DNA of 64,000 nucleotides from the NCBI RefSeq assembly GCF_003018255.1, contig NZ_CP027440.1. The stretch is one strand, 5' to 3'. Below the pieces are notes generated by a model. That model saw nothing but the letters and a program-made list of their open reading frames with translations. It made no database searches and was not told the DNA's origin. The position numbers and the translations under genes are program-made. Numbering within the stretch: the first letter of the stretch is position 1; every line of letters begins with the position of its first letter. Origin of the DNA: Escherichia coli (GTDB lineage: Bacteria > Pseudomonadota > Gammaproteobacteria > Enterobacterales > Enterobacteriaceae). Shown piece by piece: positions 1-64,000 of the stretch.

Positions 1-107
1 TGCTCCTGACTTAAGCTGCGCACCGACGGCAATTTCTCCCCGTGACGATACAGCCCTTGCTCAATCCGCTCGGCAAGTAGAGTCGCCAGATGTTGATAAC
101 GCGTCAT
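1..107 (-). CDS. yjiR: GntR/MocR-family transcriptional regulator, N-terminal 35 codons only (gene continues beyond window start)
   Basis: Minus-strand ATG at 105-107 preceded by AAGGA; translation MTRYQHLATLLAERIEQGLYRHGEKLPSVRSLSQE looks like a GntR-type winged-HTH N-terminus; lies next to yjiS as in K-12. Confidence 0.55.
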   Translation of the reverse strand, partial: MTRYQHLATLLAERIEQGLYRHGEKLPSVRSLSQE

Positions 108-283
108 GCTGTATTCCTTATTTGGACCATACAGAGAGAAAAACCGGTACAGATGAGGCTAAAAAACCGGATGCAGATGCTGTTTTAACCTGTCTGTATG
201 TTAAATAAAACTAATATTTGCATCTGTATTGTGAACTGCCAGAAGACGGATGATGAAGCCTCTGAAAGATGAGGAGGCAGCAG

Positions 284-448
284 ATGGAATTTCACGAAAA
301 CAAAGCTAAAGCACCGTTTATTGGACTTGTGCAACTCTGGCAGGCAGTGAGGCGTTGGCGGCGGCAAATGCAGGCCCGGCGGGTGTTACAGCAGATGAGT
401 GATGAGCGGTTGAGGGATATTGGGTTACGCAGGGAGGATGTGGAGTGA
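284..448 (+). CDS. yjiS: DUF1127-family small protein (54 aa)
   Basis: ATG at 284 preceded by GAGGAGG; hand translation MEFHENKAKAPFIGLVQLWQAVRRWRRQMQARRVLQQMSDERLRDIGLRREDVE; below the 60-aa cut-off of the ORF track. Confidence 0.7.
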   Translation: MEFHENKAKAPFIGLVQLWQAVRRWRRQMQARRVLQQMSDERLRDIGLRREDVE

Positions 449-544
449 TGGGGCAGTTCGTCGCGGATAAACAGGATTTCTCTATAACCTCCACAAGGAA
501 GTGGTTATTATTGCGAAATCATCGCTTCACGGAAAGACGTCAGA

Positions 545-2638
545 ATGAAAGCTACAGAAGCCCGCCTACTCGATTTTTTAAAACGTTCGCAGCAGTTTGT
601 TATTCCCATTTATCAACGGACTTATTCATGGACAGAACAACAATGTCGGCAACTTTGGGACGACATCATTCGTGCCGGAAAGCGTGACGATATATCAGCG
701 CATTTTATCGGTTCGGTTGTTTATATAGAGCAGGGATTGTATCAGGTTTCTGGTATTTCTCCGTTGCTGGTCATTGATGGTCAACAGCGGCTGACGACCG
801 CAATGTTGCTGATTGAGGCTTTATCACGCCATCTTGGCGAAGACGAAGTTTTTGATGGCTTTTCAGCAATGAAATTGCGTAATTATTATTTACTCAATCC
901 TTATGAGTCCGGCGAGAAAGGATTTAAATTACTGCTGACCGAGACTGATAAAGACAGTTTGCTGGCGTTAATAAAACAAAGACCAATGCCAGAAAACTAT
1001 TCCCATCGAATAATGGAAAACTTTACTTTCTTTGATGAACAAATTGCCAAACTCGGTGATGACTTGATCCCCTTATGTCGTGGGTTAGCAAAGTTATTAA
1101 TTGTCGATGTGGCGCTTAATCGTGGTCAGGATAATCCGCAACTGATTTTTGAAAGTATGAACTCCACCGGTAAGGCGTTAAGTCAGGCCGATCTGGTGCG
1201 CAATTTTATTCTGATGGGCCTCGAACCAGAGCATCAAACCCGGTTGTATGAAGATCACTGGCGTCCAATGGAAGTCGCTTTTGGTCAGCAAGGTTACAGC
1301 GAATATTTTGACAGCTTTATGCGTCATTATCTGACGGTAAAAACGGGGGAGATCCCTCGGACAGATGAAGTCTATGAGGCATTTAAACTCCATGCCCGCA
1401 GCCAGAGTGTTGCTGAAAAAGGCGTAGATCGGCTGGTTGAAGATATTCACATCTACGCGGAGTATTACTGTGCAATGGCATTGGGAAAAGAAAGTGACAA
1501 ATCGCTTGCTACGGCTTTTCAGGATTTGCGCGAGTTAAAGGTCGATGTGGCATATCCTTTCTTACTGGCGCTTTATCATGACTATAAAAATGGCGATTTG
1601 CCTCACGAAGATTTCCTGAGCATAATTCGTTTAATTGAATCTTATGTTTTCCGCCGTGCAGTATGTGCGATTCCGACGAATTCTCTTAACAAGACGTTTG
1701 CCACTTTTTATAAAGTCATTAATAAAGAAAAATATCTGGAAAGTATTCAGGTACATTTTCTGAATCTGCCTTCATATCGTCGTTTCCCCAACGATGATGA
1801 ATTTAAACGGGAATTAAAAGTTCGCGATCTCTATAACTTCCGTAGTCGCAGCTACTGGTTACGACGACTGGAAAACGATAAACGCAGAGAGCGCGTGGAA
1901 GAGTTTACGATTGAGCATATTATGCCGCAGAACGAAAATCTGTCGGCTAAATGGCGCGAAGAGTTGGGAAGCGACTGGCAGCGTGTGCATAAAGAATTGT
2001 TACATACGTTGGGGAATCTCACTTTAACGCGCTATAACTCCCGCTACAGTGACAGACCTTTCGCGGAAAAACGCGATATTGAAGACGGCTTTAAGCATAG
2101 CCCGCTTTATTTGAATATCGGTCTTGGACAGTGCGAAAAATGGGATGAAGCCGCCATTCACGCCCGAGCCGATCGTCTGGCCGATCTTGCGGTTCAGGTT
2201 TGGCAAGCGCCTGCTCTTCCTGAAGAGGTTTTAGCTGTTTATCGGGCGCAGCCGGAGAACAAAACCAGTTACAGCCTGAGTGATTATCCTTTTCTTGCTG
2301 ATGGTTCGCATAGCCGGGTGTTATTTGATCATCTTCGCGATGAAGTTATGCGCCTGGACGCAGGGATCACGCAGGAAGTATTGAAGCTCTATATTGCGTT
2401 TAAAGCTGAAACGAATTTTGTTGATGTTGTGCCGCAAAAAAGCCGACTGCGATTGTCGCTTAATATGCAGTTTCATGAACTGGTCGATCCGAAAGGTATT
2501 GCCAAAGATGTGACAAATGTTGGGCGATGGGGCAATGGCGATGTGGAAATTGGTTTCAGTGACCTCGCACAACTTCCTTACATTATGGGATTAATTCGTC
2601 AGGCATTTGAAAAACAGATGGAGAACGCGTTGGTATAA
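545..2638 (+). CDS. GmrSD-like DUF262 (ParB/Srx-like NTPase) + DUF1524 (His-Me finger nuclease) protein; candidate modification-dependent type IV restriction endonuclease, 697 aa
   Basis: N-terminal motifs IPIYQRTYSW and DGQQRLTT typical of DUF262; C-terminal EHIMPQN...H...GNLTLT...N resembles a DUF1524 His-Me nuclease motif; sits where K-12 has yjiT-mcrCB. Confidence 0.75.
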   Translation: MKATEARLLDFLKRSQQFVIPIYQRTYSWTEQQCRQLWDDIIRAGKRDDISAHFIGSVVYIEQGLYQVSGISPLLVIDGQQRLTTAMLLIEALSRHLGEDEVFDGFSAMKLRNYYLLNPYESGEKGFKLLLTETDKDSLLALIKQRPMPENYSHRIMENFTFFDEQIAKLGDDLIPLCRGLAKLLIVDVALNRGQDNPQLIFESMNSTGKALSQADLVRNFILMGLEPEHQTRLYEDHWRPMEVAFGQQGYSEYFDSFMRHYLTVKTGEIPRTDEVYEAFKLHARSQSVAEKGVDRLVEDIHIYAEYYCAMALGKESDKSLATAFQDLRELKVDVAYPFLLALYHDYKNGDLPHEDFLSIIRLIESYVFRRAVCAIPTNSLNKTFATFYKVINKEKYLESIQVHFLNLPSYRRFPNDDEFKRELKVRDLYNFRSRSYWLRRLENDKRRERVEEFTIEHIMPQNENLSAKWREELGSDWQRVHKELLHTLGNLTLTRYNSRYSDRPFAEKRDIEDGFKHSPLYLNIGLGQCEKWDEAAIHARADRLADLAVQVWQAPALPEEVLAVYRAQPENKTSYSLSDYPFLADGSHSRVLFDHLRDEVMRLDAGITQEVLKLYIAFKAETNFVDVVPQKSRLRLSLNMQFHELVDPKGIAKDVTNVGRWGNGDVEIGFSDLAQLPYIMGLIRQAFEKQMENALV

Positions 2639-2684
2639 CGTGGCGAATAATACCCGGTAGCACTGGCGCTACCGGGTCAATGTA

Positions 2685-3026
2685 TCAGGCGACTTTCTGT
2701 TTACCCGCAATCACCCCAATAAATTCCCGCACCTGCTTTTGTTTACGCGCCGACAGCTTGCACACCTGGCGCAGCGACTGCATTAGCTCGCTCTCTTCGG
2801 GGGCGGGTGGTTGGGCGGTGAGGACAATACAGCCTTCCATCACTTTGACAGCTATCGCCGTGCCGGTGGCAAAACCGGCGGCTTCCAGCCACTGACCTTT
2901 CAGGGTGATGGCGGGAATACGGCTGTAATCCGGGTAGCGACTCGCATAACTCACGGTTAATTGACGGTTATTTGCCGGGGAGACTTCTGCTTCGAACGGT
3001 TGTGCAATAGAATGCGTGTCAGTCAT
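2685..3026 (-). CDS. symE: SymE SOS-induced toxin (type I toxin-antitoxin, AbrB-fold RNase-like), 113 aa
   Basis: Translation from ATG at 3024-3026 ([52 protein letters not shown]...) matches SymE; AAGGA Shine-Dalgarno; the ORF-track N-terminal extension is probably not translated. Confidence 0.85.
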
Positions 3027-3097
3027 AACTGCTATTCCTTGAAAATAGTGATTGTGATGAGCGGTGCGGGTGTGTTGGCGCACATCCGCACCGCGCT
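3020..3097 (+). ncRNA. symR: SymR-like cis-antisense sRNA covering the symE start codon and 5' UTR (approximate ends)
   Basis: Plus-strand -10 TAGAAT at 3008-3013 with weak -35 TTCTGC; the start would fall a few nt inside symE, as described for SymR; a 14-bp stem-loop at 3062-3095 could be the 3' end. Boundaries are inferred. Confidence 0.4.
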
Positions 3098-3104
3098 AAA
3101 TACC

Positions 3105-3120
3105 TGGATATATCATCAGT
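3105..3120 (-). promoter_or_regulatory. Candidate LexA box in the symE promoter
   Basis: Minus strand reads CTGATGATATATCCAG, i.e. CTG-N10-CAG with an AT-rich core, about 80 nt upstream of the symE ATG; symE is a known SOS gene. Confidence 0.35.
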
Positions 3121-3197
3121 AAATACAGGGAAAGTCCAGCTAAAAATTAATGAAAATAAGATAGAAGTTAGCGTGAAATATAATTTTTGGTGATGTG

Positions 3198-3234
3198 AAT
3201 AAAGCGGCTATTGAGCCGCTTTATTGGTTTTATG
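3198..3234. terminator. Hairpin terminator between hsdS and the symE promoter
   Basis: Perfect 11-bp stem AATAAAGCGGC/GCCGCTTTATT with 6-nt loop, followed by GGTTTTA on the plus strand; 13 nt downstream of the hsdS stop on the minus strand. Confidence 0.5.
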
Positions 3235-3246
3235 AGGGCGAGAAAA

Positions 3247-4983
3247 TTAGTTTATCGCCGCGTTAGTCAGTGCGTCTGCAAGGTGCAGTTGGGTTTGTTG
3301 GGCGGTTTTTATACGAGTTTTAAGCTTATCGCATAGTTCATGAAGTAAACCTACTTGTGAAAATATTCTATATTGTTCAGTTAATGGTGGGCATGGGAAT
3401 GAATACAACATTACACTATTTGCTGATAGGTTGGGTTGTGCTGAGCCATTATCAAAGCGGTAAATCTGTGAGCGCCCAAATGGACTGGTTAAATAATTAT
3501 AAATATACCCTCCCATTTCTGTGATAAATGGTCTAATGATCATTAGTGATGAGGCAATAGCTCCTGTTTCATAGGGGGTTACAAAGGCAGTTTTACCAAA
3601 AGTTGCTCCTCGTAGGCAATAAACCAAATCACCTTTTTGAATTTTCCCACTTCTTAATTCATTAAATTTTCCTTCGGTTATAAAATTCATTTCTGTAACC
3701 GTAAGTGTACCATTTTTTTCTATATGTCCAGTATTGATCCAAGGAATACCTTGAGAAACATACTCATTTTTATTGGGATAATTACTTCCACGATCGCCAT
3801 TTATAAACTCTGATGTTAAACCAAATTTACACCACTCCCACCCTTCCGGCAGTTCAAACGGTTTTTCCTCATTGCTAATTGGCGGTAGTGGTTTTTGTTT
3901 TTTTATTTTCCCTTCTTTCACCAGTTGAGCTTTTTCCTGCGCAATTCGTTTGAGCAGTTCAGAGGCGGGTTCGTCATTCGGATCCTGCGGCACAAGTTTA
4001 CCCATTACGGCCAGTTGAAGAATGGTCTGTTTTAACGCATCCACGCTGGCTTCGGTGGTAAATAGGGTGTCGAAATGCTCGCTAATACGCGCCCAGTTTT
4101 CAGCCAGTTCCTCGGCGTTTTGGCTGTCTGTAAGCGTTCCCAACAGGGTTTCAACCAGTTGCTGATGTGCGTCCAGACTGGTCAGGGATTGCTGTTCCAG
4201 TTGGTCGCAGAGAACTGTAAGTTCTCTGATTTTTCTGACAATTTGTTGTTGTTCATTTATAGGCGGTAAAGCGATTATCTGTTGTTCCATTTTTTCTTTA
4301 GTCATATGGAGCATTGCAATACCGTTACCTTGCGATTTTATTTTATCTGTAATGGATAAAAGAAAATCATGTATAAAATATTTGTTTGAGTACTCTTCTG
4401 CAAATAAATTTAATTTCCATATATGGTAGTGATAAATTACTTTTTCTCCTGTCCAAATGAATGGCCCAAAAGATGCGGACCAAGCGTATATTAAATCACC
4501 ATTATTTATATATTTGTTTTCGTCTAATTGGAGGTCAGAGTAATACCACTCATTTGATGTGAATAGATTACCAACACGCAGCAAAGGAGTGCCTGTTTGA
4601 AGCATTTCATGTTTTTTATATGCTCGACCGTTAATAACCTCCATGAGATCTGCAACCCGCACCCACTCCCATCCCTCCGGCAATTCAAACGGCTTCTCTT
4701 CCTCGCTAATTCCTGGCAGTGGTTTTTGCTTTTTAATTTTACCTTGCTTCACCAGCTCTGCTTTTTCCGCAGCAATACGCTTCAGCAGCTCCGACGCCGG
4801 TTCATCATTCGGATCCTGCGGCACCAGTTTACCGCGCACCGCCAGTTCCAGAATCAGCTCACGCAATTTCTTAATGCCATACAAATCAATTTTACCGGAA
4901 CTGCCGCGCCCGGCGGTGGAACGGGTTTGCAACGCCGAGGTCCAGGTTTCCATATGATCAACGATCAGCTTTTCCACACTCAT
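3247..4983 (-). CDS. hsdS: Type I restriction-modification specificity subunit HsdS (578 aa)
   Basis: Two AT-rich variable domains separated by duplicated conserved segments (KLVPQDPNDEPASELLKRIA...KPFELPEGWEW twice); start overlaps the hsdM stop (TGATG). Confidence 0.85.
   Translation of the reverse strand: MSVEKLIVDHMETWTSALQTRSTAGRGSSGKIDLYGIKKLRELILELAVRGKLVPQDPNDEPASELLKRIAAEKAELVKQGKIKKQKPLPGISEEEKPFELPEGWEWVRVADLMEVINGRAYKKHEMLQTGTPLLRVGNLFTSNEWYYSDLQLDENKYINNGDLIYAWSASFGPFIWTGEKVIYHYHIWKLNLFAEEYSNKYFIHDFLLSITDKIKSQGNGIAMLHMTKEKMEQQIIALPPINEQQQIVRKIRELTVLCDQLEQQSLTSLDAHQQLVETLLGTLTDSQNAEELAENWARISEHFDTLFTTEASVDALKQTILQLAVMGKLVPQDPNDEPASELLKRIAQEKAQLVKEGKIKKQKPLPPISNEEKPFELPEGWEWCKFGLTSEFINGDRGSNYPNKNEYVSQGIPWINTGHIEKNGTLTVTEMNFITEGKFNELRSGKIQKGDLVYCLRGATFGKTAFVTPYETGAIASSLMIIRPFITEMGGYIYNYLTSPFGRSQIYRFDNGSAQPNLSANSVMLYSFPCPPLTEQYRIFSQVGLLHELCDKLKTRIKTAQQTQLHLADALTNAAIN
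3829..4032. repeat. hsdS internal direct repeat, copy B (central conserved region)
   Basis: About 200 bp, roughly 80-85% identical by eye to 4660-4863; encodes the second GKLVPQDPNDEPASELLKRIA...PFELPEGWEW segment. Confidence 0.7.
4660..4863. repeat. hsdS internal direct repeat, copy A (N-terminal conserved region)
   Basis: Direct repeat partner of 3829-4032 within the same gene. Confidence 0.7.
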
Positions 4984-6452
4984 CAGTTAACCTCCTTGCC
5001 AGACAGCGCAGCGCCAAGAATATCGCGCAGTTGATTACGCAGCGTCTGGATCTCCGCCTGCTGTTTTGCATACTGCGCTAACAGTTCGTCCGGGTCATGG
5101 CTGACGGTTTCCGCCTGATGTGGGTTTTTAATATCCAGATTGAAGTTACGCGCAATCACGTCATCAATGCTGACTTTCCACGCTTGCTCATTCTCGATGC
5201 GGCTGGCAAAACCATCGGCCTCGTTACCCCACCAGTCAATCTCCGCCTGAAACTCTTCGAACTTCATCGGCTTGGTTTTACTGTAATTTTTCACGCCCGC
5301 CGGATACGGATGCTCATAGAACCAAATCTCTTTGGTTGGCTGACCTTTGGTAAAAAACAACAGGTTGGTTTTAATGCCGGTATAGGGGTTAAACACACCA
5401 TTCGGTAAACGCACGATGGTATGCAGATTGCACTCTTCGGTAAGCAGCTTTTTGATTTTGGTTTTAACGCCTTCGCCAAATAGCGTGCCATCCGGCAATA
5501 CCACCGCCGCGCGACCGTTTTTCGCCAGTACTTCCACAATCAGTTGCAGAAACAGATCCGCTGTTTCGCGGGTTTGCATCTCTGCCGGAAAGTTCTTCTC
5601 AATACCGTCTTCTTCCGTGCCACCAAACGGCGGGTTGGTAACAATGACATCCAGTTGCTCATCCCAGGAGGAAAGCGGTTTGTTCAGGGTGTTGTCGTGA
5701 CGAATTTGTACAGGCACTTCAATGCCGTGCAGCAGCATATTGGTGGTCGCCAGCAGGTGCGGAAGCTGTTTTTTCTCGACACCGTGGATCTGTTGTTGCA
5801 GCGTCTGATGATCGGCGACGCTCTTCACGTATTTGTTCTTTACATGATCGAACGCGCAGGCAAGAAAACCGCCCGTACCGCAGGCCGGGTCCATAATGGA
5901 TTCGCCGAGTTTCGGATCAACGCGATCCACCATAAAGCGAGTGACGGCGCGTGGCGTATAGAATTCGCCAGCATTGCCCGCAGATTGCAGATCTTTAAGG
6001 ATCTGTTCGTAAATATCACCAAACAGATGGCGTTCGCTGGCGCTGGTAAAGTCAATTTCGTTCAGCTTGTTGATCACCTGGCGCAGTAGCGTACCGTTTT
6101 TCATATAGTTATAGGCATCGCTGAACGCCTGCTTCACCACGTAGCCGCGTGGGTTTTTATCGATAGGCGCAGTGAGGTTTTTCAACGCCGGGAACAGATC
6201 ATCATTAACGAATTCCAGCAGGGAATCACCGGTAATGCCCTGAGCGTTTGCGGCCCAACTGCGCCATAAATAACGCTGTGGGATCGGATATTGATAGTTA
6301 TCCTGCTCCAGTTCCAGCGCCTCTTCCTGGGCATCGAAGATTTTCAAAAACAGCAGCCAGGAGAGCTGACCGAGACGCTGCGCATCGCCATCCACACCGG
6401 CATCTTTGCGCATAATATCTTGTAATGATTTGATTACTGAACTGATAGACAT
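4983..6452 (-). CDS. hsdM: Type I restriction-modification N6-adenine DNA methyltransferase HsdM
   Basis: SAM-binding motif DPACGTGGFL and catalytic NPPFGG present. Start chosen at ATG 6450-6452 (MSISSVIK...); in-frame alternative ATGs at 6464 and 6488 (longest ORF 4983-6488). Confidence 0.85.
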   Translation of the reverse strand: MSISSVIKSLQDIMRKDAGVDGDAQRLGQLSWLLFLKIFDAQEEALELEQDNYQYPIPQRYLWRSWAANAQGITGDSLLEFVNDDLFPALKNLTAPIDKNPRGYVVKQAFSDAYNYMKNGTLLRQVINKLNEIDFTSASERHLFGDIYEQILKDLQSAGNAGEFYTPRAVTRFMVDRVDPKLGESIMDPACGTGGFLACAFDHVKNKYVKSVADHQTLQQQIHGVEKKQLPHLLATTNMLLHGIEVPVQIRHDNTLNKPLSSWDEQLDVIVTNPPFGGTEEDGIEKNFPAEMQTRETADLFLQLIVEVLAKNGRAAVVLPDGTLFGEGVKTKIKKLLTEECNLHTIVRLPNGVFNPYTGIKTNLLFFTKGQPTKEIWFYEHPYPAGVKNYSKTKPMKFEEFQAEIDWWGNEADGFASRIENEQAWKVSIDDVIARNFNLDIKNPHQAETVSHDPDELLAQYAKQQAEIQTLRNQLRDILGAALSGKEVN

Positions 6453-6518
6453 GTTGTATTCCATGAAAAACAAGGCCTTCTGCAACATGATGGTTGCAGA
6501 AGGCGCAAAAGAGAGTTG

Positions 6519-8951
6519 TTAAGCAGAGCGGGGCGGTAATTGGTAGATTTCGTTTTCCAGCTCGCTGAGCGCCTGATTATACCCGTTACGGTCGCCAAAT
6601 CCGGTTTTAATAATCTCCGGTAAGGTGCCCATGCTGTCGAATGGTTTAAGTTTCAGCACCTGAATACTTTCGATCTCCTGTACGCCCGCATCGGCGTATT
6701 TATCCAGCAGATTATCGAGCACGGCTTGCGCTGCTTCAGAGTATTTTGTGAAGTAGTTCCGCTTGCGCACGTTCTCGGCGCGCTCTTTGCGGGTTAACGG
6801 CGGCTGACCATACACTACGTGGCAAAGCATGTCGAACGGGTCGAGATCTTTACCGACTTCTTCTGCCAGTACTTCCCAGATGATCCCCTGTTGTTCCAGC
6901 TCGTGAATGATCGCTTCTTTGCGATCGGCGTCCTGCCACTTGCGGGTAAAGTCATCCAGCGAGGCATATTCTTTGAGCAGTGTTTTGCGGGTGTAATCTT
7001 TAAAAGATTCGGTAACCAGTTTACCGTCGGCATCGTAATACTGAACACGCTGCGCAATAACGCCCACCGCTACACCGTTGACGTGAAACTTGCGGATTTT
7101 CTTCTCGTCTTCTTCCGGAAGTGGGCCGACATCATCGGTATCGGTAACCTGGTATGGTGGCGCAGGCGGTTCATCAACGCCTGTTACCTGTTCGTCGTCA
7201 TGTTCGCTGATTTCTTCGAGTTTCTCTTCAAAATCAGATTCTGGATCGGCGATATCCTCTGATGTGGTATCCATGACTTTTTCGGGAATGCCATCGAAAC
7301 GCTCATCGGCAAACAGTTCGGTGGCTTTTTTAAAGTCGAGGATGGTAAACCAGAGTTTGCCGTAACGTTCGTCGATGCGTGTACCACGACCGATAATTTG
7401 CTTGAATTTGGTCATCGACTGGATGTTCTGGTCCAGTACTACCAGTTTGCAGGTTTTAGCATCCACACCAGTGGTCATCAGCTCTGAAGTGGTCGCGATA
7501 ACCGGGTACGCTTTTTTCGGGTTGATGAAGTTATCCAACTGAGCTTTGCCAATTTCATCATCGCCGGTGATTTTCATGACGTATTTGTCGTTCTTTTTCA
7601 CCTGCTCCGGGTTGAGATTCACCAGGGCGCGGCGCATACGTTCTGCATGATCGATGTCGTTACAGAAGACGATGGTTTTATCCATCGGGTTGGTGCGCTT
7701 GAGGTAGTCGGTAATGGTTCTGGCAACCAGTTCTGTCCGTTCGTCGATTACCATCGTGCGATCGAAATCTTTCTGGTTATAGATACGATCGTCGATCACT
7801 TCGCCGTTTAAGTCAGTTTGCCCTTTGGTTGGGCGCCAGCCTTGCAGATCAACATCAATATCAACACGGACAACTTTATAAGGGGCGAGGAAGCCGTCTT
7901 CGATCCCTTCTTTTAGCGAGTAGACGTAAACCGGATCGCCGAAGTAATCCGTGCTGGAGACTTCATGCGTCTCTTTTGGCGTGGCGGTTAAGCCAATTTG
8001 GGTGGCGGAACTGAAATAATCAAGGATCTCTCGCCAGGCGCTGTCTTCGGATGCGCTGCCGCGATGGCATTCGTCGATCACGATCAGATCGAAGAAATCT
8101 GGTGCGACTTGTTTAAACGCTTTTTGGTCTTCCTCCGGGCCAGTTATAGCCTGATAGAGCGCGAGGTGAATTTCATAAGCGGGATCAATGGTGCGTCCGC
8201 TGACTTTGGTCATTGCCGTACCAAATGGCTGGAAATCATTATTTTTGGTTTGGTCGACCAGAATGTTGCGATCGGCAAGGAACAAAATGCGTTTTTTATT
8301 TTTTGATTTCCACAGGCGCCAGATGATCTGGAATGCGGTATAGGTTTTCCCTGTTCCGGTCGCCATGACCAGCAGAACGCGGTTTTGCCCGTTGGAGACG
8401 GCTTCAATGGTTTTGTTGATTGCCTGAAGCTGGTAATAACGAGGCGATTTGCCGCTGCCATCGTCGTAATAGTCCTGAGTAATCACCGGAAGCTGAGCTT
8501 GTGTGTATCCTTTCCAGAGGCAGAATTTTTGCCAGAGTTCAGCGGGGGAGGGGAAGTCATCCAGCGTTATTTGCTTTTCAAGGCATTCACCTTCAGCTGC
8601 GGTGGCATCGCGGAAGATAAAGCCATCACCGTTGGTGGCAAAAACAAAAGGAACGTCCAGCAGGCGCGCATATTCAATGCCCTGTTGCATCCCTTTGCCA
8701 ATTTCATGTTTGTTGGCTTTTGCTTCAATCACGGCTAAGGGAATGCCTGGTTTGTGATACAGCACGATGTCAGCAGATTTTACCGTTCTGCGTGCCGCAA
8801 CTTTACCACGTACGATGACTTTACCGTTCCGGAGTTTGACCTCCTGTCTGATTTGCGTTGTGTTGTCCCAGCCTGCATTGAGAATGGCTGGCATAACGCA
8901 TTTGGTAATGATGTCTGCTTCCGTCAGGTTACTTAGGTTCAGTTCCGCCAT
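6519..8951 (-). CDS. hsdR: Type I restriction endonuclease subunit HsdR, 810 aa (EcoAI-like / type IB size class)
   Basis: Helicase motifs [11 protein letters not shown] (Walker A) and VIDECHRG (DECH box); 810 aa is far shorter than EcoKI-type HsdR; gene order hsdR-hsdM-hsdS on the minus strand. Confidence 0.9.
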
Positions 8952-9091
8952 GGGGTGTTCTCATCTAAATGCGATGCGTAAATTCTACACAGAAAAATAG
9001 ATGAATTCATCTGTTCAAAGAGTATTATCAGCGTTAAGTCACTGTTTTAAAGGTATTCTTGAGTTTCATCAATAGCTGGATAAGGATTCAT

Positions 9092-10060
9092 ATGGAGAAT
9101 GTTCGGTTCTTGCAAGGAGTGAAACAATATTTTTGTACTAAGGCATTAGATGTCATTCTGCTAATTTATCTACTCCTTGGTTTTATACTTCTCCCTTATA
9201 AATATCTGTGGAAAGATATTATTTTATCTCTGTACTTTGTTGGTATTCTTCTTTATGCATTAGTGGAAGAAAATCGCATTGCAGAATATATGGGGTATTT
9301 TGTTAAGTTCAGTAATAAAAACAGGTTGAATAGTTGTGCTGCCTGGTGTTCACTTATTGCATGGTTTATATTTTTGTTTTTTGTGCTTTCAATTAATATT
9401 TTTCCAGTCAGTGCCTCTGTATATATTTTTAGTGCTTTTTCATTATTTGTTTTTCTGGGGGGTATTTTTATTATATTAGAGTTAGAGTTTAAAGAAAATA
9501 AAAAATTAATGATTATTAGGTCTGTGACTATAGCAGTCATGCCAATTATATATTTATTCACAAGTAGTTATGCTTCCAGTTTATTTTTAAGTTTGAGTAA
9601 TCTAAACATTACGCTAACTCCATGGGTTGAGTATTTCTGGAAAGGGATGGTTTTTATGTTGCTTTTCTTCATGTTAATGCAACTTATTATCTATTTTGCT
9701 TTTTTAACTCTGGGGACTAAATTAAGTGTGTATAGGTTGTTTATACTTGCCGGAGCATTTGTAGTATCTACTTTTTTAGTGGCTTTTGCTTTAAAAAATG
9801 TAGAAGGTATTTCGTACTACGTTTTAAAAAGCACCATAGATTTTGAATGGCGTAATCAGATTAAATGTGGCCAGTTGAATATTTCACGTTCGAATGAAAA
9901 GTATTTTGGGTTTAATACTGATAAATATACTGTATTTTATTCCGGCAGAGATGGTAAATGGGGCTTTGATGAGTTGAAATGTAAGAAAGGTTCTGACAGG
10001 AGAGATGCATATTCTATTGAGAATGTCTCAGAATATAACGTGCCTGGATGGCTGAAATAA
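9092..10060 (+). CDS. Hypothetical polytopic membrane protein (about 7 TM helices plus 80-aa hydrophilic C-terminal domain), very AT-rich gene
   Basis: Long ORF in AT-rich DNA; ATG at 9092 preceded by AAGGA (the ORF track begins at a TTG at 9059); hydrophobic segments throughout; lies where K-12 has mrr; I recognise no family. Confidence 0.55.
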   Translation: MENVRFLQGVKQYFCTKALDVILLIYLLLGFILLPYKYLWKDIILSLYFVGILLYALVEENRIAEYMGYFVKFSNKNRLNSCAAWCSLIAWFIFLFFVLSINIFPVSASVYIFSAFSLFVFLGGIFIILELEFKENKKLMIIRSVTIAVMPIIYLFTSSYASSLFLSLSNLNITLTPWVEYFWKGMVFMLLFFMLMQLIIYFAFLTLGTKLSVYRLFILAGAFVVSTFLVAFALKNVEGISYYVLKSTIDFEWRNQIKCGQLNISRSNEKYFGFNTDKYTVFYSGRDGKWGFDELKCKKGSDRRDAYSIENVSEYNVPGWLK

Positions 10061-10377
10061 GTCATCTTTATAAATTATATAGTAAAGGTTCTGGTCATAA
10101 ACGAGCATAGTTAAACATAAACGGGGCATACTCCACACACTTGATGTGCAGCAAGAAGTTGAACTCATGGCTTTGGTTAATAAATCTGACGAAGATATTG
10201 ATTACAGCGACATTCCTGCGTCTGGTAGCGAAGCATGGGCTGACGCCACACGCGGCAATTTTTTGCCAGATCCAGGTATTCACGCGCAATAAAACTTAGC
10301 GGAGGGGAGCACGTCGTTCTGTTTCCCCCTCACTGCTAAGTGGGGCATTGGGTTGCTTTACACTCAACCTTTTACGA

Positions 10378-11334
10378 TTATTTCCTCAACCCCGCAAACG
10401 CCGCCCGAATCTTATCCTCCGGCAGCTGAATCCCGATAAACACCATTGTGCTATGCGGTGTTTCATCGCCCCACGGGCGGTCCCAGTCGGCGCTGTAGAG
10501 GCGTTGGACGCCCTGGAACAGCAGGCGGCTAGGTTCGCCGTCAATCCACAGCATCCCTTTGTAACGCAGTAGTTTATCCGCCGATTCCAGCAGCAGGTTT
10601 TCCATCACGCGGGAAACTTCGCTGATATCTACCGGGTAATCCAGTTCCACCACAATCGACGAAATATCGTTTTGTTTATCCGCGATAAAGTGGAAACGCG
10701 GTTTGGTGCTGACGACGTTTTCTTCCAGCATAAAACCGTTGGTGTTGAACAACAGGCCCAGGTCGATGTCACCGTGGGTGACGGTGTAGACCGGTGCGCG
10801 GGCGTTGATGCGCGCCAGGCGTTCACGCAGTTTCTCTACTTCGCCTGCGACGTCGGTTTTAGTCAGCAGAATACGGTCAGCGTAGCCCACCTGGGACTGG
10901 GCGATGGTGAACTGGTTCATCTGCTCATCGGCATGTACCGCATCCACCAGCGCAATCACGCCATCCAGCAGGTAACGCTGGCATAAAATCTCATGGGAGA
11001 AAAAGGTCTGAATAATCGGGCCGGGATCGGCCATGCCGGTGCATTCAATGACCAGACGGTCGAACTGAATATTGCCCTTGTCGAGATTGTCCAGCAGGTC
11101 GAGTAGCGCGTCCTCCAGCTCGTTGGAGCGCGAACAGCAGATGCAGCCGTTGGTCAGCGTTTTGATCTGCGTGGCGCGGTCGCCAATCAGTTGATCATCA
11201 ACGGAGACTTCGCCGAATTCGTTTTCAATCACGGCAATTTTGTAGCCGTGCTGTTCATTAAGAATATGGCGCAGCAGGGTGGTTTTGCCCGCGCCTAAAA
11301 AACCGGTGAGTAGGGTAACTGCAATCGGGTTCAT
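10378..11334 (-). CDS. yjiA: CobW/P47K-family GTPase (zinc chaperone-like) YjiA
   Basis: MNPIAVTLLTGFLGAGKTTLLRHIL (P-loop) from ATG at 11332-11334; the ORF-track N-terminal extension is not used. Confidence 0.9.
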   Translation of the reverse strand: MNPIAVTLLTGFLGAGKTTLLRHILNEQHGYKIAVIENEFGEVSVDDQLIGDRATQIKTLTNGCICCSRSNELEDALLDLLDNLDKGNIQFDRLVIECTGMADPGPIIQTFFSHEILCQRYLLDGVIALVDAVHADEQMNQFTIAQSQVGYADRILLTKTDVAGEVEKLRERLARINARAPVYTVTHGDIDLGLLFNTNGFMLEENVVSTKPRFHFIADKQNDISSIVVELDYPVDISEVSRVMENLLLESADKLLRYKGMLWIDGEPSRLLFQGVQRLYSADWDRPWGDETPHSTMVFIGIQLPEDKIRAAFAGLRK

Positions 11335-11344
11335 GCTCTCTCCA

Positions 11345-11548
11345 TTAACAACAGCGCATACCGCCTTTACCATCGCCGCCGTAGCGCGCGTTCTGGCGTT
11401 CGCGGAAGAATTCTTCATAGCTCATGTACGGCTTGTCGGGATGGTTGGTCTTCATATGCTCGACGTAGTTGTCGTAGTCTGGAATGCCAATCAACATCTT
11501 CGCCGCCTGGCCGAGATATTTTTTTGCCTGTCCTAAGTTACCAAACAT
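11345..11548 (-). CDS. yjiX: DUF466 small protein YjiX
   Basis: 67-aa [51 protein letters not shown]..., conserved partner of btsT. Confidence 0.85.
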
Positions 11549-11597
11549 AGTTCACTCTGATAAGAACAAAGCCCCGCCGAAGCGGGGCTAAACACGG

Positions 11598-13748
11598 TTA
11601 GTGGTGCGAAGAGATCTTCACGCCGCCTTCCGGGATTGGAACGTACGGAGTTTCTTTGTCAGTACGTTTGTCGCTGTTACGCACCGCAAGCCAGGTTTTG
11701 AAACCGTAGAAGATGATGCTGTACACCACAATCAGGAACAGAATACTCAGACCCGCGTTAGTGTAGTTGTTCACAACGATGTGGTTCATGTTGGCAATCT
11801 GCTGTGCCGTCAGGTCAGTACCGTTAGCAATCTTCTCTTTGTACTGGCTTGCCATGTAGAAGAAGCCTTCCATCTGCGGGTTGGTGCTGAACAGTTTCAG
11901 GCCCAGCGCCCAGGTGGTGCAGATAAGCAGCCATACAGCCGGAACAACAGTTACCCAGATGTATTGGGTGCGCTTCATCTTAATCAGCACAACGGTGCCC
12001 AGTACCAGTGCTACGGCTGCCAGCATCTGGTTGGAAATACCGAACAGCGGCCACAGGCTCTTAACGCCGCCCAGCGGATCGACCACGCCCTGATACAGCA
12101 GGTAGCCCCACAGACCCACACAGCCCGCAGTACCGATGATACCAGCAACCAGAGAGTCGGTTTTTTTCAGGAACGGGATGAAGTTACCCAGCAGGTCTTG
12201 CAGCATAAAGCGGCCAGAACGGGTACCCGCATCCAGCGCGGTCAGGATGAACAGGGCTTCGAACAGAATACCGAAGTGATACCAGAAGCCCATGTCAGCC
12301 ATCGGCAGCACTTTGTGGAACACGTGCGCGATACCTACCGCCAGCGTCGGCGCACCACCTGCACGGTTCAGGACAGAAGGTTCACCAATGTCTTTCGCGG
12401 TTTGCAGGATCTGCTCTGGCGAAATCACGAAGCCCCAGGAGCTGACGGTCGCCGCCGCGTGTGCGGTAACGTCTTTCAACTGCGCCATGATGATCGGCGC
12501 GTTCTCGCCACCCATTTCATGCAGGTTAGGCATGGTGATGCCAAGGCCAGCAGGCGGGGTGTTCATCGCGAAGTAAAGACCCGGTTCGATGATGGACGCA
12601 GCAACCAGCGCCATAATCGCCACGAAGGACTCCATCAGCATTGCGCCGTAGCCAATGAAACGCGCGTCGGTTTCGTTAGCCAGCAGTTTCGGCGTCGTAC
12701 CGGAAGAGATCAGCGCGTGGAAGCCAGATACCGCACCACAGGCGATGGTGATGAACAGGAACGGGAACAGAGCGCCTTTCCACAGCGGGCCAGTACCGTC
12801 AATGTACTGGGTCATCGCAGGCATTTTCAGTTCCGGGTTCAGCACCACGATACCCAGCGCCAGGCCGACGATAACGCCGATTTTCAGGAAGGTTGCCAGA
12901 TAGTCGCGTGGTGCGAGGATCAGCCACACCGGCAGCAGCGCGGAAACAAACGCATAGCCAATCAGCGCGAAGGTAATGGTGGTGTCTTTAAAGGTCAGTG
13001 CCGGACCCCAGTACGGATCGTGAGCAATCACGCCACCGAAGTAGATAGAGGCAACCAGCAGCACGATACCAATGACAGAGACTTCACCCACACGCCCCGG
13101 ACGAATAAAGCGCATGTAGATACCCATAAACAGCGCAATCGGTACGGTTGAGCAAACGGTGAAGACACCCCACGGACTTTCGGCCAGGGCTTTAACCACA
13201 ATCAGCGCCAGGACGGCGAGGATGATGATCATGATTAAGAAACAGCCAAACAGCGCGATAGTCCCCGGTACTGGCCCCATCTCTTCTTTGATCATCTCAC
13301 CAAGAGATGCGCCATTACGGCGAGAGGAGATAAACAGCACCATAAAGTCCTGAACCGCACCGGCCAGCACGACCCCCGCCAGCAGCCACAGCGTGCCAGG
13401 CAGGTAGCCCATCTGCGCGGCGAGAACCGGACCCACCAGCGGACCTGCACCGGCGATAGCGGCGAAGTGGTGACCAAACAACACGTAACGGTTGGTCGGA
13501 ACGTAGTTCAGACCGTCGTTGTTAATAACCGCAGGCGTCGCGCGCGTGGGGTCGAGTTTCATCACCTTCTGGGCGATGTACAGACTGTAGTAGCGATAAG
13601 CCACCAGATACACCGACACAGAGGCGACCACGATCCACAGGGCGCTGACGTGCTCCCCCCGACGTAATGCAACTACCGCGAGGCAGAATGCACCGATGAT
13701 TCCGAGAATCACCCAGGGTATGTGCTTGAATATCTTTTTAGTATCCAT
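11598..13748 (-). CDS. btsT: CstA-family pyruvate/H+ symporter BtsT (YjiY), 716 aa
   Basis: MDTKKIFKHIPWVILGIIGAF... from ATG at 13746-13748; polytopic CstA-like protein. Confidence 0.9.
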   Translation of the reverse strand: MDTKKIFKHIPWVILGIIGAFCLAVVALRRGEHVSALWIVVASVSVYLVAYRYYSLYIAQKVMKLDPTRATPAVINNDGLNYVPTNRYVLFGHHFAAIAGAGPLVGPVLAAQMGYLPGTLWLLAGVVLAGAVQDFMVLFISSRRNGASLGEMIKEEMGPVPGTIALFGCFLIMIIILAVLALIVVKALAESPWGVFTVCSTVPIALFMGIYMRFIRPGRVGEVSVIGIVLLVASIYFGGVIAHDPYWGPALTFKDTTITFALIGYAFVSALLPVWLILAPRDYLATFLKIGVIVGLALGIVVLNPELKMPAMTQYIDGTGPLWKGALFPFLFITIACGAVSGFHALISSGTTPKLLANETDARFIGYGAMLMESFVAIMALVAASIIEPGLYFAMNTPPAGLGITMPNLHEMGGENAPIIMAQLKDVTAHAAATVSSWGFVISPEQILQTAKDIGEPSVLNRAGGAPTLAVGIAHVFHKVLPMADMGFWYHFGILFEALFILTALDAGTRSGRFMLQDLLGNFIPFLKKTDSLVAGIIGTAGCVGLWGYLLYQGVVDPLGGVKSLWPLFGISNQMLAAVALVLGTVVLIKMKRTQYIWVTVVPAVWLLICTTWALGLKLFSTNPQMEGFFYMASQYKEKIANGTDLTAQQIANMNHIVVNNYTNAGLSILFLIVVYSIIFYGFKTWLAVRNSDKRTDKETPYVPIPEGGVKISSHH

Positions 13749-13976
13749 AGTAAAACCTGGCATGTATTGATTAATAGTTGGCCGAAGCCGTTCTAGGTTT
13801 GCGTTGCGTTTGAGGAGGTAAATTGACCGCTATCCTGCAGTGATGTTGCCAGAGTTACGCGCGCGTAAAGTAAGGTAAATAACTGAGTGGTTATTTTAGG
13901 GACGTAAGCGGTCAGGAATGGCGGTGAGCGGTTGGGCAAGAATTATTCGTCGGGTGGATATGTGATTGAGATCACA

Positions 13977-14011
13977 ATAAAAATGCCCCTTCGATAATTA
14001 ACCGAAGGGGC
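13977..14011 (-). terminator. Rho-independent terminator after the D-serine-dehydratase-like gene
   Basis: 9-bp GC-rich stem GCCCCTTCG/CGAAGGGGC with 9-nt loop immediately after the stop at 14016, followed on the minus strand by a U-run (plus-strand A-run 13977-13983). Confidence 0.5.
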
Positions 14012-14015
14012 GTTC

Positions 14016-15236
14016 TTAGAAGAGAGTGTCTAATTCTGCCAGTACGTTGTAGTCGTCATCAGTCAATAACAACGTTTTCCATTTGTCGAAGGTCAGGCAC
14101 GGATGCGATGTGCCAAACACCAGAATATCCCCCACTTGCACGTCGCTATTAGCTGACAGTTGCAACATGCAGTGCTGATCCATAATACCTGTACTGCGAA
14201 TCGCCTGTGGATCAAATGCCAGTGATTTGCCGTTGCGGTAGTGGGCGACTGGTTGCGGCAGTCCGGCGTCGAAGGCGCAATCACGCTTACCAAAATTTAC
14301 CACCGCACGATCAGCTTCCGGCACCGATTGCACCATGGCGACCAGTTCCAGCGCAGATGTGAGATCGCCTGCCAGATCGCAGGCCACAGGATCACGGGCA
14401 AGCAACTGTTGTTGTGCCGCGTCGTAGATCCCGGTGTCGTGAGTGATGTAGCAGCCAGGGCGAATAACAATGCGGCAGTTATCAGGCTTTTCTGCCGCCA
14501 GCCAGATATTGCACACCACGTCATACCAGACCGTGCCTGCTCCGGTGAGAATAAACTCGCCATCAACCAGACTTGCCATATCACAGGCCAGTTGTGCGGC
14601 ATCCCGCAGCAGAGCTTCTACCTGCGGTTGTGGATCGTCACCGTGTAAAACGCCTTCATATAACTCAAGCCCCCGCAGGCGTAACCCCGGTAATTGGGCT
14701 GCCTGTTTAGCCAGTGTCAGTGCGGCATCCCTTGAGCGGCAACCACAGCGCCCGCCGGGGACACCCAACTCAATCATCACGTTCAGTGTCTGTTGCTGAC
14801 TGGCAAAAAAGGCAGACAAAGCGCGGGCGTTCTCAATGCTGTCGATACAGCAGATAAAATCGACCGTCGGGTAATGTCGTTGCAACTGGGCAATCAACTG
14901 CATATTCGCCTTGCCGACCAGCTGGTTAACCATCAGCACTCGCTGAATACCGCTCGCCATTGCCGCACCAGCCTGCCATGCGCTACCGACACCTATTGCC
15001 CAGGCGCCTGCCGCCTGCTGCGCCTGAAAAATCCACGGCGTCATGGTGGTTTTACCGTGCGGTGCCAGCGAAACGCCGCGCGCGTCAGCATAACGCTGCA
15101 TCCACGTAATGTTGTTCTCCAGGGCCTGCTTTTTAATGATCGCGGCAGGTAAACAGACATCTTCGGCAAGGAGATTTGCGGGCATTTGCATCAGGGCAGA
15201 TTTATGGGGAACCAGAGGTTCTGAGTGGTATTTCAT
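14016..15236 (-). CDS. PLP-dependent D-serine dehydratase-like enzyme (DSD1 / alanine-racemase-fold; D-Ser/D-Thr dehydratase or aldolase family), 406 aa
   Basis: N-terminal alanine-racemase-like domain with HGKT lysine motif (APHGKTTM), matching the HxKT signature of DSD1-type enzymes; accessory gene between btsT and tsr. Confidence 0.75.
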   Translation of the reverse strand: MKYHSEPLVPHKSALMQMPANLLAEDVCLPAAIIKKQALENNITWMQRYADARGVSLAPHGKTTMTPWIFQAQQAAGAWAIGVGSAWQAGAAMASGIQRVLMVNQLVGKANMQLIAQLQRHYPTVDFICCIDSIENARALSAFFASQQQTLNVMIELGVPGGRCGCRSRDAALTLAKQAAQLPGLRLRGLELYEGVLHGDDPQPQVEALLRDAAQLACDMASLVDGEFILTGAGTVWYDVVCNIWLAAEKPDNCRIVIRPGCYITHDTGIYDAAQQQLLARDPVACDLAGDLTSALELVAMVQSVPEADRAVVNFGKRDCAFDAGLPQPVAHYRNGKSLAFDPQAIRSTGIMDQHCMLQLSANSDVQVGDILVFGTSHPCLTFDKWKTLLLTDDDYNVLAELDTLF

Positions 15237-15436
15237 AACATTTACCTTTTAAGTTTTTCACCGTATCGGATGTGAGTATCACTTGTAACTAAATGAAATA
15301 TAAATATTTAGTTTATTTATCTTATTATTTATGAATAAAAGTATCATAAAATCATCTGGGTTTTGCGTAGTTTTCCACTGTTTTTCGTCCTTGTAAATGG
15401 TTAACTTGTCACCATTGCAGAAATGGAGTGACGAAC

Positions 15437-16879
15437 ATGCAGGTTGACTGGTTAATCAAAAATGTGACCGTTATCGACGGTAGCGGCGGCCCTGAATTTC
15501 GCGGTGACGTGGCAATAACAGGTGATCGGATTGTCGATATTGCCCCTGCGCTTAACGTTACGGCGCAGCAGGTCATTGACGGGGAAGGGCGGGTGCTGGC
15601 ACCCGGGTTTATCGACGTTCATACCCATGACGATATCAACGTTATTCGCATCCCGGAATATCTGCCAAAGATCAGCCAGGGGATCACTACGGTGATTGTC
15701 GGTAACTGCGGGATTAGTGCGGCGTCGGCGAAAATGAAAGGTGAAGTTCCTGACCCGATGAATCTGTTGGGGGAAGCAGAGCACTTTATTTATCCTACCG
15801 TTGAAAGCTATGCCCAGGCAGTGGAAGCAGCCAGGCCGTCACTGAACGTTGGCACGCTGATTGGTCATACGGCGCTGCGTAATAACCATATGGACGACCT
15901 GTTTCGCCCGGCGACGGTGGATGAAATTGCCGCTATGCGTGCCGACTTACGTCTGGCGTTGAGTCAGGGGGCGCTGGGGTTAAGTTCCGGGCTGGCCTAT
16001 GCAACGGCATTTCAGGCGACTACCGAAGAAGTCATGGCGCTGGCGGAAGAATTAGCCGGTGAGAAGGGCGTTTATACCACCCATCTGCGTTCTGAATTTG
16101 AACCGATTCTCGATGCCCTGGATGAGGCGTTTCGTATTGGGCGTCATGGCAAAGTGCCTGTCGTGGTTTCCCACCATAAATGTGCCGGGGCGAAAAACTG
16201 GGGGCGGACAAAAGAAACGTTGGCCTTTTTTGACCAAATGCGTCAACACCAGGAAATTGGCTGCGATGTCTACCCTTACTCAGCCAGCTCTTCAACGCTG
16301 GATCTCAAACAAGTCACCGACGAATTCGATATTGTGATCACCTGGTCACAAACACATCCGCAGCAGGCCGGGAAAACACTGGCGCAAATCGCCATCGACT
16401 GGCAGATGAGTATGCTGGAGGCCGCGAAGCTGCTAATGCCTGCCGGGGCTATCTATTACAACATGGACGAGCGCGACGTCCGCCGAGTGTTGAGTTATCC
16501 GGTCAGTATGATTGGCTCTGACGGCCTGCCCAATGATCCCATGCCGCATCCACGTTTATGGGGCGCCTTCCCTCGCGTGCTGGGCCACTATTGCCGTGAT
16601 GAAGGCTTATTCCCACTGACCACGGCTATCCACAAAATGACCGGGCTTTCTGCCAGCCGTTTTCGCCTGCCCCAGCGTGGACTGGTGAAAGTCGGTTATT
16701 TTGCGGACCTGGTGTTGTTCGATCCACAAACCATTCGTGATGTTGCCAGCTTTTCTGATCCCAAACGCCCGGCAGATGGCATTGAGGCGGTGATGGTGAA
16801 CGGCGTTATGAGCTATGGTCCCGATAAACATATTACAGGCCGTGCGGGACGCTTCCTGCGCCGGCAGACCTCACATTAA
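15437..16879 (+). CDS. N-acyl-D-amino-acid deacylase (D-aminoacylase) family amidohydrolase
   Basis: MQVDWLIKNVTVIDGSGGPEFRGDVAITGDRIVDIA...APGFIDVHTHDD (metal-binding HxH); ATG at 15437 with GGAG upstream (the ORF track starts at a GTG at 15428). Confidence 0.8.
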   Translation: MQVDWLIKNVTVIDGSGGPEFRGDVAITGDRIVDIAPALNVTAQQVIDGEGRVLAPGFIDVHTHDDINVIRIPEYLPKISQGITTVIVGNCGISAASAKMKGEVPDPMNLLGEAEHFIYPTVESYAQAVEAARPSLNVGTLIGHTALRNNHMDDLFRPATVDEIAAMRADLRLALSQGALGLSSGLAYATAFQATTEEVMALAEELAGEKGVYTTHLRSEFEPILDALDEAFRIGRHGKVPVVVSHHKCAGAKNWGRTKETLAFFDQMRQHQEIGCDVYPYSASSSTLDLKQVTDEFDIVITWSQTHPQQAGKTLAQIAIDWQMSMLEAAKLLMPAGAIYYNMDERDVRRVLSYPVSMIGSDGLPNDPMPHPRLWGAFPRVLGHYCRDEGLFPLTTAIHKMTGLSASRFRLPQRGLVKVGYFADLVLFDPQTIRDVASFSDPKRPADGIEAVMVNGVMSYGPDKHITGRAGRFLRRQTSH

Positions 16880-16888
16880 GGAGTGAAT

Positions 16889-17278
16889 ATGAGCATTAAA
16901 CGTTACGGTACGGAAGGTGGAACAGGCACTGGCGGGCAGCATTTGCCTTTTGCCAGGGCGGTTGAGGCGGGCGGCTGGCTGTACGTCTCCGGGCAAACAC
17001 CCATGAAAAACGGTGAAGTGGTAGAAGGCGGAATCGTTGAACAGTCACGACTGGCGATCCAAAACTGTGTCGACATCATGACTGAAGCCGGTTATAGCCT
17101 GGCGGATGTGGTTCACGTGAAAGTGATCCTGACCGACGCCCGCTATTTCCAGTCATTTAATAAAGTATTCAGAGAATTTTTTGGCGAGAATCCGCCTGCA
17201 CGTATTTGTTGTGTGGCTGATCTGGTTGTCGATTGTAAAGTCGAAGTCGATGTGACCTGTTATAACGCGACCCGCTAA
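16889..17278 (+). CDS. RidA/YjgF-family reactive enamine/imine deaminase
   Basis: 129-aa YjgF-like protein; strong TAAGGAG Shine-Dalgarno 5 nt before ATG at 16889; begins 10 nt after the aminoacylase stop. Confidence 0.8.
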   Translation: MSIKRYGTEGGTGTGGQHLPFARAVEAGGWLYVSGQTPMKNGEVVEGGIVEQSRLAIQNCVDIMTEAGYSLADVVHVKVILTDARYFQSFNKVFREFFGENPPARICCVADLVVDCKVEVDVTCYNATR

Positions 17279-17380
17279 TAAATTTAAGAATTAAAAAAAC
17301 AGACCGCAATTGAGTGCTGAATACATTCAGCACTCCGGGAACTCTTACATTAATTTCTCTCTACTGGCAGGATGTGAATT

Positions 17381-18850
17381 ATGAACAGTCATATCTTTTT
17401 AGTCGGCTTTATTATTTATGCCATCGCCATGATTTGGCTTGGTTGGTTTGTTTCTCGTAATCAGAAAAGCGGAGAAGATTTTCTGCTGGGCGGGCGTTCG
17501 CTGCCGCTGTTTCTGACGCTGGGGTCAACCGTTGCCACGATGGTTGGCACGGGTTCCAGTATGGGGGCAGTGGGCTTTGGCTACAGCAATGGCTGGGCCG
17601 GAATGCTTTATGGCGTCGGTGGAGCCGTAGGTATATTGCTGGTGGCGTGGCTGTTTGCACCGGTACGTAAATTACGTTTTATGACCATGAGTGAAGAACT
17701 CTCTTATTATACTGGCGGTAGTCATTTAATTAAAAATATTGTCGGCCTGATGATATTTATTGCCTCTATTGGCTGGCTGGGGGCGCATATATTAGGTGGA
17801 AGTATGTATCTTGCCTGGGCGACGGGTATTGATCTTACTGTGGCAAAATTAATTATCGCCTTAGCTTTTGCGATTTATGTTATTATCGGCGGTTATTCGG
17901 CGGTAGTGTGGACAGATACTATTCAGGCCCTAATTCTGTTCTTTGGCTTTATATTAATGGCTATTCTTGCCGTTGTTCACGTTGGCGGCTGGAGTGCGAT
18001 TGAGCAGGCGATGGACCCAAAAGCGATGAGCCTGTTTGCGATTGATAAAATGGGCGTGCTGCCTGCGCTTTCGCTGGCACTGGTTATTGGCGTAGGTGTG
18101 CTGGCAACACCGTCTTATCGCCAGCGTATTTACTCGGGTAAAGATGTTCCCTCTGTACGCCGTTCGTTTGTTATTACTGGGGTGTTATATCTGTTCTTCT
18201 CGATTTTGCCTGCCATTATCGGCATGGCGGCGTTCACCATGAACCCAAATCTGGAAAACAGCAACTACGCCTTCTTGTTCGCGACCAGTTTCTTACCTGC
18301 CATTCTTGGGCTGGTGGTGCTGATTGCCGGGCTTTCAGCCACCATGTCTTCTGCCAGCTCCGATGCCATCGCGGCGGTGGCGATTATGATGCGCGACGTC
18401 TACACCATGATTACCGGCAGAATGCCGCCGGAGGACAAGGCCATTACTTACTCACGCTGGATGTTGACCTTTGTTATTGGCCTGGCGCTGGTCTTTGCTC
18501 TGACCTCTAATGACATCATCAGCTACATTACCAAAATGATTTCGATGCTGATGTCCGGGCTGTTTATCTGCTCGATTCTCGGTCGCTTCTGGCTACGCTT
18601 TAACTGGCAGGGCGCGCTGGCGGTGTTAGTGAGCGGTATGGTGATGTCAATTGTGGTGCTGATGAATGCCGACTGGCTGGCTTACTGGGGTAACCCGTGT
18701 ATTCCGTCAGTGCTGGGCAGCCTGGTCGCTGGCGTACTGGTGACGTTGGTAACGCCAGCAAGTCAGGTCAGCCGGGAAGAAGCTTTGGCGATTATCACCA
18801 ATGAGCGTGAAAACCAGAGTGTCGTGATCACCAAACCTGAAGAAGCATAA
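17381..18850 (+). CDS. Sodium:solute symporter (SSS) family transporter, 489 aa
   Basis: Polytopic protein with SSS-like motifs (FLLGGRSL, GGYSAVVWTDTIQA); preceded by AGGA. Confidence 0.8.
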   Translation: MNSHIFLVGFIIYAIAMIWLGWFVSRNQKSGEDFLLGGRSLPLFLTLGSTVATMVGTGSSMGAVGFGYSNGWAGMLYGVGGAVGILLVAWLFAPVRKLRFMTMSEELSYYTGGSHLIKNIVGLMIFIASIGWLGAHILGGSMYLAWATGIDLTVAKLIIALAFAIYVIIGGYSAVVWTDTIQALILFFGFILMAILAVVHVGGWSAIEQAMDPKAMSLFAIDKMGVLPALSLALVIGVGVLATPSYRQRIYSGKDVPSVRRSFVITGVLYLFFSILPAIIGMAAFTMNPNLENSNYAFLFATSFLPAILGLVVLIAGLSATMSSASSDAIAAVAIMMRDVYTMITGRMPPEDKAITYSRWMLTFVIGLALVFALTSNDIISYITKMISMLMSGLFICSILGRFWLRFNWQGALAVLVSGMVMSIVVLMNADWLAYWGNPCIPSVLGSLVAGVLVTLVTPASQVSREEALAIITNERENQSVVITKPEEA

Positions 18851-18859
18851 CCAACAATG

Positions 18860-19765
18860 CTAATCGCCAAGTGGCTGGCGGTTAGCGCCCCCACGGTGGC
18901 TGTCTAACACCAGTTTTATCCGCCGCAGGCGATCTTTCGCCTGCGCTTTATTTGCCATTGCCAGTTCTGTTGCCAGTACATCGACCATGGCTAACATCGC
19001 GTAGCGGGAAGGGGTGGGCTTAAAGATGTAATCACTTTCCTGAACCAGTAACGGCAATACCAGATCCACCTGTTCCGCCAGCGGTGTTTGTGCTGGTGTA
19101 ATGGCAATAACACGCGCGCCATACTGACGGGCGATTGCCGCACTTTCGATGATTTCCGGTGTATAACCGCCCAGCGACAGTACAATCACCACATCCTGCG
19201 GCATCACTGCCGAGCACATCATTCTCATCATCAGGGCATCATTCTGACTGACCACCGGTAGCCCCAGACGGAATAAACGGTACTGAATCTCCTGTGAACA
19301 GATGGTGGAACCGCCGCCAGTTCCCAATGCAAGAATTTGCCGCGCCTGACTTAACCAGCTTACAGCCTGGCTGATGGCATTCATATCCAGCGAACGACGA
19401 TGCGTTTCCAGCACGCTAATAATCGCTTCGTAGATCCCCTGAACACCGTCAAGATCCGGTACATCGAGAATAAACCGCTGCCCGACAGCCAGTGACTGCG
19501 CCAGTTTGACTTTCAACTCGCGGACATCTTTGCACCCCAGTGCACGGGCAAAACGCGTCACCGACGCCTGACTGGTTTGCGTTAACCGCGCCAGCTCAGC
19601 AATGGGCAGTTCCACCGCGGCGGGGACATCATCAAGAATAAATTGTGCGATACGCTTTTCAGTGGCGGTTAACGCCATAAACCGTTCGGTAATACAGGAG
19701 ATGATATCGATGCTATAAGCCATAGGAGTATCACTGGTTCGAAGAAGATTGATACTTTGTACCAT
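18860..19765 (-). CDS. RpiR/MurR-family transcriptional regulator (N-terminal HTH + SIS sugar-phosphate-binding domain)
   Basis: LTATEKRIAQFILDD HTH region followed by a SIS-like domain; start uncertain (candidate ATGs at 19765, 19723, 19678). Confidence 0.75.
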   Translation of the reverse strand: MVQSINLLRTSDTPMAYSIDIISCITERFMALTATEKRIAQFILDDVPAAVELPIAELARLTQTSQASVTRFARALGCKDVRELKVKLAQSLAVGQRFILDVPDLDGVQGIYEAIISVLETHRRSLDMNAISQAVSWLSQARQILALGTGGGSTICSQEIQYRLFRLGLPVVSQNDALMMRMMCSAVMPQDVVIVLSLGGYTPEIIESAAIARQYGARVIAITPAQTPLAEQVDLVLPLLVQESDYIFKPTPSRYAMLAMVDVLATELAMANKAQAKDRLRRIKLVLDSHRGGANRQPLGD

Positions 19766-19846
19766 AAACTGCCGCTATAGAGTGTGACCCTCACAAAAAA
19801 CGCAAGTTTGCTGCAACAAAAGCAGTGCCGACGCTTTTCCACAGCA

Positions 19847-19873
19847 TAAAGTTTTCCACCACCAGGCCGACAA
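19847..19873 (+). promoter_or_regulatory. Sigma-28 (FliA) class III flagellar/chemotaxis promoter of tsr
   Basis: TAAAGTTT-N11-GCCGACAA matches the FliA consensus TAAAGTTT-N11-GCCGATAA; about 30 nt upstream of the tsr ATG. Confidence 0.55.
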
Positions 19874-19904
19874 CCAGTGTATCTGTCTAGTGGAAAGAGA
19901 AACC

Positions 19905-21569
19905 ATGTTAAAACGTATCAAGATCGTGACCAGCTTACTGCTGGTTTTGGCCGTTTTTGGCCTTTTACAACTGACATCAGGCGGTCTGTTCTTTAATGCC
20001 TTAAAGAATGACAAAGAAAATTTCACTGTTTTACAAACCATTCGCCAGCAGCAATCCACGCTGAATGGCAGCTGGGTTGCGTTGTTGCAGACGCGTAACA
20101 CCCTCAACCGCGCGGGTATCCGCTACATGATGGATCAGAATAATATTGGTAGCGGTTCAACCGTTGCTGAGCTGATGCAGAGTGCCAGTATTTCGCTGAA
20201 ACAGGCGGAAAAAAACTGGGCGGATTACGAAGCGTTGCCGCGTGACCCGCGTCAGAGCACCGCCGCAGCGTCAGAGATCAAACGTAATTACGATATTTAT
20301 CACAATGCGCTGGCGGAGCTGATCCAACTGTTAGGTGCAGGCAAAATCAACGAGTTCTTTGATCAACCGACCCAGGGATATCAGGACGGTTTCGAGAAGC
20401 AGTATGTGGCTTACATGGAGCAAAACGATCGGCTCTATGATATCGCCGTCAGCGATAACAATGCCTCCTACAGCCAGGCGATGTGGATTCTGGTAGGCGT
20501 GATGATCGTCGTACTGGCGGTCATCCTCGCCGTCTGGTTCGGTATTAAAGCCTCGCTGGTCGCGCCAATGAATCGCCTGATTGACAGCATTCGTCATATT
20601 GCAGGCGGCGATCTGGTGAAACCGATTGAGGTGGATGGCTCTAATGAGATGGGGCAACTGGCAGAGAGTTTGCGCCATATGCAGGGAGAGCTGATGCGTA
20701 CCGTCGGTGATGTGCGCAACGGGGCCAATGCCATCTATAGCGGTGCCAGCGAAATCGCCACCGGCAATAACGATCTCTCTTCGCGCACCGAGCAACAGGC
20801 CGCTTCGCTGGAAGAGACGGCAGCCAGCATGGAGCAACTGACCGCAACGGTGAAGCAGAACGCCGAAAATGCGCGTCAGGCCAGCCACCTGGCGTTAAGT
20901 GCTTCCGAAACGGCGCAACGCGGCGGCAAAGTGGTGGATAACGTGGTGCAGACTATGCGCGATATCTCCACCAGTTCGCAGAAAATCGCCGATATTATCA
21001 GCGTAATTGACGGTATTGCCTTCCAGACCAATATTCTGGCTTTGAACGCGGCGGTTGAAGCAGCGCGCGCGGGTGAGCAAGGGCGCGGTTTTGCGGTGGT
21101 TGCGGGAGAAGTGCGTAATCTGGCCCAGCGTAGCGCTCAGGCTGCTCGTGAAATTAAAAGCCTGATTGAAGACTCGGTGGGGAAAGTGGATGTTGGCTCT
21201 ACGCTGGTCGAAAGCGCCGGGGAAACAATGGCGGAGATTGTCAGTGCCGTGACCCGCGTGACGGACATTATGGGCGAAATTGCTTCTGCTTCTGATGAGC
21301 AGAGCCGTGGTATCGATCAGGTTGGCTTAGCGGTTGCTGAGATGGACCGGGTAACCCAACAAAACGCCGCGCTGGTGGAAGAATCTGCCGCTGCCGCCGC
21401 CGCGCTGGAAGAGCAGGCCAGTCGCCTGACCGAAGCAGTGGCAGTGTTCCGGATTCAGCAACAGCAGCAACAGCAGCGTGAAACATCGGCTGTAGTAAAA
21501 ACCGTGACGCCAGCTACGCCGCGTAAAATGGCCGTGGCAGATAGCGGCGAGAATTGGGAAACGTTTTAA
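19905..21569 (+). CDS. tsr: Methyl-accepting chemotaxis protein I, serine chemoreceptor Tsr (551 aa)
   Basis: [27 protein letters not shown]... with HAMP, methylation helices and C-terminal NWETF pentapeptide. Confidence 0.95.
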
Positions 21570-21574
21570 TCGCC

Positions 21575-21612
21575 ATAAAAATGCCCGATAAGCAAAATGT
21601 TATCGGGCATAG
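21575..21612. terminator. Hairpin terminator between convergent tsr and lgoT
   Basis: Perfect 11-bp stem ATGCCCGATAA/TTATCGGGCAT with 8-nt loop; A-run on plus side (U-run for minus-strand lgoT). Confidence 0.55.
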
Positions 21613-21617
21613 GGAGT

Positions 21618-22979
21618 TTAATCTTTACGCGGGTCGTTGATCGGCTGACGAACCAGGAAGATGTACGCCAGTGCCCCCGCTGCGGTGACGCAACCGCAGA
21701 TGATTAGTGCCAGACGGAATGAGTGGGTGGTATCAACAATAAAACCAGTAATGATCGGCGCGAAAGAGGCGCAGATGAAGCTGGCAAAGTTCTGGATACT
21801 GCCCACCGACGCCGTCATGCGAGAAGCAACTGCGACGTGGATCAAGCCCCAGCAGGATGTTCCGGCAAAGTGAATACAAAACAGTGCCATGCCAATCAGC
21901 AGAACCGCTGTCATGGATGTTGTCGCTTGCGGTACGACCAGCGTAAAGGCGGCAGAACAGAACATCCCGGCAATAATGCAGATCTTACGGCTTTTAATCG
22001 GAGCCATTCCCCCTTTGACCAGCCAGTCGGTAACGTAACCGTTGACCAGCATCCCGGCAGCCCCAAACAGGAAAGGGATAGCCGCCATCAACCCTGTGCT
22101 TTTTAAATCCAGGTTATAGGCTGTTTGCAGGTAACCAGGAAGCCAGGCCAGATACAGCCACGCAGTGTAGTTGATGCCACTGAATCCGATCATCATTCCC
22201 CACATTGTGCGGTTACGGAACAGGCTGCGCCATTCGGCAAAACTGAGCGGATCTCGGCGGGCATTGACGCTACCAGCATTGAGGTAAGCTTGTTCAACGG
22301 CAGTCAGTTCTACGTGCTCGCGGTTGCGATAGAGCATATACCAGCCAATGGCGAGAAAAATCCCCAGCACACCAATGGTAATAAACATCCCACGCCAGCC
22401 CATCACCAGCATCATCGCCGCCAGAATCGGTGGGCTTACGGCAACGCCAATAGTAGAAGCTGCGTTGAAGAAGCCCATCGGGCGTCCGCGCTCTTTGATG
22501 TTGAACCAGTCGTTAATGACTTTTACACCGCATGGGTTCATCGGCGCTTCACCAATCCCCATACCGATACGCACCAACACGAACTGCGTAAAGCTGTGCA
22601 CCATGCCAGACATGGCCTGGAACAGTGACCAGAAGAACATCCCCAGTCCCAGCATCAGGCGTGGGCCTTTACGATCCAATAGTGGGCCGCAAGGAAGTTG
22701 CGCAATCCCGTAAGCGAGTGAAAACACGGAGAGCAAAGCGCCGATTTCGGTAGCACTTAATCCCAATTCTTCACGAATCGTTAAATTTGCAACCGACAGC
22801 GAACTGCGGTCGAGATAATTGATTACCGCCGCAAAAAATAATAACAACATGGCGGTGGTTTGAATGCGTTTAATTCGGGTACTGCGTTGAACTAATCCAT
22901 CTGGTGGCACGGGAATATCTGCCGACGAAGATGGAGTAAATGAAGAACGCGGATCGAGGGTGATATTTTCTTTTTCCAC
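21618..22979 (-). CDS. lgoT: MFS transporter, L-galactonate:H+ symporter LgoT (YjiZ)
   Basis: 453-aa MFS protein; GTG start at 22977-22979 preceded by AGGAG. Confidence 0.9.
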   Translation of the reverse strand: MEKENITLDPRSSFTPSSSADIPVPPDGLVQRSTRIKRIQTTAMLLLFFAAVINYLDRSSLSVANLTIREELGLSATEIGALLSVFSLAYGIAQLPCGPLLDRKGPRLMLGLGMFFWSLFQAMSGMVHSFTQFVLVRIGMGIGEAPMNPCGVKVINDWFNIKERGRPMGFFNAASTIGVAVSPPILAAMMLVMGWRGMFITIGVLGIFLAIGWYMLYRNREHVELTAVEQAYLNAGSVNARRDPLSFAEWRSLFRNRTMWGMMIGFSGINYTAWLYLAWLPGYLQTAYNLDLKSTGLMAAIPFLFGAAGMLVNGYVTDWLVKGGMAPIKSRKICIIAGMFCSAAFTLVVPQATTSMTAVLLIGMALFCIHFAGTSCWGLIHVAVASRMTASVGSIQNFASFICASFAPIITGFIVDTTHSFRLALIICGCVTAAGALAYIFLVRQPINDPRKD

Positions 22980-23193
22980 GCCGGACTCCTGTATTTATAA
23001 TTTTAATTGTTTACGTAATTGTGCATTACGCAAGGTTGACATTAACGGCAGGTTAAAGTTTTAGGACTTTACTACCGCTCACAAAAACATTTTTAGTCGA
23101 CTGATTGTGAGCATAGGTAAGCGGGAATTTCCCGGTATTTATCTTTTGATAAAACCGTGCACCCGCTAATAGTTTGCTGTTTTTAATCCGTAC

Positions 23194-24108
23194 TTAATGA
23201 GCATAACGCGTGTTCTCATTAATGGATCGAATCATTGATTGTTTAGCTGAATTCAAATGGTTACGGAGCGCAAGGGTGGCATCAAGGTCACTGCGGCAAA
23301 TCAGAGCACTGAGAATGGTCATATGCTCATCGACGGCAATGATATTGCGCTGTTTAAGATCGCTTTCGTCCCATTGATAGTGAAAATGAAAGATGACTGA
23401 GATGATCTCAAGCGATTGATCAAAAAAGATATTGTCGGCAGCTGAAAGCAGTAAGGAGTGAAAATCTCTGTCAAGTTGCGAGAACATGCGAAAGCTATTG
23501 CCGATGTTGTCACGCAGTAGCCGATGACGTTCGAGCATGGTTTTCGCCTGCAGCCAGCGGGGATCATGATCAGGCAGGTTGAGAAAGTGCTGAAGTGAAT
23601 GTGTTTCGAGCATTTCGCGTAGCTCAAACAGCTGCTCGGCGTAGGATTGATCGAATTGCTTCATGCTCCACTGGCCGCGCTTTTCGCTTTGAATAAGATT
23701 ATAACGGCCGAATTTTAAAAGATATTCTCTTACAACCACCGGGCTGACACCCGCGGCCCGCGCCAGTTGCAGTTCAGAAAAAGTTTCCCCAGGGCGTAAC
23801 TGACGCTGGTTTATCATCGTGAAAAAAGCCTGCTCAAACACTTTGTTTTGTTCACTCATTGAAGCGGTAGTACAGGCGAAACCGTCATCATGGTCAGGTT
23901 TACGCGCAATAACATAGTCGTTTCCAACCTGCGTTAAGACGCCGCATTCGCGTAAGTGGCTGAGAATATGACGCACTGTAGTGCGGCTGATGTTGTACAT
24001 TTCCGCCAGCGCACTTTGCGATGGAAGTGGGGAAGGGATATGACCCCGCGCCATATCATCAATGACCTGGTTAATCACATTGTGGCGTAAATTTTGTGAA
24101 CGACTCAT
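23194..24108 (-). CDS. lgoR: GntR-family regulator of L-galactonate catabolism LgoR (YjjM)
   Basis: 304 aa with N-terminal HTH; ATG preceded by AAGGAGGA. Confidence 0.9.
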   Translation of the reverse strand: MSRSQNLRHNVINQVIDDMARGHIPSPLPSQSALAEMYNISRTTVRHILSHLRECGVLTQVGNDYVIARKPDHDDGFACTTASMSEQNKVFEQAFFTMINQRQLRPGETFSELQLARAAGVSPVVVREYLLKFGRYNLIQSEKRGQWSMKQFDQSYAEQLFELREMLETHSLQHFLNLPDHDPRWLQAKTMLERHRLLRDNIGNSFRMFSQLDRDFHSLLLSAADNIFFDQSLEIISVIFHFHYQWDESDLKQRNIIAVDEHMTILSALICRSDLDATLALRNHLNSAKQSMIRSINENTRYAH

Positions 24109-24246
24109 ATTTTCCTCCTTGTGAGTCCATTAAAACCCGATTTAAAACATTTTTATGCGTGTGTTTTCACAAAACAGATTTTCCGTTCCGCTGCCATTTT
24201 TCATTTTCATTGATATCTAAGGCAACAAAAAATGGAGAGCCGAATC

Positions 24247-25269
24247 ATGTCTACGATGAATGTTTTAATTTGCCAGCAGCCGAAAGAATTAGTCTGGAAA
24301 CAACGCGAGATACCTATTCCGGGTGACAATGAAGCATTAATAAAAATTAAGTCTGTCGGGATTTGCGGTACCGATATACATGCCTGGGGTGGAAATCAAC
24401 CATTTTTTAGTTATCCACGTGTTTTAGGCCATGAAATATGTGGGGAGATTGTTGGGCTGGGTAAAAATATTGCTGATCTTAAAAATGGTCAGCAAGTTGC
24501 TGTGATCCCTTATGTTGCCTGTCAGCAATGCCCTGCATGTAAAAGCGGTCGTACCAATTGCTGTGAAAAAATTTCAGTTATTGGCGTGCATCAGGATGGT
24601 GGTTTTAGTGAGTATTTGAGCGTGCCGGTGGAGAACATTTTGCCCGCAGACGGTATTGACCCGCAGGCGGCAGCATTGATTGAACCTTTCGCTATTAGCG
24701 CTCATGCGGTGCGTCGCGCAGCCATTGCTCCCGGCGAGCAGGTGCTGGTGGTCGGGGCGGGGCCAATCGGTCTGGGCGCGGCGGCAATCGCTAAAGCCGA
24801 TGGCGCACAGGTGGTAGTGGCGGATACCAGTCCGGCGCGCCGTGAACATGTGGCAACGCGTCTGGAATTACCTGTACTGGACCCGTCAGCCGAAGATTTT
24901 GACGCGCAGCTGCGGGCGCAGTTTGGTGGTTCGCTGGCGCAGAAAGTGATCGACGCGACAGGTAATCAACATGCGATGAATAACACCGTAAATCTGATTC
25001 GTCACGGCGGCACGGTGGTATTTGTCGGTCTGTTTAAAGGTGAGTTGCAGTTCTCCGATCCGGAATTCCATAAAAAAGAAACGACGATGATGGGCAGCCG
25101 CAACGCCACGCCGGAAGATTTCGCTAAAGTCGGTCGATTGATGGCGGAAGGGAAAATCACTGCCGACATGATGTTAACCCATCGCTACCCGTTCGCCACG
25201 CTGGCAGAAACCTACGAACGTGATGTGATTAACAATCGTGAGTTGATTAAGGGTGTAATTACTTTCTGA
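24247..25269 (+). CDS. lgoD: L-galactonate-5-dehydrogenase LgoD (YjjN), zinc-type alcohol dehydrogenase
   Basis: MSTMNVLICQQPKELVWKQREIPIPG...GICGTDIHAW; 340 aa from ATG at 24247 (an in-frame ATG at 24232 is also possible). Confidence 0.9.
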   Translation: MSTMNVLICQQPKELVWKQREIPIPGDNEALIKIKSVGICGTDIHAWGGNQPFFSYPRVLGHEICGEIVGLGKNIADLKNGQQVAVIPYVACQQCPACKSGRTNCCEKISVIGVHQDGGFSEYLSVPVENILPADGIDPQAAALIEPFAISAHAVRRAAIAPGEQVLVVGAGPIGLGAAAIAKADGAQVVVADTSPARREHVATRLELPVLDPSAEDFDAQLRAQFGGSLAQKVIDATGNQHAMNNTVNLIRHGGTVVFVGLFKGELQFSDPEFHKKETTMMGSRNATPEDFAKVGRLMAEGKITADMMLTHRYPFATLAETYERDVINNRELIKGVITF

Positions 25270-25296
25270 TAAGGCGAGATTATTAAAGTTGCCATG

Positions 25297-25331
25297 CAGC
25301 GTCCGGGGAAGTGTTGGGCGCTGTTTTTTTT
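25297..25331 (+). terminator. Rho-independent terminator after lgoD
   Basis: Stem CAGCG...CGCTG followed by T8. Confidence 0.6.
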
Positions 25332-25355
25332 GTTTCTTAATAGTGTGTTGTAAGC

Positions 25356-25395
25356 CGGAGAAGGCGTGTAGGCCGCACCTTATGCGACCTACACA
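25356..25395. repeat. REP-like palindromic unit(s)
   Basis: CCGGAGAAGGCGTGTAGGCCGCACCTTATGCGACCTACAC resembles REP palindromic units. Confidence 0.4.
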
Positions 25396-25406
25396 TCAGT
25401 CAGGAA

Positions 25407-27698
25407 TTACCCTTCACGTTCTACCACTTTAATCTCCACCATGCCGATCCCGAGCTTACGCGGCGAGTGTCCGAGGATATTCCCTTCGTTGGTTGAGACA
25501 GGTTCCGGCGGCACAATTACCAGCGTGTCGGCATCGGTTGGGTTATCGAAATGCAGCGTGGTGGTGGTCACTTCATTGCCCAGCACAAGAGTTTGTTCTT
25601 CATTGCCTACGCGTACCGGAATAGGACGGCTGGCGTTATTGCCGTATGCTTTGGCGGTAATCACCAGGTCAAATTTCTTCGGCAGCGGATGCTTGTACTC
25701 GATTTTTACTTCGTCGCCCAGTTGCGCGTTGGACCAGCGGCCCCACGACTCCGGACGGGAAATTCCGCTAAACTGTTTCACCTCTTCTGGCGCACCGGCG
25801 ACGTTAAAGATGAAACTGTCGGCTTTGTAGCGAATATCGTTATCAACAATCTTCAGCGTATCGACATTGCCTTTGTAACGCGCCATGTCGATGACCGTAT
25901 CTTTAAATGCCGTTTTGCCCTTCCATGTTGTTTTGTCAACATGCTGGACAATTTGCTGACCGCCAAGCTGCCCTTGCGAGACACACCAGTCGGTGGAAAG
26001 TGCCAGTTCCGGAGCCCAGAGTTGTGCCATCTTATAGCAACGGTCAACCCAGACGAAATTGTCGCGTGGAGCGAAATCGGCCAGCTGGAAACGCAGCGGT
26101 GCTGAGTATTCGCTTTCCGGCAGCGGTTCCACGCGTTTGTCTGAAACCCGCAACAGCAGCGGCAAACGGAAATGGCTACCCGAGAAGGCAATCATGTTTT
26201 TCTGCTGGTCGATGGTGAACTCTTTCATCTCTTTAGGGAATTTCCACAGGCGGATGATATCTGGCTTCCACGCCAATGTTTTCTCTTTGATATTGAGGAA
26301 GATTTCCGACATCGACTGCCCGGATAAACTGCTACGACCAAGTCCGAGATAGTTATCGCCACCGAGAATGTCCAGCACCGTCGCGCCGTTATCCATCGTG
26401 TTACGCTTCACTGCCAGCGTCTCTTGCTGCGGCTTGTCGCCACGGATGACAAAAAACAGGTTATTGCGATCCTGCTTATTGAGGTATTTCCACGCCGTGT
26501 TGTTCATCGCTAAATGGTCAGAAGAGACGACGATGACGGTATCTTTAAACCACGGTGACGCTTTGATTTTGTTGATAAACGTCGCGATATTCTCCTGACT
26601 GCAACTTACCGCGCTGAATGACTGATTCGGCTTACCGTCAAAATCATATTTTTTGCGGTTACAGGTACGCGAGATAAAACCATCCGGGTGATGGGTATCG
26701 ACTGTCAGGGTAAACAGTGAGAATCGCTGACCTGAGCGGGAAAGCTCTTCAAACTTTTTCCACGCTTCATCGAGAACGGTATCGTCGTAGAATCCCCAGT
26801 CGTTGCGATAGTGCGGGTCGGCCACCACGCTTTTCAGCTCTTCTGAGCCGTATAAGTTGTCGAAGCCGTGCGATTTCAGGAACACATCTTTACCGGCAAA
26901 ACGCAGATTCGCGCCCTGCACGAAATAGTTCTGATAACCCGAGTTTTTCAGGATATCGCCCAGACAGATGTTCTGCGGGAAGAAGCTGGAGACAGAGGCG
27001 GAGGCGTTGCCTTCAAAGGGGGCAAACAGCGGTATGCCACACTGAGAAGCCACCATGCCTGCAATCGTGTAATCCGTTCCCGGCAGCTGCTGCGTGTGGC
27101 TGAAATCCAGGCCTTCATTTTTCAACGCGCCCAGTTCAGGCGTGAGATCCGGGAAAGCTTCGTTATCAAAATAGGTCCGCTCGAGACTTTCGCCGTAGAT
27201 ATAAACCAGGTTGAGTTTCGGGTCAGGGATAGTTTTCGACGGCTCTTTATAATAAGCCGCAAAGTCCGGGTCGCCGTCGCGTGACTGGGATTTCACCAGT
27301 TCCGTTATCTGACGAAATGCCGGGCTGGCATCCACTGAACCCAGCGCCAGTAAGAGTGCCAGCAGGCTGTAACCAAAATGGTGCGGATGATGACGACGAC
27401 GGCGCAGGATCCAGCCCAGCGCACCGAACACTGCCGTCAGCCCCAGCACAATGCCGATACCAGGCAGGATGTATTTGCTGACACCAGCACCGGTCAGGCT
27501 GTTGGTTAAGGTATAGAGAACCGCGTCGTTAATACCATCGCCAGTAAAATAGTCGCTGGCAAACAGGGTGATATTTAAAACGACAAATAGCCCCAGTACC
27601 GTTAATGTGGCTGCAAACCACCAGGTGTTACGTCCCGCTTTCCATGCGTAAATCAGCACAGAGGCGAGAAAAAGGGCGAAAGAGAGTAGTTCTGACAA
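25407..27698 (-). CDS. opgB: Phosphoglycerol transferase I OpgB (MdoB), 763 aa
   Basis: [28 protein letters not shown]... sulfatase-like domain; TTG start at 27696-27698 preceded by GAGGA. Confidence 0.9.
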
Positions 27699-27951
27699 CG
27701 GGCGATCCTCACTAAACCGGGCCGTTTAGCCAACGTTTAAGCTTTTTGAGAAGCACAATGTAATGGCGTCGCCATATTGCTGCAATTCTAGTGTCAAAAA
27801 AATGCGATGTTGTTAGGAATTAGTTTATAAACAGACTTTTTTGATTACGGTCGCTTCCCGTGTAACAGGGGGAAAACCGTCCAGGAGCAGGGAAAAGGGC
27901 AGGAGAGAGCCGCGTCAGCCGGGTAACAGCTAAAACGCGGCATTTCGCGGT

Positions 27952-28449
27952 TCAGGAAATGAAGTTCAGCCCCTGCTTTAACACCAGATCGCAGGCTTTG
28001 GTTTTCACCTTTTCTGCCAGCGGAGTCGTTCCAATATTATCCAGATTGAGTTGCTGACCATCTTTGGTTTTCAGCAAACCCTGAATGCCATCCAGATAGT
28101 TGGTGTCTTCTTTTTGCTCTTCACTGTTCAGGCCCAGTTTTTCCAGTACCTGATTCTTGATGTTTTCGACATCGGTTACCGAAGCCAGCTTTTGCTTCGC
28201 GCAGTATTGCAGAATGCCTGCGGCATTGTTCATGTTATCTGCGCTTAAGGCCTGGTTTCCGCTGCTAAGCAAGTTAGTTAATGACGCGAGCGACCAACCG
28301 CCTTCCTGTGTCGTGCTGTTTTGGTTGCCAAGTTCGCTGGCGGCGCTGGAGAGCGCATCTTTCCAGGACGCAGCATGCACCCCGGTGGAAATTAATGCGC
28401 TGGCGGCAATGGCACAGCACAGAAGATGTTTAATAGTTTTCATCATCAT
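27952..28449 (-). CDS. yjjA: DUF2501 secreted protein YjjA
   Basis: Signal-peptide-like N-terminus MMMKTIKHLLCCAIAASALISTGVHA; conserved position upstream of dnaC. Confidence 0.8.
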   Translation of the reverse strand: MMMKTIKHLLCCAIAASALISTGVHAASWKDALSSAASELGNQNSTTQEGGWSLASLTNLLSSGNQALSADNMNNAAGILQYCAKQKLASVTDVENIKNQVLEKLGLNSEEQKEDTNYLDGIQGLLKTKDGQQLNLDNIGTTPLAEKVKTKACDLVLKQGLNFIS

Positions 28450-28494
28450 TACTCAAGGTGGAATTGTGTCGCAGTATACCGCCAGAAACGGGGA

Positions 28495-29232
28495 TTAATA
28501 CTCTTTACCCGTTACCCGGCTACGGTAGCTATCCCAGTTGAAGATCACCCACAAACTGTTACCCAGGCGCATACGGTCCATCACGCGTTCGCCCAGCAAC
28601 TTGGTCATCTCTTCCATATTACTGTTGGTCAGCATCCCGGTTGGGCGTTTGGAAGAAGAGCGGCGATCGACGATCTGGTTGATGATCACTTTTTCGTATT
28701 TCGATTCGGTCTGCACGCCGATCTCATCGATCACCAGCAGATCAACGTTGCTCAGATCGTTAAGCAGTTGTTCTTCGCTGGTACCGCTATTCCTGAAGGT
28801 ATCTTTCATCGCCGACATAATATCGGCCACGGTGATGATCAATACGGATTTACCGCGTAGCAGCAGCTCGTTGCAGATTGCCGCCGCCAGATGGTTTTTG
28901 CCGGTTCCGGGCTTGCCAGAAAAGATGAAGCTGGCGATGTTGCCGTCAAACTCTTCGACATACTGGCGCGCTTTGCTTAACGCATTCATCTGCCCTTCAC
29001 ACTCAACGCGATAGTTCTCAAAGGAGCAGTTCTGATGCAGTGGACGAATACCGGAGCGGTTAAAGGTGCGCTGCATTTTCATCGCCCGATTTTCACGTTC
29101 GAGAGCGGCGGAGCGGATCGCTCCTTGTTCTTTCTGCCAGGCCAGTAGTTCTTCACCCGTTTTGAACGCAGGTTTGATATGGGCAGGCATCATTTTTTGC
29201 AGGCGTTGCATCAGGTCGCCAACGTTTTTCAT
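28495..29232 (-). CDS. dnaC: DNA replication helicase loader DnaC
   Basis: 245 aa, AAA+ Walker A GKPGTGKNHLAAAI. Confidence 0.95.
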   Translation of the reverse strand: MKNVGDLMQRLQKMMPAHIKPAFKTGEELLAWQKEQGAIRSAALERENRAMKMQRTFNRSGIRPLHQNCSFENYRVECEGQMNALSKARQYVEEFDGNIASFIFSGKPGTGKNHLAAAICNELLLRGKSVLIITVADIMSAMKDTFRNSGTSEEQLLNDLSNVDLLVIDEIGVQTESKYEKVIINQIVDRRSSSKRPTGMLTNSNMEEMTKLLGERVMDRMRLGNSLWVIFNWDSYRSRVTGKEY

Positions 29233-29234
29233 CG

Positions 29235-29774
29235 TTACCCTCTGAATCCTGGTGGAATTTGGCTGTCAGGTTCGCTGACCGTATTCACATCTCGTTTCGG
29301 CAGTCCGCCGTTGCTGGCACGGCCGATTTGCAGGCTGCGCGCCAGTTTTTGTTGCCACTGTACATGGTGAAAGACTTTACCTTCCGCCTGCCAGTAGGCA
29401 ATGAATGAGGCCAGTTCTTCGGTGGTCACCGGCTCTCTTAGCGCCACGCCCCATAGCGCCGCCAGGCGGATAAAGTCGGCATCGGGTTGCCAGTCCGGAT
29501 ACATGGCGAATTTCCCCATGGGTACAGCAACGGGAGCGGCTTGCGGTTCCTGATAGAGTTGATCGTCCAGAGCGACATCGCTTCCCGGACGCGCCAGCTT
29601 TTCTTCCAGCGCCAGCAGTTCAGCCAGGCGTGCAGGCGTGACGGCATAAAACGCCGGGGCGTTGTTGTCAAATACGGCAACCACACCGCCTTCAGCTTTT
29701 GCCAGAACGGTTTGGTGATCGTGTACCAGGGCGTCAATACCAACGACGTCCGGGGTCAAAACTCTGGAAGACAT
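29235..29774 (-). CDS. dnaT: Primosomal protein DnaT
   Basis: [32 protein letters not shown]... 179 aa from ATG at 29772-29774. Confidence 0.9.
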
Positions 29775-29881
29775 ACTGTTTCTCAAATATGGAACGATGA
29801 ACGAGAAGGGAGATAACTTTTATAGTAACACACGGAGGAGAGGAGGCTGTCTCTCATCCGCGTGCTTTAAGTGAGGCAATT

Positions 29882-30355
29882 TTATACGCGAGGGCGCTTG
29901 CGGTACAACCATAATCCAGGAATGGAAAGACCGATGGATAACGCACCAACAATTGATGAAGCTGTAAGAAAGTTGGTTAACAGGGTAATCATCAACGGTT
30001 CGCTGTAACCTAGCTGGCTGATTTTTACCGCCGAAATCATTGCGGTATAAGCCGATATGCCAGGGAACATAGGAATAACAGCCGCCACGGTAAACACTTT
30101 CGGATGCGCCAGATACCAGCGCGACCATTGAATACCAATGGTGCCGACCAGCATAGAAGCCATAAAAGTTGACCACTCAATATTCAGCCCGCTGGTCATT
30201 AAGATCATTCGGGAACCATGACCTATCGAGCCAAGCAGCGCACACCAGCGTAACGCCCGCACGGGAACGTTGAACACCATCGCAAAGCCGACCGCAGGAA
30301 TGGCGGCGAGGATCATATCCTGCGCCAACGCTAACAGAAATTCGATCACACCCAT
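29882..30355 (-). CDS. yjjB: ThrE-family (DUF3815) inner membrane protein YjjB
   Basis: [24 protein letters not shown]... 157 aa; overlaps the yjjP stop by 10 nt. Confidence 0.8.
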
Positions 30356-31116
30356 CCGCGTAGCCCCCAAATCGTCAGTGCCATCACCACGCCGACGCAG
30401 GTAGCCAGTGTCAGCAGACTGGCGATCGCCCAGCGTGCCAGTCCGGTATTGATGTGGCCTTTAAACATATCGGCGACGGCATTAATCAACGGAAAACCCG
30501 GCACCAGCAGCAGAACGCTGGCGGCCATCGCGATAGTGGGTGTATTGCTGAAAGTGGGAAGTTGCAAAAGCAAACCGGAAATGGTGGTGGCGGCGAAAGC
30601 GGTGAGGCAAAAGTTGATCTGTGGATGAAGATGACGTTGTGCCAGCAGCTGGCGGATATACATCGCGACCGTACTGGCAAAGAAGGTGATGACGGCACCA
30701 TCCCAGCCACCTTTATTGAGTTTACAGAAACAGGCGCAAGAAAGGCCGACCATTAAGGCTACCAGCCATCTCGGGTAACGTAATGGCTGAATTTGGCTAA
30801 ATCGTTTCTCTACACCTTTGTAATCCAGCAGATGATGCTCCGCCAGAATCACAATGTGCTGGACTTCAGTCACCACATGCATATTAATGCCGCGATCGTG
30901 ATTTTTTCGTGTCGATGTCAGGCATTGCCCATCTTTAATGGTTGTCAGCACTATGGCGTTCGAAGAGATAGAACTTTCGACGCTGTCCATTCCCAACGCC
31001 CGACCCAGTCGTGAGGAAAGCTCATCAACCAACGCGCTTTCCGCACCATGTTGCAAAAGAAATAATCCACACTGGATACAAAGCCGTGTTACGGCTCGCT
31101 GTTGCTCAGTTTGCAT
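30346..31116 (-). CDS. yjjP: ThrE-family (DUF1212) inner membrane protein YjjP
   Basis: [30 protein letters not shown]... 256 aa. Confidence 0.8.
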
Positions 31117-31734
31117 AACTCGCCCTTTGTCATAGACGTGCTGCGTATTGTTCAGATAATGAGAATCCATTTGTATCATGAAGCACGGTTGTTTTGCGGC
31201 AGGTTAAGATCAAAATTGCGCTGATTAATCCTGGTTATCGGGAGAAGCTCGGTGTTAAAAAGCGAATTATCTCTCGTCGCAAACAAATTATCGCATGAAT
31301 ATTATCACTATAATGAATTTATTGTTTAGCCCTTACGAATCAGGATAAAAGATAACTGGGCGCGTTTTTTAATTTTTACAAGTTAAAACTATCAGATTTT
31401 ATTGAATAAATATTGATTGTGTGATTTTGCATTCTGCTGGAAGGGATATCAGTTAATTATAAATTAAATGAATGAGAATTCTGTTTTTCATTAAGTATTT
31501 CTAACAACTTAATGTAGATATTTTAAATGTCTCCAGGCTATTTCACCAGGTTATCATTTGATGCTAACCTTCTGACACATGCAGTGGAGTTGTTGTGCAG
31601 CAGGAGTATGCTGATATGAAAGTGAATGCTAAGGATAATTTATTCGCTTAATCTATTAATTTGCTGGAAACATTTAAGGAATGAATATCCTGAATAAACC
31701 ATCATGATTTTTAGACAGTGGATGTGGAGGAAAT

Positions 31735-32460
31735 ATGTTGCCAGGATGCTGCAAAAATGGAATTGTTATCAGTAAAATACCTGTTATGCAAGCAGGGTTA
31801 AAAGAGGTCATGAGGACTCACTTCCCTGAATATGAAATAATATCCAGCGCCTCTGCGGAGGACCTTACCTTATTACAATTACGTCGTTCCGGATTAGTCA
31901 TTGCTGATTTAGCCGGTGAAAGTGAAGATCCACGTTCTGTTTGTGAACATTATTATTCTTTAATCTCACAATATCGGGAAATTCACTGGGTTTTCATGGT
32001 GTCACGCTCCTGGTATTCCCAGGCAGTAGAACTGCTTATGTGCCCTACGGCGACGTTATTGTCTGATGTTGAACCCATTGAGAATCTGGTCAAGACCGTA
32101 CGTTCCGGCAATACGCACGCAGAGCGTATCAGCGCCATGCTGACCTCTCCGGCAATGACTGAAACTCATGATTTTAGCTATCGCTCCGTCATTCTCACTC
32201 TTTCAGAGCGCAAGGTACTGCGGCTATTAGGTAAAGGATGGGGCATCAACCAGATAGCTTCATTGCTTAAGAAAAGTAATAAAACTATCAGCGCCCAAAA
32301 AAACAGTGCGATGCGTCGACTGGCAATTCACAGCAACGCTGAAATGTATGCATGGATAAATAGCGCGCAGGGTGCAAGAGAACTTAACTTGCCTTCTGTT
32401 TATGGAGATGCCGCAGAATGGAACACAGCCGAATTAAGAAGAGAAATGTCGCACTCATAG
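31735..32460 (+). CDS. yjjQ: LuxR/FixJ-type transcriptional regulator YjjQ
   Basis: 241 aa with C-terminal LuxR HTH; GGAGG Shine-Dalgarno; preceded by a roughly 620-bp AT-rich intergenic region. Confidence 0.85.
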
Positions 32461-33095
32461 AAAAATGCGTCATGAGCAGTATCGGTATTGAGAGTTTATT
32501 CAGAAAGTTTGCGGGTAACCCTTATAAGCTCCATACCTATACCAGTCAGGAGTCATTTCAGGATGCCATGTCGCGGATCTCGTTTGCGGCGGTCATTTTT
32601 TCTTTTTCTGCCATGAGAAGTGAGCGCAGAGAGGGATTATCTTGCCTGACTGAACTGGCGATTAAGTTTCCGCGTACCCGGCGTTTAGTTATTGCGGATG
32701 ATGATATTGAAGCTCGGCTGATTGGTTCATTGTCGCCATCACCGTTGGACGGTGTATTAAGTAAAGCGTCAACGCTGGAGATTTTTCATCAGGAACTCTT
32801 TTTGTCATTAAATGGTGTACGTCAGGCGACCGACCGACTGAACAATCAGTGGTACATTAATCAAAGCCGAACGCTAAGCCCGACGGAGAGAGAAATATTG
32901 CGCTTTATGTCGCGTGGCTACTCAATGACACAAATTGCCGAGCAGCTTAAACGCAATATCAAAACGATCCGTGCACATAAATTTAATGTGATGTCGAAAC
33001 TGGGCGTCAGTTCTGATGCAGGGTTGTTGGAGGCCGCAGATATTCTGTTATGTATGCGGCATTGCGAAGCAAGTAATGTGTTGCATCCCTATTAA
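32418..33095 (+). CDS. bglJ: LuxR/FixJ-type transcriptional activator BglJ
   Basis: [31 protein letters not shown]... 225 aa; overlaps yjjQ by 43 nt. Confidence 0.9.
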
Positions 33096-33131
33096 TCCAC
33101 ATGATGCCGGGTTTACTTCCCCGGCAGTGCT

Positions 33132-33920
33132 TCATTTCAGCGTACAATCGCCACATTGCTGCACATCCGGTAAGCGATAACGCTGGCAGCAAGTGCGGCG
33201 CACCAGCAGGCCGTCGCGCAGTACCACGGTACGCCAGAGTGGATTATCTTCACCGTTCGTGAGCATTTTCTCAAAAAAGAGGGCATGGCGCAGCGATTCA
33301 ACCGTCGCCTCGCCAAGCAGCTGTTTCATCTCAGTCAGATACCAGTTGATCAAATAACCGGTATTGCTCCAGATAAGTTTGCCGTTGATCTCTCCCGTCG
33401 CTTCTAATGCCTGCACTACCGGAACAAGCGCCTGGCTGATTAACGTTTCCATTCGCTGCTGCGGCGAATGTAGTGTTGCGTTTTTATCTTCACACACATC
33501 GACCCAGAAACAGGCGGCGCGTCCGGTTTCGTGAAACTCAACGTGGAAATGTTCCGGCGACACATCTAATGCTTTTTCCTGCGTCAGCAGCGCCAACATT
33601 AATGGTGGCACCATCAGGCCGATATACCATTGTGCCCATAGTGAGATCAGCGGTTTGTTCTCGCGGATCATCAAGGGTTGGTTGCGGTAGATATGATCGG
33701 AATAGACCGCCAGTTGAGAACTTAGCGTATTCGGTGATGACCATTGCGCCAGCGTCATGGCACGGAGCGGTGCGGGTTCATCCAGACGGATAAACTCCAG
33801 CAAATGTTCACGATGTTCGGCGATCGTCGCCCGTACGGCTTGTGCAAGCCCAGCATCCTGCGGCTGGAGATGCGTTCGCCAGATAACATCTTCATAGAGC
33901 GGTGCGGAACGATAGGCCAT
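33132..33920 (-). CDS. fhuF: Ferric-siderophore reductase FhuF (2Fe-2S, C-terminal CC-x10-C-x2-C)
   Basis: 262 aa ending ...RRTCCQRYRLPDVQQCGDCTLK. Confidence 0.9.
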   Translation of the reverse strand: MAYRSAPLYEDVIWRTHLQPQDAGLAQAVRATIAEHREHLLEFIRLDEPAPLRAMTLAQWSSPNTLSSQLAVYSDHIYRNQPLMIRENKPLISLWAQWYIGLMVPPLMLALLTQEKALDVSPEHFHVEFHETGRAACFWVDVCEDKNATLHSPQQRMETLISQALVPVVQALEATGEINGKLIWSNTGYLINWYLTEMKQLLGEATVESLRHALFFEKMLTNGEDNPLWRTVVLRDGLLVRRTCCQRYRLPDVQQCGDCTLK

Positions 33921-33924
33921 AATC

Positions 33925-33958
33925 GTGATAGTAATCTAAATGATAATGATTGCTAATC
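33925..33958. promoter_or_regulatory. Candidate Fur box in the fhuF promoter
   Basis: GTGATAGTAATCTAAATGATAATGATTGCTAATC contains GATAAT-type hexamer repeats immediately upstream of fhuF. Confidence 0.45.
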
Positions 33959-34060
33959 CTAGCGATAGGTTTACCCGATAGCAAGGGATTTCTCTGGCTT
34001 GCAAATGATAAAGATTATCATATGATATTGGTTATCATTATCAATGAAAGAGATGAAACC

Positions 34061-34297
34061 ATGTTGCAACGTACGCTGGGCAGTGGCTGGGGAGTGTTGC
34101 TGCCGGGATTGCTGATTGCAGGGCTGATGTATGCGGATTTATCGCCGGATCAATGGCGGATTATCATTCTGATGGGATTAGTATTGACGCCGGCGATGCT
34201 GTATCACAAACAGTTGCGGCATTACGTTTTGCTGCCATCGTGCCTGGCGCTTATTGCTGGCATCATGCTGATGATAATGAATTTGAAGCAGGGATGA
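34061..34297 (+). CDS. yjjZ: Small inner-membrane protein YjjZ (78 aa)
   Basis: MLQRTLGSGWGVLLPGLLIAGLMYADLSPDQWRIIILMGL... from ATG at 34061; the ORF-track upstream extension is not used. Confidence 0.7.
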   Translation: MLQRTLGSGWGVLLPGLLIAGLMYADLSPDQWRIIILMGLVLTPAMLYHKQLRHYVLLPSCLALIAGIMLMIMNLKQG

Positions 34298-34335
34298 TAA
34301 AACAGGGAAGAAACAAGAAAGGAAGTAAAGATAAT

Positions 34336-34422
34336 TGGTGCGAGGGGGGGGACTTGAACCCCCACGTCCGTAAGGACACTAACACCTGAAGCTAGCGCGT
34401 CTACCAATTCCGCCACCTTCGC
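34336..34422 (-). tRNA. leuV: tRNA-Leu (anticodon CAG), third gene of the leuQPV operon
   Basis: Reverse complement reads GCGAAGGTGGCGGAATTGGTAGACGCGCTAGCTTCAGGTGTTAGTGTCCTTACGGACGTGGGGGTTCAAGTCCCCCCCCTCGCACCA (87 nt, encoded CCA). Confidence 0.95.
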
Positions 34423-34456
34423 ACAGTCATCTTACTTTTTTTGATATTGCCTCGTT

Positions 34457-34543
34457 TGGTGCGAGGGGGGGGACTTGAACCCCCACGTCCGTAAGAACAC
34501 TAACACCTGAAGCTAGCGCGTCTACCAATTCCGCCACCTTCGC
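34457..34543 (-). tRNA. leuP: tRNA-Leu (anticodon CAG), middle copy; variable-arm C-to-T variant relative to the flanking copies
   Basis: Same 87-nt sequence except plus-strand A at 34496 (tRNA sense GTGTTCTTAC instead of GTGTCCTTAC). Confidence 0.95.
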
Positions 34544-34571
34544 CCAGTGCGAGCAATATCAACGTGGTTTT

Positions 34572-34658
34572 TGGTGCGAGGGGGGGGACTTGAACCCCCA
34601 CGTCCGTAAGGACACTAACACCTGAAGCTAGCGCGTCTACCAATTCCGCCACCTTCGC
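34572..34658 (-). tRNA. leuQ: tRNA-Leu (anticodon CAG), promoter-proximal copy
   Basis: Identical 87-nt tRNA-Leu sequence. Confidence 0.95.
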
Positions 34659-34692
34659 ATACCGTCAATTCTTAAAAAGAATTGCTACCACG

Positions 34693-34727
34693 GAGGCGCA
34701 TTCTAGTGGTTTTCAGCTTTTCGTCAA
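34693..34727 (-). promoter_or_regulatory. Sigma-70 promoter of the leuQPV tRNA operon with GC-rich discriminator
   Basis: Minus strand: -35 TTGACG (34722-34727), 16-nt spacer, -10 TAGAAT (34700-34705), then GCGCCTCC discriminator; AT-rich UP-like sequence upstream. Confidence 0.5.
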
Positions 34728-34802
34728 TAGTTAATTATCGACAGAGGTGTAATTGCTGGAAAAATGTCCATCAGCGGATTGTGGATAATTCGTTTGTCGG
34801 TC

Positions 34803-34842
34803 AGATAAGGCGTGTACGCCGCATCCGACACGGTATGCGGCG
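34803..34842. repeat. REP element
   Basis: GATAAGGCGTGTACGCCGCATCCGACACGGTATGCGGCG palindromic unit between rsmC and leuQ. Confidence 0.5.
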
Positions 34843-34857
34843 ATATATATCAGATAC

Positions 34858-35889
34858 TCAACCTTTCTTCGCCTGGCGGGTCATAATGGCGCGATACACC
34901 TTGAAGCGCCCGGTTTGCGCGATCACTTCGTGGAAGCCAAATGTCTCATCCAGCACGTCCGGATAAGGCAGGAAGGCGTTCGCTACAATTCGCAGCTCGC
35001 CGCCGCTATTAAGATGACGCACCGCGCCGCGAATCAGCGTTTGCGCGGCATCCAGGCTGGTTTGCATCCCATCGTGGAACGGCGGGTTGGAGATGATCAT
35101 ATCAAAACGACCTTTCACCTCGGAAAAGACGTTACTGGCAAAGACTTCACCTTCAACACCGTTGGCCGCAAGTGTTGCGCGGCTGGCTTCTACCGCTGGT
35201 GCAGAGACATCGCACAGAGTGAGACGAATTTTCGGCGAATGGCGCGCAAAGGCAACCGAAAGTACGCCCGCGCCACAGCCGACATCCAGCACTTTACCTT
35301 TCGTGTGCGGGGTTAACGTCGAGAGCAGCAACTGGCTACCGACATCCAGACCGTCGCGGCTAAACACGCCAGGCAGCGTTTTGACCGTCAGGCCATCGAC
35401 GCTGTATTCGCCCCAGAATTTATCGGCATCAAATACTGGCTGTTTTTCCAGACGACCAAAATAGAGGCCACAGCGACGAGCGCTGTCCATTTTATTCAAC
35501 GGCGCATAATCTGACAGCATCTGCTCGGCGCTGCGCACGCCGCTGCGGTTCTCGCCAACGACAAAAATATCCGTGCCCACTGGCAGCAGAGAAAGTAAAT
35601 TCATCAACTGGAACTGGGCTTCCGGTTTGTTCTTCGGCCAGTAGTAAATCAGCGTATCGCAATCTGCGACATCATCCGCCGTGGCGACCAGACTAAAACG
35701 GGCGTTATCCCCCATCTGGCGGCTTAACACCTGCCAGTGGTGGAATTGCTGGGTATGAGCACGGCTGGCCGCGGTATCTAAACGCGCGGGCAGGTCATCC
35801 TGTAAGTCTCCGGCAAAAAGAATACGGCTTTGTTCGAAATCATCACTGTGACGCAGCAAGACTTCACTTGCCGGGGTAAATGCAGACAT
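34858..35889 (-). CDS. rsmC: 16S rRNA (guanine1207-N2)-methyltransferase RsmC
   Basis: 343 aa, SAM-MTase motifs [11 protein letters not shown] and NPPFH. Confidence 0.9.
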
Positions 35890-35991
35890 GGAATGCTCCT
35901 CAATTAATACTGGCGGCGATTATAGCCATATGTTGGCGCGGTATCGACGAATTTGCTATATTTGCGCCCCTGACAACAGGAGCGATTCGCT

Positions 35992-36405
35992 ATGACATCC
36001 CGACGAGACTGGCAGTTACAGCAACTGGGCATTACCCAGTGGTCGCTGCGTCGCCCTGGCGCGTTGCAGGGGGAGATTGCCATTGCGATCCCGGCACACG
36101 TCCGTCTGGTGATGGTGGCAAACGATCTTCCCGCCCTGACCGATCCTATAGTGAGCGATGTTCTGCGCGCGTTAACCGTCAGCCCCGATCAAGTGCTGCA
36201 ACTGACGCCAGAAAAAATCGCGATGCTGCCGCAAGGCAGTCGCTGCAACAGCTGGCGGTTGGGTACTGACGAACCGCTATCACTGGAAGGCGCTCAGGTG
36301 GCATCACCGGCGCTCACCGAATTACGGGCAAACCCAACGGCACGCGCCGCGTTATGGCAACAAATTTGCACATATGAACACGATTTCTTCCCTCGAAACG
36401 ACTGA
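35992..36405 (+). CDS. holD: DNA polymerase III psi subunit HolD
   Basis: MTSRRDWQLQQLGITQWSLRRPGALQGEIAIAIPAHVRLVMVANDLPAL... 137 aa. Confidence 0.9.
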   Translation: MTSRRDWQLQQLGITQWSLRRPGALQGEIAIAIPAHVRLVMVANDLPALTDPIVSDVLRALTVSPDQVLQLTPEKIAMLPQGSRCNSWRLGTDEPLSLEGAQVASPALTELRANPTARAALWQQICTYEHDFFPRND

Positions 36406-36820
36406 TTTACCAGCGGCTTACCACATTGAACAACGCGCCCACGCCTTTCCGTGGAGTGAAAAAACCTTTGCCAGCAACCAGGGCGAGCGTTATCTCAACT
36501 TTCAGTTAACGCAAAACGGCAAAATGGCGGCGTTTGCGATTACGCAAGTGGTGCTGGATGAAGCTACATTGTTCAATATTGCGGTCGATCCTGACTATCA
36601 GCGTCAGGGATTGGGAAGGGCGCTGCTGGAACATCTGATCGACGAACTGGAAAAACGCGGCGTGGCGACGCTATGGCTGGAAGTCCGTGCTTCAAACGCT
36701 GCCGCCATTGCCCTGTACGAAAGTTTAGGCTTTAACGAGGCGACAATTCGCCGCAATTACTACCCCACCACGGACGGTCGCGAAGACGCCATCATCATGG
36801 CGTTGCCAATCAGTATGTAA
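36374..36820 (+). CDS. rimI: Ribosomal protein S18 alanine N-acetyltransferase RimI
   Basis: 148-aa GNAT protein ([14 protein letters not shown]); overlaps holD by 32 nt. Confidence 0.9.
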
Positions 36821-36834
36821 GACAAGGTGGAATA

Positions 36835-37512
36835 ATGAAGTGGGACTGGATTTTCTTTGATGCCGATGAAACGCTGTTTACCTTTGACTCATTCACCGGC
36901 TTGCAGCGGATGTTTCTTGATTACAGCGTCACCTTTACCGCTGAAGATTTTCAGGACTATCAGGCCGTTAACAAGCCACTGTGGGTGGATTATCAAAACG
37001 GCGCGATCACTTCATTACAGCTTCAGCACGGGCGGTTTGAGAGCTGGGCCGAACGGCTGAACGTCGAGCCGGGTAAACTCAACGAAGCCTTTATTAATGC
37101 GATGGCGGAAATCTGTACGCCACTGCCGGGCGCGGTTTCTCTGCTTAACGCCATTCGTGGCAACGCTAAAATTGGCATCATCACCAACGGCTTTAGCGCC
37201 TTGCAGCAAGTGCGTCTGGAACGCACGGGCCTGCGTGATTATTTCGATTTGCTGGTGATTTCCGAAGAAGTTGGCGTTGCCAAACCGAATAAGAAAATTT
37301 TCGATTATGCGCTGGAACAGGCAGGCAATCCTGACCGTTCACGTGTGCTGATGGTTGGCGACACAGCTGAGTCCGATATTCTCGGTGGCATCAACGCCGG
37401 GCTTGCGACCTGCTGGCTGAATGCGCACAATCGCGAGCAACCAGAAGGCATCGCGCCCACCTGGACCGTTTCTTCGTTGCACGAACTGGAGCAGCTCCTG
37501 TGTAAACACTGA
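36835..37512 (+). CDS. yjjG: HAD-superfamily pyrimidine 5'-nucleotidase YjjG
   Basis: [15 protein letters not shown] (HAD motif I DxDxT); 225 aa. Confidence 0.9.
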
Positions 37513-37602
37513 TTGCCTCCCCCCCGTTGATGGGTAAAATAGCCGCAATTTTTCGTTTTCAACAAGCGCGGCGCGATGCCGCTTACTCAAGAAGAAAGAA
37601 TT

Positions 37603-39192
37603 ATGACGTTGTCTCCTTATTTGCAAGAGGTGGCGAAGCGCCGCACTTTTGCCATTATTTCTCACCCGGACGCCGGTAAGACTACCATCACCGAGAAGGT
37701 GCTGCTGTTCGGACAGGCCATTCAGACCGCCGGTACAGTAAAAGGCCGTGGTTCCAACCAGCACGCTAAGTCGGACTGGATGGAGATGGAAAAGCAGCGT
37801 GGGATCTCCATTACTACGTCTGTGATGCAGTTTCCGTATCACGATTGCCTGGTTAACCTGCTCGACACCCCGGGGCACGAAGACTTCTCGGAAGATACCT
37901 ATCGTACCCTGACGGCGGTGGACTGCTGCCTGATGGTTATCGACGCCGCAAAAGGTGTTGAAGATCGTACCCGTAAGCTGATGGAAGTTACCCGTCTGCG
38001 CGACACGCCGATCCTCACCTTTATGAACAAACTTGACCGTGATATCCGCGACCCGATGGAGCTGCTCGATGAAGTTGAGAACGAGCTGAAAATCGGCTGC
38101 GCACCGATCACCTGGCCGATTGGCTGCGGCAAGCTGTTTAAAGGCGTTTACCACCTTTATAAAGATGAAACCTATCTCTATCAGAGCGGTAAAGGCCACA
38201 CGATTCAGGAAGTCCGCATTGTTAAAGGGCTGAATAACCCGGATCTCGACGCTGCGGTTGGTGAAGATCTGGCACAGCAGCTACGTGACGAACTGGAGCT
38301 GGTGAAAGGCGCGTCTAACGAGTTCGACAAAGAGCTGTTCCTTGCGGGCGAAATCACTCCGGTATTCTTCGGTACTGCGCTGGGTAACTTCGGCGTTGAT
38401 CATATGCTGGATGGCCTGGTGGAGTGGGCTCCTGCGCCGATGCCGCGTCAGACTGATACCCGTACCGTAGAGGCGAGCGAAGACAAATTTACCGGCTTCG
38501 TATTTAAAATTCAGGCCAACATGGACCCGAAACACCGCGACCGCGTGGCGTTTATGCGTGTGGTGTCCGGTAAATATGAAAAAGGCATGAAGCTGCGCCA
38601 GGTGCGTACTGCGAAAGATGTGGTGATCTCCGACGCGCTGACCTTTATGGCGGGTGACCGTTCGCACGTTGAAGAAGCGTATCCTGGCGATATCCTTGGT
38701 CTGCACAACCACGGCACCATTCAGATCGGCGACACCTTTACCCAGGGTGAGATGATGAAGTTCACCGGTATTCCGAACTTCGCGCCAGAACTGTTCCGTC
38801 GTATCCGCCTGAAAGATCCGCTGAAGCAAAAACAGCTGCTTAAAGGGCTGGTACAGCTTTCCGAAGAGGGCGCGGTGCAGGTGTTCCGTCCGATCTCCAA
38901 CAACGATCTGATCGTTGGTGCGGTTGGTGTGCTGCAGTTTGATGTGGTGGTAGCGCGTCTGAAGAGCGAATACAACGTTGAAGCAGTGTATGAGTCAGTC
39001 AACGTTGCCACTGCCCGCTGGGTAGAATGTGCGGACGCGAAGAAATTCGAAGAGTTCAAGCGTAAGAACGAAAGCCAACTGGCGCTTGATGGCGGCGATA
39101 ACCTCGCTTACATCGCTACCAGCATGGTCAACCTGCGCCTGGCGCAGGAACGTTATCCAGACGTTCAGTTCCACCAGACCCGCGAGCATTAA
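37603..39192 (+). CDS. prfC: Peptide chain release factor 3 (RF3)
   Basis: [41 protein letters not shown]... translational GTPase; ATG at 37603. Confidence 0.95.
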
Positions 39193-39202
39193 TTCTTGCC
39201 TC

Positions 39203-39236
39203 CAGGGCGCGGTAGCCGCTGCGCCCTGTCAATTTC
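39203..39236 (+). terminator. Hairpin terminator after prfC
   Basis: 8-bp GC stem CAGGGCGC/GCGCCCTG with 10-nt loop, followed by a weak T-tract. Confidence 0.45.
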
Positions 39237-39584
39237 CCTTCCTTATTAGCCGCTTACGGAATGTTCTTAAAACATTCACTTTTGCTTATGTTTTCGCTGA
39301 TATCCCGAGCGGTTTCAAAATTGTGATCTATATTTAACAAAGTAATGACATTTCTGACGGCGTTAAATACCGTTCAATGCGTAGATATCAGTATCTAAAG
39401 CCGTCGATTGTCATTCTACCGATATTAATAACTGATTCAGAGGCTGTAATGGTCGTTATTCATCACCCATCGCTTTTGTGATGGCGGCCATTGACTTCTG
39501 TAGAGGGTGAAGTCTCTCCCTATTCAGCAATGCAACCTCGTGTTGCCAGGCTCAAATTACGAGCAAACATACAGGAATAAATCG

Positions 39585-40191
39585 ATGACTATGACAAGAC
39601 TGAAGATTTCGAAAACTCTGCTGGCTGTAATGTTGACCTCTGCCGTCGCGACCGGCTCTGCCTACGCGGAAAACAACGCACAGACTACCAATGAAAGCGC
39701 AGGGCAAAAAGTCGATAGCTCTATGAATAAAGTCGGTAATTTCATGGATGACAGCGCCATCACCGCGAAAGTGAAGGCGGCGCTGGTGGATCATGACAAC
39801 ATCAAGAGCACCGATATCTCTGTCAAAACCGATCAAAAAGTCGTGACCCTGAGCGGTTTCGTTGAAAGCCAGGCTCAGGCCGAAGAGGCAGTGAAAGTGG
39901 CGAAAGGCGTTGAAGGGGTGACCTCTGTCAGCGACAAACTGCACGTTCGCGACGCTAAAGAAGGCTCGGTGAAGGGCTACGCGGGTGACACCGCCACCAC
40001 CAGTGAAATCAAAGCCAAACATGCTGGCGGACGATATCGTCCCTTCCCGTCATGTGAAAGTTGAAACCACCGACGGCGTGGTTCAGCTCTCCGGTACCGT
40101 CGATTCCCAGGCACAGAGCGACCGTGCTGAAAGTATCGCCAAAGCGGTAGATGGTGTGAAAAGCGTTAAAAATGATCTGAAAACTAAGTAA
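39585..40191 (+). pseudogene. osmY: osmY (periplasmic BON-domain osmotic-stress protein) disrupted by a +1 frameshift near 40020-40021
   Basis: Frame 1 (39585-40064) gives signal peptide and first BON domain, then terminates early (...[20 protein letters not shown]); the second BON domain (...[52 protein letters not shown]) continues in the +1 frame to 40191; one extra A in AAAC-A-TGCTGGCGGAC. Confidence 0.7.
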
Positions 40192-40317
40192 TTCGTCGTA
40201 ATTCGTCCTCCCGAACTTTGTCGGGAGGCGCGATGTGCACCACACTAAAAATATCGCATTGAGTGATTTTCACGCTCATATCAAGCGGTGACATTAACTA
40301 TGGTAAAGGAGACGCTT

Positions 40318-40479
40318 ATGTTTCGTTGGGGCATCATATTTCTGGTTATCGCGTTAATCGCCGCCGCACTTGGGTTTGGTGGTCTGGCCGGTACCGCTGC
40401 AGGCGCAGCTAAAATTGTCTTTGTCGTCGGGATTATTCTGTTCCTGGTGAGTTTGTTCATGGGCCGAAAACGACCCTAG
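40318..40479 (+). CDS. ytjA: Small membrane protein YtjA (DUF1328), 53 aa
   Basis: [53 protein letters not shown]. Confidence 0.75.
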
Positions 40480-40600
40480 ATTTCAGACCATTAAGAAAAT
40501 TTTATCCAAAGCCAGTCCAGCGGACTGGCTTTTGCGGTTTTAGCGAATAATAAATTGCGTTACTTTGTCATTCTTTCACAACAAAAACAGGAAGGCAGAG

Positions 40601-41674
40601 GTGGGGCAGCGAATACCTGTAACGCTTGGTAATATTGCGCCGTTGTCGCTAAGGCCGTTCCAGCCTGGACGAATAGCTCTGGTGTGCGAAGGCGGCGGAC
40701 AGCGTGGAATTTTCACGGCTGGCGTGCTGGATGAGTTTATGCGCGCGCAGTTTAATCCTTTCGATCTTTATCTCGGCACATCTGCCGGGGCGCAGAACCT
40801 CTCGGCGTATATCTGCAATCAGCCCGGTTACGCGCGCAAAGTCATCATGCGCTATACCACAAAACGCGAATTTTTCGATCCATTGCGCTTTGTCCGTGGA
40901 GGAAATCTTATCGATCTCGACTGGCTGGTGGAGGCCACTGCAAGCCAGATGCCGTTGCAAATGGATACCGCCGCGCGGTTGTTTGACAGCGGCAAATCGT
41001 TTTATATGTGCGCCTGTCGTCAGGATGACTATGCGCCGAATTACTTTTTACCAACCAAACAAAACTGGCTGGATGTGATTCGCGCCTCCAGTGCGATACC
41101 TGGCTTTTATCGTAGCGGAGTGTCGCTGGAAGGCATTAACTACCTGGATGGCGGGATCAGTGATGCGATTCCGGTTAAAGAGGCGGCAAGGCAGGGAGCA
41201 AAAACCTTGGTCGTCATCCGCACCGTGCCGTCGCAAATGTACTACACGCCGCAGTGGTTCAAACGCATGGAACGCTGGCTGGGTGACAGTAGCCTGCAGC
41301 CGCTGGTCAATCTGGTGCAGCATCATGAAACCAGCTATCGTGACATTCAGCAATTTATTGAGAAACCACCGGGCCAGCTGCGGATATTCGAAATTTATCC
41401 GCCGAAGCCGTTGCATAGTATCGCGCTTGGCAGTCGGATTCCGGCGCTGCGTGAAGACTATAAACTTGGGCGTTTATGCGGTCGTTATTTTCTGGCAACG
41501 GTCGGTAAGTTATTGACTGAAAAAGCGCCGCTTACCCGCCATCTGGTGCCGGTGGTGACGCCGGAATCGATTGTCATTCCGCCTGCGCCAGTCGCCAACG
41601 ATACGCTGGTTGCCGAAGTGATCGACGCTCCGCAGGCGAACGACCCGACATTTAACAATGAGGATCTGGCTTGA
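40601..41674 (+). CDS. yjjU: Patatin-like phospholipase YjjU
   Basis: GxGxxG (CEGGGQRG) and GTSAG serine-hydrolase motif; GTG start at 40601. Confidence 0.85.
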   Translation: MGQRIPVTLGNIAPLSLRPFQPGRIALVCEGGGQRGIFTAGVLDEFMRAQFNPFDLYLGTSAGAQNLSAYICNQPGYARKVIMRYTTKREFFDPLRFVRGGNLIDLDWLVEATASQMPLQMDTAARLFDSGKSFYMCACRQDDYAPNYFLPTKQNWLDVIRASSAIPGFYRSGVSLEGINYLDGGISDAIPVKEAARQGAKTLVVIRTVPSQMYYTPQWFKRMERWLGDSSLQPLVNLVQHHETSYRDIQQFIEKPPGQLRIFEIYPPKPLHSIALGSRIPALREDYKLGRLCGRYFLATVGKLLTEKAPLTRHLVPVVTPESIVIPPAPVANDTLVAEVIDAPQANDPTFNNEDLA

Positions 41675-42450
41675 TTTGCCGTTTTATCGACACCCACTGC
41701 CATTTTGATTTCCCGCCTTTTAGTGGTGATGAAGAGGCCAGCCTGCAACGCGCGGCACAAGCGGGCGTAGGCAAGATCATTGTTCCGGCGACAGAGGCGG
41801 AAAATTTTGCCCGCGTGCAGGCGTTAGCGGAAAAATATCAACCGCTGTATGCCGCATTGGGCTTGCATCCTGGTATGTTGAAAAAACATAGCGATGTGTC
41901 TCTTGATCAGCTACAGCAGGCGCTGGAAAGGCGTCCGGCGAAGGTGGTGGCGGTGGGGGAGATCGGTCTGGATCTCTTCGGCGACGATCCGCAATTTGAG
42001 AGGCAGCAGTGGTTACTCGACGAACAACTGAAACTGGCGAAACGCTACGATCTGCCGGTGATCCTGCATTCACGGCGCACACACGACAAACTGGCGATGC
42101 ATCTTAAACGCCACGATTTGCCACGCACTGGCGTGGTTCACGGTTTTTCCGGCAGCCTGCAACAGGCCGAAAGGTTTGTACTGCTGGGCTACAAAATCGG
42201 CGTAGGCGGTACTATCACCTATCCACGCGCCAGTAAAACCCGCGATGTCATCGCAAAATTACCGCTGGCATCGTTGTTGCTGGAAACCGACGCGCCGGAT
42301 ATGCCGCTCAACGGCTTTCAGGGGCAGCCTAACCGCCCGGAACAGGCTGCGCGGGTGTTTGACGTACTTTGCGAGTTACGCCCGGAACCAGAAGATGAGA
42401 TTGCCGAAGTGTTGCTAAATAATACGTATACGTTGTTTAACGTGCCGTAG
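41671..42450 (+). CDS. yjjV: TatD-family metal-dependent hydrolase/DNase YjjV
   Basis: (M)ICRFIDTHCHFDFPPF... TatD motifs; TTG start overlapping the yjjU stop. Confidence 0.85.
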   Translation: MICRFIDTHCHFDFPPFSGDEEASLQRAAQAGVGKIIVPATEAENFARVQALAEKYQPLYAALGLHPGMLKKHSDVSLDQLQQALERRPAKVVAVGEIGLDLFGDDPQFERQQWLLDEQLKLAKRYDLPVILHSRRTHDKLAMHLKRHDLPRTGVVHGFSGSLQQAERFVLLGYKIGVGGTITYPRASKTRDVIAKLPLASLLLETDAPDMPLNGFQGQPNRPEQAARVFDVLCELRPEPEDEIAEVLLNNTYTLFNVP

Positions 42451-42667
42451 GCCGGATAAGGCGTTCACGCCGCATCCGGCAGTTGGCGCACAATGCCTGA
42501 TGCGACGCTTGACGCGTCTTATCATGCCTACAAGTCTGTGCCGAACCGTAGGCCGGATAAGGCGTTCACGCCGCATCCGGCAGCTGGCGCACAATGCCTG
42601 ATGCGACGCTTGACGCATCTTATCATGCCTACAGGTCTGTGCCGATCCGTAGGCCGTATCCGGCATG
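42447..42667. repeat. BIME-type tandem array: two ~100-bp units (each carrying two REP palindromes) plus a partial third unit
   Basis: Units 42447-42547 and 42548-42645 are near-identical (GTAGGCCGGATAAGGCGTTCACGCCGCATCCGGCAG...TGCCTGATGCGACGCTTGACGC...) followed by GTAGGCCGTATCCGGCATG. Confidence 0.65.
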
Positions 42668-43531
42668 TCACAAATATAGCGCCGGAAATATTAACCGGCT
42701 CACCCCGCGCTCCCATAACGCATCAGCCAGTTGTTCCACATCCTCCGGCGTGGCGCTCGGCCAGCTTTGCGCCTCGCCATACACGCCGTGGGCATGAAAC
42801 GCGTTCAGGCGTACCGGAACATCGCCAAGTCCCTTGATTAACGCCGCCAGTTCTTCGATGTGTTGCAAATAATCCACCTGGCCAGGGATTACCAGCAAAC
42901 GCAGTTCCGCCAGCTTACCGCGCTCTGCCAGCAAACAGATGCTGCGCTTGATCTGCTGATTATCGCGTCCGGTTAATTGCTGATGACATTCGCTCCCCCA
43001 CGCTTTGAGATCGAGCATTGCGCCGTCGCACACCGGAAGCAATTTTTCCCAGCCGGTTTCGCTCAACATGCCATTACTGTCCACCAGACAGGTGAGGTGG
43101 CGCAGTTGCGGATCGTTTTTGATAGCAGTAAACAGCGCCACCACAAACGGTAGCTGGGTCGTGGCTTCGCCGCCGCTTACCGTTATCCCTTCGATAAACA
43201 GCACTGCTTTGCGGATATGGCTAAGCACCTCATCCACGCTCATGGACTGCGCCATTGGCGTGGCATGTTGCGGACACATCTTCAGGCAGGTATCACATTG
43301 CTCGCAGACCACAGCGTTCCACACCACTTTGCCGTCGACAATCTGCAACGCCTGATGCGGACACTGCGGCACGCACTCTCCGCAATCATTACAGCGCCCC
43401 ATCGTCCACGGATTGTGACAGTTTTTGCAGCGCAGATTGCAGCCCTGCAAAAACAGAGCCAGACGACTGCCTGGCCCGTCAACGCAGGAGAAGGGGATAA
43501 TCTTACTGACTAAAGCGCATCTGCTGTTCAT
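42668..43531 (-). CDS. yjjW: Glycyl-radical-enzyme activating enzyme (radical SAM) YjjW
   Basis: CxxxCxxC cluster motif ([12 protein letters not shown]) plus additional Cys-rich ferredoxin-like motifs; 287 aa. Confidence 0.85.
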
Positions 43532-45053
43532 GGCTTATCACGCGCGGCTGGCGTTCCAGAATACGAGTGTTGCGTGCGGCTTCTTCTCCCAGCCAGGTGG
43601 TGTTGGTGCGTGAACCTTCGGCGCGATATTTTTCTAAATCCGACAAACGCACCATATAACCGGTAACGCGAACCAGATCGTTACCGCTGACATTGGCGGT
43701 AAATTCACGCATTCCGGCTTTAAAGGCACCGAGGCAAAGCTGTACCAGCGCCTGCGGATTACGTTTGATGGTTTCGTCGAGCGTCAGAATGTCGCTGATG
43801 CCGGAATAATAATAAGCATGATGCGGGGCGACAGTTTGCAGATGGGTAATCGGATCTGGCTCATCACCATACGGCAAGCGTGCGCCAGGCGTGGTGCCGA
43901 TATCGGAACTGATCCCCGACTGTGCGTGTAGCATGGCGCGTTTTTGCCAGCCATATTTCACGGGGGTATTGGCGACAAACTCCGCCAGTTGTGCGCTGAT
44001 GCGATAACCCACTTCATTTGCGGCGGCTTCTTTACCGTAGCGCGCGGCAATCCCTTCTTTCTCACACAGCAAGTTAACTGCTTCCGCCAATCCGTACATG
44101 CCAAACATTGGCACAAAACGTTCAGGGTTAATCAGCCCTTCTTTCACCAGGAAGCTATTCTCAAAGAAGTGTGATTGTTGATAGAGGAATTCACACCGCG
44201 CATCGATGATGGCGATCTGCTGCTGGCAGTAGTGCGGTAGAGTGCGTGTAAAGAAGTCATCCAGCGATTCACTGCGCTCGGCAATGGCTTTCAGGTTAAG
44301 GCGTACCAGCGTGCTGCCACCACCCGCCAGCGGCAGTGAGTTGTAACAGCTCACAATCCCGTAGCCCCCTTTTGTGAAAATTTTATCATGCACCGGACCG
44401 TTGGCGATGTGCGGTTTGCTACATTCACAGAGGTTCTTCGCCACTTCCAGCAGTAGGTCATCAGGGGTGATTTCAGGATCGTAGATAAAGGTCAGGTTCG
44501 GTGAAACCTGCTTCAACTCTGCGTCTGCACGTAAGATCGCGCGGGTAATGGGCGAATCAGACGGGCCGATATTGGCGTGCATAAAGGCGTCTGGCAGGGT
44601 TCTGTCGAGGTAACGCCAGAAACGTTTTATTCGAATATCGATCTCGTCTTGTGTTAGAATTCTAACATACGGTTGCAACAACGCATCCAGTTGCCCCAGG
44701 TAGACCGGCATCGATGTGACCGATGGTACGTGGTGGTAAAGAATGGTCAGCAGAGAGAGTGCATCATCAAGATCTTTCGCGCCTTCCAGCTCCAGCCATT
44801 CGGAACCGTTCGCCAGAAAACGGGCGTAATCGGGTAAGACATAGCGCGGTTTGTACGGCGCATGACCTTCAAACATATCGCAGATTACACCTTCATCCAG
44901 CGCGCGGCGGGCTTCGGCAGGAAGCTGTGGGTAAGGCAGATTGTTTTCTGCTTCCAGTGCCAGAAAATGGCGCTTCTGCTCCGGGCTAAGTACCGGGCTG
45001 GTGACAATTTGCTGGCAACGTTGTTGCAGTGCATTTTCATGAGAAGTGGGCAT
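43503..45053 (-). CDS. yjjI: Glycyl radical enzyme-like protein YjjI (DUF3029)
   Basis: 516 aa with C-terminal glycyl-radical-like motif (VRVTGYMV); overlaps yjjW by 29 nt. Confidence 0.85.
44373..44388. promoter_or_regulatory. Candidate DeoR operator O_E (degenerate)
   Basis: TGTGAAAATTTTATCA, a degenerate palindrome 279 bp upstream of O1, matching the reported O_E-O1 spacing. Confidence 0.4.
44652..44667. promoter_or_regulatory. DeoR operator O1 (deoP1), embedded in the yjjI coding sequence
   Basis: Perfect palindrome TGTTAGAATTCTAACA; 599 bp upstream of O2, matching the reported deoP1-deoP2 spacing. Confidence 0.6.
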
Positions 45054-45250
45054 CTTCTTTTCCTTTTATGCCGAAGGTGATGCGCCATTGTAAGAAGTTT
45101 CGTGATGTTCACTTTGATCCTGATGCGTTTGCCACCACTGACGCATTCATTTGAAAGTGAATTATTTGAACCAGATCGCATTACAGTGATGCAAACTTGT
45201 AAGTAGATTTCCTTAATTGTGATGTATATCGAAGTGTGTTGCGGAGTAGA

Positions 45251-45266
45251 TGTTAGAATACTAACA
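45251..45266. promoter_or_regulatory. DeoR operator O2 (deoP2; CRP/CytR-dependent promoter region lies in 45150-45240)
   Basis: TGTTAGAATACTAACA 45 nt upstream of the deoC ATG; upstream TGTGA-like CRP half-sites at about 45158 and 45218. Confidence 0.6.
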
Positions 45267-45310
45267 AACTCGCAAGGTGAATTTTATTGGCGACAAGCCA
45301 GGAGAATGAA

Positions 45311-46090
45311 ATGACTGATCTGAAAGCAAGCAGCCTGCGTGCACTGAAATTGATGGACCTGACCACCCTGAATGACGACGACACCGACGAGAAAGTAATT
45401 GCTCTGTGTCATCAGGCCAAAACTCCGGTCGGCAATACCGCCGCTATCTGTATCTATCCTCGCTTTATCCCAATTGCTCGCAAAACGCTGAAAGAGCAGG
45501 GTACCCCGGAAATCCGTATCGCTACGGTAACCAACTTCCCACACGGTAACGACGACATCGAAATCGCGCTGGCAGAAACCCGTGCGGCAATCGCCTACGG
45601 TGCTGATGAAGTTGACGTTGTGTTCCCGTACCGCGCGCTGATGGCGGGTAACGAGCAGGTTGGTTTTGACCTGGTGAAAGCCTGTAAAGAGGCTTGCGCG
45701 GCAGCGAATGTACTGCTGAAAGTGATCATCGAAACCGGCGAACTAAAAGACGAAGCGCTGATCCGTAAAGCGTCTGAAATCTCCATCAAAGCGGGTGCGG
45801 ACTTCATCAAAACCTCTACCGGTAAAGTGGCTGTGAACGCGACGCCGGAAAGCGCGCGCATCATGATGGAAGTGATCCGTGATATGGGCGTAGAAAAAAC
45901 CGTTGGTTTCAAACCGGCGGGCGGCGTGCGTACTGCGGAAGATGCGCAGAAATATCTCGCCATCGCCGATGAACTGTTCGGTGCTGACTGGGCTGATGCG
46001 CGTCACTACCGCTTTGGTGCTTCCAGCCTGCTGGCAAGCCTGCTGAAAGCTCTGGGCCACGGCGACGGTAAGAGCGCCAGCAGCTACTAA
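45311..46090 (+). CDS. deoC: Deoxyribose-phosphate aldolase
   Basis: [33 protein letters not shown]... 259 aa; AGGAG Shine-Dalgarno. Confidence 0.95.
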
Positions 46091-46167
46091 GGCTTGATTT
46101 GCCGGATGATGCAGCGATGCTCATCCGGTTCCCCGATTACCTCGTCTCTTTTCCACGGGAGGTTACC

Positions 46168-47490
46168 TTGTTTCTCGCACAAGAAATTATTCGTAAAAAA
46201 CGTGATGGTCATGCGCTGAGCGATGAAGAAATTCGTTTCTTTATCAACGGTATTCGCGACAACACTATCTCCGAAGGGCAGATTGCCGCCCTCGCGATGA
46301 CCATTTTCTTCCACGATATGACAATGCCTGAGCGTGTCTCGCTGACCATGGCTATGCGAGATTCAGGAACCGTTCTCGACTGGAAAAGCCTGCATCTGAA
46401 TGGCCCGATTGTTGATAAACACTCGACCGGCGGCGTCGGCGATGTCACTTCGCTGATGTTGGGGCCGATGGTCGCAGCCTGCGGCGGCTATATTCCGATG
46501 ATCTCCGGTCGCGGCCTCGGTCATACTGGCGGTACGCTCGACAAACTGGAATCCATCCCTGGCTTCGACATTTTCCCGGATGACAACCGTTTCCGCGAAA
46601 TTATTAAAGACGTCGGCGTGGCGATTATCGGCCAGACCAGCTCACTGGCTCCGGCGGATAAACGTTTCTACGCGACCCGTGATATTACCGCAACCGTGGA
46701 CTCCATCCCGCTGATCACTGCCTCTATTCTGGCGAAGAAACTGGCGGAAGGTCTGGACGCGCTGGTGATGGACGTGAAAGTAGGTAGCGGCGCGTTTATG
46801 CCGACCTACGAACTCTCTGAAGCCCTTGCCGAAGCGATTGTTGGCGTGGCTAACGGCGCTGGCGTGCGCACCACCGCGCTGCTCACCGATATGAATCAGG
46901 TACTGGCCTCCAGTGCAGGTAACGCGGTTGAAGTTCGTGAAGCGGTGCAGTTCCTGACGGGTGAATATCGTAACCCGCGTCTGTTTGATGTCACGATGGC
47001 ACTGTGCGTGGAGATGCTGATCTCCGGCAAACTGGCGAAAAATGACGCCGAAGCGCGCGCGAAATTGCAGGCGGTGCTGGACAACGGTAAAGCGGCAGAA
47101 GTCTTTGGTCGTATGGTCGCGGCACAAAAAGGCCCGACCGACTTCGTTGAGAACTACGCGAAGTATCTGCCGACAGCGATGCTGACGAAAGCAGTCTATG
47201 CTGATACCGAAGGGTTTGTCAGTGAAATGGATACCCGCGCACTGGGGATGGCAGTGGTTGCAATGGGCGGCGGACGCCGTCAGGCATCTGACACCATCGA
47301 TTACAGCGTCGGCTTTACTGATATGGCGCGTCTGGGCGACCAGGTAGACGGTCAGCGTCCGCTGGCAGTTATCCACGCGAAAGACGAAAACAGCTGGCAG
47401 GAAGCGGCGAAAGCGGTGAAAGCGGCAATTAAACTTGCCGATAAAGCACCGGAAAGCACACCAACTGTCTATCGCCGTATCAGCGAATAA
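46168..47490 (+). CDS. deoA: Thymidine phosphorylase
   Basis: (M)[31 protein letters not shown]... 440 aa; TTG start at 46168 preceded by GGGAGG. Confidence 0.9.
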
Positions 47491-47520
47491 CGGTATACTG
47501 ATCTGATCATTTAAATTTGA

Positions 47521-48765
<1,245 letters not shown>

Positions 48766-48821
48766 TGGATTTGGGCGGAGCAGTGACTCCGCCTTTAATA
48801 TGTCACAAAAAGGATAAAACG

Positions 48822-49541
48822 ATGGCTACTCCACACATTAATGCAGAAATGGGCGATTTTGCTGACGTAGTTTTGATGCCAGGCGACCCGCTGCGTGCGA
48901 AGTATATTGCTGAAACTTTCCTTGAAGATGCCCGTGAAGTGAACAACGTTCGCGGTATGCTGGGCTTCACCGGTACTTATAAAGGCCGCAAAATTTCCGT
49001 AATGGGTCACGGTATGGGTATCCCGTCCTGCTCCATCTACACCAAAGAACTGATCACCGATTTCGGCGTGAAGAAAATTATCCGCGTAGGTTCCTGTGGT
49101 GCTGTTCTGCCGCACGTAAAACTGCGTGACGTCGTTATCGGTATGGGTGCCTGCACCGATTCCAAAGTTAACCGCATCCGTTTTAAAGACCATGACTTTG
49201 CCGCTATCGCTGACTTCGACATGGTGCGTAACGCGGTAGACGCGGCAAAAGCACTGGGCGTTGATGCTCGCGTTGGTAACCTGTTCTCCGCTGACCTGTT
49301 CTACTCTCCGGACGGCGAAATGTTCGACGTGATGGAAAAATACGGCATCCTCGGCGTGGAAATGGAAGCGGCTGGTATCTACGGCGTCGCTGCAGAATTT
49401 GGCGCGAAAGCCCTGACCATCTGCACCGTGTCTGACCACATCCGCACTCACGAGCAGACCACTGCCGCTGAGCGTCAGACCACCTTCAACGACATGATCA
49501 AAATCGCGCTGGAATCCGTTCTGCTGGGCGATAAAGAGTAA
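48822..49541 (+). CDS. deoD: Purine nucleoside phosphorylase DeoD-type
   Basis: [33 protein letters not shown]... 239 aa from ATG at 48822. Confidence 0.95.
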
Positions 49542-49573
49542 TTGTGTTTTGCTGAAAGGCGATTGTCGTGTGA

Positions 49574-49603
49574 AGCCGGAGTGGGAGACTGCTCCGGCTT
49601 TTT
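49574..49603 (+). terminator. Rho-independent terminator of the deo operon
   Basis: 8-bp stem AGCCGGAG/CTCCGGCT with 10-nt loop, followed by TTTTT. Confidence 0.7.
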
Positions 49604-49701
49604 AGTATTTATTCATCAATAGCAACTGATTTATAGATTTACTATTATTTTTCATATGGATAGAAAATAAAATCCATTCAAGTATCTATTCACGAATCTA
49701 T

Positions 49702-49965
49702 TCATTTATGTTCAGCCGTCATCCAGGAAGGGCATATCAGCAACTCTGGTGGACAACCATAAATTCCTGCCATTTTGCTTTTGATGTTTGAACTAAGCCG
49801 TTCCGTCTTTTCGATCTGTTTTAGAGAATTAATGGAGATACCTAACATTTTACTTACTTCAGCAAGTGATAGTTTATGCCTGATACGCACGGCGGTTAGC
49901 CAGGATATACCCTGGCTGAACATTAAATTGATAATCTCCCGTTCCTGGTTTTCCAGATCGATCAT
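49702..49965 (-). CDS. Small XRE-type helix-turn-helix protein (87 aa), hypothetical
   Basis: ATG at 49963-49965 preceded by GGAAGGA; HTH-like segment KLSLAEVSKMLGISINSLKQIEKTER; AT-rich DNA; lies where K-12 has yjjJ. Confidence 0.5.
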   Translation of the reverse strand: MIDLENQEREIINLMFSQGISWLTAVRIRHKLSLAEVSKMLGISINSLKQIEKTERLSSNIKSKMAGIYGCPPELLICPSWMTAEHK

Positions 49966-49996
49966 ATTTCCTTCCCTGGATATTTTAATCAGCGAG

Positions 49997-51013
49997 TTAC
50001 CTTACCGCCCCTGCCATCCACGCTGACAACTCCCGTAGCTCTTTTTCCTGTTCCGGGAAGTCAACCAGCAGCGCTTCGCACTCCTGTTGCAGCATATCCG
50101 CGCGGTACAGACAGCCTTGCAGTCGCCCGGCGAGGGCTTCCAGCGGCGCGGGGTTGAGACTGTCGGTAAACACCTGGGCGCGGGTGATATGGCCTTTTTC
50201 AACGTCGAAATGCAGTTCCACGCCGCCCCAGGTAAAGCGTTCATCCAGCAGATGCGAGAATGCCGGAGCCTGACCGAAGTTCCATTCCCAGCTACTCTGG
50301 CGGGCAAAGGTTTCGGCGAAGTTTGGCAAGTCTGGCGTTTTGTCCGGGGAGATGATTTCCGCTTCCACGCGCTCGCCATAATGGGCGAAAAAGGCCTCGG
50401 TTATGGCCTCGCAAACCTGCTCATGGGTGATCCCCGGTAGCAATTCGGTCAGATTGGTCACGCGGGAACGCACTGAGGTAATGCCTTTCGCCGCCAGTTT
50501 CTTTTTATCCGGATTGAGATAGTTTGCCAGGCGGCTAAGGTCGGAATTGAGCAGCAAAGTGCCGTGGTGGAAGCCACGATCTTTGGTTTCGCGATAGGCC
50601 GAGCCTGAGACTTTGCGATCGCCTTCGGCGGTTTTCACCACCAGATCGTTACGCCCGGAAGCTTCGGCGCTGACGCCGAGCGCGTTCAGCGCATTGAGCA
50701 CAATCGACGTGGAGATGGTTTTATCGTACTCCGGCTTGCCAGCCATAAAGGTAAAACAGGTATTGCCGAGATCGTGGAACACTGCGCCGCCACCGCTACT
50801 GCGCCGCGCCAGGCGGACGTTATCTTCTTCCATCCGCCGGGTATTACACTCTTTCCACGGGTTCTGCGCGCGACCAATCACTACCGTGTCGGCATTGCGC
50901 CAGAGAAACAGAACGCGCTGCGTAGCCGGCATCTGGCGAAAAATACACTCCTCTACCGCCAGGTTAAACCACGGGTCGTAAGAGTCAGAGATGAGCAGGC
51001 GTAATGTGGACAT
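49997..51013 (-). CDS. lplA: Lipoate-protein ligase A
   Basis: [57 protein letters not shown]... 338 aa. Confidence 0.95.
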
Positions 51014-51040
51014 AACGATTTCCTTTCTTGTAGTAATGGG

Positions 51041-51685
51041 TCACTCTTTTTTCTCGCTTTCTTCCTCTTCCGGCACCGGTTTACTGGCGGTTAACAGGAA
51101 GGGCGATTGCTGCCAGCGGGTGCGTTTACCCTGTAGCAGCGTGCGGGTCAGCACTACGCCGATTGCCAGTGAGAGCAGCAACATCAGGCGTAAAATGTTA
51201 GTGGTGTTATCCACCTGTTGGGCTTCGGTGGCGAGCGTATGGGTGTCGAGCGTAAGGCGCAGATAGCCGAGCGGTCCGTTTTTCCCGGCAATAGGTTCGA
51301 CAATCTGCTGGTTAAAATAGCCGCCCGCTTTTTTGCCGTCGAGCGCCAACCGGTCGCGCACTTCGACGCTTTCGCCAGAACGGGCGATAAGATCGCCTTG
51401 TTCGTCATACACGCCCGCGTCGAGGATACGGCCTTCATCCGTTAACTGATCAAGGATCGCCTGAATGCGTTTTTCATCCGGTGAGTCGGTACGCATCAGC
51501 GGTGCAACGTTCAGCGTCACCTGACGCGCCAGGGTGCGGGCCAGTTCTTCCAGCTGTGGATTACGCTGTCGCTGGTGGTTTTGACTAAACCATGACGCTC
51601 CCTGCATCAGCGCCACTAACAAGGCAAGACAGAACAGGACAATCACTGCCCGATGCAGCCGGAATTTCAGTTTTGTGCGAGCCAT
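51041..51685 (-). CDS. ytjB: Inner membrane protein YtjB (Smp)
   Basis: 214 aa with N-terminal TM helix; conserved position between lplA and serB. Confidence 0.85.
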   Translation of the reverse strand: MARTKLKFRLHRAVIVLFCLALLVALMQGASWFSQNHQRQRNPQLEELARTLARQVTLNVAPLMRTDSPDEKRIQAILDQLTDEGRILDAGVYDEQGDLIARSGESVEVRDRLALDGKKAGGYFNQQIVEPIAGKNGPLGYLRLTLDTHTLATEAQQVDNTTNILRLMLLLSLAIGVVLTRTLLQGKRTRWQQSPFLLTASKPVPEEEESEKKE

Positions 51686-51790
51686 CTTCCACCCTTTGAA
51701 AATTTGAGACTTAATGTTGCCAGAAGCAATGGATACAAGGTAGCCTCATGCGTTATTTTCCCTGCTTCGAACGATTTTACAGGAGCCTTA

Positions 51791-52759
51791 ATGCCTAACA
51801 TTACCTGGTGCGACCTGCCTGAAGATGTCTCTTTATGGCCGGGTCTGCCTCTTTCATTAAGTGGTGATGAAGTGATGCCACTGGATTACCACGCAGGTCG
51901 TAGCGGCTGGCTGCTGTATGGTCGTGGACTGGATAAACAACGTCTGACCCAATACCAGAGCAAACTGGGCGCGGCGATGGTGATTGTTGCCGCCTGGTGC
52001 GTGGAAGATTATCAGGTGATTCGTCTGGCAGGTTCACTCACCGCGCGGGCTACGCGCCTGGCCCACGAAGCGCAGCTGGATGTCGCGCCGCTGGGGAAAA
52101 TCCCGCACCTGCGCACGCCGGGTTTGCTGGTGATGGACATGGATTCCACCGCCATCCAGATTGAATGTATTGATGAAATTGCCAAACTGGCCGGAACGGG
52201 CGAGAGGGTGGCGGAGGTAACCGAACGGGCGATGCGCGGCGAACTCGATTTTACCGCCAGCCTGCGCAGCCGCGTGGCGACGCTGAAAGGCGCTGACGCC
52301 AATATTCTGCAACAGGTGCGTGAAAATCTGCCGCTGATGCCAGGCTTAACGCAGCTGGTACTCAAGCTGGAAACGCTGGGCTGGAAAGTGGCGATTGCCT
52401 CCGGCGGCTTTACTTTCTTTGCTGAATACCTGCGCGACAAGCTGCGCCTGACAGCAGTGGTAGCCAATGAACTGGAGATCATGGACGGTAAATTTACCGG
52501 CAATGTGATCGGCGACATCGTTGACGCGCAATATAAAGCGAAAACCCTGACCCGCCTCGCGCAGGAGTATGAAATCCCGCTGGCGCAGACCGTGGCGATT
52601 GGCGATGGAGCCAATGACCTGCCGATGATCAAAGCGGCAGGGCTGGGGATTGCCTACCATGCCAAGCCAAAAGTGAATGAAAAGACGGAAGTCACCATCC
52701 GTCACGCTGACCTGATGGGGGTATTCTGCATCCTCTCTGGCAGCCTGAATCAGAAGTAA
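51791..52759 (+). CDS. serB: Phosphoserine phosphatase
   Basis: MPNITWCDLPEDVSLWPGLPLSLSGDEVMPLDYHAGRSGWLLYGRGLDKQ...; HAD motif DMDST; AGGAG Shine-Dalgarno. Confidence 0.95.
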   Translation: MPNITWCDLPEDVSLWPGLPLSLSGDEVMPLDYHAGRSGWLLYGRGLDKQRLTQYQSKLGAAMVIVAAWCVEDYQVIRLAGSLTARATRLAHEAQLDVAPLGKIPHLRTPGLLVMDMDSTAIQIECIDEIAKLAGTGERVAEVTERAMRGELDFTASLRSRVATLKGADANILQQVRENLPLMPGLTQLVLKLETLGWKVAIASGGFTFFAEYLRDKLRLTAVVANELEIMDGKFTGNVIGDIVDAQYKAKTLTRLAQEYEIPLAQTVAIGDGANDLPMIKAAGLGIAYHAKPKVNEKTEVTIRHADLMGVFCILSGSLNQK

Positions 52760-52807
52760 TTGCCTGCCCGTCATCCTGCGGGCGGCACAGCATTAACGAG
52801 GTACACC

Positions 52808-54190
52808 GTGGCAAAAGCTCCAAAACGCGCCTTTGTTTGTAATGAATGCGGGGCCGATTATCCGCGCTGGCAGGGGCAGTGCAGCGCCTGTCATGCCTGG
52901 AACACCATCACCGAGGTGCGTCTTGCTGCGTCGCCAACGGTGGCGCGTAACGAGCGTCTCAGTGGCTATGCCGGTAGCGCCGGAGTGGCAAAAGTCCAGA
53001 AACTTTCCGACATCAGCCTTGAGGAGCTGCCGCGTTTTTCCACCGGATTTAAAGAGTTCGACCGCGTATTAGGCGGCGGGGTGGTGCCGGGAAGCGCCAT
53101 TCTGATTGGCGGTAACCCAGGTGCGGGGAAATCCACGCTGTTGCTGCAAACGCTGTGCAAACTGGCGCAGCAGATGAAAACGCTGTATGTCACTGGCGAA
53201 GAGTCGCTGCAACAGGTGGCAATGCGCGCTCATCGCCTTGGCCTGCCGACTGACAATCTTAATATGCTGTCGGAAACCAGCATCGAGCAGATCTGCCTGA
53301 TTGCCGAAGAAGAGCAACCGAAGCTGATGGTAATTGACTCCATCCAGGTGATGCATATGGCGGATGTTCAGTCATCGCCTGGCAGCGTGGCGCAGGTGCG
53401 TGAAACGGCGGCTTATCTGACGCGCTTCGCCAAAACGCGCGGCGTGGCGATTGTCATGGTTGGGCACGTAACCAAAGATGGCTCGCTGGCTGGCCCTAAA
53501 GTGCTGGAACACTGTATCGACTGTTCGGTGCTTCTGGATGGCGATGCCGACTCTCGTTTTCGCACCTTACGCAGCCATAAAAACCGCTTCGGCGCGGTGA
53601 ATGAGCTGGGCGTCTTCGCGATGACCGAACAGGGGCTGCGTGAAGTTAGCAACCCTTCCGCCATCTTTTTAAGCCGCGGTGATGAAGTGACCTCCGGTAG
53701 CTCAGTGATGGTAGTGTGGGAAGGAACGCGTCCACTGTTGGTGGAGATCCAGGCGCTGGTCGATCACTCGATGATGGCGAACCCACGCCGCGTCGCAGTA
53801 GGGCTGGAGCAAAACCGTCTGGCAATCCTGCTGGCGGTGCTGCACCGTCACGGTGGGTTGCAAATGGCCGATCAGGATGTATTTGTTAACGTGGTCGGCG
53901 GCGTGAAGGTAACGGAAACCAGCGCCGACTTAGCGTTACTGCTGGCGATGGTTTCCAGCCTGCGCGACAGACCGCTGCCGCAGGATCTGGTGGTGTTTGG
54001 TGAAGTCGGGCTGGCAGGGGAGATCCGCCCGGTGCCCAGCGGCCAGGAACGAATTTCTGAAGCGGCGAAACACGGTTTTCGCCGGGCGATTGTTCCGGCG
54101 GCTAACGTGCCGAAAAAAGCGCCGGAAGGGATGCAGATTTTTGGCGTTAAAAAACTCTCCGACGCGCTTAGCGTGTTCGACGACTTATAA
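52808..54190 (+). CDS. radA: DNA repair protein RadA (Sms)
   Basis: (M)AKAPKRAFVCNECGADYPRWQGQCSACHAWNTI (zinc finger), Walker A GNPGAGKST, Lon-like C-terminus; GTG start at 52808. Confidence 0.95.
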   Translation: MAKAPKRAFVCNECGADYPRWQGQCSACHAWNTITEVRLAASPTVARNERLSGYAGSAGVAKVQKLSDISLEELPRFSTGFKEFDRVLGGGVVPGSAILIGGNPGAGKSTLLLQTLCKLAQQMKTLYVTGEESLQQVAMRAHRLGLPTDNLNMLSETSIEQICLIAEEEQPKLMVIDSIQVMHMADVQSSPGSVAQVRETAAYLTRFAKTRGVAIVMVGHVTKDGSLAGPKVLEHCIDCSVLLDGDADSRFRTLRSHKNRFGAVNELGVFAMTEQGLREVSNPSAIFLSRGDEVTSGSSVMVVWEGTRPLLVEIQALVDHSMMANPRRVAVGLEQNRLAILLAVLHRHGGLQMADQDVFVNVVGGVKVTETSADLALLLAMVSSLRDRPLPQDLVVFGEVGLAGEIRPVPSGQERISEAAKHGFRRAIVPAANVPKKAPEGMQIFGVKKLSDALSVFDDL

Positions 54191-54210
54191 TGAGAGATAC
54201 GGAGGGAGAT

Positions 54211-55443
54211 ATGTCGTCATTTGATTACCTGAAAACTGCCATCAAGCAACAGGGCTGCACGCTACAGCAGGTCGCTGATGCCAGCGGTATGACCAAAGGG
54301 TATTTAAGCCAGTTACTGAATGCCAAAATTAAAAGCCCCAGCGCGCAAAAGCTGGAGGCGTTGCACCGTTTTTTGGGGCTTGAATTTCCCCGACAGAAGA
54401 AAACCATTGGTGTCGTATTCGGTAAGTTCTACCCGCTGCATACCGGACATATCTACCTTATCCAGCGCGCCTGTAGCCAGGTTGACGAGCTGCATATCAT
54501 TATGGGCTTTGACGATACCCGCGACCGCGCGTTGTTCGAAGACAGCGCCATGTCGCAGCAGCCCACGGTGCCGGATCGTCTGCGCTGGTTATTGCAAACC
54601 TTTAAATATCAGAAAAATATCCGTATTCATGCTTTCAATGAAGAGGGCATGGAGCCATATCCGCACGGCTGGGATGTATGGAGCAACGGCATCAAAAAGT
54701 TTATGGCTGAAAAGGGGATCCAGCCGGACCTGATCTACACCTCGGAAGAAGCCGATGCGCCACAGTATATGGAACATCTGGGGATCGAAACGGTGCTGGT
54801 CGATCCGAAACGCACCTTTATGAGTATCAGCGGTGCGCAGATCCGCGAAAACCCGTTCCGCTACTGGGAATATATCCCCACTGAAGTGAAGCCGTTTTTT
54901 GTGCGTACCGTGGCGATCCTTGGCGGCGAGTCGAGCGGTAAATCCACCCTGGTAAACAAACTTGCCAATATCTTCAATACCACCAGTGCGTGGGAATATG
55001 GTCGCGATTATGTCTTTTCACACCTCGGCGGTGATGAGATCGCATTGCAGTATTCCGACTACGATAAAATCGCGCTGGGACACGCACAATACATTGATTT
55101 TGCAGTGAAATATGCCAATAAAGTGGCGTTTATCGACACTGATTTTGTCACTACCCAGGCGTTCTGCAAAAAGTACGAAGGGCGGGAGCATCCGTTCGTG
55201 CAGGCGCTGATCGATGAATACCGTTTTGATCTGGTTATCTTGCTGGAGAACAACACCCCTTGGGTGGCGGATGGTTTACGCAGCCTCGGCAGTTCGGTGG
55301 ATCGCAAAGAGTTCCAGAACTTGCTGGTGGAGATGCTGGAAGAGAACAATATCGAATTTGTGCGGGTTGAAGAAGACGATTATGACAGCCGTTTCCTGCG
55401 CTGCGTGGAGCTGGTGCGGGAGATGATGGGGGAGCAAAGATAA
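54211..55443 (+). CDS. nadR: Trifunctional NAD biosynthesis/regulator protein NadR
   Basis: MSSFDYLKTAIKQQGCTLQQVADASGMTKGYLSQLLN (HTH), NMN adenylyltransferase domain (GKFYPLHTGH) and kinase P-loop (GGESSGKST). Confidence 0.95.
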   Translation: MSSFDYLKTAIKQQGCTLQQVADASGMTKGYLSQLLNAKIKSPSAQKLEALHRFLGLEFPRQKKTIGVVFGKFYPLHTGHIYLIQRACSQVDELHIIMGFDDTRDRALFEDSAMSQQPTVPDRLRWLLQTFKYQKNIRIHAFNEEGMEPYPHGWDVWSNGIKKFMAEKGIQPDLIYTSEEADAPQYMEHLGIETVLVDPKRTFMSISGAQIRENPFRYWEYIPTEVKPFFVRTVAILGGESSGKSTLVNKLANIFNTTSAWEYGRDYVFSHLGGDEIALQYSDYDKIALGHAQYIDFAVKYANKVAFIDTDFVTTQAFCKKYEGREHPFVQALIDEYRFDLVILLENNTPWVADGLRSLGSSVDRKEFQNLLVEMLEENNIEFVRVEEDDYDSRFLRCVELVREMMGEQR

Positions 55444-55485
55444 TCATCTTTATAAGATGTTGAGTGGGATTACTGATTCAAAAGT

Positions 55486-55518
55486 GTACTTAGTACTCCA
55501 TTTTGGTGTACAATGTAC
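55486..55518. promoter_or_regulatory. Two palindromic operator-like sites overlapping the putative toxin-antitoxin promoter
   Basis: GTACTTAGTAC (55486-55496) and GTACAATGTAC (55508-55518), perfect 5-1-5 inverted repeats 22 bp apart centre to centre; TACAAT (55509-55514) is a candidate -10. Confidence 0.4.
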
Positions 55519-55534
55519 CTTCCAGGGAGGGGTA

Positions 55535-55867
55535 ATGGGTAAGGCGATAATATTTATAGAGACGCCAATGTTTACGCGTCAGATCAAGCAGATTGCAACC
55601 GATGATGAATTAAAGGAATTACAAAAAGAACTCATCGGAACTCCCGATAAAGGTGATCTCATTCAGCAGACTGGTGGATTGCGTAAAGTCCGAATGGCTG
55701 CGGGTTCACAGGGAAAAAGTGGCAGTGTCAGAATAATTTACTTTCTGGCGACGGAAGAGATTATTTATTTGATTATGGCCTATCCGAAAAATGCCAAAGA
55801 TAGTCTGACAGATACGGAAAAAGCTCAACTAAAGAAGTTGACGAAACTGCTCAAAGGCGAGATATAA
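55535..55867 (+). CDS. RelE/ParE-superfamily toxin (HigB-/Gp49-like 'addiction module killer'), 110 aa
   Basis: ATG at 55535 preceded by GGGAGGGG; MGKAIIFIETPMFTRQIKQI...GGLRKVRMAAGSQGKSGSVRIIYFLATEEIIYLIMAYPKNAKDSL resembles RelE/HigB-type toxins; toxin-first gene order. Confidence 0.6.
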   Translation: MGKAIIFIETPMFTRQIKQIATDDELKELQKELIGTPDKGDLIQQTGGLRKVRMAAGSQGKSGSVRIIYFLATEEIIYLIMAYPKNAKDSLTDTEKAQLKKLTKLLKGEI

Positions 55868-55868
55868 A

Positions 55869-56153
55869 ATGAGTTTTTTTGATGAGTTGAAAACCTCTCT
55901 GGAAGAGGCTGTCGAGATTAAACAAGGTTTAAAAGAACCTGCACGGGTGACCCGCTACGAAATTGCGGATGTTAAAGCTATTCGTGAGCAACTCAACGTT
56001 TCGCAAAGTGAGATGGCAAAAGCTCTGGGAACCAGTGTGGATACCATTAAAAGCTGGGAATCGAAGCGAAGAAATCCTACGGGATTGGCTGCAAAAGTAC
56101 TTGCCACAATTAAAGAAAATCCTGACTTTTTCCGGGAACTTGCCTCCCATTAA
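55869..56153 (+). CDS. XRE-family HTH antitoxin (HigA-like), 94 aa
   Basis: ATG 1 nt after the toxin stop; HTH segment QSEMAKALGTSVDTIKSWESKRRNP. Confidence 0.6.
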   Translation: MSFFDELKTSLEEAVEIKQGLKEPARVTRYEIADVKAIREQLNVSQSEMAKALGTSVDTIKSWESKRRNPTGLAAKVLATIKENPDFFRELASH

Positions 56154-56166
56154 TCATTTAACTAAT

Positions 56167-56196
56167 ACCGGATGCGATGCTGGCGCGCCGCATCCG
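56167..56196. repeat. REP element
   Basis: CCGGATGCGATGCTGGCGCGCCGCATCCGG palindrome between the antitoxin gene and the ettA 3' end. Confidence 0.5.
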
Positions 56197-56208
56197 GCAT
56201 TTTACGCA

Positions 56209-57876
56209 TTACTTCGCAATACGCTTGTACTTGATACGCTTCGGCTCCAGCGCGTCTGCGCCCAGCGTGCGTTTCTTGTACTCTTCGTACTCGGTAAAGT
56301 TACCTTCGAAGAACTCAACTTTACCCTCATCCTGGTAATCCAGGATGTGCGTGGCGATACGGTCGAGGAACCAACGGTCGTGCGAGATAACCATCGCGCA
56401 GCCCGGGAACTCCAGCAGGGCGTTTTCCAGCGCGCGCAGGGTTTCGATATCCAGGTCGTTGGTTGGTTCGTCGAGCAGCAGCATGTTGCCGCCAACTTGC
56501 AGCAACTTCGCCAGATGCAGACGACCGCGCTCACCGCCGGAGAGTTCGCCAACGCGTTTACCCTGATCAACCCCTTTAAAGTTAAAGCGGCCAACGTAGG
56601 CGCGGCTTGGCATCTCGGTGTTGCCGATTTTCATGATATCCAGCCCGCCGGAAACTTCTTCCCAAACGGTTTTGCTGTTATCCATTGAGTCACGGAACTG
56701 ATCAACCGATGCCAGTTTCACCGTTTCACCCAAAGTGATGGTGCCGCTGTCCGGCTGTTCCTGACCAGAGATCATACGGAACAGCGTCGATTTACCCGCA
56801 CCGTTCGGACCGATGATCCCGACGATCGCCCCTTTCGGGATCGAGAAACTCAGGGAGTCAATCAGCAGACGATCGCCATAGGATTTACGCAGATTGCTGA
56901 CTTCCAGCACTTTGTCGCCCAGACGCGGTCCAGGTGGAATAAACAGTTCGTTGGTTTCGTTACGTTTCTGATATTCGGTGCTGTTCAGTTCTTCAAAGCG
57001 CGCCAGACGTGCTTTACCTTTCGACTGACGGCCTTTAGTACCTTGACGTACCCACTCCAGCTCTTTCTCAATCGACTTACGACGCGCAGCTTCTTGTGAA
57101 GCTTCCTGCGCCAGACGCTGATCTTTCTGCTCCAGCCAGGAGGAGTAGTTACCTTCCCACGGAATACCTTCACCGCGGTCCAGTTCGAGGATCCAGCCCG
57201 CAACGTTATCGAGGAAGTAACGGTCGTGGGTAATCGCCACAACGGTGCCTTCGAAGTCGTGCAGGAAGCGTTCCAGCCAGGCCACGGATTCGGCATCCAG
57301 GTGGTTGGTCGGTTCGTCGAGCAGCAGCATGTCTGGTTTTTCCAGCAGCAGGCGGCACAACGCCACGCGACGACGCTCACCACCGGAGAGGTTAGCGATT
57401 TTCGCGTCCCAATCCGGCAGACGCAGCGCATCCGCCGCACGCTCCAGCTGAACGTTCAGGTTGTGACCGTCGTGAGCCTGAATGATCTCTTCCAGACGGC
57501 CCTGTTCAGCGGCCAGTTTGTCAAAATCGGCATCCGGATCGGCGTACAGTGCATACACTTCATCCAGGCGTTTCAGGGCGTTAACCACTTCAGAAACCGC
57601 TTCTTCAATGGACTCACGCACGGTGTGTTCCGGGTTCAACTGCGGTTCCTGCGGCAGATAACCAATCTTGATATCCGGTTGCGGACGCGCTTCGCCTTCG
57701 ATGTCTTTATCAATGCCCGCCATAATGCGCAGCAGGGTGGACTTACCCGCGCCGTTCAGACCCAGGACACCAATTTTTGCCCCAGGGAAGAAACTCAGAG
57801 AGATGTTTTTCAAAATATGACGTTTCGGCGGAACAACTTTGCCGACACGATGCATGGTATAAACGAATTGAGCCAC
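56209..57876 (-). CDS. ettA: Energy-dependent translational throttle protein EttA (YjjK), ABC-F ATPase
   Basis: 555 aa with two ABC cassettes (GLNGAGKST, GPNGAGKST); GTG start preceded by GAGG. Confidence 0.95.
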   Translation of the reverse strand: MAQFVYTMHRVGKVVPPKRHILKNISLSFFPGAKIGVLGLNGAGKSTLLRIMAGIDKDIEGEARPQPDIKIGYLPQEPQLNPEHTVRESIEEAVSEVVNALKRLDEVYALYADPDADFDKLAAEQGRLEEIIQAHDGHNLNVQLERAADALRLPDWDAKIANLSGGERRRVALCRLLLEKPDMLLLDEPTNHLDAESVAWLERFLHDFEGTVVAITHDRYFLDNVAGWILELDRGEGIPWEGNYSSWLEQKDQRLAQEASQEAARRKSIEKELEWVRQGTKGRQSKGKARLARFEELNSTEYQKRNETNELFIPPGPRLGDKVLEVSNLRKSYGDRLLIDSLSFSIPKGAIVGIIGPNGAGKSTLFRMISGQEQPDSGTITLGETVKLASVDQFRDSMDNSKTVWEEVSGGLDIMKIGNTEMPSRAYVGRFNFKGVDQGKRVGELSGGERGRLHLAKLLQVGGNMLLLDEPTNDLDIETLRALENALLEFPGCAMVISHDRWFLDRIATHILDYQDEGKVEFFEGNFTEYEEYKKRTLGADALEPKRIKYKRIAK

Positions 57877-57965
57877 GTTGGACTTCGCCTCTATGTTTAT
57901 CGTGATGATGAGTTTTCAAAGGCGAAGTGTAGCCTGTTTCCTTATCTAATCCCAGCCGGTCGATC

Positions 57966-58075
57966 ACCCTCGCAGTATACTCGTCATACTTCAAGTTGCA
58001 TGTGCTGCGCTTACGCTCGCTCACCCCAGTCACTTACTTCTGTAAGCTCCTGGGGACTCACTCACTTATCGCCTT
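57966..58075 (-). repeat. ERIC (IRU) element
   Basis: Reverse complement contains GTGAGTCCCCAGGAGCTTACAGAAGTAAGTGACTGGGGTGAGCGAGCG, matching the ERIC core inverted repeats. Confidence 0.55.
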
Positions 58076-58211
58076 CCTGCAACTCGAATTATTTAGAGTA
58101 TAAAAGTAAAAAAGTGTCCGTAACGTGGCGTAAACGGCAATGACTGGTTAGCATAAATCTATTACGCGGCATGACGCTGCATTGATGTATTTACACTTAG
58201 AGGATGCGCTT

Positions 58212-60149
58212 GTGGAAAAAGCCAAACAAGTTACCTGGCGGCTGTTGGCTGCCGGTGTCTGTCTGCTGACGGTCAGCAGCGTGGCGCGAGCCGACTCACT
58301 GGATGAGCAGCGTAGCCGCTACGCCCAAATCAAGCAGGCCTGGGATAATCGACAAATGGATGTGGTCGAACAAATGATGCCTGGACTGAAAGATTATCCG
58401 CTTTATCCCTACCTGGAATACCGTCAGATCACCGATGACCTGATGAATCAACCGGCGGTGACGGTCACTAACTTTGTTCGCGCTAACCCCACGCTTCCTC
58501 CCGCTCGCACGCTGCAATCTCGTTTCGTCAATGAACTGGCGCGGCGTGAAGACTGGCGTGGCTTGTTAGCCTTTAGCCCGGAAAAGCCCGGAACTACCGA
58601 AGCGCAATGTAATTACTACTATGCGAAATGGAACACCGGGCAGAGTGAAGAAGCCTGGCAAGGGGCGAAAGAGCTGTGGCTAACCGGCAAGAGCCAGCCT
58701 AACGCCTGTGACAAGTTATTTAGCGTCTGGCGTGCGTCAGGTAAACAAGATCCGCTGGCGTATTTAGAGCGTATCCGTCTGGCGATGAAAGCGGGTAACA
58801 CTGGACTCGTAACAGTGCTGGCAGGGCAGATGCCTGCCGATTACCAGACTATCGCCTCGGCAATCATTTCACTGGCGAACAACCCTAATACGGTACTGAC
58901 CTTCGCGCGTACAACCGGAGCGACCGATTTTACCCGTCAAATGGCGGCGGTGGCGTTTGCCAGTGTGGCGCGGCAGGATGCTGAAAATGCACGGCTGATG
59001 ATCCCGTCGCTTGCCCAGGCGCAGCAGCTTAATGAAGATCAGATTCAGGAGCTGCGCGATATCGTCGCCTGGCGTTTGATGGGCAATGATGTCACCGATG
59101 AGCAGGCGAAATGGCGCGATGACGCCATTATGCGTTCGCAATCTACTTCGCTTATTGAACGGCGCGTGCGAATGGCGCTTGGCACCGGCGATCGTCGCGG
59201 CCTGAATACCTGGCTGGCGCGTTTGCCGATGGAGGCGAAAGAGAAAGATGAATGGCGTTACTGGCAGGCGGATTTACTGCTGGAACGCGGACGTGAAGCT
59301 GAAGCAAAAGAGATTTTGCATCAACTCATGCAACAGCGTGGTTTCTACCCGATGGTTGCAGCACAACGCATCGGTGAAGAGTATGAGCTGAAGATTGATA
59401 AAGCGCCGCAGAATGTTGACAGCGCCCTGACTCAGGGGCCGGAGATGGCGCGCGTGCGCGAGTTGATGTACTGGAATCTCGATAATACCGCGCGTAGCGA
59501 GTGGGCCAATCTGGTGAAGAGCAAGTCAAAAACAGAGCAGGCGCAACTGGCTCGGTATGCTTTCAATAACCAATGGTGGGAACTTAGCGTTCAGGCAACG
59601 ATCGCCGGGAAGCTTTGGGATCATCTGGAAGAGAGATTCCCGCTGGCCTACAACGATCTTTTCAAACGTTACACCAGTGGGAAGGAGATCCCGCAAAGCT
59701 ATGCGATGGCGATTGCCCGTCAGGAGAGCGCCTGGAATCCGAAAGTGAAATCACCGGTAGGGGCCAGCGGCCTGATGCAGATTATGCCGGGCACGGCGAC
59801 CCATACGGTGAAGATGTTCTCTATTCCTGGTTATAGCAGCCCTGGGCAATTGCTGGATCCGGAAACGAACATCAACATTGGCACCAGTTACCTGCAATAT
59901 GTTTATCAGCAGTTTGGCAATAACCGTATTTTCTCCTCAGCAGCTTATAACGCCGGACCTGGACGGGTGCGAACCTGGCTTGGCAACAGCGCCGGGCGTA
60001 TCGACGCTGTGGCATTTGTCGAGAGTATTCCGTTCTCCGAGACGCGCGGTTATGTGAAGAACGTGCTGGCTTATGACGCTTACTACCGCTATTTCATGGG
60101 GGATAAACCGACGTTGATGAGCGCCACGGAATGGGGACGTCGTTACTGA
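58212..60149 (+). CDS. slt: Soluble lytic murein transglycosylase Slt70
   Basis: (M)EKAKQVTWRLLAAGVCLLTVSSVARA signal peptide, superhelical domain, C-terminal lysozyme-like ES-GLMQ motif; GTG start at 58212. Confidence 0.9.
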   Translation: MEKAKQVTWRLLAAGVCLLTVSSVARADSLDEQRSRYAQIKQAWDNRQMDVVEQMMPGLKDYPLYPYLEYRQITDDLMNQPAVTVTNFVRANPTLPPARTLQSRFVNELARREDWRGLLAFSPEKPGTTEAQCNYYYAKWNTGQSEEAWQGAKELWLTGKSQPNACDKLFSVWRASGKQDPLAYLERIRLAMKAGNTGLVTVLAGQMPADYQTIASAIISLANNPNTVLTFARTTGATDFTRQMAAVAFASVARQDAENARLMIPSLAQAQQLNEDQIQELRDIVAWRLMGNDVTDEQAKWRDDAIMRSQSTSLIERRVRMALGTGDRRGLNTWLARLPMEAKEKDEWRYWQADLLLERGREAEAKEILHQLMQQRGFYPMVAAQRIGEEYELKIDKAPQNVDSALTQGPEMARVRELMYWNLDNTARSEWANLVKSKSKTEQAQLARYAFNNQWWELSVQATIAGKLWDHLEERFPLAYNDLFKRYTSGKEIPQSYAMAIARQESAWNPKVKSPVGASGLMQIMPGTATHTVKMFSIPGYSSPGQLLDPETNINIGTSYLQYVYQQFGNNRIFSSAAYNAGPGRVRTWLGNSAGRIDAVAFVESIPFSETRGYVKNVLAYDAYYRYFMGDKPTLMSATEWGRRY

Positions 60150-60173
60150 TCCGCACGTTTATGATATGCTATC

Positions 60174-60191
60174 GTACTCTTTAGCGAGTAC
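60174..60191. promoter_or_regulatory. TrpR operator in the trpR promoter (autoregulation)
   Basis: Palindrome GTACTCTTTAGCGAGTAC about 50 nt upstream of the trpR ATG. Confidence 0.6.
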
Positions 60192-60223
60192 AACCGGGGG
60201 AGGCATTTTGCTTCCCCCGCTAA

Positions 60224-60565
<342 letters not shown>

Positions 60566-60570
60566 TTTTG

Positions 60571-61177
<607 letters not shown>

Positions 61178-61216
61178 TCAGAAAATTAACGTTACAGCAG
61201 TATACGGAAAAAAAGC

Positions 61217-61864
61217 ATGTTACAGGTATACCTAGTCCGCCACGGTGAAACGCAGTGGAACGCCGAGCGACGTATTCAGGGCCAGTCTGACAGCCCGCTG
61301 ACAGCCAAAGGTGAGCAACAGGCGATGCAGGTGGCAACCCGTGCCAAAGAGCTTGGCATTACGCATATCATCAGTAGCGATTTAGGACGGACCCGGCGCA
61401 CGGCGGAAATCATCGCCCAGGCCTGCGGCTGTGACATCATCTTTGATTCTCGCCTGCGTGAATTAAATATGGGTGTACTGGAAACAAGAAATATCGATTC
61501 ACTCACCGAAGAAGAAGAGAACTGGCGTCGGCAACTGGTCAATGGCACCGTTGACGGGCGTATTCCTGAAGGCGAGTCAATGCAGGAGCTCAGCGATCGC
61601 GTTAATGCGGCACTGGAATCTTGCCGGGACTTACCGCAGGGAAGCCGACCGCTACTGGTGAGCCATGGTATTGCACTGGGATGCCTGGTGAGTACGATTC
61701 TCGGATTACCAGCATGGGCAGAGCGCCGCTTACGTCTGCGTAACTGTTCTATTTCGCGCGTGGATTATCAGGAAAGCTTGTGGCTGGCGTCTGGCTGGGT
61801 GGTTGAAACCGCAGGGGACATCTCGCATCTGGACGCCCCTGCATTAGATGAGCTGCAGCGTTAA
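61217..61864 (+). CDS. gpmB: Probable phosphoglycerate mutase GpmB (YtjC), histidine phosphatase family
   Basis: MLQVYLVRHGETQWNAERRIQGQSDSPLT (RHGE catalytic motif); 215 aa. Confidence 0.9.
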   Translation: MLQVYLVRHGETQWNAERRIQGQSDSPLTAKGEQQAMQVATRAKELGITHIISSDLGRTRRTAEIIAQACGCDIIFDSRLRELNMGVLETRNIDSLTEEEENWRRQLVNGTVDGRIPEGESMQELSDRVNAALESCRDLPQGSRPLLVSHGIALGCLVSTILGLPAWAERRLRLRNCSISRVDYQESLWLASGWVVETAGDISHLDAPALDELQR

Positions 61865-62730
61865 CGACGGATCGGAATCAGCAGTTCACAGCGCAGATTA
61901 ATTGGGCGATCTCCCGCTTTGGCATCTTCTGCCGGGTAGTATCGCTCAATATCCTGACCTTTACGGCGCGTCAAGTTAAGCATTGGCATGCACGTTCCGT
62001 ATACCGTCAGGATAAACTCCTGCACGCCGGTTCCCAGACCTTCATAGGTAAACATCACATATTCGCCGCCCTGCAACATCACCGGATGCCCAGTCAGTAC
62101 ATAGCCATCTGCCTGATCCTGAGCTAACGCGGTGGTGTAGAACACCTCTTGTTCGTCGTCTTTATCCTGGCTCGGACGTGTTTCGTTCAAACCGTAAAGC
62201 ACTGGTGGAATGGTTGGCGAGTTGCCGAGAAAATCGTGCCAGAACTGGTAGCGCATTTCATGGCGGAAATCAGAGATTTGCTCCAGCGAACAGGAGTAGC
62301 TCTGGGTAACACCAATCAGCGGCGTATCTTCCAGGGTGACAAATTTGTGCTCTGGCATAGTGAATTCACCCAGACGCAGCGGCGGGCGAATACCAAAGGC
62401 GCTCCATTCAGGAGAACGGCGGTAAAGTGCAGGAGTCTGGGCAAACTGCTTCTTGAAAGCGCGGGTAAATGTCTGTTGAGAGTCGAAGCGGTATTGCAGC
62501 GCGATGTCCAGAATCGGACGCGCAGTCAGGCGTAGTGCGACCGCCGATTTCGACAAACGACGAGCACGAATATACGCGCCAATAGCATGGCCAGTGACAT
62601 CTTTAAACATTCTCTGTAAGTGCCACTTGGAATAACCTGCTTTCGCCGCTACATTGTCGAGCGACAGGGGCTGATCCAGATGACCTTCCAGCCAGATTAA
62701 AAGGTCGCGAATAATGCCGGCCTGATCCAT
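61861..62730 (-). CDS. rob: AraC/XylS-family right-origin-binding protein Rob
   Basis: MDQAGIIRDLLIWLEGHLDQPLSLDNVAAKAGYSKWHLQRMFKDVTGHAIGAYIRARRL... 289 aa; overlaps the gpmB stop. Confidence 0.95.
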   Translation of the reverse strand: MDQAGIIRDLLIWLEGHLDQPLSLDNVAAKAGYSKWHLQRMFKDVTGHAIGAYIRARRLSKSAVALRLTARPILDIALQYRFDSQQTFTRAFKKQFAQTPALYRRSPEWSAFGIRPPLRLGEFTMPEHKFVTLEDTPLIGVTQSYSCSLEQISDFRHEMRYQFWHDFLGNSPTIPPVLYGLNETRPSQDKDDEQEVFYTTALAQDQADGYVLTGHPVMLQGGEYVMFTYEGLGTGVQEFILTVYGTCMPMLNLTRRKGQDIERYYPAEDAKAGDRPINLRCELLIPIRR

Positions 62731-62940
62731 AAAATATCCTCATCCTTTCAACAACGAGCACCTGACATCAGGTAATTGGATAATAGCATTTTTTGCTGTT
62801 TTAGCATTCAGTGTTTTTTTCTTAGTAGAGTATGTTTTAGGGCTTGACGGAAATAAAAGTATTGAGATTTTGTTCTTAATCAATATGTTATTTACCGTGA
62901 CGAACTAATTGCTCGTGTAATAGATAAAAATGGTAACAAT

Positions 62941-63414
62941 ATGAAATACAAGCATTTGATCCTGTCTTTAAGCCTGATAATGCTGGGGCCATTGGCTCAT
63001 GCAGAAGAGATTGGTTCGGTCGACACCGTATTTAAAATGATCGGCCCGGATCACAAAATTGTTGTGGAAGCCTTTGACGATCCCGATGTGAAAAATGTCA
63101 CCTGTTATGTGAGTCGGGCGAAAACCGGTGGTATTAAAGGGGGATTGGGCCTGGCAGAAGATACCTCCGATGCGGCCATTTCTTGTCAACAAGTCGGGCC
63201 GATTGAACTGTCGGATCGTATTAAAAACGGCAAAGCTCAGGGCGAGGTAGTATTCAAAAAACGCACGTCCCTGGTCTTTAAGTCGTTACAGGTCGTGCGC
63301 TTTTATGACGCTAAACGCAACGCGCTCGCTTATCTGGCTTACTCCGACAAAGTTGTAGAAGGTTCGCCGAAAAACGCGATTAGCGCGGTTCCTGTCATGC
63401 CGTGGCGGCAATAA
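62941..63414 (+). CDS. creA: Periplasmic protein CreA
   Basis: [50 protein letters not shown]... 157 aa with signal peptide. Confidence 0.9.
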
Positions 63415-63426
63415 CAGAGGCGATTT

Positions 63427-64000
63427 ATGCAACGGGAAACGGTCTGGTTAGTCGAAGACGAGCAAGGGATAGCCGATACGCTGGTCTACATGTTGCAACA
63501 GGAAGGTTTTGACGTCGAGGTCTTTGAGCGAGGCTTGCCAGTGCTGGATAAAGCTCGCCAGCAGGTTCCCGATGTCATGATTCTCGATGTTGGTTTGCCT
63601 GATATCAGCGGCTTTGAATTGTGCCGCCAGTTACTGGCGCTCCATCCGGCGTTACCTGTACTGTTCCTGACGGCCCGAAGTGAAGAGGTCGATCGCCTGC
63701 TTGGGCTGGAAATTGGCGCTGACGACTACGTGGCTAAACCGTTTTCACCTCGCGAAGTGTGCGCCAGAGTGCGCACCTTACTGCGTCGGGTGAAGAAGTT
63801 CTCGACGCCGTCTCCCGTTATCCGTATTGGTCATTTTGAATTGAATGAACCTGCGGCGCAGATCAGCTGGTTTGACACGCCATTAACGCTGACGCGGTAT
63901 GAGTTTTTATTGCTGAAGACGTTACTCAAGTCGCCGGGCCGCGTCTGGTCCCGCCAGCAACTGATGGATAGCGTGTGGGAAGATGCGCAGGACACCTACG
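63427..64000 (+). CDS. creB: Two-component response regulator CreB (partial; 3' end beyond window)
   Basis: ATG at 63427; hand translation MQRETVWLVEDEQGIADTLVYMLQQEGFDVEVFERGLPVLDKARQQVPDVMILDVGLPDISGFELCRQL... (receiver domain); no stop before the window end. Confidence 0.9.
   Translation, partial: MQRETVWLVEDEQGIADTLVYMLQQEGFDVEVFERGLPVLDKARQQVPDVMILDVGLPDISGFELCRQLLALHPALPVLFLTARSEEVDRLLGLEIGADDYVAKPFSPREVCARVRTLLRRVKKFSTPSPVIRIGHFELNEPAAQISWFDTPLTLTRYEFLLLKTLLKSPGRVWSRQQLMDSVWEDAQDTY

Follow-up and report, generated by a model that had tools for sequence, protein, structure and literature searches.

Autorepression of type II toxin-antitoxin operons by way of palindromic operators that lie over the promoter is textbook, and among the described systems the closest to the locus studied here is higBA2 of V. 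cholerae. There, a dimer of the antitoxin HigA2 binds its operator at 25 nM and represses in vivo, protecting 24 bp that contain TGTACGC-N5-GCGTACA and reach from after the -35 element over the -10 element (PMC11006873). More specifically, HigA2 reads bases via R68, E71, N72 and R77, and its disordered tail raises the affinity 15-fold (PMC11006873). Crystal structures on DNA exist both for HigA2 by itself and for its tetramer with the toxin (Hadzi et al. 2024, PMC11006873; PDB 8A0W/8A0X); the title of 8A0X names the HigB2-HigA2 tetramer on operator DNA, and 5JAA and 5J9I are further HigBA2 entries. The toxin family concerned, PF06296, is the HigB2 family of a 2025 survey, with toxin-first gene order and ribosome-dependent mRNA degradation (PMC11980606).

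Here we describe a related locus in a 64-kb stretch of Escherichia coli DNA, which we call the window throughout. The genomic neighbourhood is E. coli chromosome with the order radA-nadR-[two small genes]-ettA, and a pair of palindromes is placed between nadR, which ends at 55443, 43 bp upstream of the pair, and the toxin-nadS operon formed by the two small genes. The distal palindrome, GTACTTAGTAC (GTACT-T-AGTAC, 55486-55496, centre 55491), and the proximal palindrome, GTACAATGTAC (GTACA-A-TGTAC, 55508-55518, centre 55513), are both perfect 5-1-5 inverted repeats when read in the sequence. An inverted-repeat finder with a 6-nt seed missed these 5-1-5 palindromes, which were verified by eye and by pattern search; a repeat finder lists the two as copies of a 13-nt direct repeat, GTGTAC-N3-GTAC, at a distance of 22 bp. 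The preliminary description of this DNA had reported two 11-bp inverted repeats with a GTAC core and centres 22 bp apart, placed just upstream of a toxin Shine-Dalgarno sequence, the second overlapping a -10-like TACAAT hexamer. Reading the sequence bears out this layout in full: the centres 55491 and 55513 are 22 bp apart, the Shine-Dalgarno GGAGG (55526..55530, + strand) and the ATG at 55535 follow directly, and TACAAT (55509-55514) lies inside GTACAATGTAC.

Both palindromes are rare in the window. GTACWWWGTAC occurs twice in the 64 kb, both times at the toxin promoter, against 0.04 expected, and at least two copies were found in 0/100 shuffles. The looser pattern GTACNNNGTAC (GTAC-N3-GTAC) also occurs only twice, as this same pair, against 0.26 expected, with two copies in 1/100 shuffles.

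The first small gene (55535..55867, + strand) encodes a 110-aa toxin of the HigB2-type RelE fold, as judged from Pfam, PDB and RefSeq matches. Its ATG at 55535 is the start also given by RefSeq, where the product is named 'RelE/ParE family toxin'. The protein matches Pfam PF06296 (HigB2/'RelE' BECR-fold) at 40.2 bits, for a cut-off of 27, and the PDB chains of V. cholerae HigB-2 at E = 8e-17 over residues 6-102 (phmmer). The Pfam scan returned PF06296 and a sub-threshold Gp49, without a match to PF05015 or PF09907, and PADLOC gave the toxin no defence-system assignment. The second gene (55869..56153, + strand) starts 1 nt after the toxin stop codon (55865-55867) and encodes a 94-aa antitoxin, annotated as nadS by RefSeq, with an N-terminal toxin-binding tail and a C-terminal XRE-type helix-turn-helix (HTH) domain according to NCBIfam, a HigA-2 profile match and an AlphaFold model. 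Its product matches the equivalog NCBIfam family NadS (NF041265) over residues 1-94 of 94, at 182.5 bits for a cut-off of 60. The NadS profile aligns NadS residues 3-92 with HigA-2 residues 6-102 of V. cholerae (E = 1.7e-9). In the AlphaFold model the N-terminal third is of low confidence (pLDDT 55-66 for residues 1-30) and is followed by a confident HTH domain of four to five helices (pLDDT 70-85). The top six Foldseek matches of this model in the PDB are all HigA2, on which the C-terminal domain superposes at 1.0-1.4 A. Because toxin and antitoxin match HigB-2 and HigA-2 in sequence, profile and structure model, the locus is, by homology of both proteins, a HigBA2-type toxin-antitoxin operon; the toxin-first, antitoxin-second order is also found in most related loci. 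Between the convergent nadS and ettA genes lies a GC-rich hairpin, CCGGATGCG...CGCATCCGG followed by CATTTTA (56168..56204, no strand assigned), which is probably their shared bidirectional terminator. A terminator scan of 55300-56300 did not call this hairpin, whose 12-nt loop exceeds the 8-nt limit of the scan, and K-12 has kept it.

We consider it very likely that the two palindromes are NadS autorepression operators at the toxin promoter, NadS being encoded 350 bp downstream. For a homologue of HigA2, an operator at this promoter position is expected, because the V. cholerae operator spans the same position. Written as 17-bp sites, the predicted distal operator (55483..55499, no strand assigned) reads AGT-GTACTTAGTAC-TCC with its core at 55486-55496, and the predicted proximal operator (55505..55521, no strand assigned) reads GGT-GTACAATGTAC-CTT with its core at 55508-55518. 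The proximal site is the one conserved family-wide; the distal site matches the family consensus GGTGTAC-N3-GTACACC at 4/6 flank positions.

This consensus comes from a comparison of related loci, for which one genome per species was scanned, yielding 80 loci with toxin relatives of 66-82% identity. They come from many Gammaproteobacteria, belonging to Enterobacterales, Halomonadaceae, Aeromonas, Pseudomonas, Methylococcaceae, Nitrosomonas and others, and lie in unrelated contexts, many of them on plasmid-sized contigs. A perfect GTAC-N3-GTAC is present within 120 bp upstream of the toxin start in 71/80 loci, and in the loci that carry a perfect site the proximal copy sits at -27 to -53 from the start. 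The 9.6 kb upstream of the toxin genes hold 77 perfect sites, versus 5 in the other 244 kb. Four of these 5 belong to Lelliottia and Enterobacter cloacae loci and lie directly upstream of the nadS ribosome-binding site. The remaining 5/80 loci (Rosenbergiella, Tatumella) have site variants with 1-2 mismatches, for example GGGTACTATGTAACCC. Over 77 unique sites, the family consensus is the 17-bp palindrome GGTGTAC-TAT-GTACACC, in which the GTAC cores are invariant or nearly so and the flanks less strictly kept (left G 64%, G 83%, T 82%; right A 44%, C 79%, C 55%). Across the same loci, with three antitoxin sequences (L003, L005, L070) left out, the NadS segment round the recognition helix, LGTSxDTIKSWExxRRNPTGLAAKVL, is essentially invariant, and the recognition region of NadS is invariant wherever the GTAC core is invariant. 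The family loci are mutually related, and the counts and p values given here overstate their independence.

The Lelliottia and Enterobacter cloacae loci are an observation in their own right. They carry GGTGTACTATGTAC in the toxin-nadS intergenic region (L024:1840-1895, also L026, L032 and L037) and a terminator-like hairpin, instead of a promoter, before the toxin. In these loci nadS may be transcribed alone from an autoregulated promoter. The motif is here found upstream of nadS, and therefore follows nadS. In addition, a toxin-nadS module of about 72% DNA identity is present on 165 plasmid records, of which 134 are predicted mobilizable and one, the 4.9-Mb NZ_CP134663.1, is evidently a chromosome; many of the plasmids are of 5-6 kb and come from Klebsiella, Escherichia, Yersinia, Salmonella and Leclercia.

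More distant relatives let the antitoxin and its palindrome be followed together. NadS relatives at 36-53% identity were taken from a representative library and their upstream DNA was searched for palindromes. NadS-like recognition helices go with GTAC-type sites: SSVDTIKSWES (P0148/L086) with GGGGTACATTGTACC, TSVDTIKSWES (P0143/L088) with GGTGTACTTAGTACCCC and VTVDTVSSWEQ (P0132/L099) with GGTACTTTGTAC. The helix VSTDLVRSWET (P0166/L091, L091:430-520) goes with TGTACTGCGTACA and TGTACAGGGTACA, 29 bp apart, ASVSLVQSWEL (P0184/L100) with GCGTACAGGGTACGT, and VSPSLVEAWEQ (P0181/L096) with TCTTAC-ACA-GTAAGA, which sits between TTGACT and TATAAT. V. cholerae-like helices go with the V. cholerae operator class TACGC-N5-GCGTA: VSVRTLQNWEQ (P0183/L090) with ATACGC-CTCTG-GCGTAT, VSVATLRNWEQ (P0208/L095) with TACGC-CATTG-GCGTA and VSVKTLQNWEQ (P0240/L103) with TCCGC-CATTG-GCGTA. 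For LSIDTLQDWEQ (P0232/L102) the palindrome is TATACGG-CTTTG-CCGTATA. Three helix classes can thus be paired with a candidate site, D-T-I-K-S-W-E with GTAC-N3-GTAC, T-L-[QER]-N-W-E with TACGC-N5-GCGTA and L-V-E-A-W-E with TTAC-N3-GTAA, and in these comparisons the palindrome at or near the promoter changes when the recognition helix changes. Such covariation is a prediction for an operator read by an HTH protein, not for a host-factor site or a chance feature. The helix/operator pairs form a natural series for studying specificity shifts of XRE-HTH proteins.

Two further observations concern the relatives themselves. The L091 relative, 43% identical, has GC-rich site centres and a spacing of 29 bp versus 19-22 bp. 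Four proteins of the representative library (P0121, P0123, P0127 and P0129), 525-4162 aa long, contain between 7 and 15 segments in tandem, each of which shares about 32-36% identity with the HTH domain of NadS; XRE-HTH repeat arrays of this length are unusual.

The preliminary description had read the palindromes as operators of an antitoxin, or of a toxin-antitoxin complex, over the toxin promoter, and this reading is supported by three independent lines of evidence. The motif travels with the module in about 80 unrelated contexts and follows nadS; the proteins are homologous to V. cholerae HigB-2/HigA-2, whose operator was footprinted and crystallised at the same promoter position; and the palindrome sequence changes with the recognition helix in more distant relatives. 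Literature searches returned no match for a NadS-type operator sequence (the operator strings gave only unrelated primers), and found no experiment on NadS or this E. coli module under NadS, PF06296/COG4737/DUF1044 or the RefSeq accessions.

Two other explanations of the palindromes have to be weighed against NadS operators. The sites could be those of a host factor that has nothing to do with the module, such as NadR, or be palindromes that arose by chance; nadR is indeed nearby and GTAC palindromes are short. However, the module keeps the motif on small plasmids and in Halomonas, Aeromonas, Pseudomonas, Methylococcaceae and Nitrosomonas chromosomes where nadR is not a neighbour, the motif follows nadS where the promoter has relocated, and chance predicts 0.04-0.26 occurrences per window. 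The NadR box, TGTTTA-N6-TAAACA, is unlike the GTAC palindromes. Because the motif is portable with the module, a host factor or chance is excluded for practical purposes, and we attach a negligible probability to it. Alternatively, the palindromes could act in RNA, the distal region of a nadR read-through transcript pairing with the toxin Shine-Dalgarno and ATG and so blocking toxin translation. No terminator was called between nadR and the toxin in the scan of 55300-56300, and 55444-55540 (+ strand) folds at -27.8 kcal/mol (z = -2.1), with ACUUAGUACUCC...UUUUGG pairing with CCAGGGAGGGGUAAUGGGU. The signal is modest, though, since 6/200 shuffles fold as well. The pairing moreover uses E. coli-specific flanks and cannot account for the conservation of the GTAC cores throughout the family, in many other contexts and at distances from the start codon that range over 27-53 nt; on its own, each palindrome forms a stem of just 4-5 bp closed by a loop of 1-3 nt. 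We regard this reading as improbable; RNA pairing at the distal palindrome could have at most an additional local role, relevant only to nadR read-through transcripts.

Read as NadS operators, the palindromes also point to a candidate promoter. The predicted -10 hexamer is TACAAT (55509..55514, + strand; 5/6 matches, TACNNT signature), within the proximal operator, and the inferred -35-like hexamer is TGTACT (55485..55490, + strand; 3/6 to TTGACA), in the left half of the distal operator, with an 18-bp spacer between them. Transcription would start near 55521, leaving a leader of about 14 nt. The centre of the family site is asymmetric, with T at the third central position in 70/77 unique sites and A at the symmetric first position in 22/77. 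Because this asymmetry favours T at the third position, TACNNT is best taken as a -10 hexamer that has A2 and T6, the critical bases, and points towards the toxin. At a distance of 16-18 bp, the best match to a -35 element scores on average 3.49/6 on the upstream side versus 2.74/6 on the mirror side (Wilcoxon p = 8e-7, which is approximate as the loci are related to each other). Centre asymmetry and the better upstream -35 together predict a -10 element inside the operator, reading towards the toxin. A sigma-70 consensus scan of 55300-56300 did not call the TGTACT/TACAAT promoter, whose consensus score is 8/12, and the promoter model therefore rests on comparative evidence. In the other two-site loci TGTACA or GGTACA stands at the -35 position.

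Under this model, a NadS dimer would bind a 17-bp site with the recognition helix of one HTH on either of its GTAC-containing halves. NadS occupancy over the -10 element (proximal site) and the -35-like TGTACT (distal site) would keep RNA polymerase off and, because the two sites hold these elements, would repress the toxin-nadS operon. By analogy with V. cholerae, a toxin2-antitoxin2 tetramer probably binds as well as the antitoxin alone. Loss of NadS would free the promoter, and NadS would be resynthesised. In its outline this is a standard autoregulated promoter.

How many sites such a promoter needs is a separate question. The preliminary description presented the pair as the arrangement expected for cooperative autorepression by an antitoxin dimer or a toxin-antitoxin complex; for this family a pair is not what is to be expected, since most members have one site. 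In 13/81 loci the proximal site is accompanied, at 19-22 bp, by another with no more than 2 mismatches; the other 68/81 have a single site. With at most 1 mismatch, a second site at this distance is found in 10/81 loci, for a background of 0.3%. The two-site loci are those of E. coli, five Serratia, three Enterobacter, Buttiauxella, L007, L055 (Aeromonas) and L076, the second sites of L055 and L076 being of the 2-mismatch kind only. When two-site promoters, including those of Serratia, Enterobacter and Buttiauxella, are aligned, conservation is confined to the two palindromes and the GGT that precedes them, spacer and flanks vary, and TGTACA or TGTACT, from the left half of the distal palindrome, falls at the expected -35 position. 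Judged by the loci compared, the E. coli operator pair is a minority, derived arrangement. For Serratia inhibens, a clean 21-bp deletion was considered as the cause of its single site and rejected, the alignment showing only an absent or degenerate distal site.

The two sites may bind NadS independently, the proximal one accounting for essentially all repression and the distal one being a recent, weakly selected copy that serves as the -35 element. The prevalence of single sites speaks for this, as do the single operator of V. cholerae (PMC11006873) and the behaviour of P. vulgaris HigA, whose binding to its operators O1 and O2 is non-cooperative (Hill coefficient 0.87; PMC12266136), so that two adjacent operators need not mean cooperative binding. 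Spacing is variable, at 19 (2 loci), 20 (1), 21 (7) and 22 bp (3), and not strictly in helical phase, and in one E. coli allele the distal core is mutated. Against independent sites, 10/13 spacings cluster at 21-22 bp, the distal palindrome is perfect in the commonest E. coli alleles sampled and kept across Serratia and Enterobacter, and the structural neighbour C.Esp1396I binds its natural operator as a tetramer of two dimers, according to the PDB title. On balance, we see independent binding as a real possibility, though one that we would not expect to prevail. A different reading is that an ancestral single operator was doubled about two helical turns upstream in E. coli, Serratia and some Enterobacter, with both hexamers built from half-sites (-35 TGTACT/TGTACA, -10 TACNNT), possibly giving cooperative or toxin:antitoxin-ratio-dependent repression by two dimers; the 22-bp spacing would put two NadS dimers on roughly the same helix face. 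We offer operator doubling with cooperativity as a tentative and rather doubtful proposal. If true, operator copy number would be an evolvable set-point control of a widespread plasmid and chromosomal HigBA2/NadS module.

Variation within E. coli bears on the same promoter, which is present in 672/5426 complete genomes, always chromosomal and at the same position. Three divergent alleles carry SNPs at 55479, 55504, 55521 and 55533, outside the cores, the exception being strain E371 (L085), in which the distal core is mutated to GTACTTAGCAC (equivalent to window 55494) and the proximal site is intact. E. coli may be able to do without the distal site, given the mutated core in E371 and the single site of most family members. 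K-12-type genomes lack about 395 bp, through a deletion that has taken away the promoter and the two palindromes and has left approximately the last nine codons of the toxin. What is left in K-12 (L002:1455-1860, compared with window 55400-56260) is a 55-aa nadS stump that retains only the first approximately 38 NadS residues, the toxin-binding tail, and has REP-like sequence in place of the HTH domain. This stump is translated, according to a transposon-reporter study (PMC12350097), and one may speculate that it might still neutralise plasmid-borne HigB2-type toxins. The comparison shows that K-12 has lost the promoter, both operators, the toxin and the NadS HTH domain, and offers a clean background for reporter tests. 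The concrete operator predicted for NadS, GGTGTAC-TAT-GTACACC with GTAC-N3-GTAC invariant, applies to an antitoxin that annotation places in thousands of enterobacterial genomes, and also on small mobilizable plasmids, of which there are more than 130.

Several known systems resemble this one in part. MqsR-MqsA is likewise a toxin-first operon with palindromic operators, and the C-terminal HTH domain of NadS is weakly related to that of MqsA: Pfam MqsA_antitoxin (PF15731) matches the C-terminal part only, at 22.7 bits, below the cut-off of 30, and the structural TM-score on target 3FMY is 0.86. NadS also scores below threshold against TIGR03830 (38.6, cut-off 61.8). Unlike MqsA, NadS is without a zinc-binding N-terminal domain, and the toxin families differ; membership in MqsR-MqsA was rejected on these family scores and the absent zinc-binding domain. 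The MqsA palindrome, ACCT-N(2-4)-AGGT, is unrelated to the NadS site. The controller (C) proteins of restriction-modification systems, such as C.Esp1396I and C.Kpn2I, are small XRE-HTH dimers that appear among the structural neighbours of the NadS model at ranks 9-20, and C.Esp1396I has been crystallised as a tetramer on its natural operator (PDB title). Unlike NadS, C proteins have no toxin partner and both activate and repress, and at 21-28% identity the homology shown is that of the HTH fold only. The C.Esp1396I operator consists of two short palindromes whose centre is AT-rich and 3-4 bp long.

In the conditional-cooperativity class (RelBE, Phd-Doc, CcdAB), the toxin bridges several neighbouring operators at defined toxin:antitoxin ratios; in the NadS family two adjacent sites are present in 13/81 loci and one in 68/81. 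HigB-HigA of P. vulgaris and E. coli K-12 shares with our locus a reverse-order toxin-antitoxin operon, an HTH antitoxin (in our locus a predicted dimer) and a pair of adjacent palindromic operators, predicted here, that overlap the promoter (PMC12266136). It differs in that the toxin here belongs to PF06296, not PF05015/PF09907, and in the architecture of the antitoxin; membership in the P. vulgaris-type HigB-HigA group was rejected, as the toxin matches neither PF09907 nor PF05015.

The closest likeness is to V. cholerae higBA2, with which the locus shares the toxin-first order, an antitoxin made of an N-terminal tail and an XRE-HTH domain, homology of both proteins and, in E. coli at the sequence level only, an inverted repeat in the -35 to -10 interval. 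Unlike V. cholerae, which has one operator reading TGTACGC-N5-GCGTACA, E. coli has two predicted ones of the type GGTGTAC-N3-GTACACC, and in the alignment R68, E71, N72 and R77 of HigA2 correspond to D58, K61, S62 and R67 of NadS. We considered whether the GTAC of the V. cholerae operator is the GTAC found here and rejected it: the tetranucleotides are 6 bp further apart in V. cholerae, where the contacted bases are ACGC, and what relatives with helices of the V. cholerae type conserve is TACGC-N5-GCGTA rather than GTAC. In the V. cholerae repeat, GTAC is out of register and probably coincidental. Superimposing the two 17-bp operators centre on centre makes positions 3-6, those contacted in V. 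cholerae, coincide with T-G-T-A of the NadS site, which are among its most conserved bases, and the same dimer geometry is plausible for NadS and HigA2. Taken in this way, the NadS site would add to what is known of V. cholerae HigA2 a second class of DNA specificity, in which the half-sites are spaced differently.

What the first reader, a model, noticed from the sequence alone, without database searches (positions are those of the whole stretch)
57966..58075. ERIC element in the ettA-slt intergenic region
The 335-bp gap between ettA and slt contains the ERIC core inverted repeats (…CCCCAGGAGCTTACA…AAGTAAGTGACTGGGGTGAGCG…) in reverse orientation. ERIC copies are strain-variable and can form stable RNA structures if transcribed. 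A spurious 305-aa antisense ORF in the track runs through it.
Basis: partly seen in the sequence, partly recalled or inferred. Interest (0 to 1): 0.25.

Follow-up and report, generated by a model that had tools for sequence, protein, structure and literature searches.

The report
Strain-variable ERIC repeat between ettA and slt
This is an ordinary full-length copy of ERIC, a 127-bp mobile repeat long known in enteric bacteria, sitting between the ettA and slt genes in about 2% of E. coli strains and probably doing little there.

Summary
The element is a complete 127-bp ERIC (IRU/RU-1) repeat at 57976-58102, not 57966-58075. Both ERIC-PCR primer sites are present. It aligns without gaps to the published consensus and to other E. 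coli copies.

Comparison with K-12, BL21, O157, ST131 and Salmonella shows a clean insertion at a TA dinucleotide, which is duplicated, for a net gain of 125 bp. Only 125 of 5,426 complete E. coli genomes carry it here, E. coli C among them.

This sequence variant has no donor copy. Its diagnostic 25-mer occurs in only 3 of about 100,000 species-representative genomes, each time at this same site: E. whittamii, Escherichia sp. E1V33 and a divergent 'E. coli'. Those copies differ at 0-1 of 127 bases, although slt differs by 5-9%. Within E. coli the carriers have several unrelated ettA/slt backgrounds. I infer one insertion event that spread by homologous recombination through very conserved flanks.

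The element lies 99 bp upstream of ettA and 109 bp upstream of slt. That places it at the distal edge of the 105-bp region that suffices for ettA function, and upstream of a CpxR-like box for slt. It is therefore probably untranscribed and close to neutral. The kind is known and the interest is low.

The parts
57976..58102 (-). Complete 127-bp ERIC / IRU / RU-1 element. The conventional Wilson & Sharp consensus orientation reads on the minus strand.
   Evidence: Gapless alignment to the published consensus and to other copies. The insertion is delimited by empty-site alignments.
57976..57977 (.). Left copy of the duplicated TA target dinucleotide.
   Evidence: The empty site reads CGCAG-TA-AAAG. 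The occupied site reads CGCAG-TA-[123 bp]-TA-AAAG.
58101..58102 (.). Right copy of the duplicated TA target dinucleotide.
57976..58000 (+). Left terminal inverted-repeat arm (TATACTCGTCATACTTCAAGTTGCA).
   Evidence: Inverted repeat I1: 25-nt arms, 80% complementary.
58078..58102 (+). Right terminal inverted-repeat arm (TGCAACTCGAATTATTTAGAGTATA).
   Evidence: Inverted repeat I1.
58018..58061 (.). Central conserved core palindrome that carries the ERIC2 (58018-58039, minus) and ERIC1R (58040-58061, plus) primer sites.
   Evidence: Inverted repeat I2 at 58024-58037 / 58042-58055.
56209..57876 (-). ettA (ABC-F translation factor), the left neighbour. Its GTG start lies 99 bp from the ERIC.
   Evidence: ORF list, Pfam ABC_tran x2, RefSeq annotation of near-identical genomes.
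58212..60149 (+). slt / sltY (soluble lytic murein transglycosylase), the right neighbour. Its GTG start lies 109 bp from the ERIC.
   Evidence: ORF list, RefSeq annotation.
57226..58143 (+). Spurious 305-aa ORF, antisense to ettA and running through the ERIC.
   Evidence: No Pfam family. The same GTG opens only a 66-aa ORF in K-12.
57936..57975 (.). Hypervariable patch immediately left of the insertion point, with haplotypes A and B. Each haplotype occurs both with and without the ERIC.
58120..58134 (+). CpxR-box-like tandem GTAAC-N5-GTAAA on the slt side of the ERIC. This is context, not part of the element.
   Evidence: 2 matches in 64 kb, 0.46 expected. slt is reported to be in the Cpx regulon (PMC6863773). 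The CpxR consensus itself is from my own knowledge.

Best explanation
The feature is a canonical, full-length ERIC element, a non-autonomous miniature inverted-repeat transposable element of Enterobacteriaceae. It inserted once at a TA dinucleotide in the spacer between the divergently transcribed ettA and slt genes, and the TA was duplicated. The transposase that moves ERIC is unknown. TA targeting with terminal inverted repeats is the hallmark the literature gives for such elements. The insertion is derived, because the empty site is the state in Salmonella and in about 98% of E. coli. The copy has a unique sequence with no donor elsewhere, so it no longer looks mobile. I infer that it spread between Escherichia lineages by homologous recombination, using the almost invariant intergenic sequence on both sides as homology arms. 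It lies distal to the ettA promoter region that suffices for function and distal to the likely slt control region. It is therefore most likely not part of either mRNA and has little or no effect beyond widening the spacer from 210 to 335 bp. Shown here: its identity as ERIC, the TA duplication, the population frequency, the single sequence type and the cross-species sharing. Inferred: spread by recombination, lack of transcription and near-neutrality.
For: Identity: both primer sites; 127-bp gapless alignment to the published consensus and to other copies; terminal and central inverted repeats; hairpin z-scores of -6.0 and -7.9. Insertion and TA duplication. Outgroup: two Salmonella genomes have the empty site with a single TA. 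Frequency: 125 of 5,426 genomes. No donor: the best copy elsewhere in E. coli is 95.3% identical. The diagnostic 25-mer gave only 3 hits among the species-representative genomes, all at ettA-slt, and none in metagenome contigs. The best full-length copy listed on a plasmid is 95.3% identical and the best in a phage record is 89.8%. Cross-species near-identity: 0-1 differences in 127 bases against 4.7-9.0% divergence in slt, with Fisher p of 0.0003 to 0.005. Carriers sit on unrelated backgrounds: slt of E. coli C and RM9088 is 0.1% from non-carrier BL21, and ettA of APEC O2-211 and APEC O78:H4 is 0.2% from non-carrier CFSAN061763. Position relative to promoters: ettA with only 105 bp of upstream sequence complements a deletion (PMC11282234), and the ERIC starts at -100. 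A CpxR-like box lies on the slt side of the element. No sigma-70-like site was found in or at the ends of the element.
Against: No transcription start data for ettA or slt could be retrieved, so 'untranscribed' rests on the 105-bp complementation fragment and on motif position. The promoter scan also fails to find the real ettA and slt promoters, so its negative result is weak. The near-identity across species could reflect purifying selection rather than recent spread: ERIC divergence from E. whittamii (1/127) is not significantly lower than that of the conserved slt-side spacer (3/109, p = 0.34). Both left-flank haplotypes occur with and without the ERIC. Under a single origin this needs an exchange point or mismatch repair within about 10-40 bp of the element. 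I could not check carrier genomes for a second identical copy.
Confidence: 0.8

Rival explanations
1. The ERIC is co-transcribed as part of a long 5' leader of ettA or slt from a distal promoter. Its hairpin then changes mRNA stability or translation in an orientation-dependent way, as reported for Yersinia ERICs, where an RNase E site becomes exposed.
For: The RNA hairpin is very stable, especially in the ettA-sense strand (-54.1 kcal/mol, z -7.9). The literature reports co-transcription and RNase E-dependent effects for ERICs in Yersinia (PMC2229807; PMC10969869). A Vibrio antisense RNA family in Rfam aligns end to end with the element, so ERIC-like sequences can be transcribed.
Against: 105 bp upstream of ettA is enough for complementation and the ERIC starts at -100. 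The slt-side 109 bp is almost invariant from E. coli to Salmonella and holds a CpxR-like box, which suggests the slt promoter lies proximal to the ERIC. The published Yersinia effect concerns ERICs downstream of genes, not ERICs between divergent promoters.
Confidence: 0.1
2. The copy is kept by selection as a DNA-level element. It could act as a spacer or insulator, or as a cruciform-prone palindrome between two divergent, stress-regulated promoters (RpoS for ettA, Cpx for slt). That would explain why it is nearly invariant across species.
For: There are 0-1 differences in 127 bases across lineages whose slt differs by 5-9%. The single-strand DNA fold is -18.2 kcal/mol, z -4.2. The insertion splits an intergenic region that is otherwise conserved as far as Salmonella.
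Against: About 98% of E. coli lack it, and it is absent from the two Salmonella genomes examined, so it is not needed. The palindrome is imperfect, with large internal mismatched regions. Rarity combined with identity fits recent spread better than long-term constraint. One carrier (PE164) has a substitution in the core stem, and another (strain 104) has an 8-bp deletion at the right junction.
Confidence: 0.07
3. The element is ancestral to Escherichia and was lost by precise excision in most lineages, so the empty sites are secondary.
For: It is present in E. whittamii, Escherichia sp. E1V33 and a divergent 'E. coli' lineage. Both left-flank haplotypes occur with and without it.
Against: Both Salmonella genomes and E. 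coli strains as different as K-12, BL21, O157 and ST131 show the empty site with one TA and no footprint. An ancient element should have diverged as its flanks did, yet it shows 0-1 differences in 127 bases.
Confidence: 0.03

Closest known systems
ERIC / IRU / RU-1 (Sharples & Lloyd 1990; Hulton et al. 1991; Wilson & Sharp 2006)
   Same: The length is 127 bp. The central core carries both ERIC-PCR primer sites. It has terminal inverted repeats ending in TA, a TA target duplication and an intergenic location. It would form a stable hairpin if transcribed. E. coli genomes hold a median of 10 blastn matches.
   Different: Nothing structural differs. This copy has six private substitutions relative to its nearest E. 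coli paralogue (positions 35, 36, 38, 41, 65 and 93). It also sits between divergent promoters, so it is probably not in a transcribed region, where ERICs were originally described.
Salmonella SeRU-1 subtype of ERIC (Delihas 2007, PMC2759123)
   Same: Both termini are identical to SeRU-1 (positions 1-34 and 95-127). Overall identity is 89.0%, higher than the 85.0% to the E. coli consensus.
   Different: The internal region differs at 14 positions. The other E. coli copies examined also have SeRU-1-type ends, so this is not evidence of foreign origin.
Other TA-targeting bacterial MITEs: Correia/NEMIS (Neisseria) and RUP (pneumococcus, linked to IS630-Spn1)
   Same: They are small and non-coding, with terminal inverted repeats, TA at the termini and a TA duplication. 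Filled versus empty sites between strains are used as evidence of mobility (PMC2229807).
   Different: There is no sequence relationship. Correia elements carry promoter and IHF motifs, and RUP has a candidate transposase. Neither is known for ERIC.
Rfam V_AS5 (RF02818, Vibrio antisense RNA)
   Same: The match runs end to end (model positions 1-129) with the ERIC on the minus strand and has the same long-hairpin architecture.
   Different: The score is 36.3 bits against a gathering threshold of 96, so this is not a member. It is best read as a distant Vibrio relative of ERIC.

Membership tests
ERIC / IRU / RU-1 | Unit length of about 127 bp | tested here: met
   The element is 127 bp including both TAs (57976-58102), and the net insertion relative to empty sites is 125 bp.
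ERIC / IRU / RU-1 | Conserved central inverted-repeat core (ERIC1R and ERIC2 primer sites) | tested here: met
   ERIC2 matches 22/22 and ERIC1R 20/22, adjacent and divergent, with none expected by chance.
ERIC / IRU / RU-1 | Full-length alignment to the family consensus | tested here: met
   Gapless over 127 columns: 85.0% to the E. coli consensus, 89.0% to SeRU-1, and 91.3-95.3% to the copies at preT-yeiS, cusC-cusF and ybhI-ybhJ.
ERIC / IRU / RU-1 | Terminal inverted repeats with 5'-TA-3' termini and a target-site duplication | tested here: met
   The arms are 25 nt and 80% complementary, with a perfect 7-bp terminal TATACTC/GAGTATA. The TA duplication is shown by nine empty-site alleles.
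ERIC / IRU / RU-1 | Multiple dispersed intergenic copies in enterobacterial genomes | tested here: met
   5,425 of 5,426 E. coli genomes have matches, with a median of 10 places per genome. The copies examined are intergenic.
ERIC / IRU / RU-1 | Transcript would fold into a long stable stem-loop | tested here: met
   -39.0 kcal/mol (plus strand) and -54.1 kcal/mol (minus strand), z -6.0 and -7.9, with none of 200 shuffles as stable.
ERIC / IRU / RU-1 | Location inside a transcribed region (original description) | tested here: inconclusive
   The element lies between divergent genes, at -100 from ettA, just inside the far end of the 105-bp region sufficient for ettA function, and upstream of a CpxR-like box for slt. 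No start-site data could be retrieved.
Rfam V_AS5 (RF02818) | Score at or above the family's gathering threshold | tested here: not met
   36.3 bits against a threshold of 96.
Rfam isrH (RF01391) | Score at or above the family's gathering threshold | tested here: not met
   17.7 bits against a threshold of 45, covering only part of the model. The match did not reappear in the narrower search.

The most novel reading that the evidence does not exclude
This ERIC copy may not be a passive passenger. Its near-perfect conservation across Escherichia species, with 0-1 changes in 127 bases against 5-9% divergence in slt, could reflect selection. It might serve as a regulatory spacer or insulator, or as the source of a small structured transcript, between the RpoS-linked ettA promoter and the Cpx-linked slt promoter. 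In that case its repeated transfer between species would be adaptive introgression of a MITE allele.
Probability: 0.07. Interest if true: 0.45.

Novelty: new member of a known kind. Interest (0 to 1): 0.15.

Why it matters
For biology in general it matters little, because ERIC elements have been known since 1990-91 and strain-variable copies have been reported. There are two modest points of value. First, this locus is a clean filled/empty polymorphism with a TA duplication. It therefore documents an ERIC insertion that arose after Escherichia and Salmonella separated, in a genus where ERICs are mostly old and fixed. Second, the allele is shared almost unchanged by E. coli, E. whittamii and other Escherichia lineages. 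This illustrates how a small insertion can cross species boundaries by recombination through highly conserved flanks. Practically, it adds 125 bp to an intergenic amplicon, it is an extra ERIC-PCR priming site in about 2% of strains, and it produces a false 305-aa ORF that annotation should ignore. E. coli C, a standard laboratory strain, carries the element, so any regulatory effect could be tested easily.

Tried and rejected
Transcription start sites. I searched the supplements of four genome-wide start-site or operon papers (PMC4782308, PMC4681348, PMC4161252, PMC3415461) for ettA/yjjK, slt or their coordinates. Nothing usable is held.

Wilson & Sharp 2006. The key ERIC evolution paper is not in the library. 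I took its consensus from Delihas 2007, Table 1a.

Promoters. The sigma-70 scan of 57800-58300 found nothing on either strand. I rejected it as evidence either way, because it also misses the real ettA and slt promoters.

Donor copy. I looked in E. coli genomes, plasmids, phages, about 100,000 species-representative genomes and metagenome contigs. No identical or near-identical copy turned up at any other locus. The plasmid tally shows one record at 99% identity or above that is not among the listed rows; it is probably a short partial match, and I did not examine it.

Literature. No held paper mentions ERIC together with yjjK and slt.

Rfam. V_AS5 and isrH are sub-threshold resemblances, not memberships.

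A 13-nt direct repeat between the left flank (57957-57969) and the ERIC interior (58014-58026) matches at 11 of 13 positions. I treated it as chance.

Deletion or excision origin. I considered it and rejected it on the Salmonella outgroup and the lack of divergence.

Full report
**What is in the sequence.** ettA is the ORF at 56209-57876 on the minus strand. It starts with GTG and has two ABC_tran domains. slt (sltY) begins at 58212 on the plus strand, according to the RefSeq annotation of near-identical genomes. Inside it, the ERIC2 primer sequence AAGTAAGTGACTGGGGTGAGCG matches 22/22 at 58018-58039 on the minus strand. ERIC1R matches 20/22 at 58040-58061 on the plus strand. Neither matched in any of 100 shuffles of the window, and there is no other copy in the 64 kb.

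The repeat finder shows a central inverted repeat at 58024-58037 / 58042-58055. It also shows 25-nt terminal arms at 57976-58000 / 58078-58102. The whole palindrome therefore spans 57976-58102, which is 127 bp.

**Is it an ERIC?** Delihas 2007 (PMC2759123, Table 1a) prints the 127-nt E. coli consensus of Wilson & Sharp as its reverse complement, together with a Salmonella copy, SeRU-1. The window's plus strand aligns to both without a single gap. Identity is 85.0% to the E. coli consensus and 89.0% to SeRU-1. Other E. coli copies that I fetched lie at preT-yeiS, cusC-cusF and ybhI-ybhJ. They are 91.3-95.3% identical and also gapless.

If transcribed, the element folds into one long hairpin. 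The energy is -39.0 kcal/mol for the plus strand (z -6.0) and -54.1 kcal/mol for the minus, ettA-sense strand (z -7.9). Every structural feature that defines the family is met. The Rfam search returned only sub-threshold resemblances. V_AS5, a Vibrio antisense RNA, scored 36.3 bits against a threshold of 96 but aligned over its whole model. isrH was weak.

**Insertion anatomy.** Alignment with K-12, BL21, O157:H7, ST131 strain EC958 and two close non-carriers shows that they all lack exactly this segment. The empty site reads ...CGCAG-TA-AAAGTAAAAAAG.... The occupied site reads ...CGCAG-TA-[123 bp]-TA-AAAG.... The net gain is 125 bp and the TA is duplicated. This matches what the literature gives for ERIC and similar MITEs: terminal inverted repeats, TA termini and a target-site duplication (PMC2229807; PMC3184786). 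Two Salmonella enterica genomes also have the empty site with a single TA. Their surrounding intergenic sequence is strikingly conserved with E. coli. The insertion is therefore the derived state.

**Distribution.** I used a 247-bp query consisting of the ERIC plus 60 bp on each side. It is covered at 80% or more in 125 of 5,426 complete E. coli genomes (2.3%), and all 60 genomes listed are 100% identical. Carriers include E. coli C and its derivatives (WG5, C122), several APEC strains and PCN033. One carrier (PE164) has a single substitution in the core. Another (strain 104) has an 8-bp slippage deletion at the right junction. RefSeq annotates nothing at this position in any of these genomes. 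'Strain-variable' is therefore confirmed and quantified. Strain-specific ERIC loci are already reported in general: a 2024 review credits Wilson & Sharp with 14 additional loci in strains other than K-12 (PMC10969869). I found no held paper that mentions this particular locus.

**Origin and spread.** The copy carries six private substitutions relative to its closest E. coli paralogue. In non-carrier genomes the best ERIC match is at most 95.3% identical. The best full-length copy listed on a plasmid is 95.3% identical, and the best in a phage record is 89.8%.

A 25-mer spanning the private substitutions was scanned against one genome for each of about 100,000 species. It gave three hits, one per genome, all at the ettA-slt site and in the same orientation. 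The hits were Escherichia whittamii, Escherichia sp. E1V33 and a divergent 'E. coli' that serves as a separate species representative. The same 25-mer gave no hit in the metagenome contigs. I therefore found no donor copy, and the simplest reading is one insertion event.

Those three copies differ from the window at 1, 0 and 0 of 127 positions. The adjacent slt coding sequence differs by 9.0%, 7.1% and 4.7%. Fisher tests give p = 0.0003, 0.0003 and 0.005.

Within E. coli, carriers sit on unrelated flanking backgrounds. slt of E. coli C and RM9088 is 0.1% from non-carrier BL21. ettA of APEC O2-211, APEC O78:H4 and 2009C-3133 is 0.2% from non-carrier CFSAN061763. Yet the intergenic region of all five is identical to the window's.

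The 40 bp directly left of the element (57936-57975) is a hypervariable patch with two main haplotypes. Both occur with and without the ERIC. The remaining 59 bp on the ettA side and 109 bp on the slt side are almost invariant, even in Salmonella.

My inference is that the allele moves between lineages, and across species boundaries, by homologous recombination that uses these conserved blocks as arms. The alternative is strong purifying selection on the ERIC, and I cannot exclude it. The ERIC is no more conserved than the slt-side spacer (1/127 against 3/109, p = 0.34). Selection does, however, fit poorly with the element's absence from 98% of E. coli.

**What it probably does here.** The ERIC begins 100 bp upstream of the ettA start codon. 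Ousalem et al. 2024 complemented an ettA deletion with the ORF plus only 105 bp upstream, which they describe as the native promoter. They note that the promoter is annotated as RpoS-dependent (PMC11282234). The sequence needed for ettA function therefore lies almost wholly on the ettA side of the insertion point.

On the other side, a tandem GTAAC-N5-GTAAA sits at 58120-58134, 17 bp beyond the ERIC and 78-92 bp upstream of the slt start. It resembles the CpxR consensus, which I cite from my own knowledge. slt is reported as a Cpx-regulon gene (PMC6863773). The element thus appears to have landed in the one poorly constrained spot between two divergent control regions.

It is then most likely outside both mRNAs. 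The RNA-level effects described for Yersinia ERICs would not apply in that case. The simple sigma-70 scan found no promoter created by the element, but it also misses the genuine promoters, so this is weak evidence. I could not obtain start-site data, so 'untranscribed and near-neutral' remains an inference.

**The ORF.** The 305-aa ORF at 57226-58143 is antisense to ettA. It has no Pfam match. In K-12 the same start codon opens only a 66-aa ORF.

**Verdict.** It is a previously undescribed copy (to my knowledge) of a well-known family, so it counts as a new member of a known kind. The small points of interest are the clean TA-duplication polymorphism, its rarity at 2.3%, and the nearly identical allele in other Escherichia species.

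Noticed in passing
window 57874-57935 (minus strand, ettA leader): A perfect 9-bp inverted repeat lies at 57882-57890 / 57920-57928. In the ettA-sense RNA it extends to a 12-bp stem that buries the GAGG Shine-Dalgarno just upstream of the GTG start (-16.4 kcal/mol, z -3.8). The stem arms are invariant between E. coli and Salmonella, while the loop differs and includes a 3-nt indel. This suggests a conserved structure or operator that controls ettA.
   Followed up: partly
window 58120-58134 (+): A CpxR-box-like tandem GTAAC-N5-GTAAA lies 78-92 bp upstream of slt. It is one of only two such matches in the 64 kb and is conserved in Salmonella. slt is reported as a Cpx-regulon gene.
   Followed up: partly
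window 57936-57975: A 40-bp hypervariable patch sits inside an intergenic region that is otherwise conserved from E. coli to Salmonella. It includes a run of four adjacent differences (TTAT versus CCGC), a 4-bp deletion in ST131 strain EC958 and mosaic haplotypes in K-12. This points to a mutation or recombination hot spot next to the insertion site.
   Followed up: partly
L012 1501-1627 (ST131, ybhI-ybhJ ERIC) versus L010 (O157): The ST131 copy differs from the O157 orthologue by GCTCC to GTGAC in one core arm. The change makes the central palindrome perfect. It looks like a palindrome-templated (template-switch) multi-base mutation.
   Followed up: no
L024 724-731 (E. coli strain 104; corresponds to window 58102-58110): One carrier has an 8-bp deletion at the right ERIC junction (TAAAAGTAAAAAAGTG becomes TAAAAGTG), consistent with slippage between the AAAAGT repeats. 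It removes part of the conserved A-tract upstream of slt.
   Followed up: partly
window 57980-58103 (minus strand): The Rfam family V_AS5 (a Vibrio antisense RNA) aligns over its whole 129-position model with the ERIC at 36 bits. That Rfam family is therefore probably a Vibrio relative of ERIC rather than an unrelated RNA.
   Followed up: partly
'phages' collection records AFYI01000007.1 and AGRM01000005.1 (L016, L017): The phage collection contains 500-kb Salmonella chromosomal shotgun contigs, and short contigs labelled as phage that carry chromosomal ettA-slt sequence. Hits in that collection are therefore not all of phage origin.
   Followed up: no
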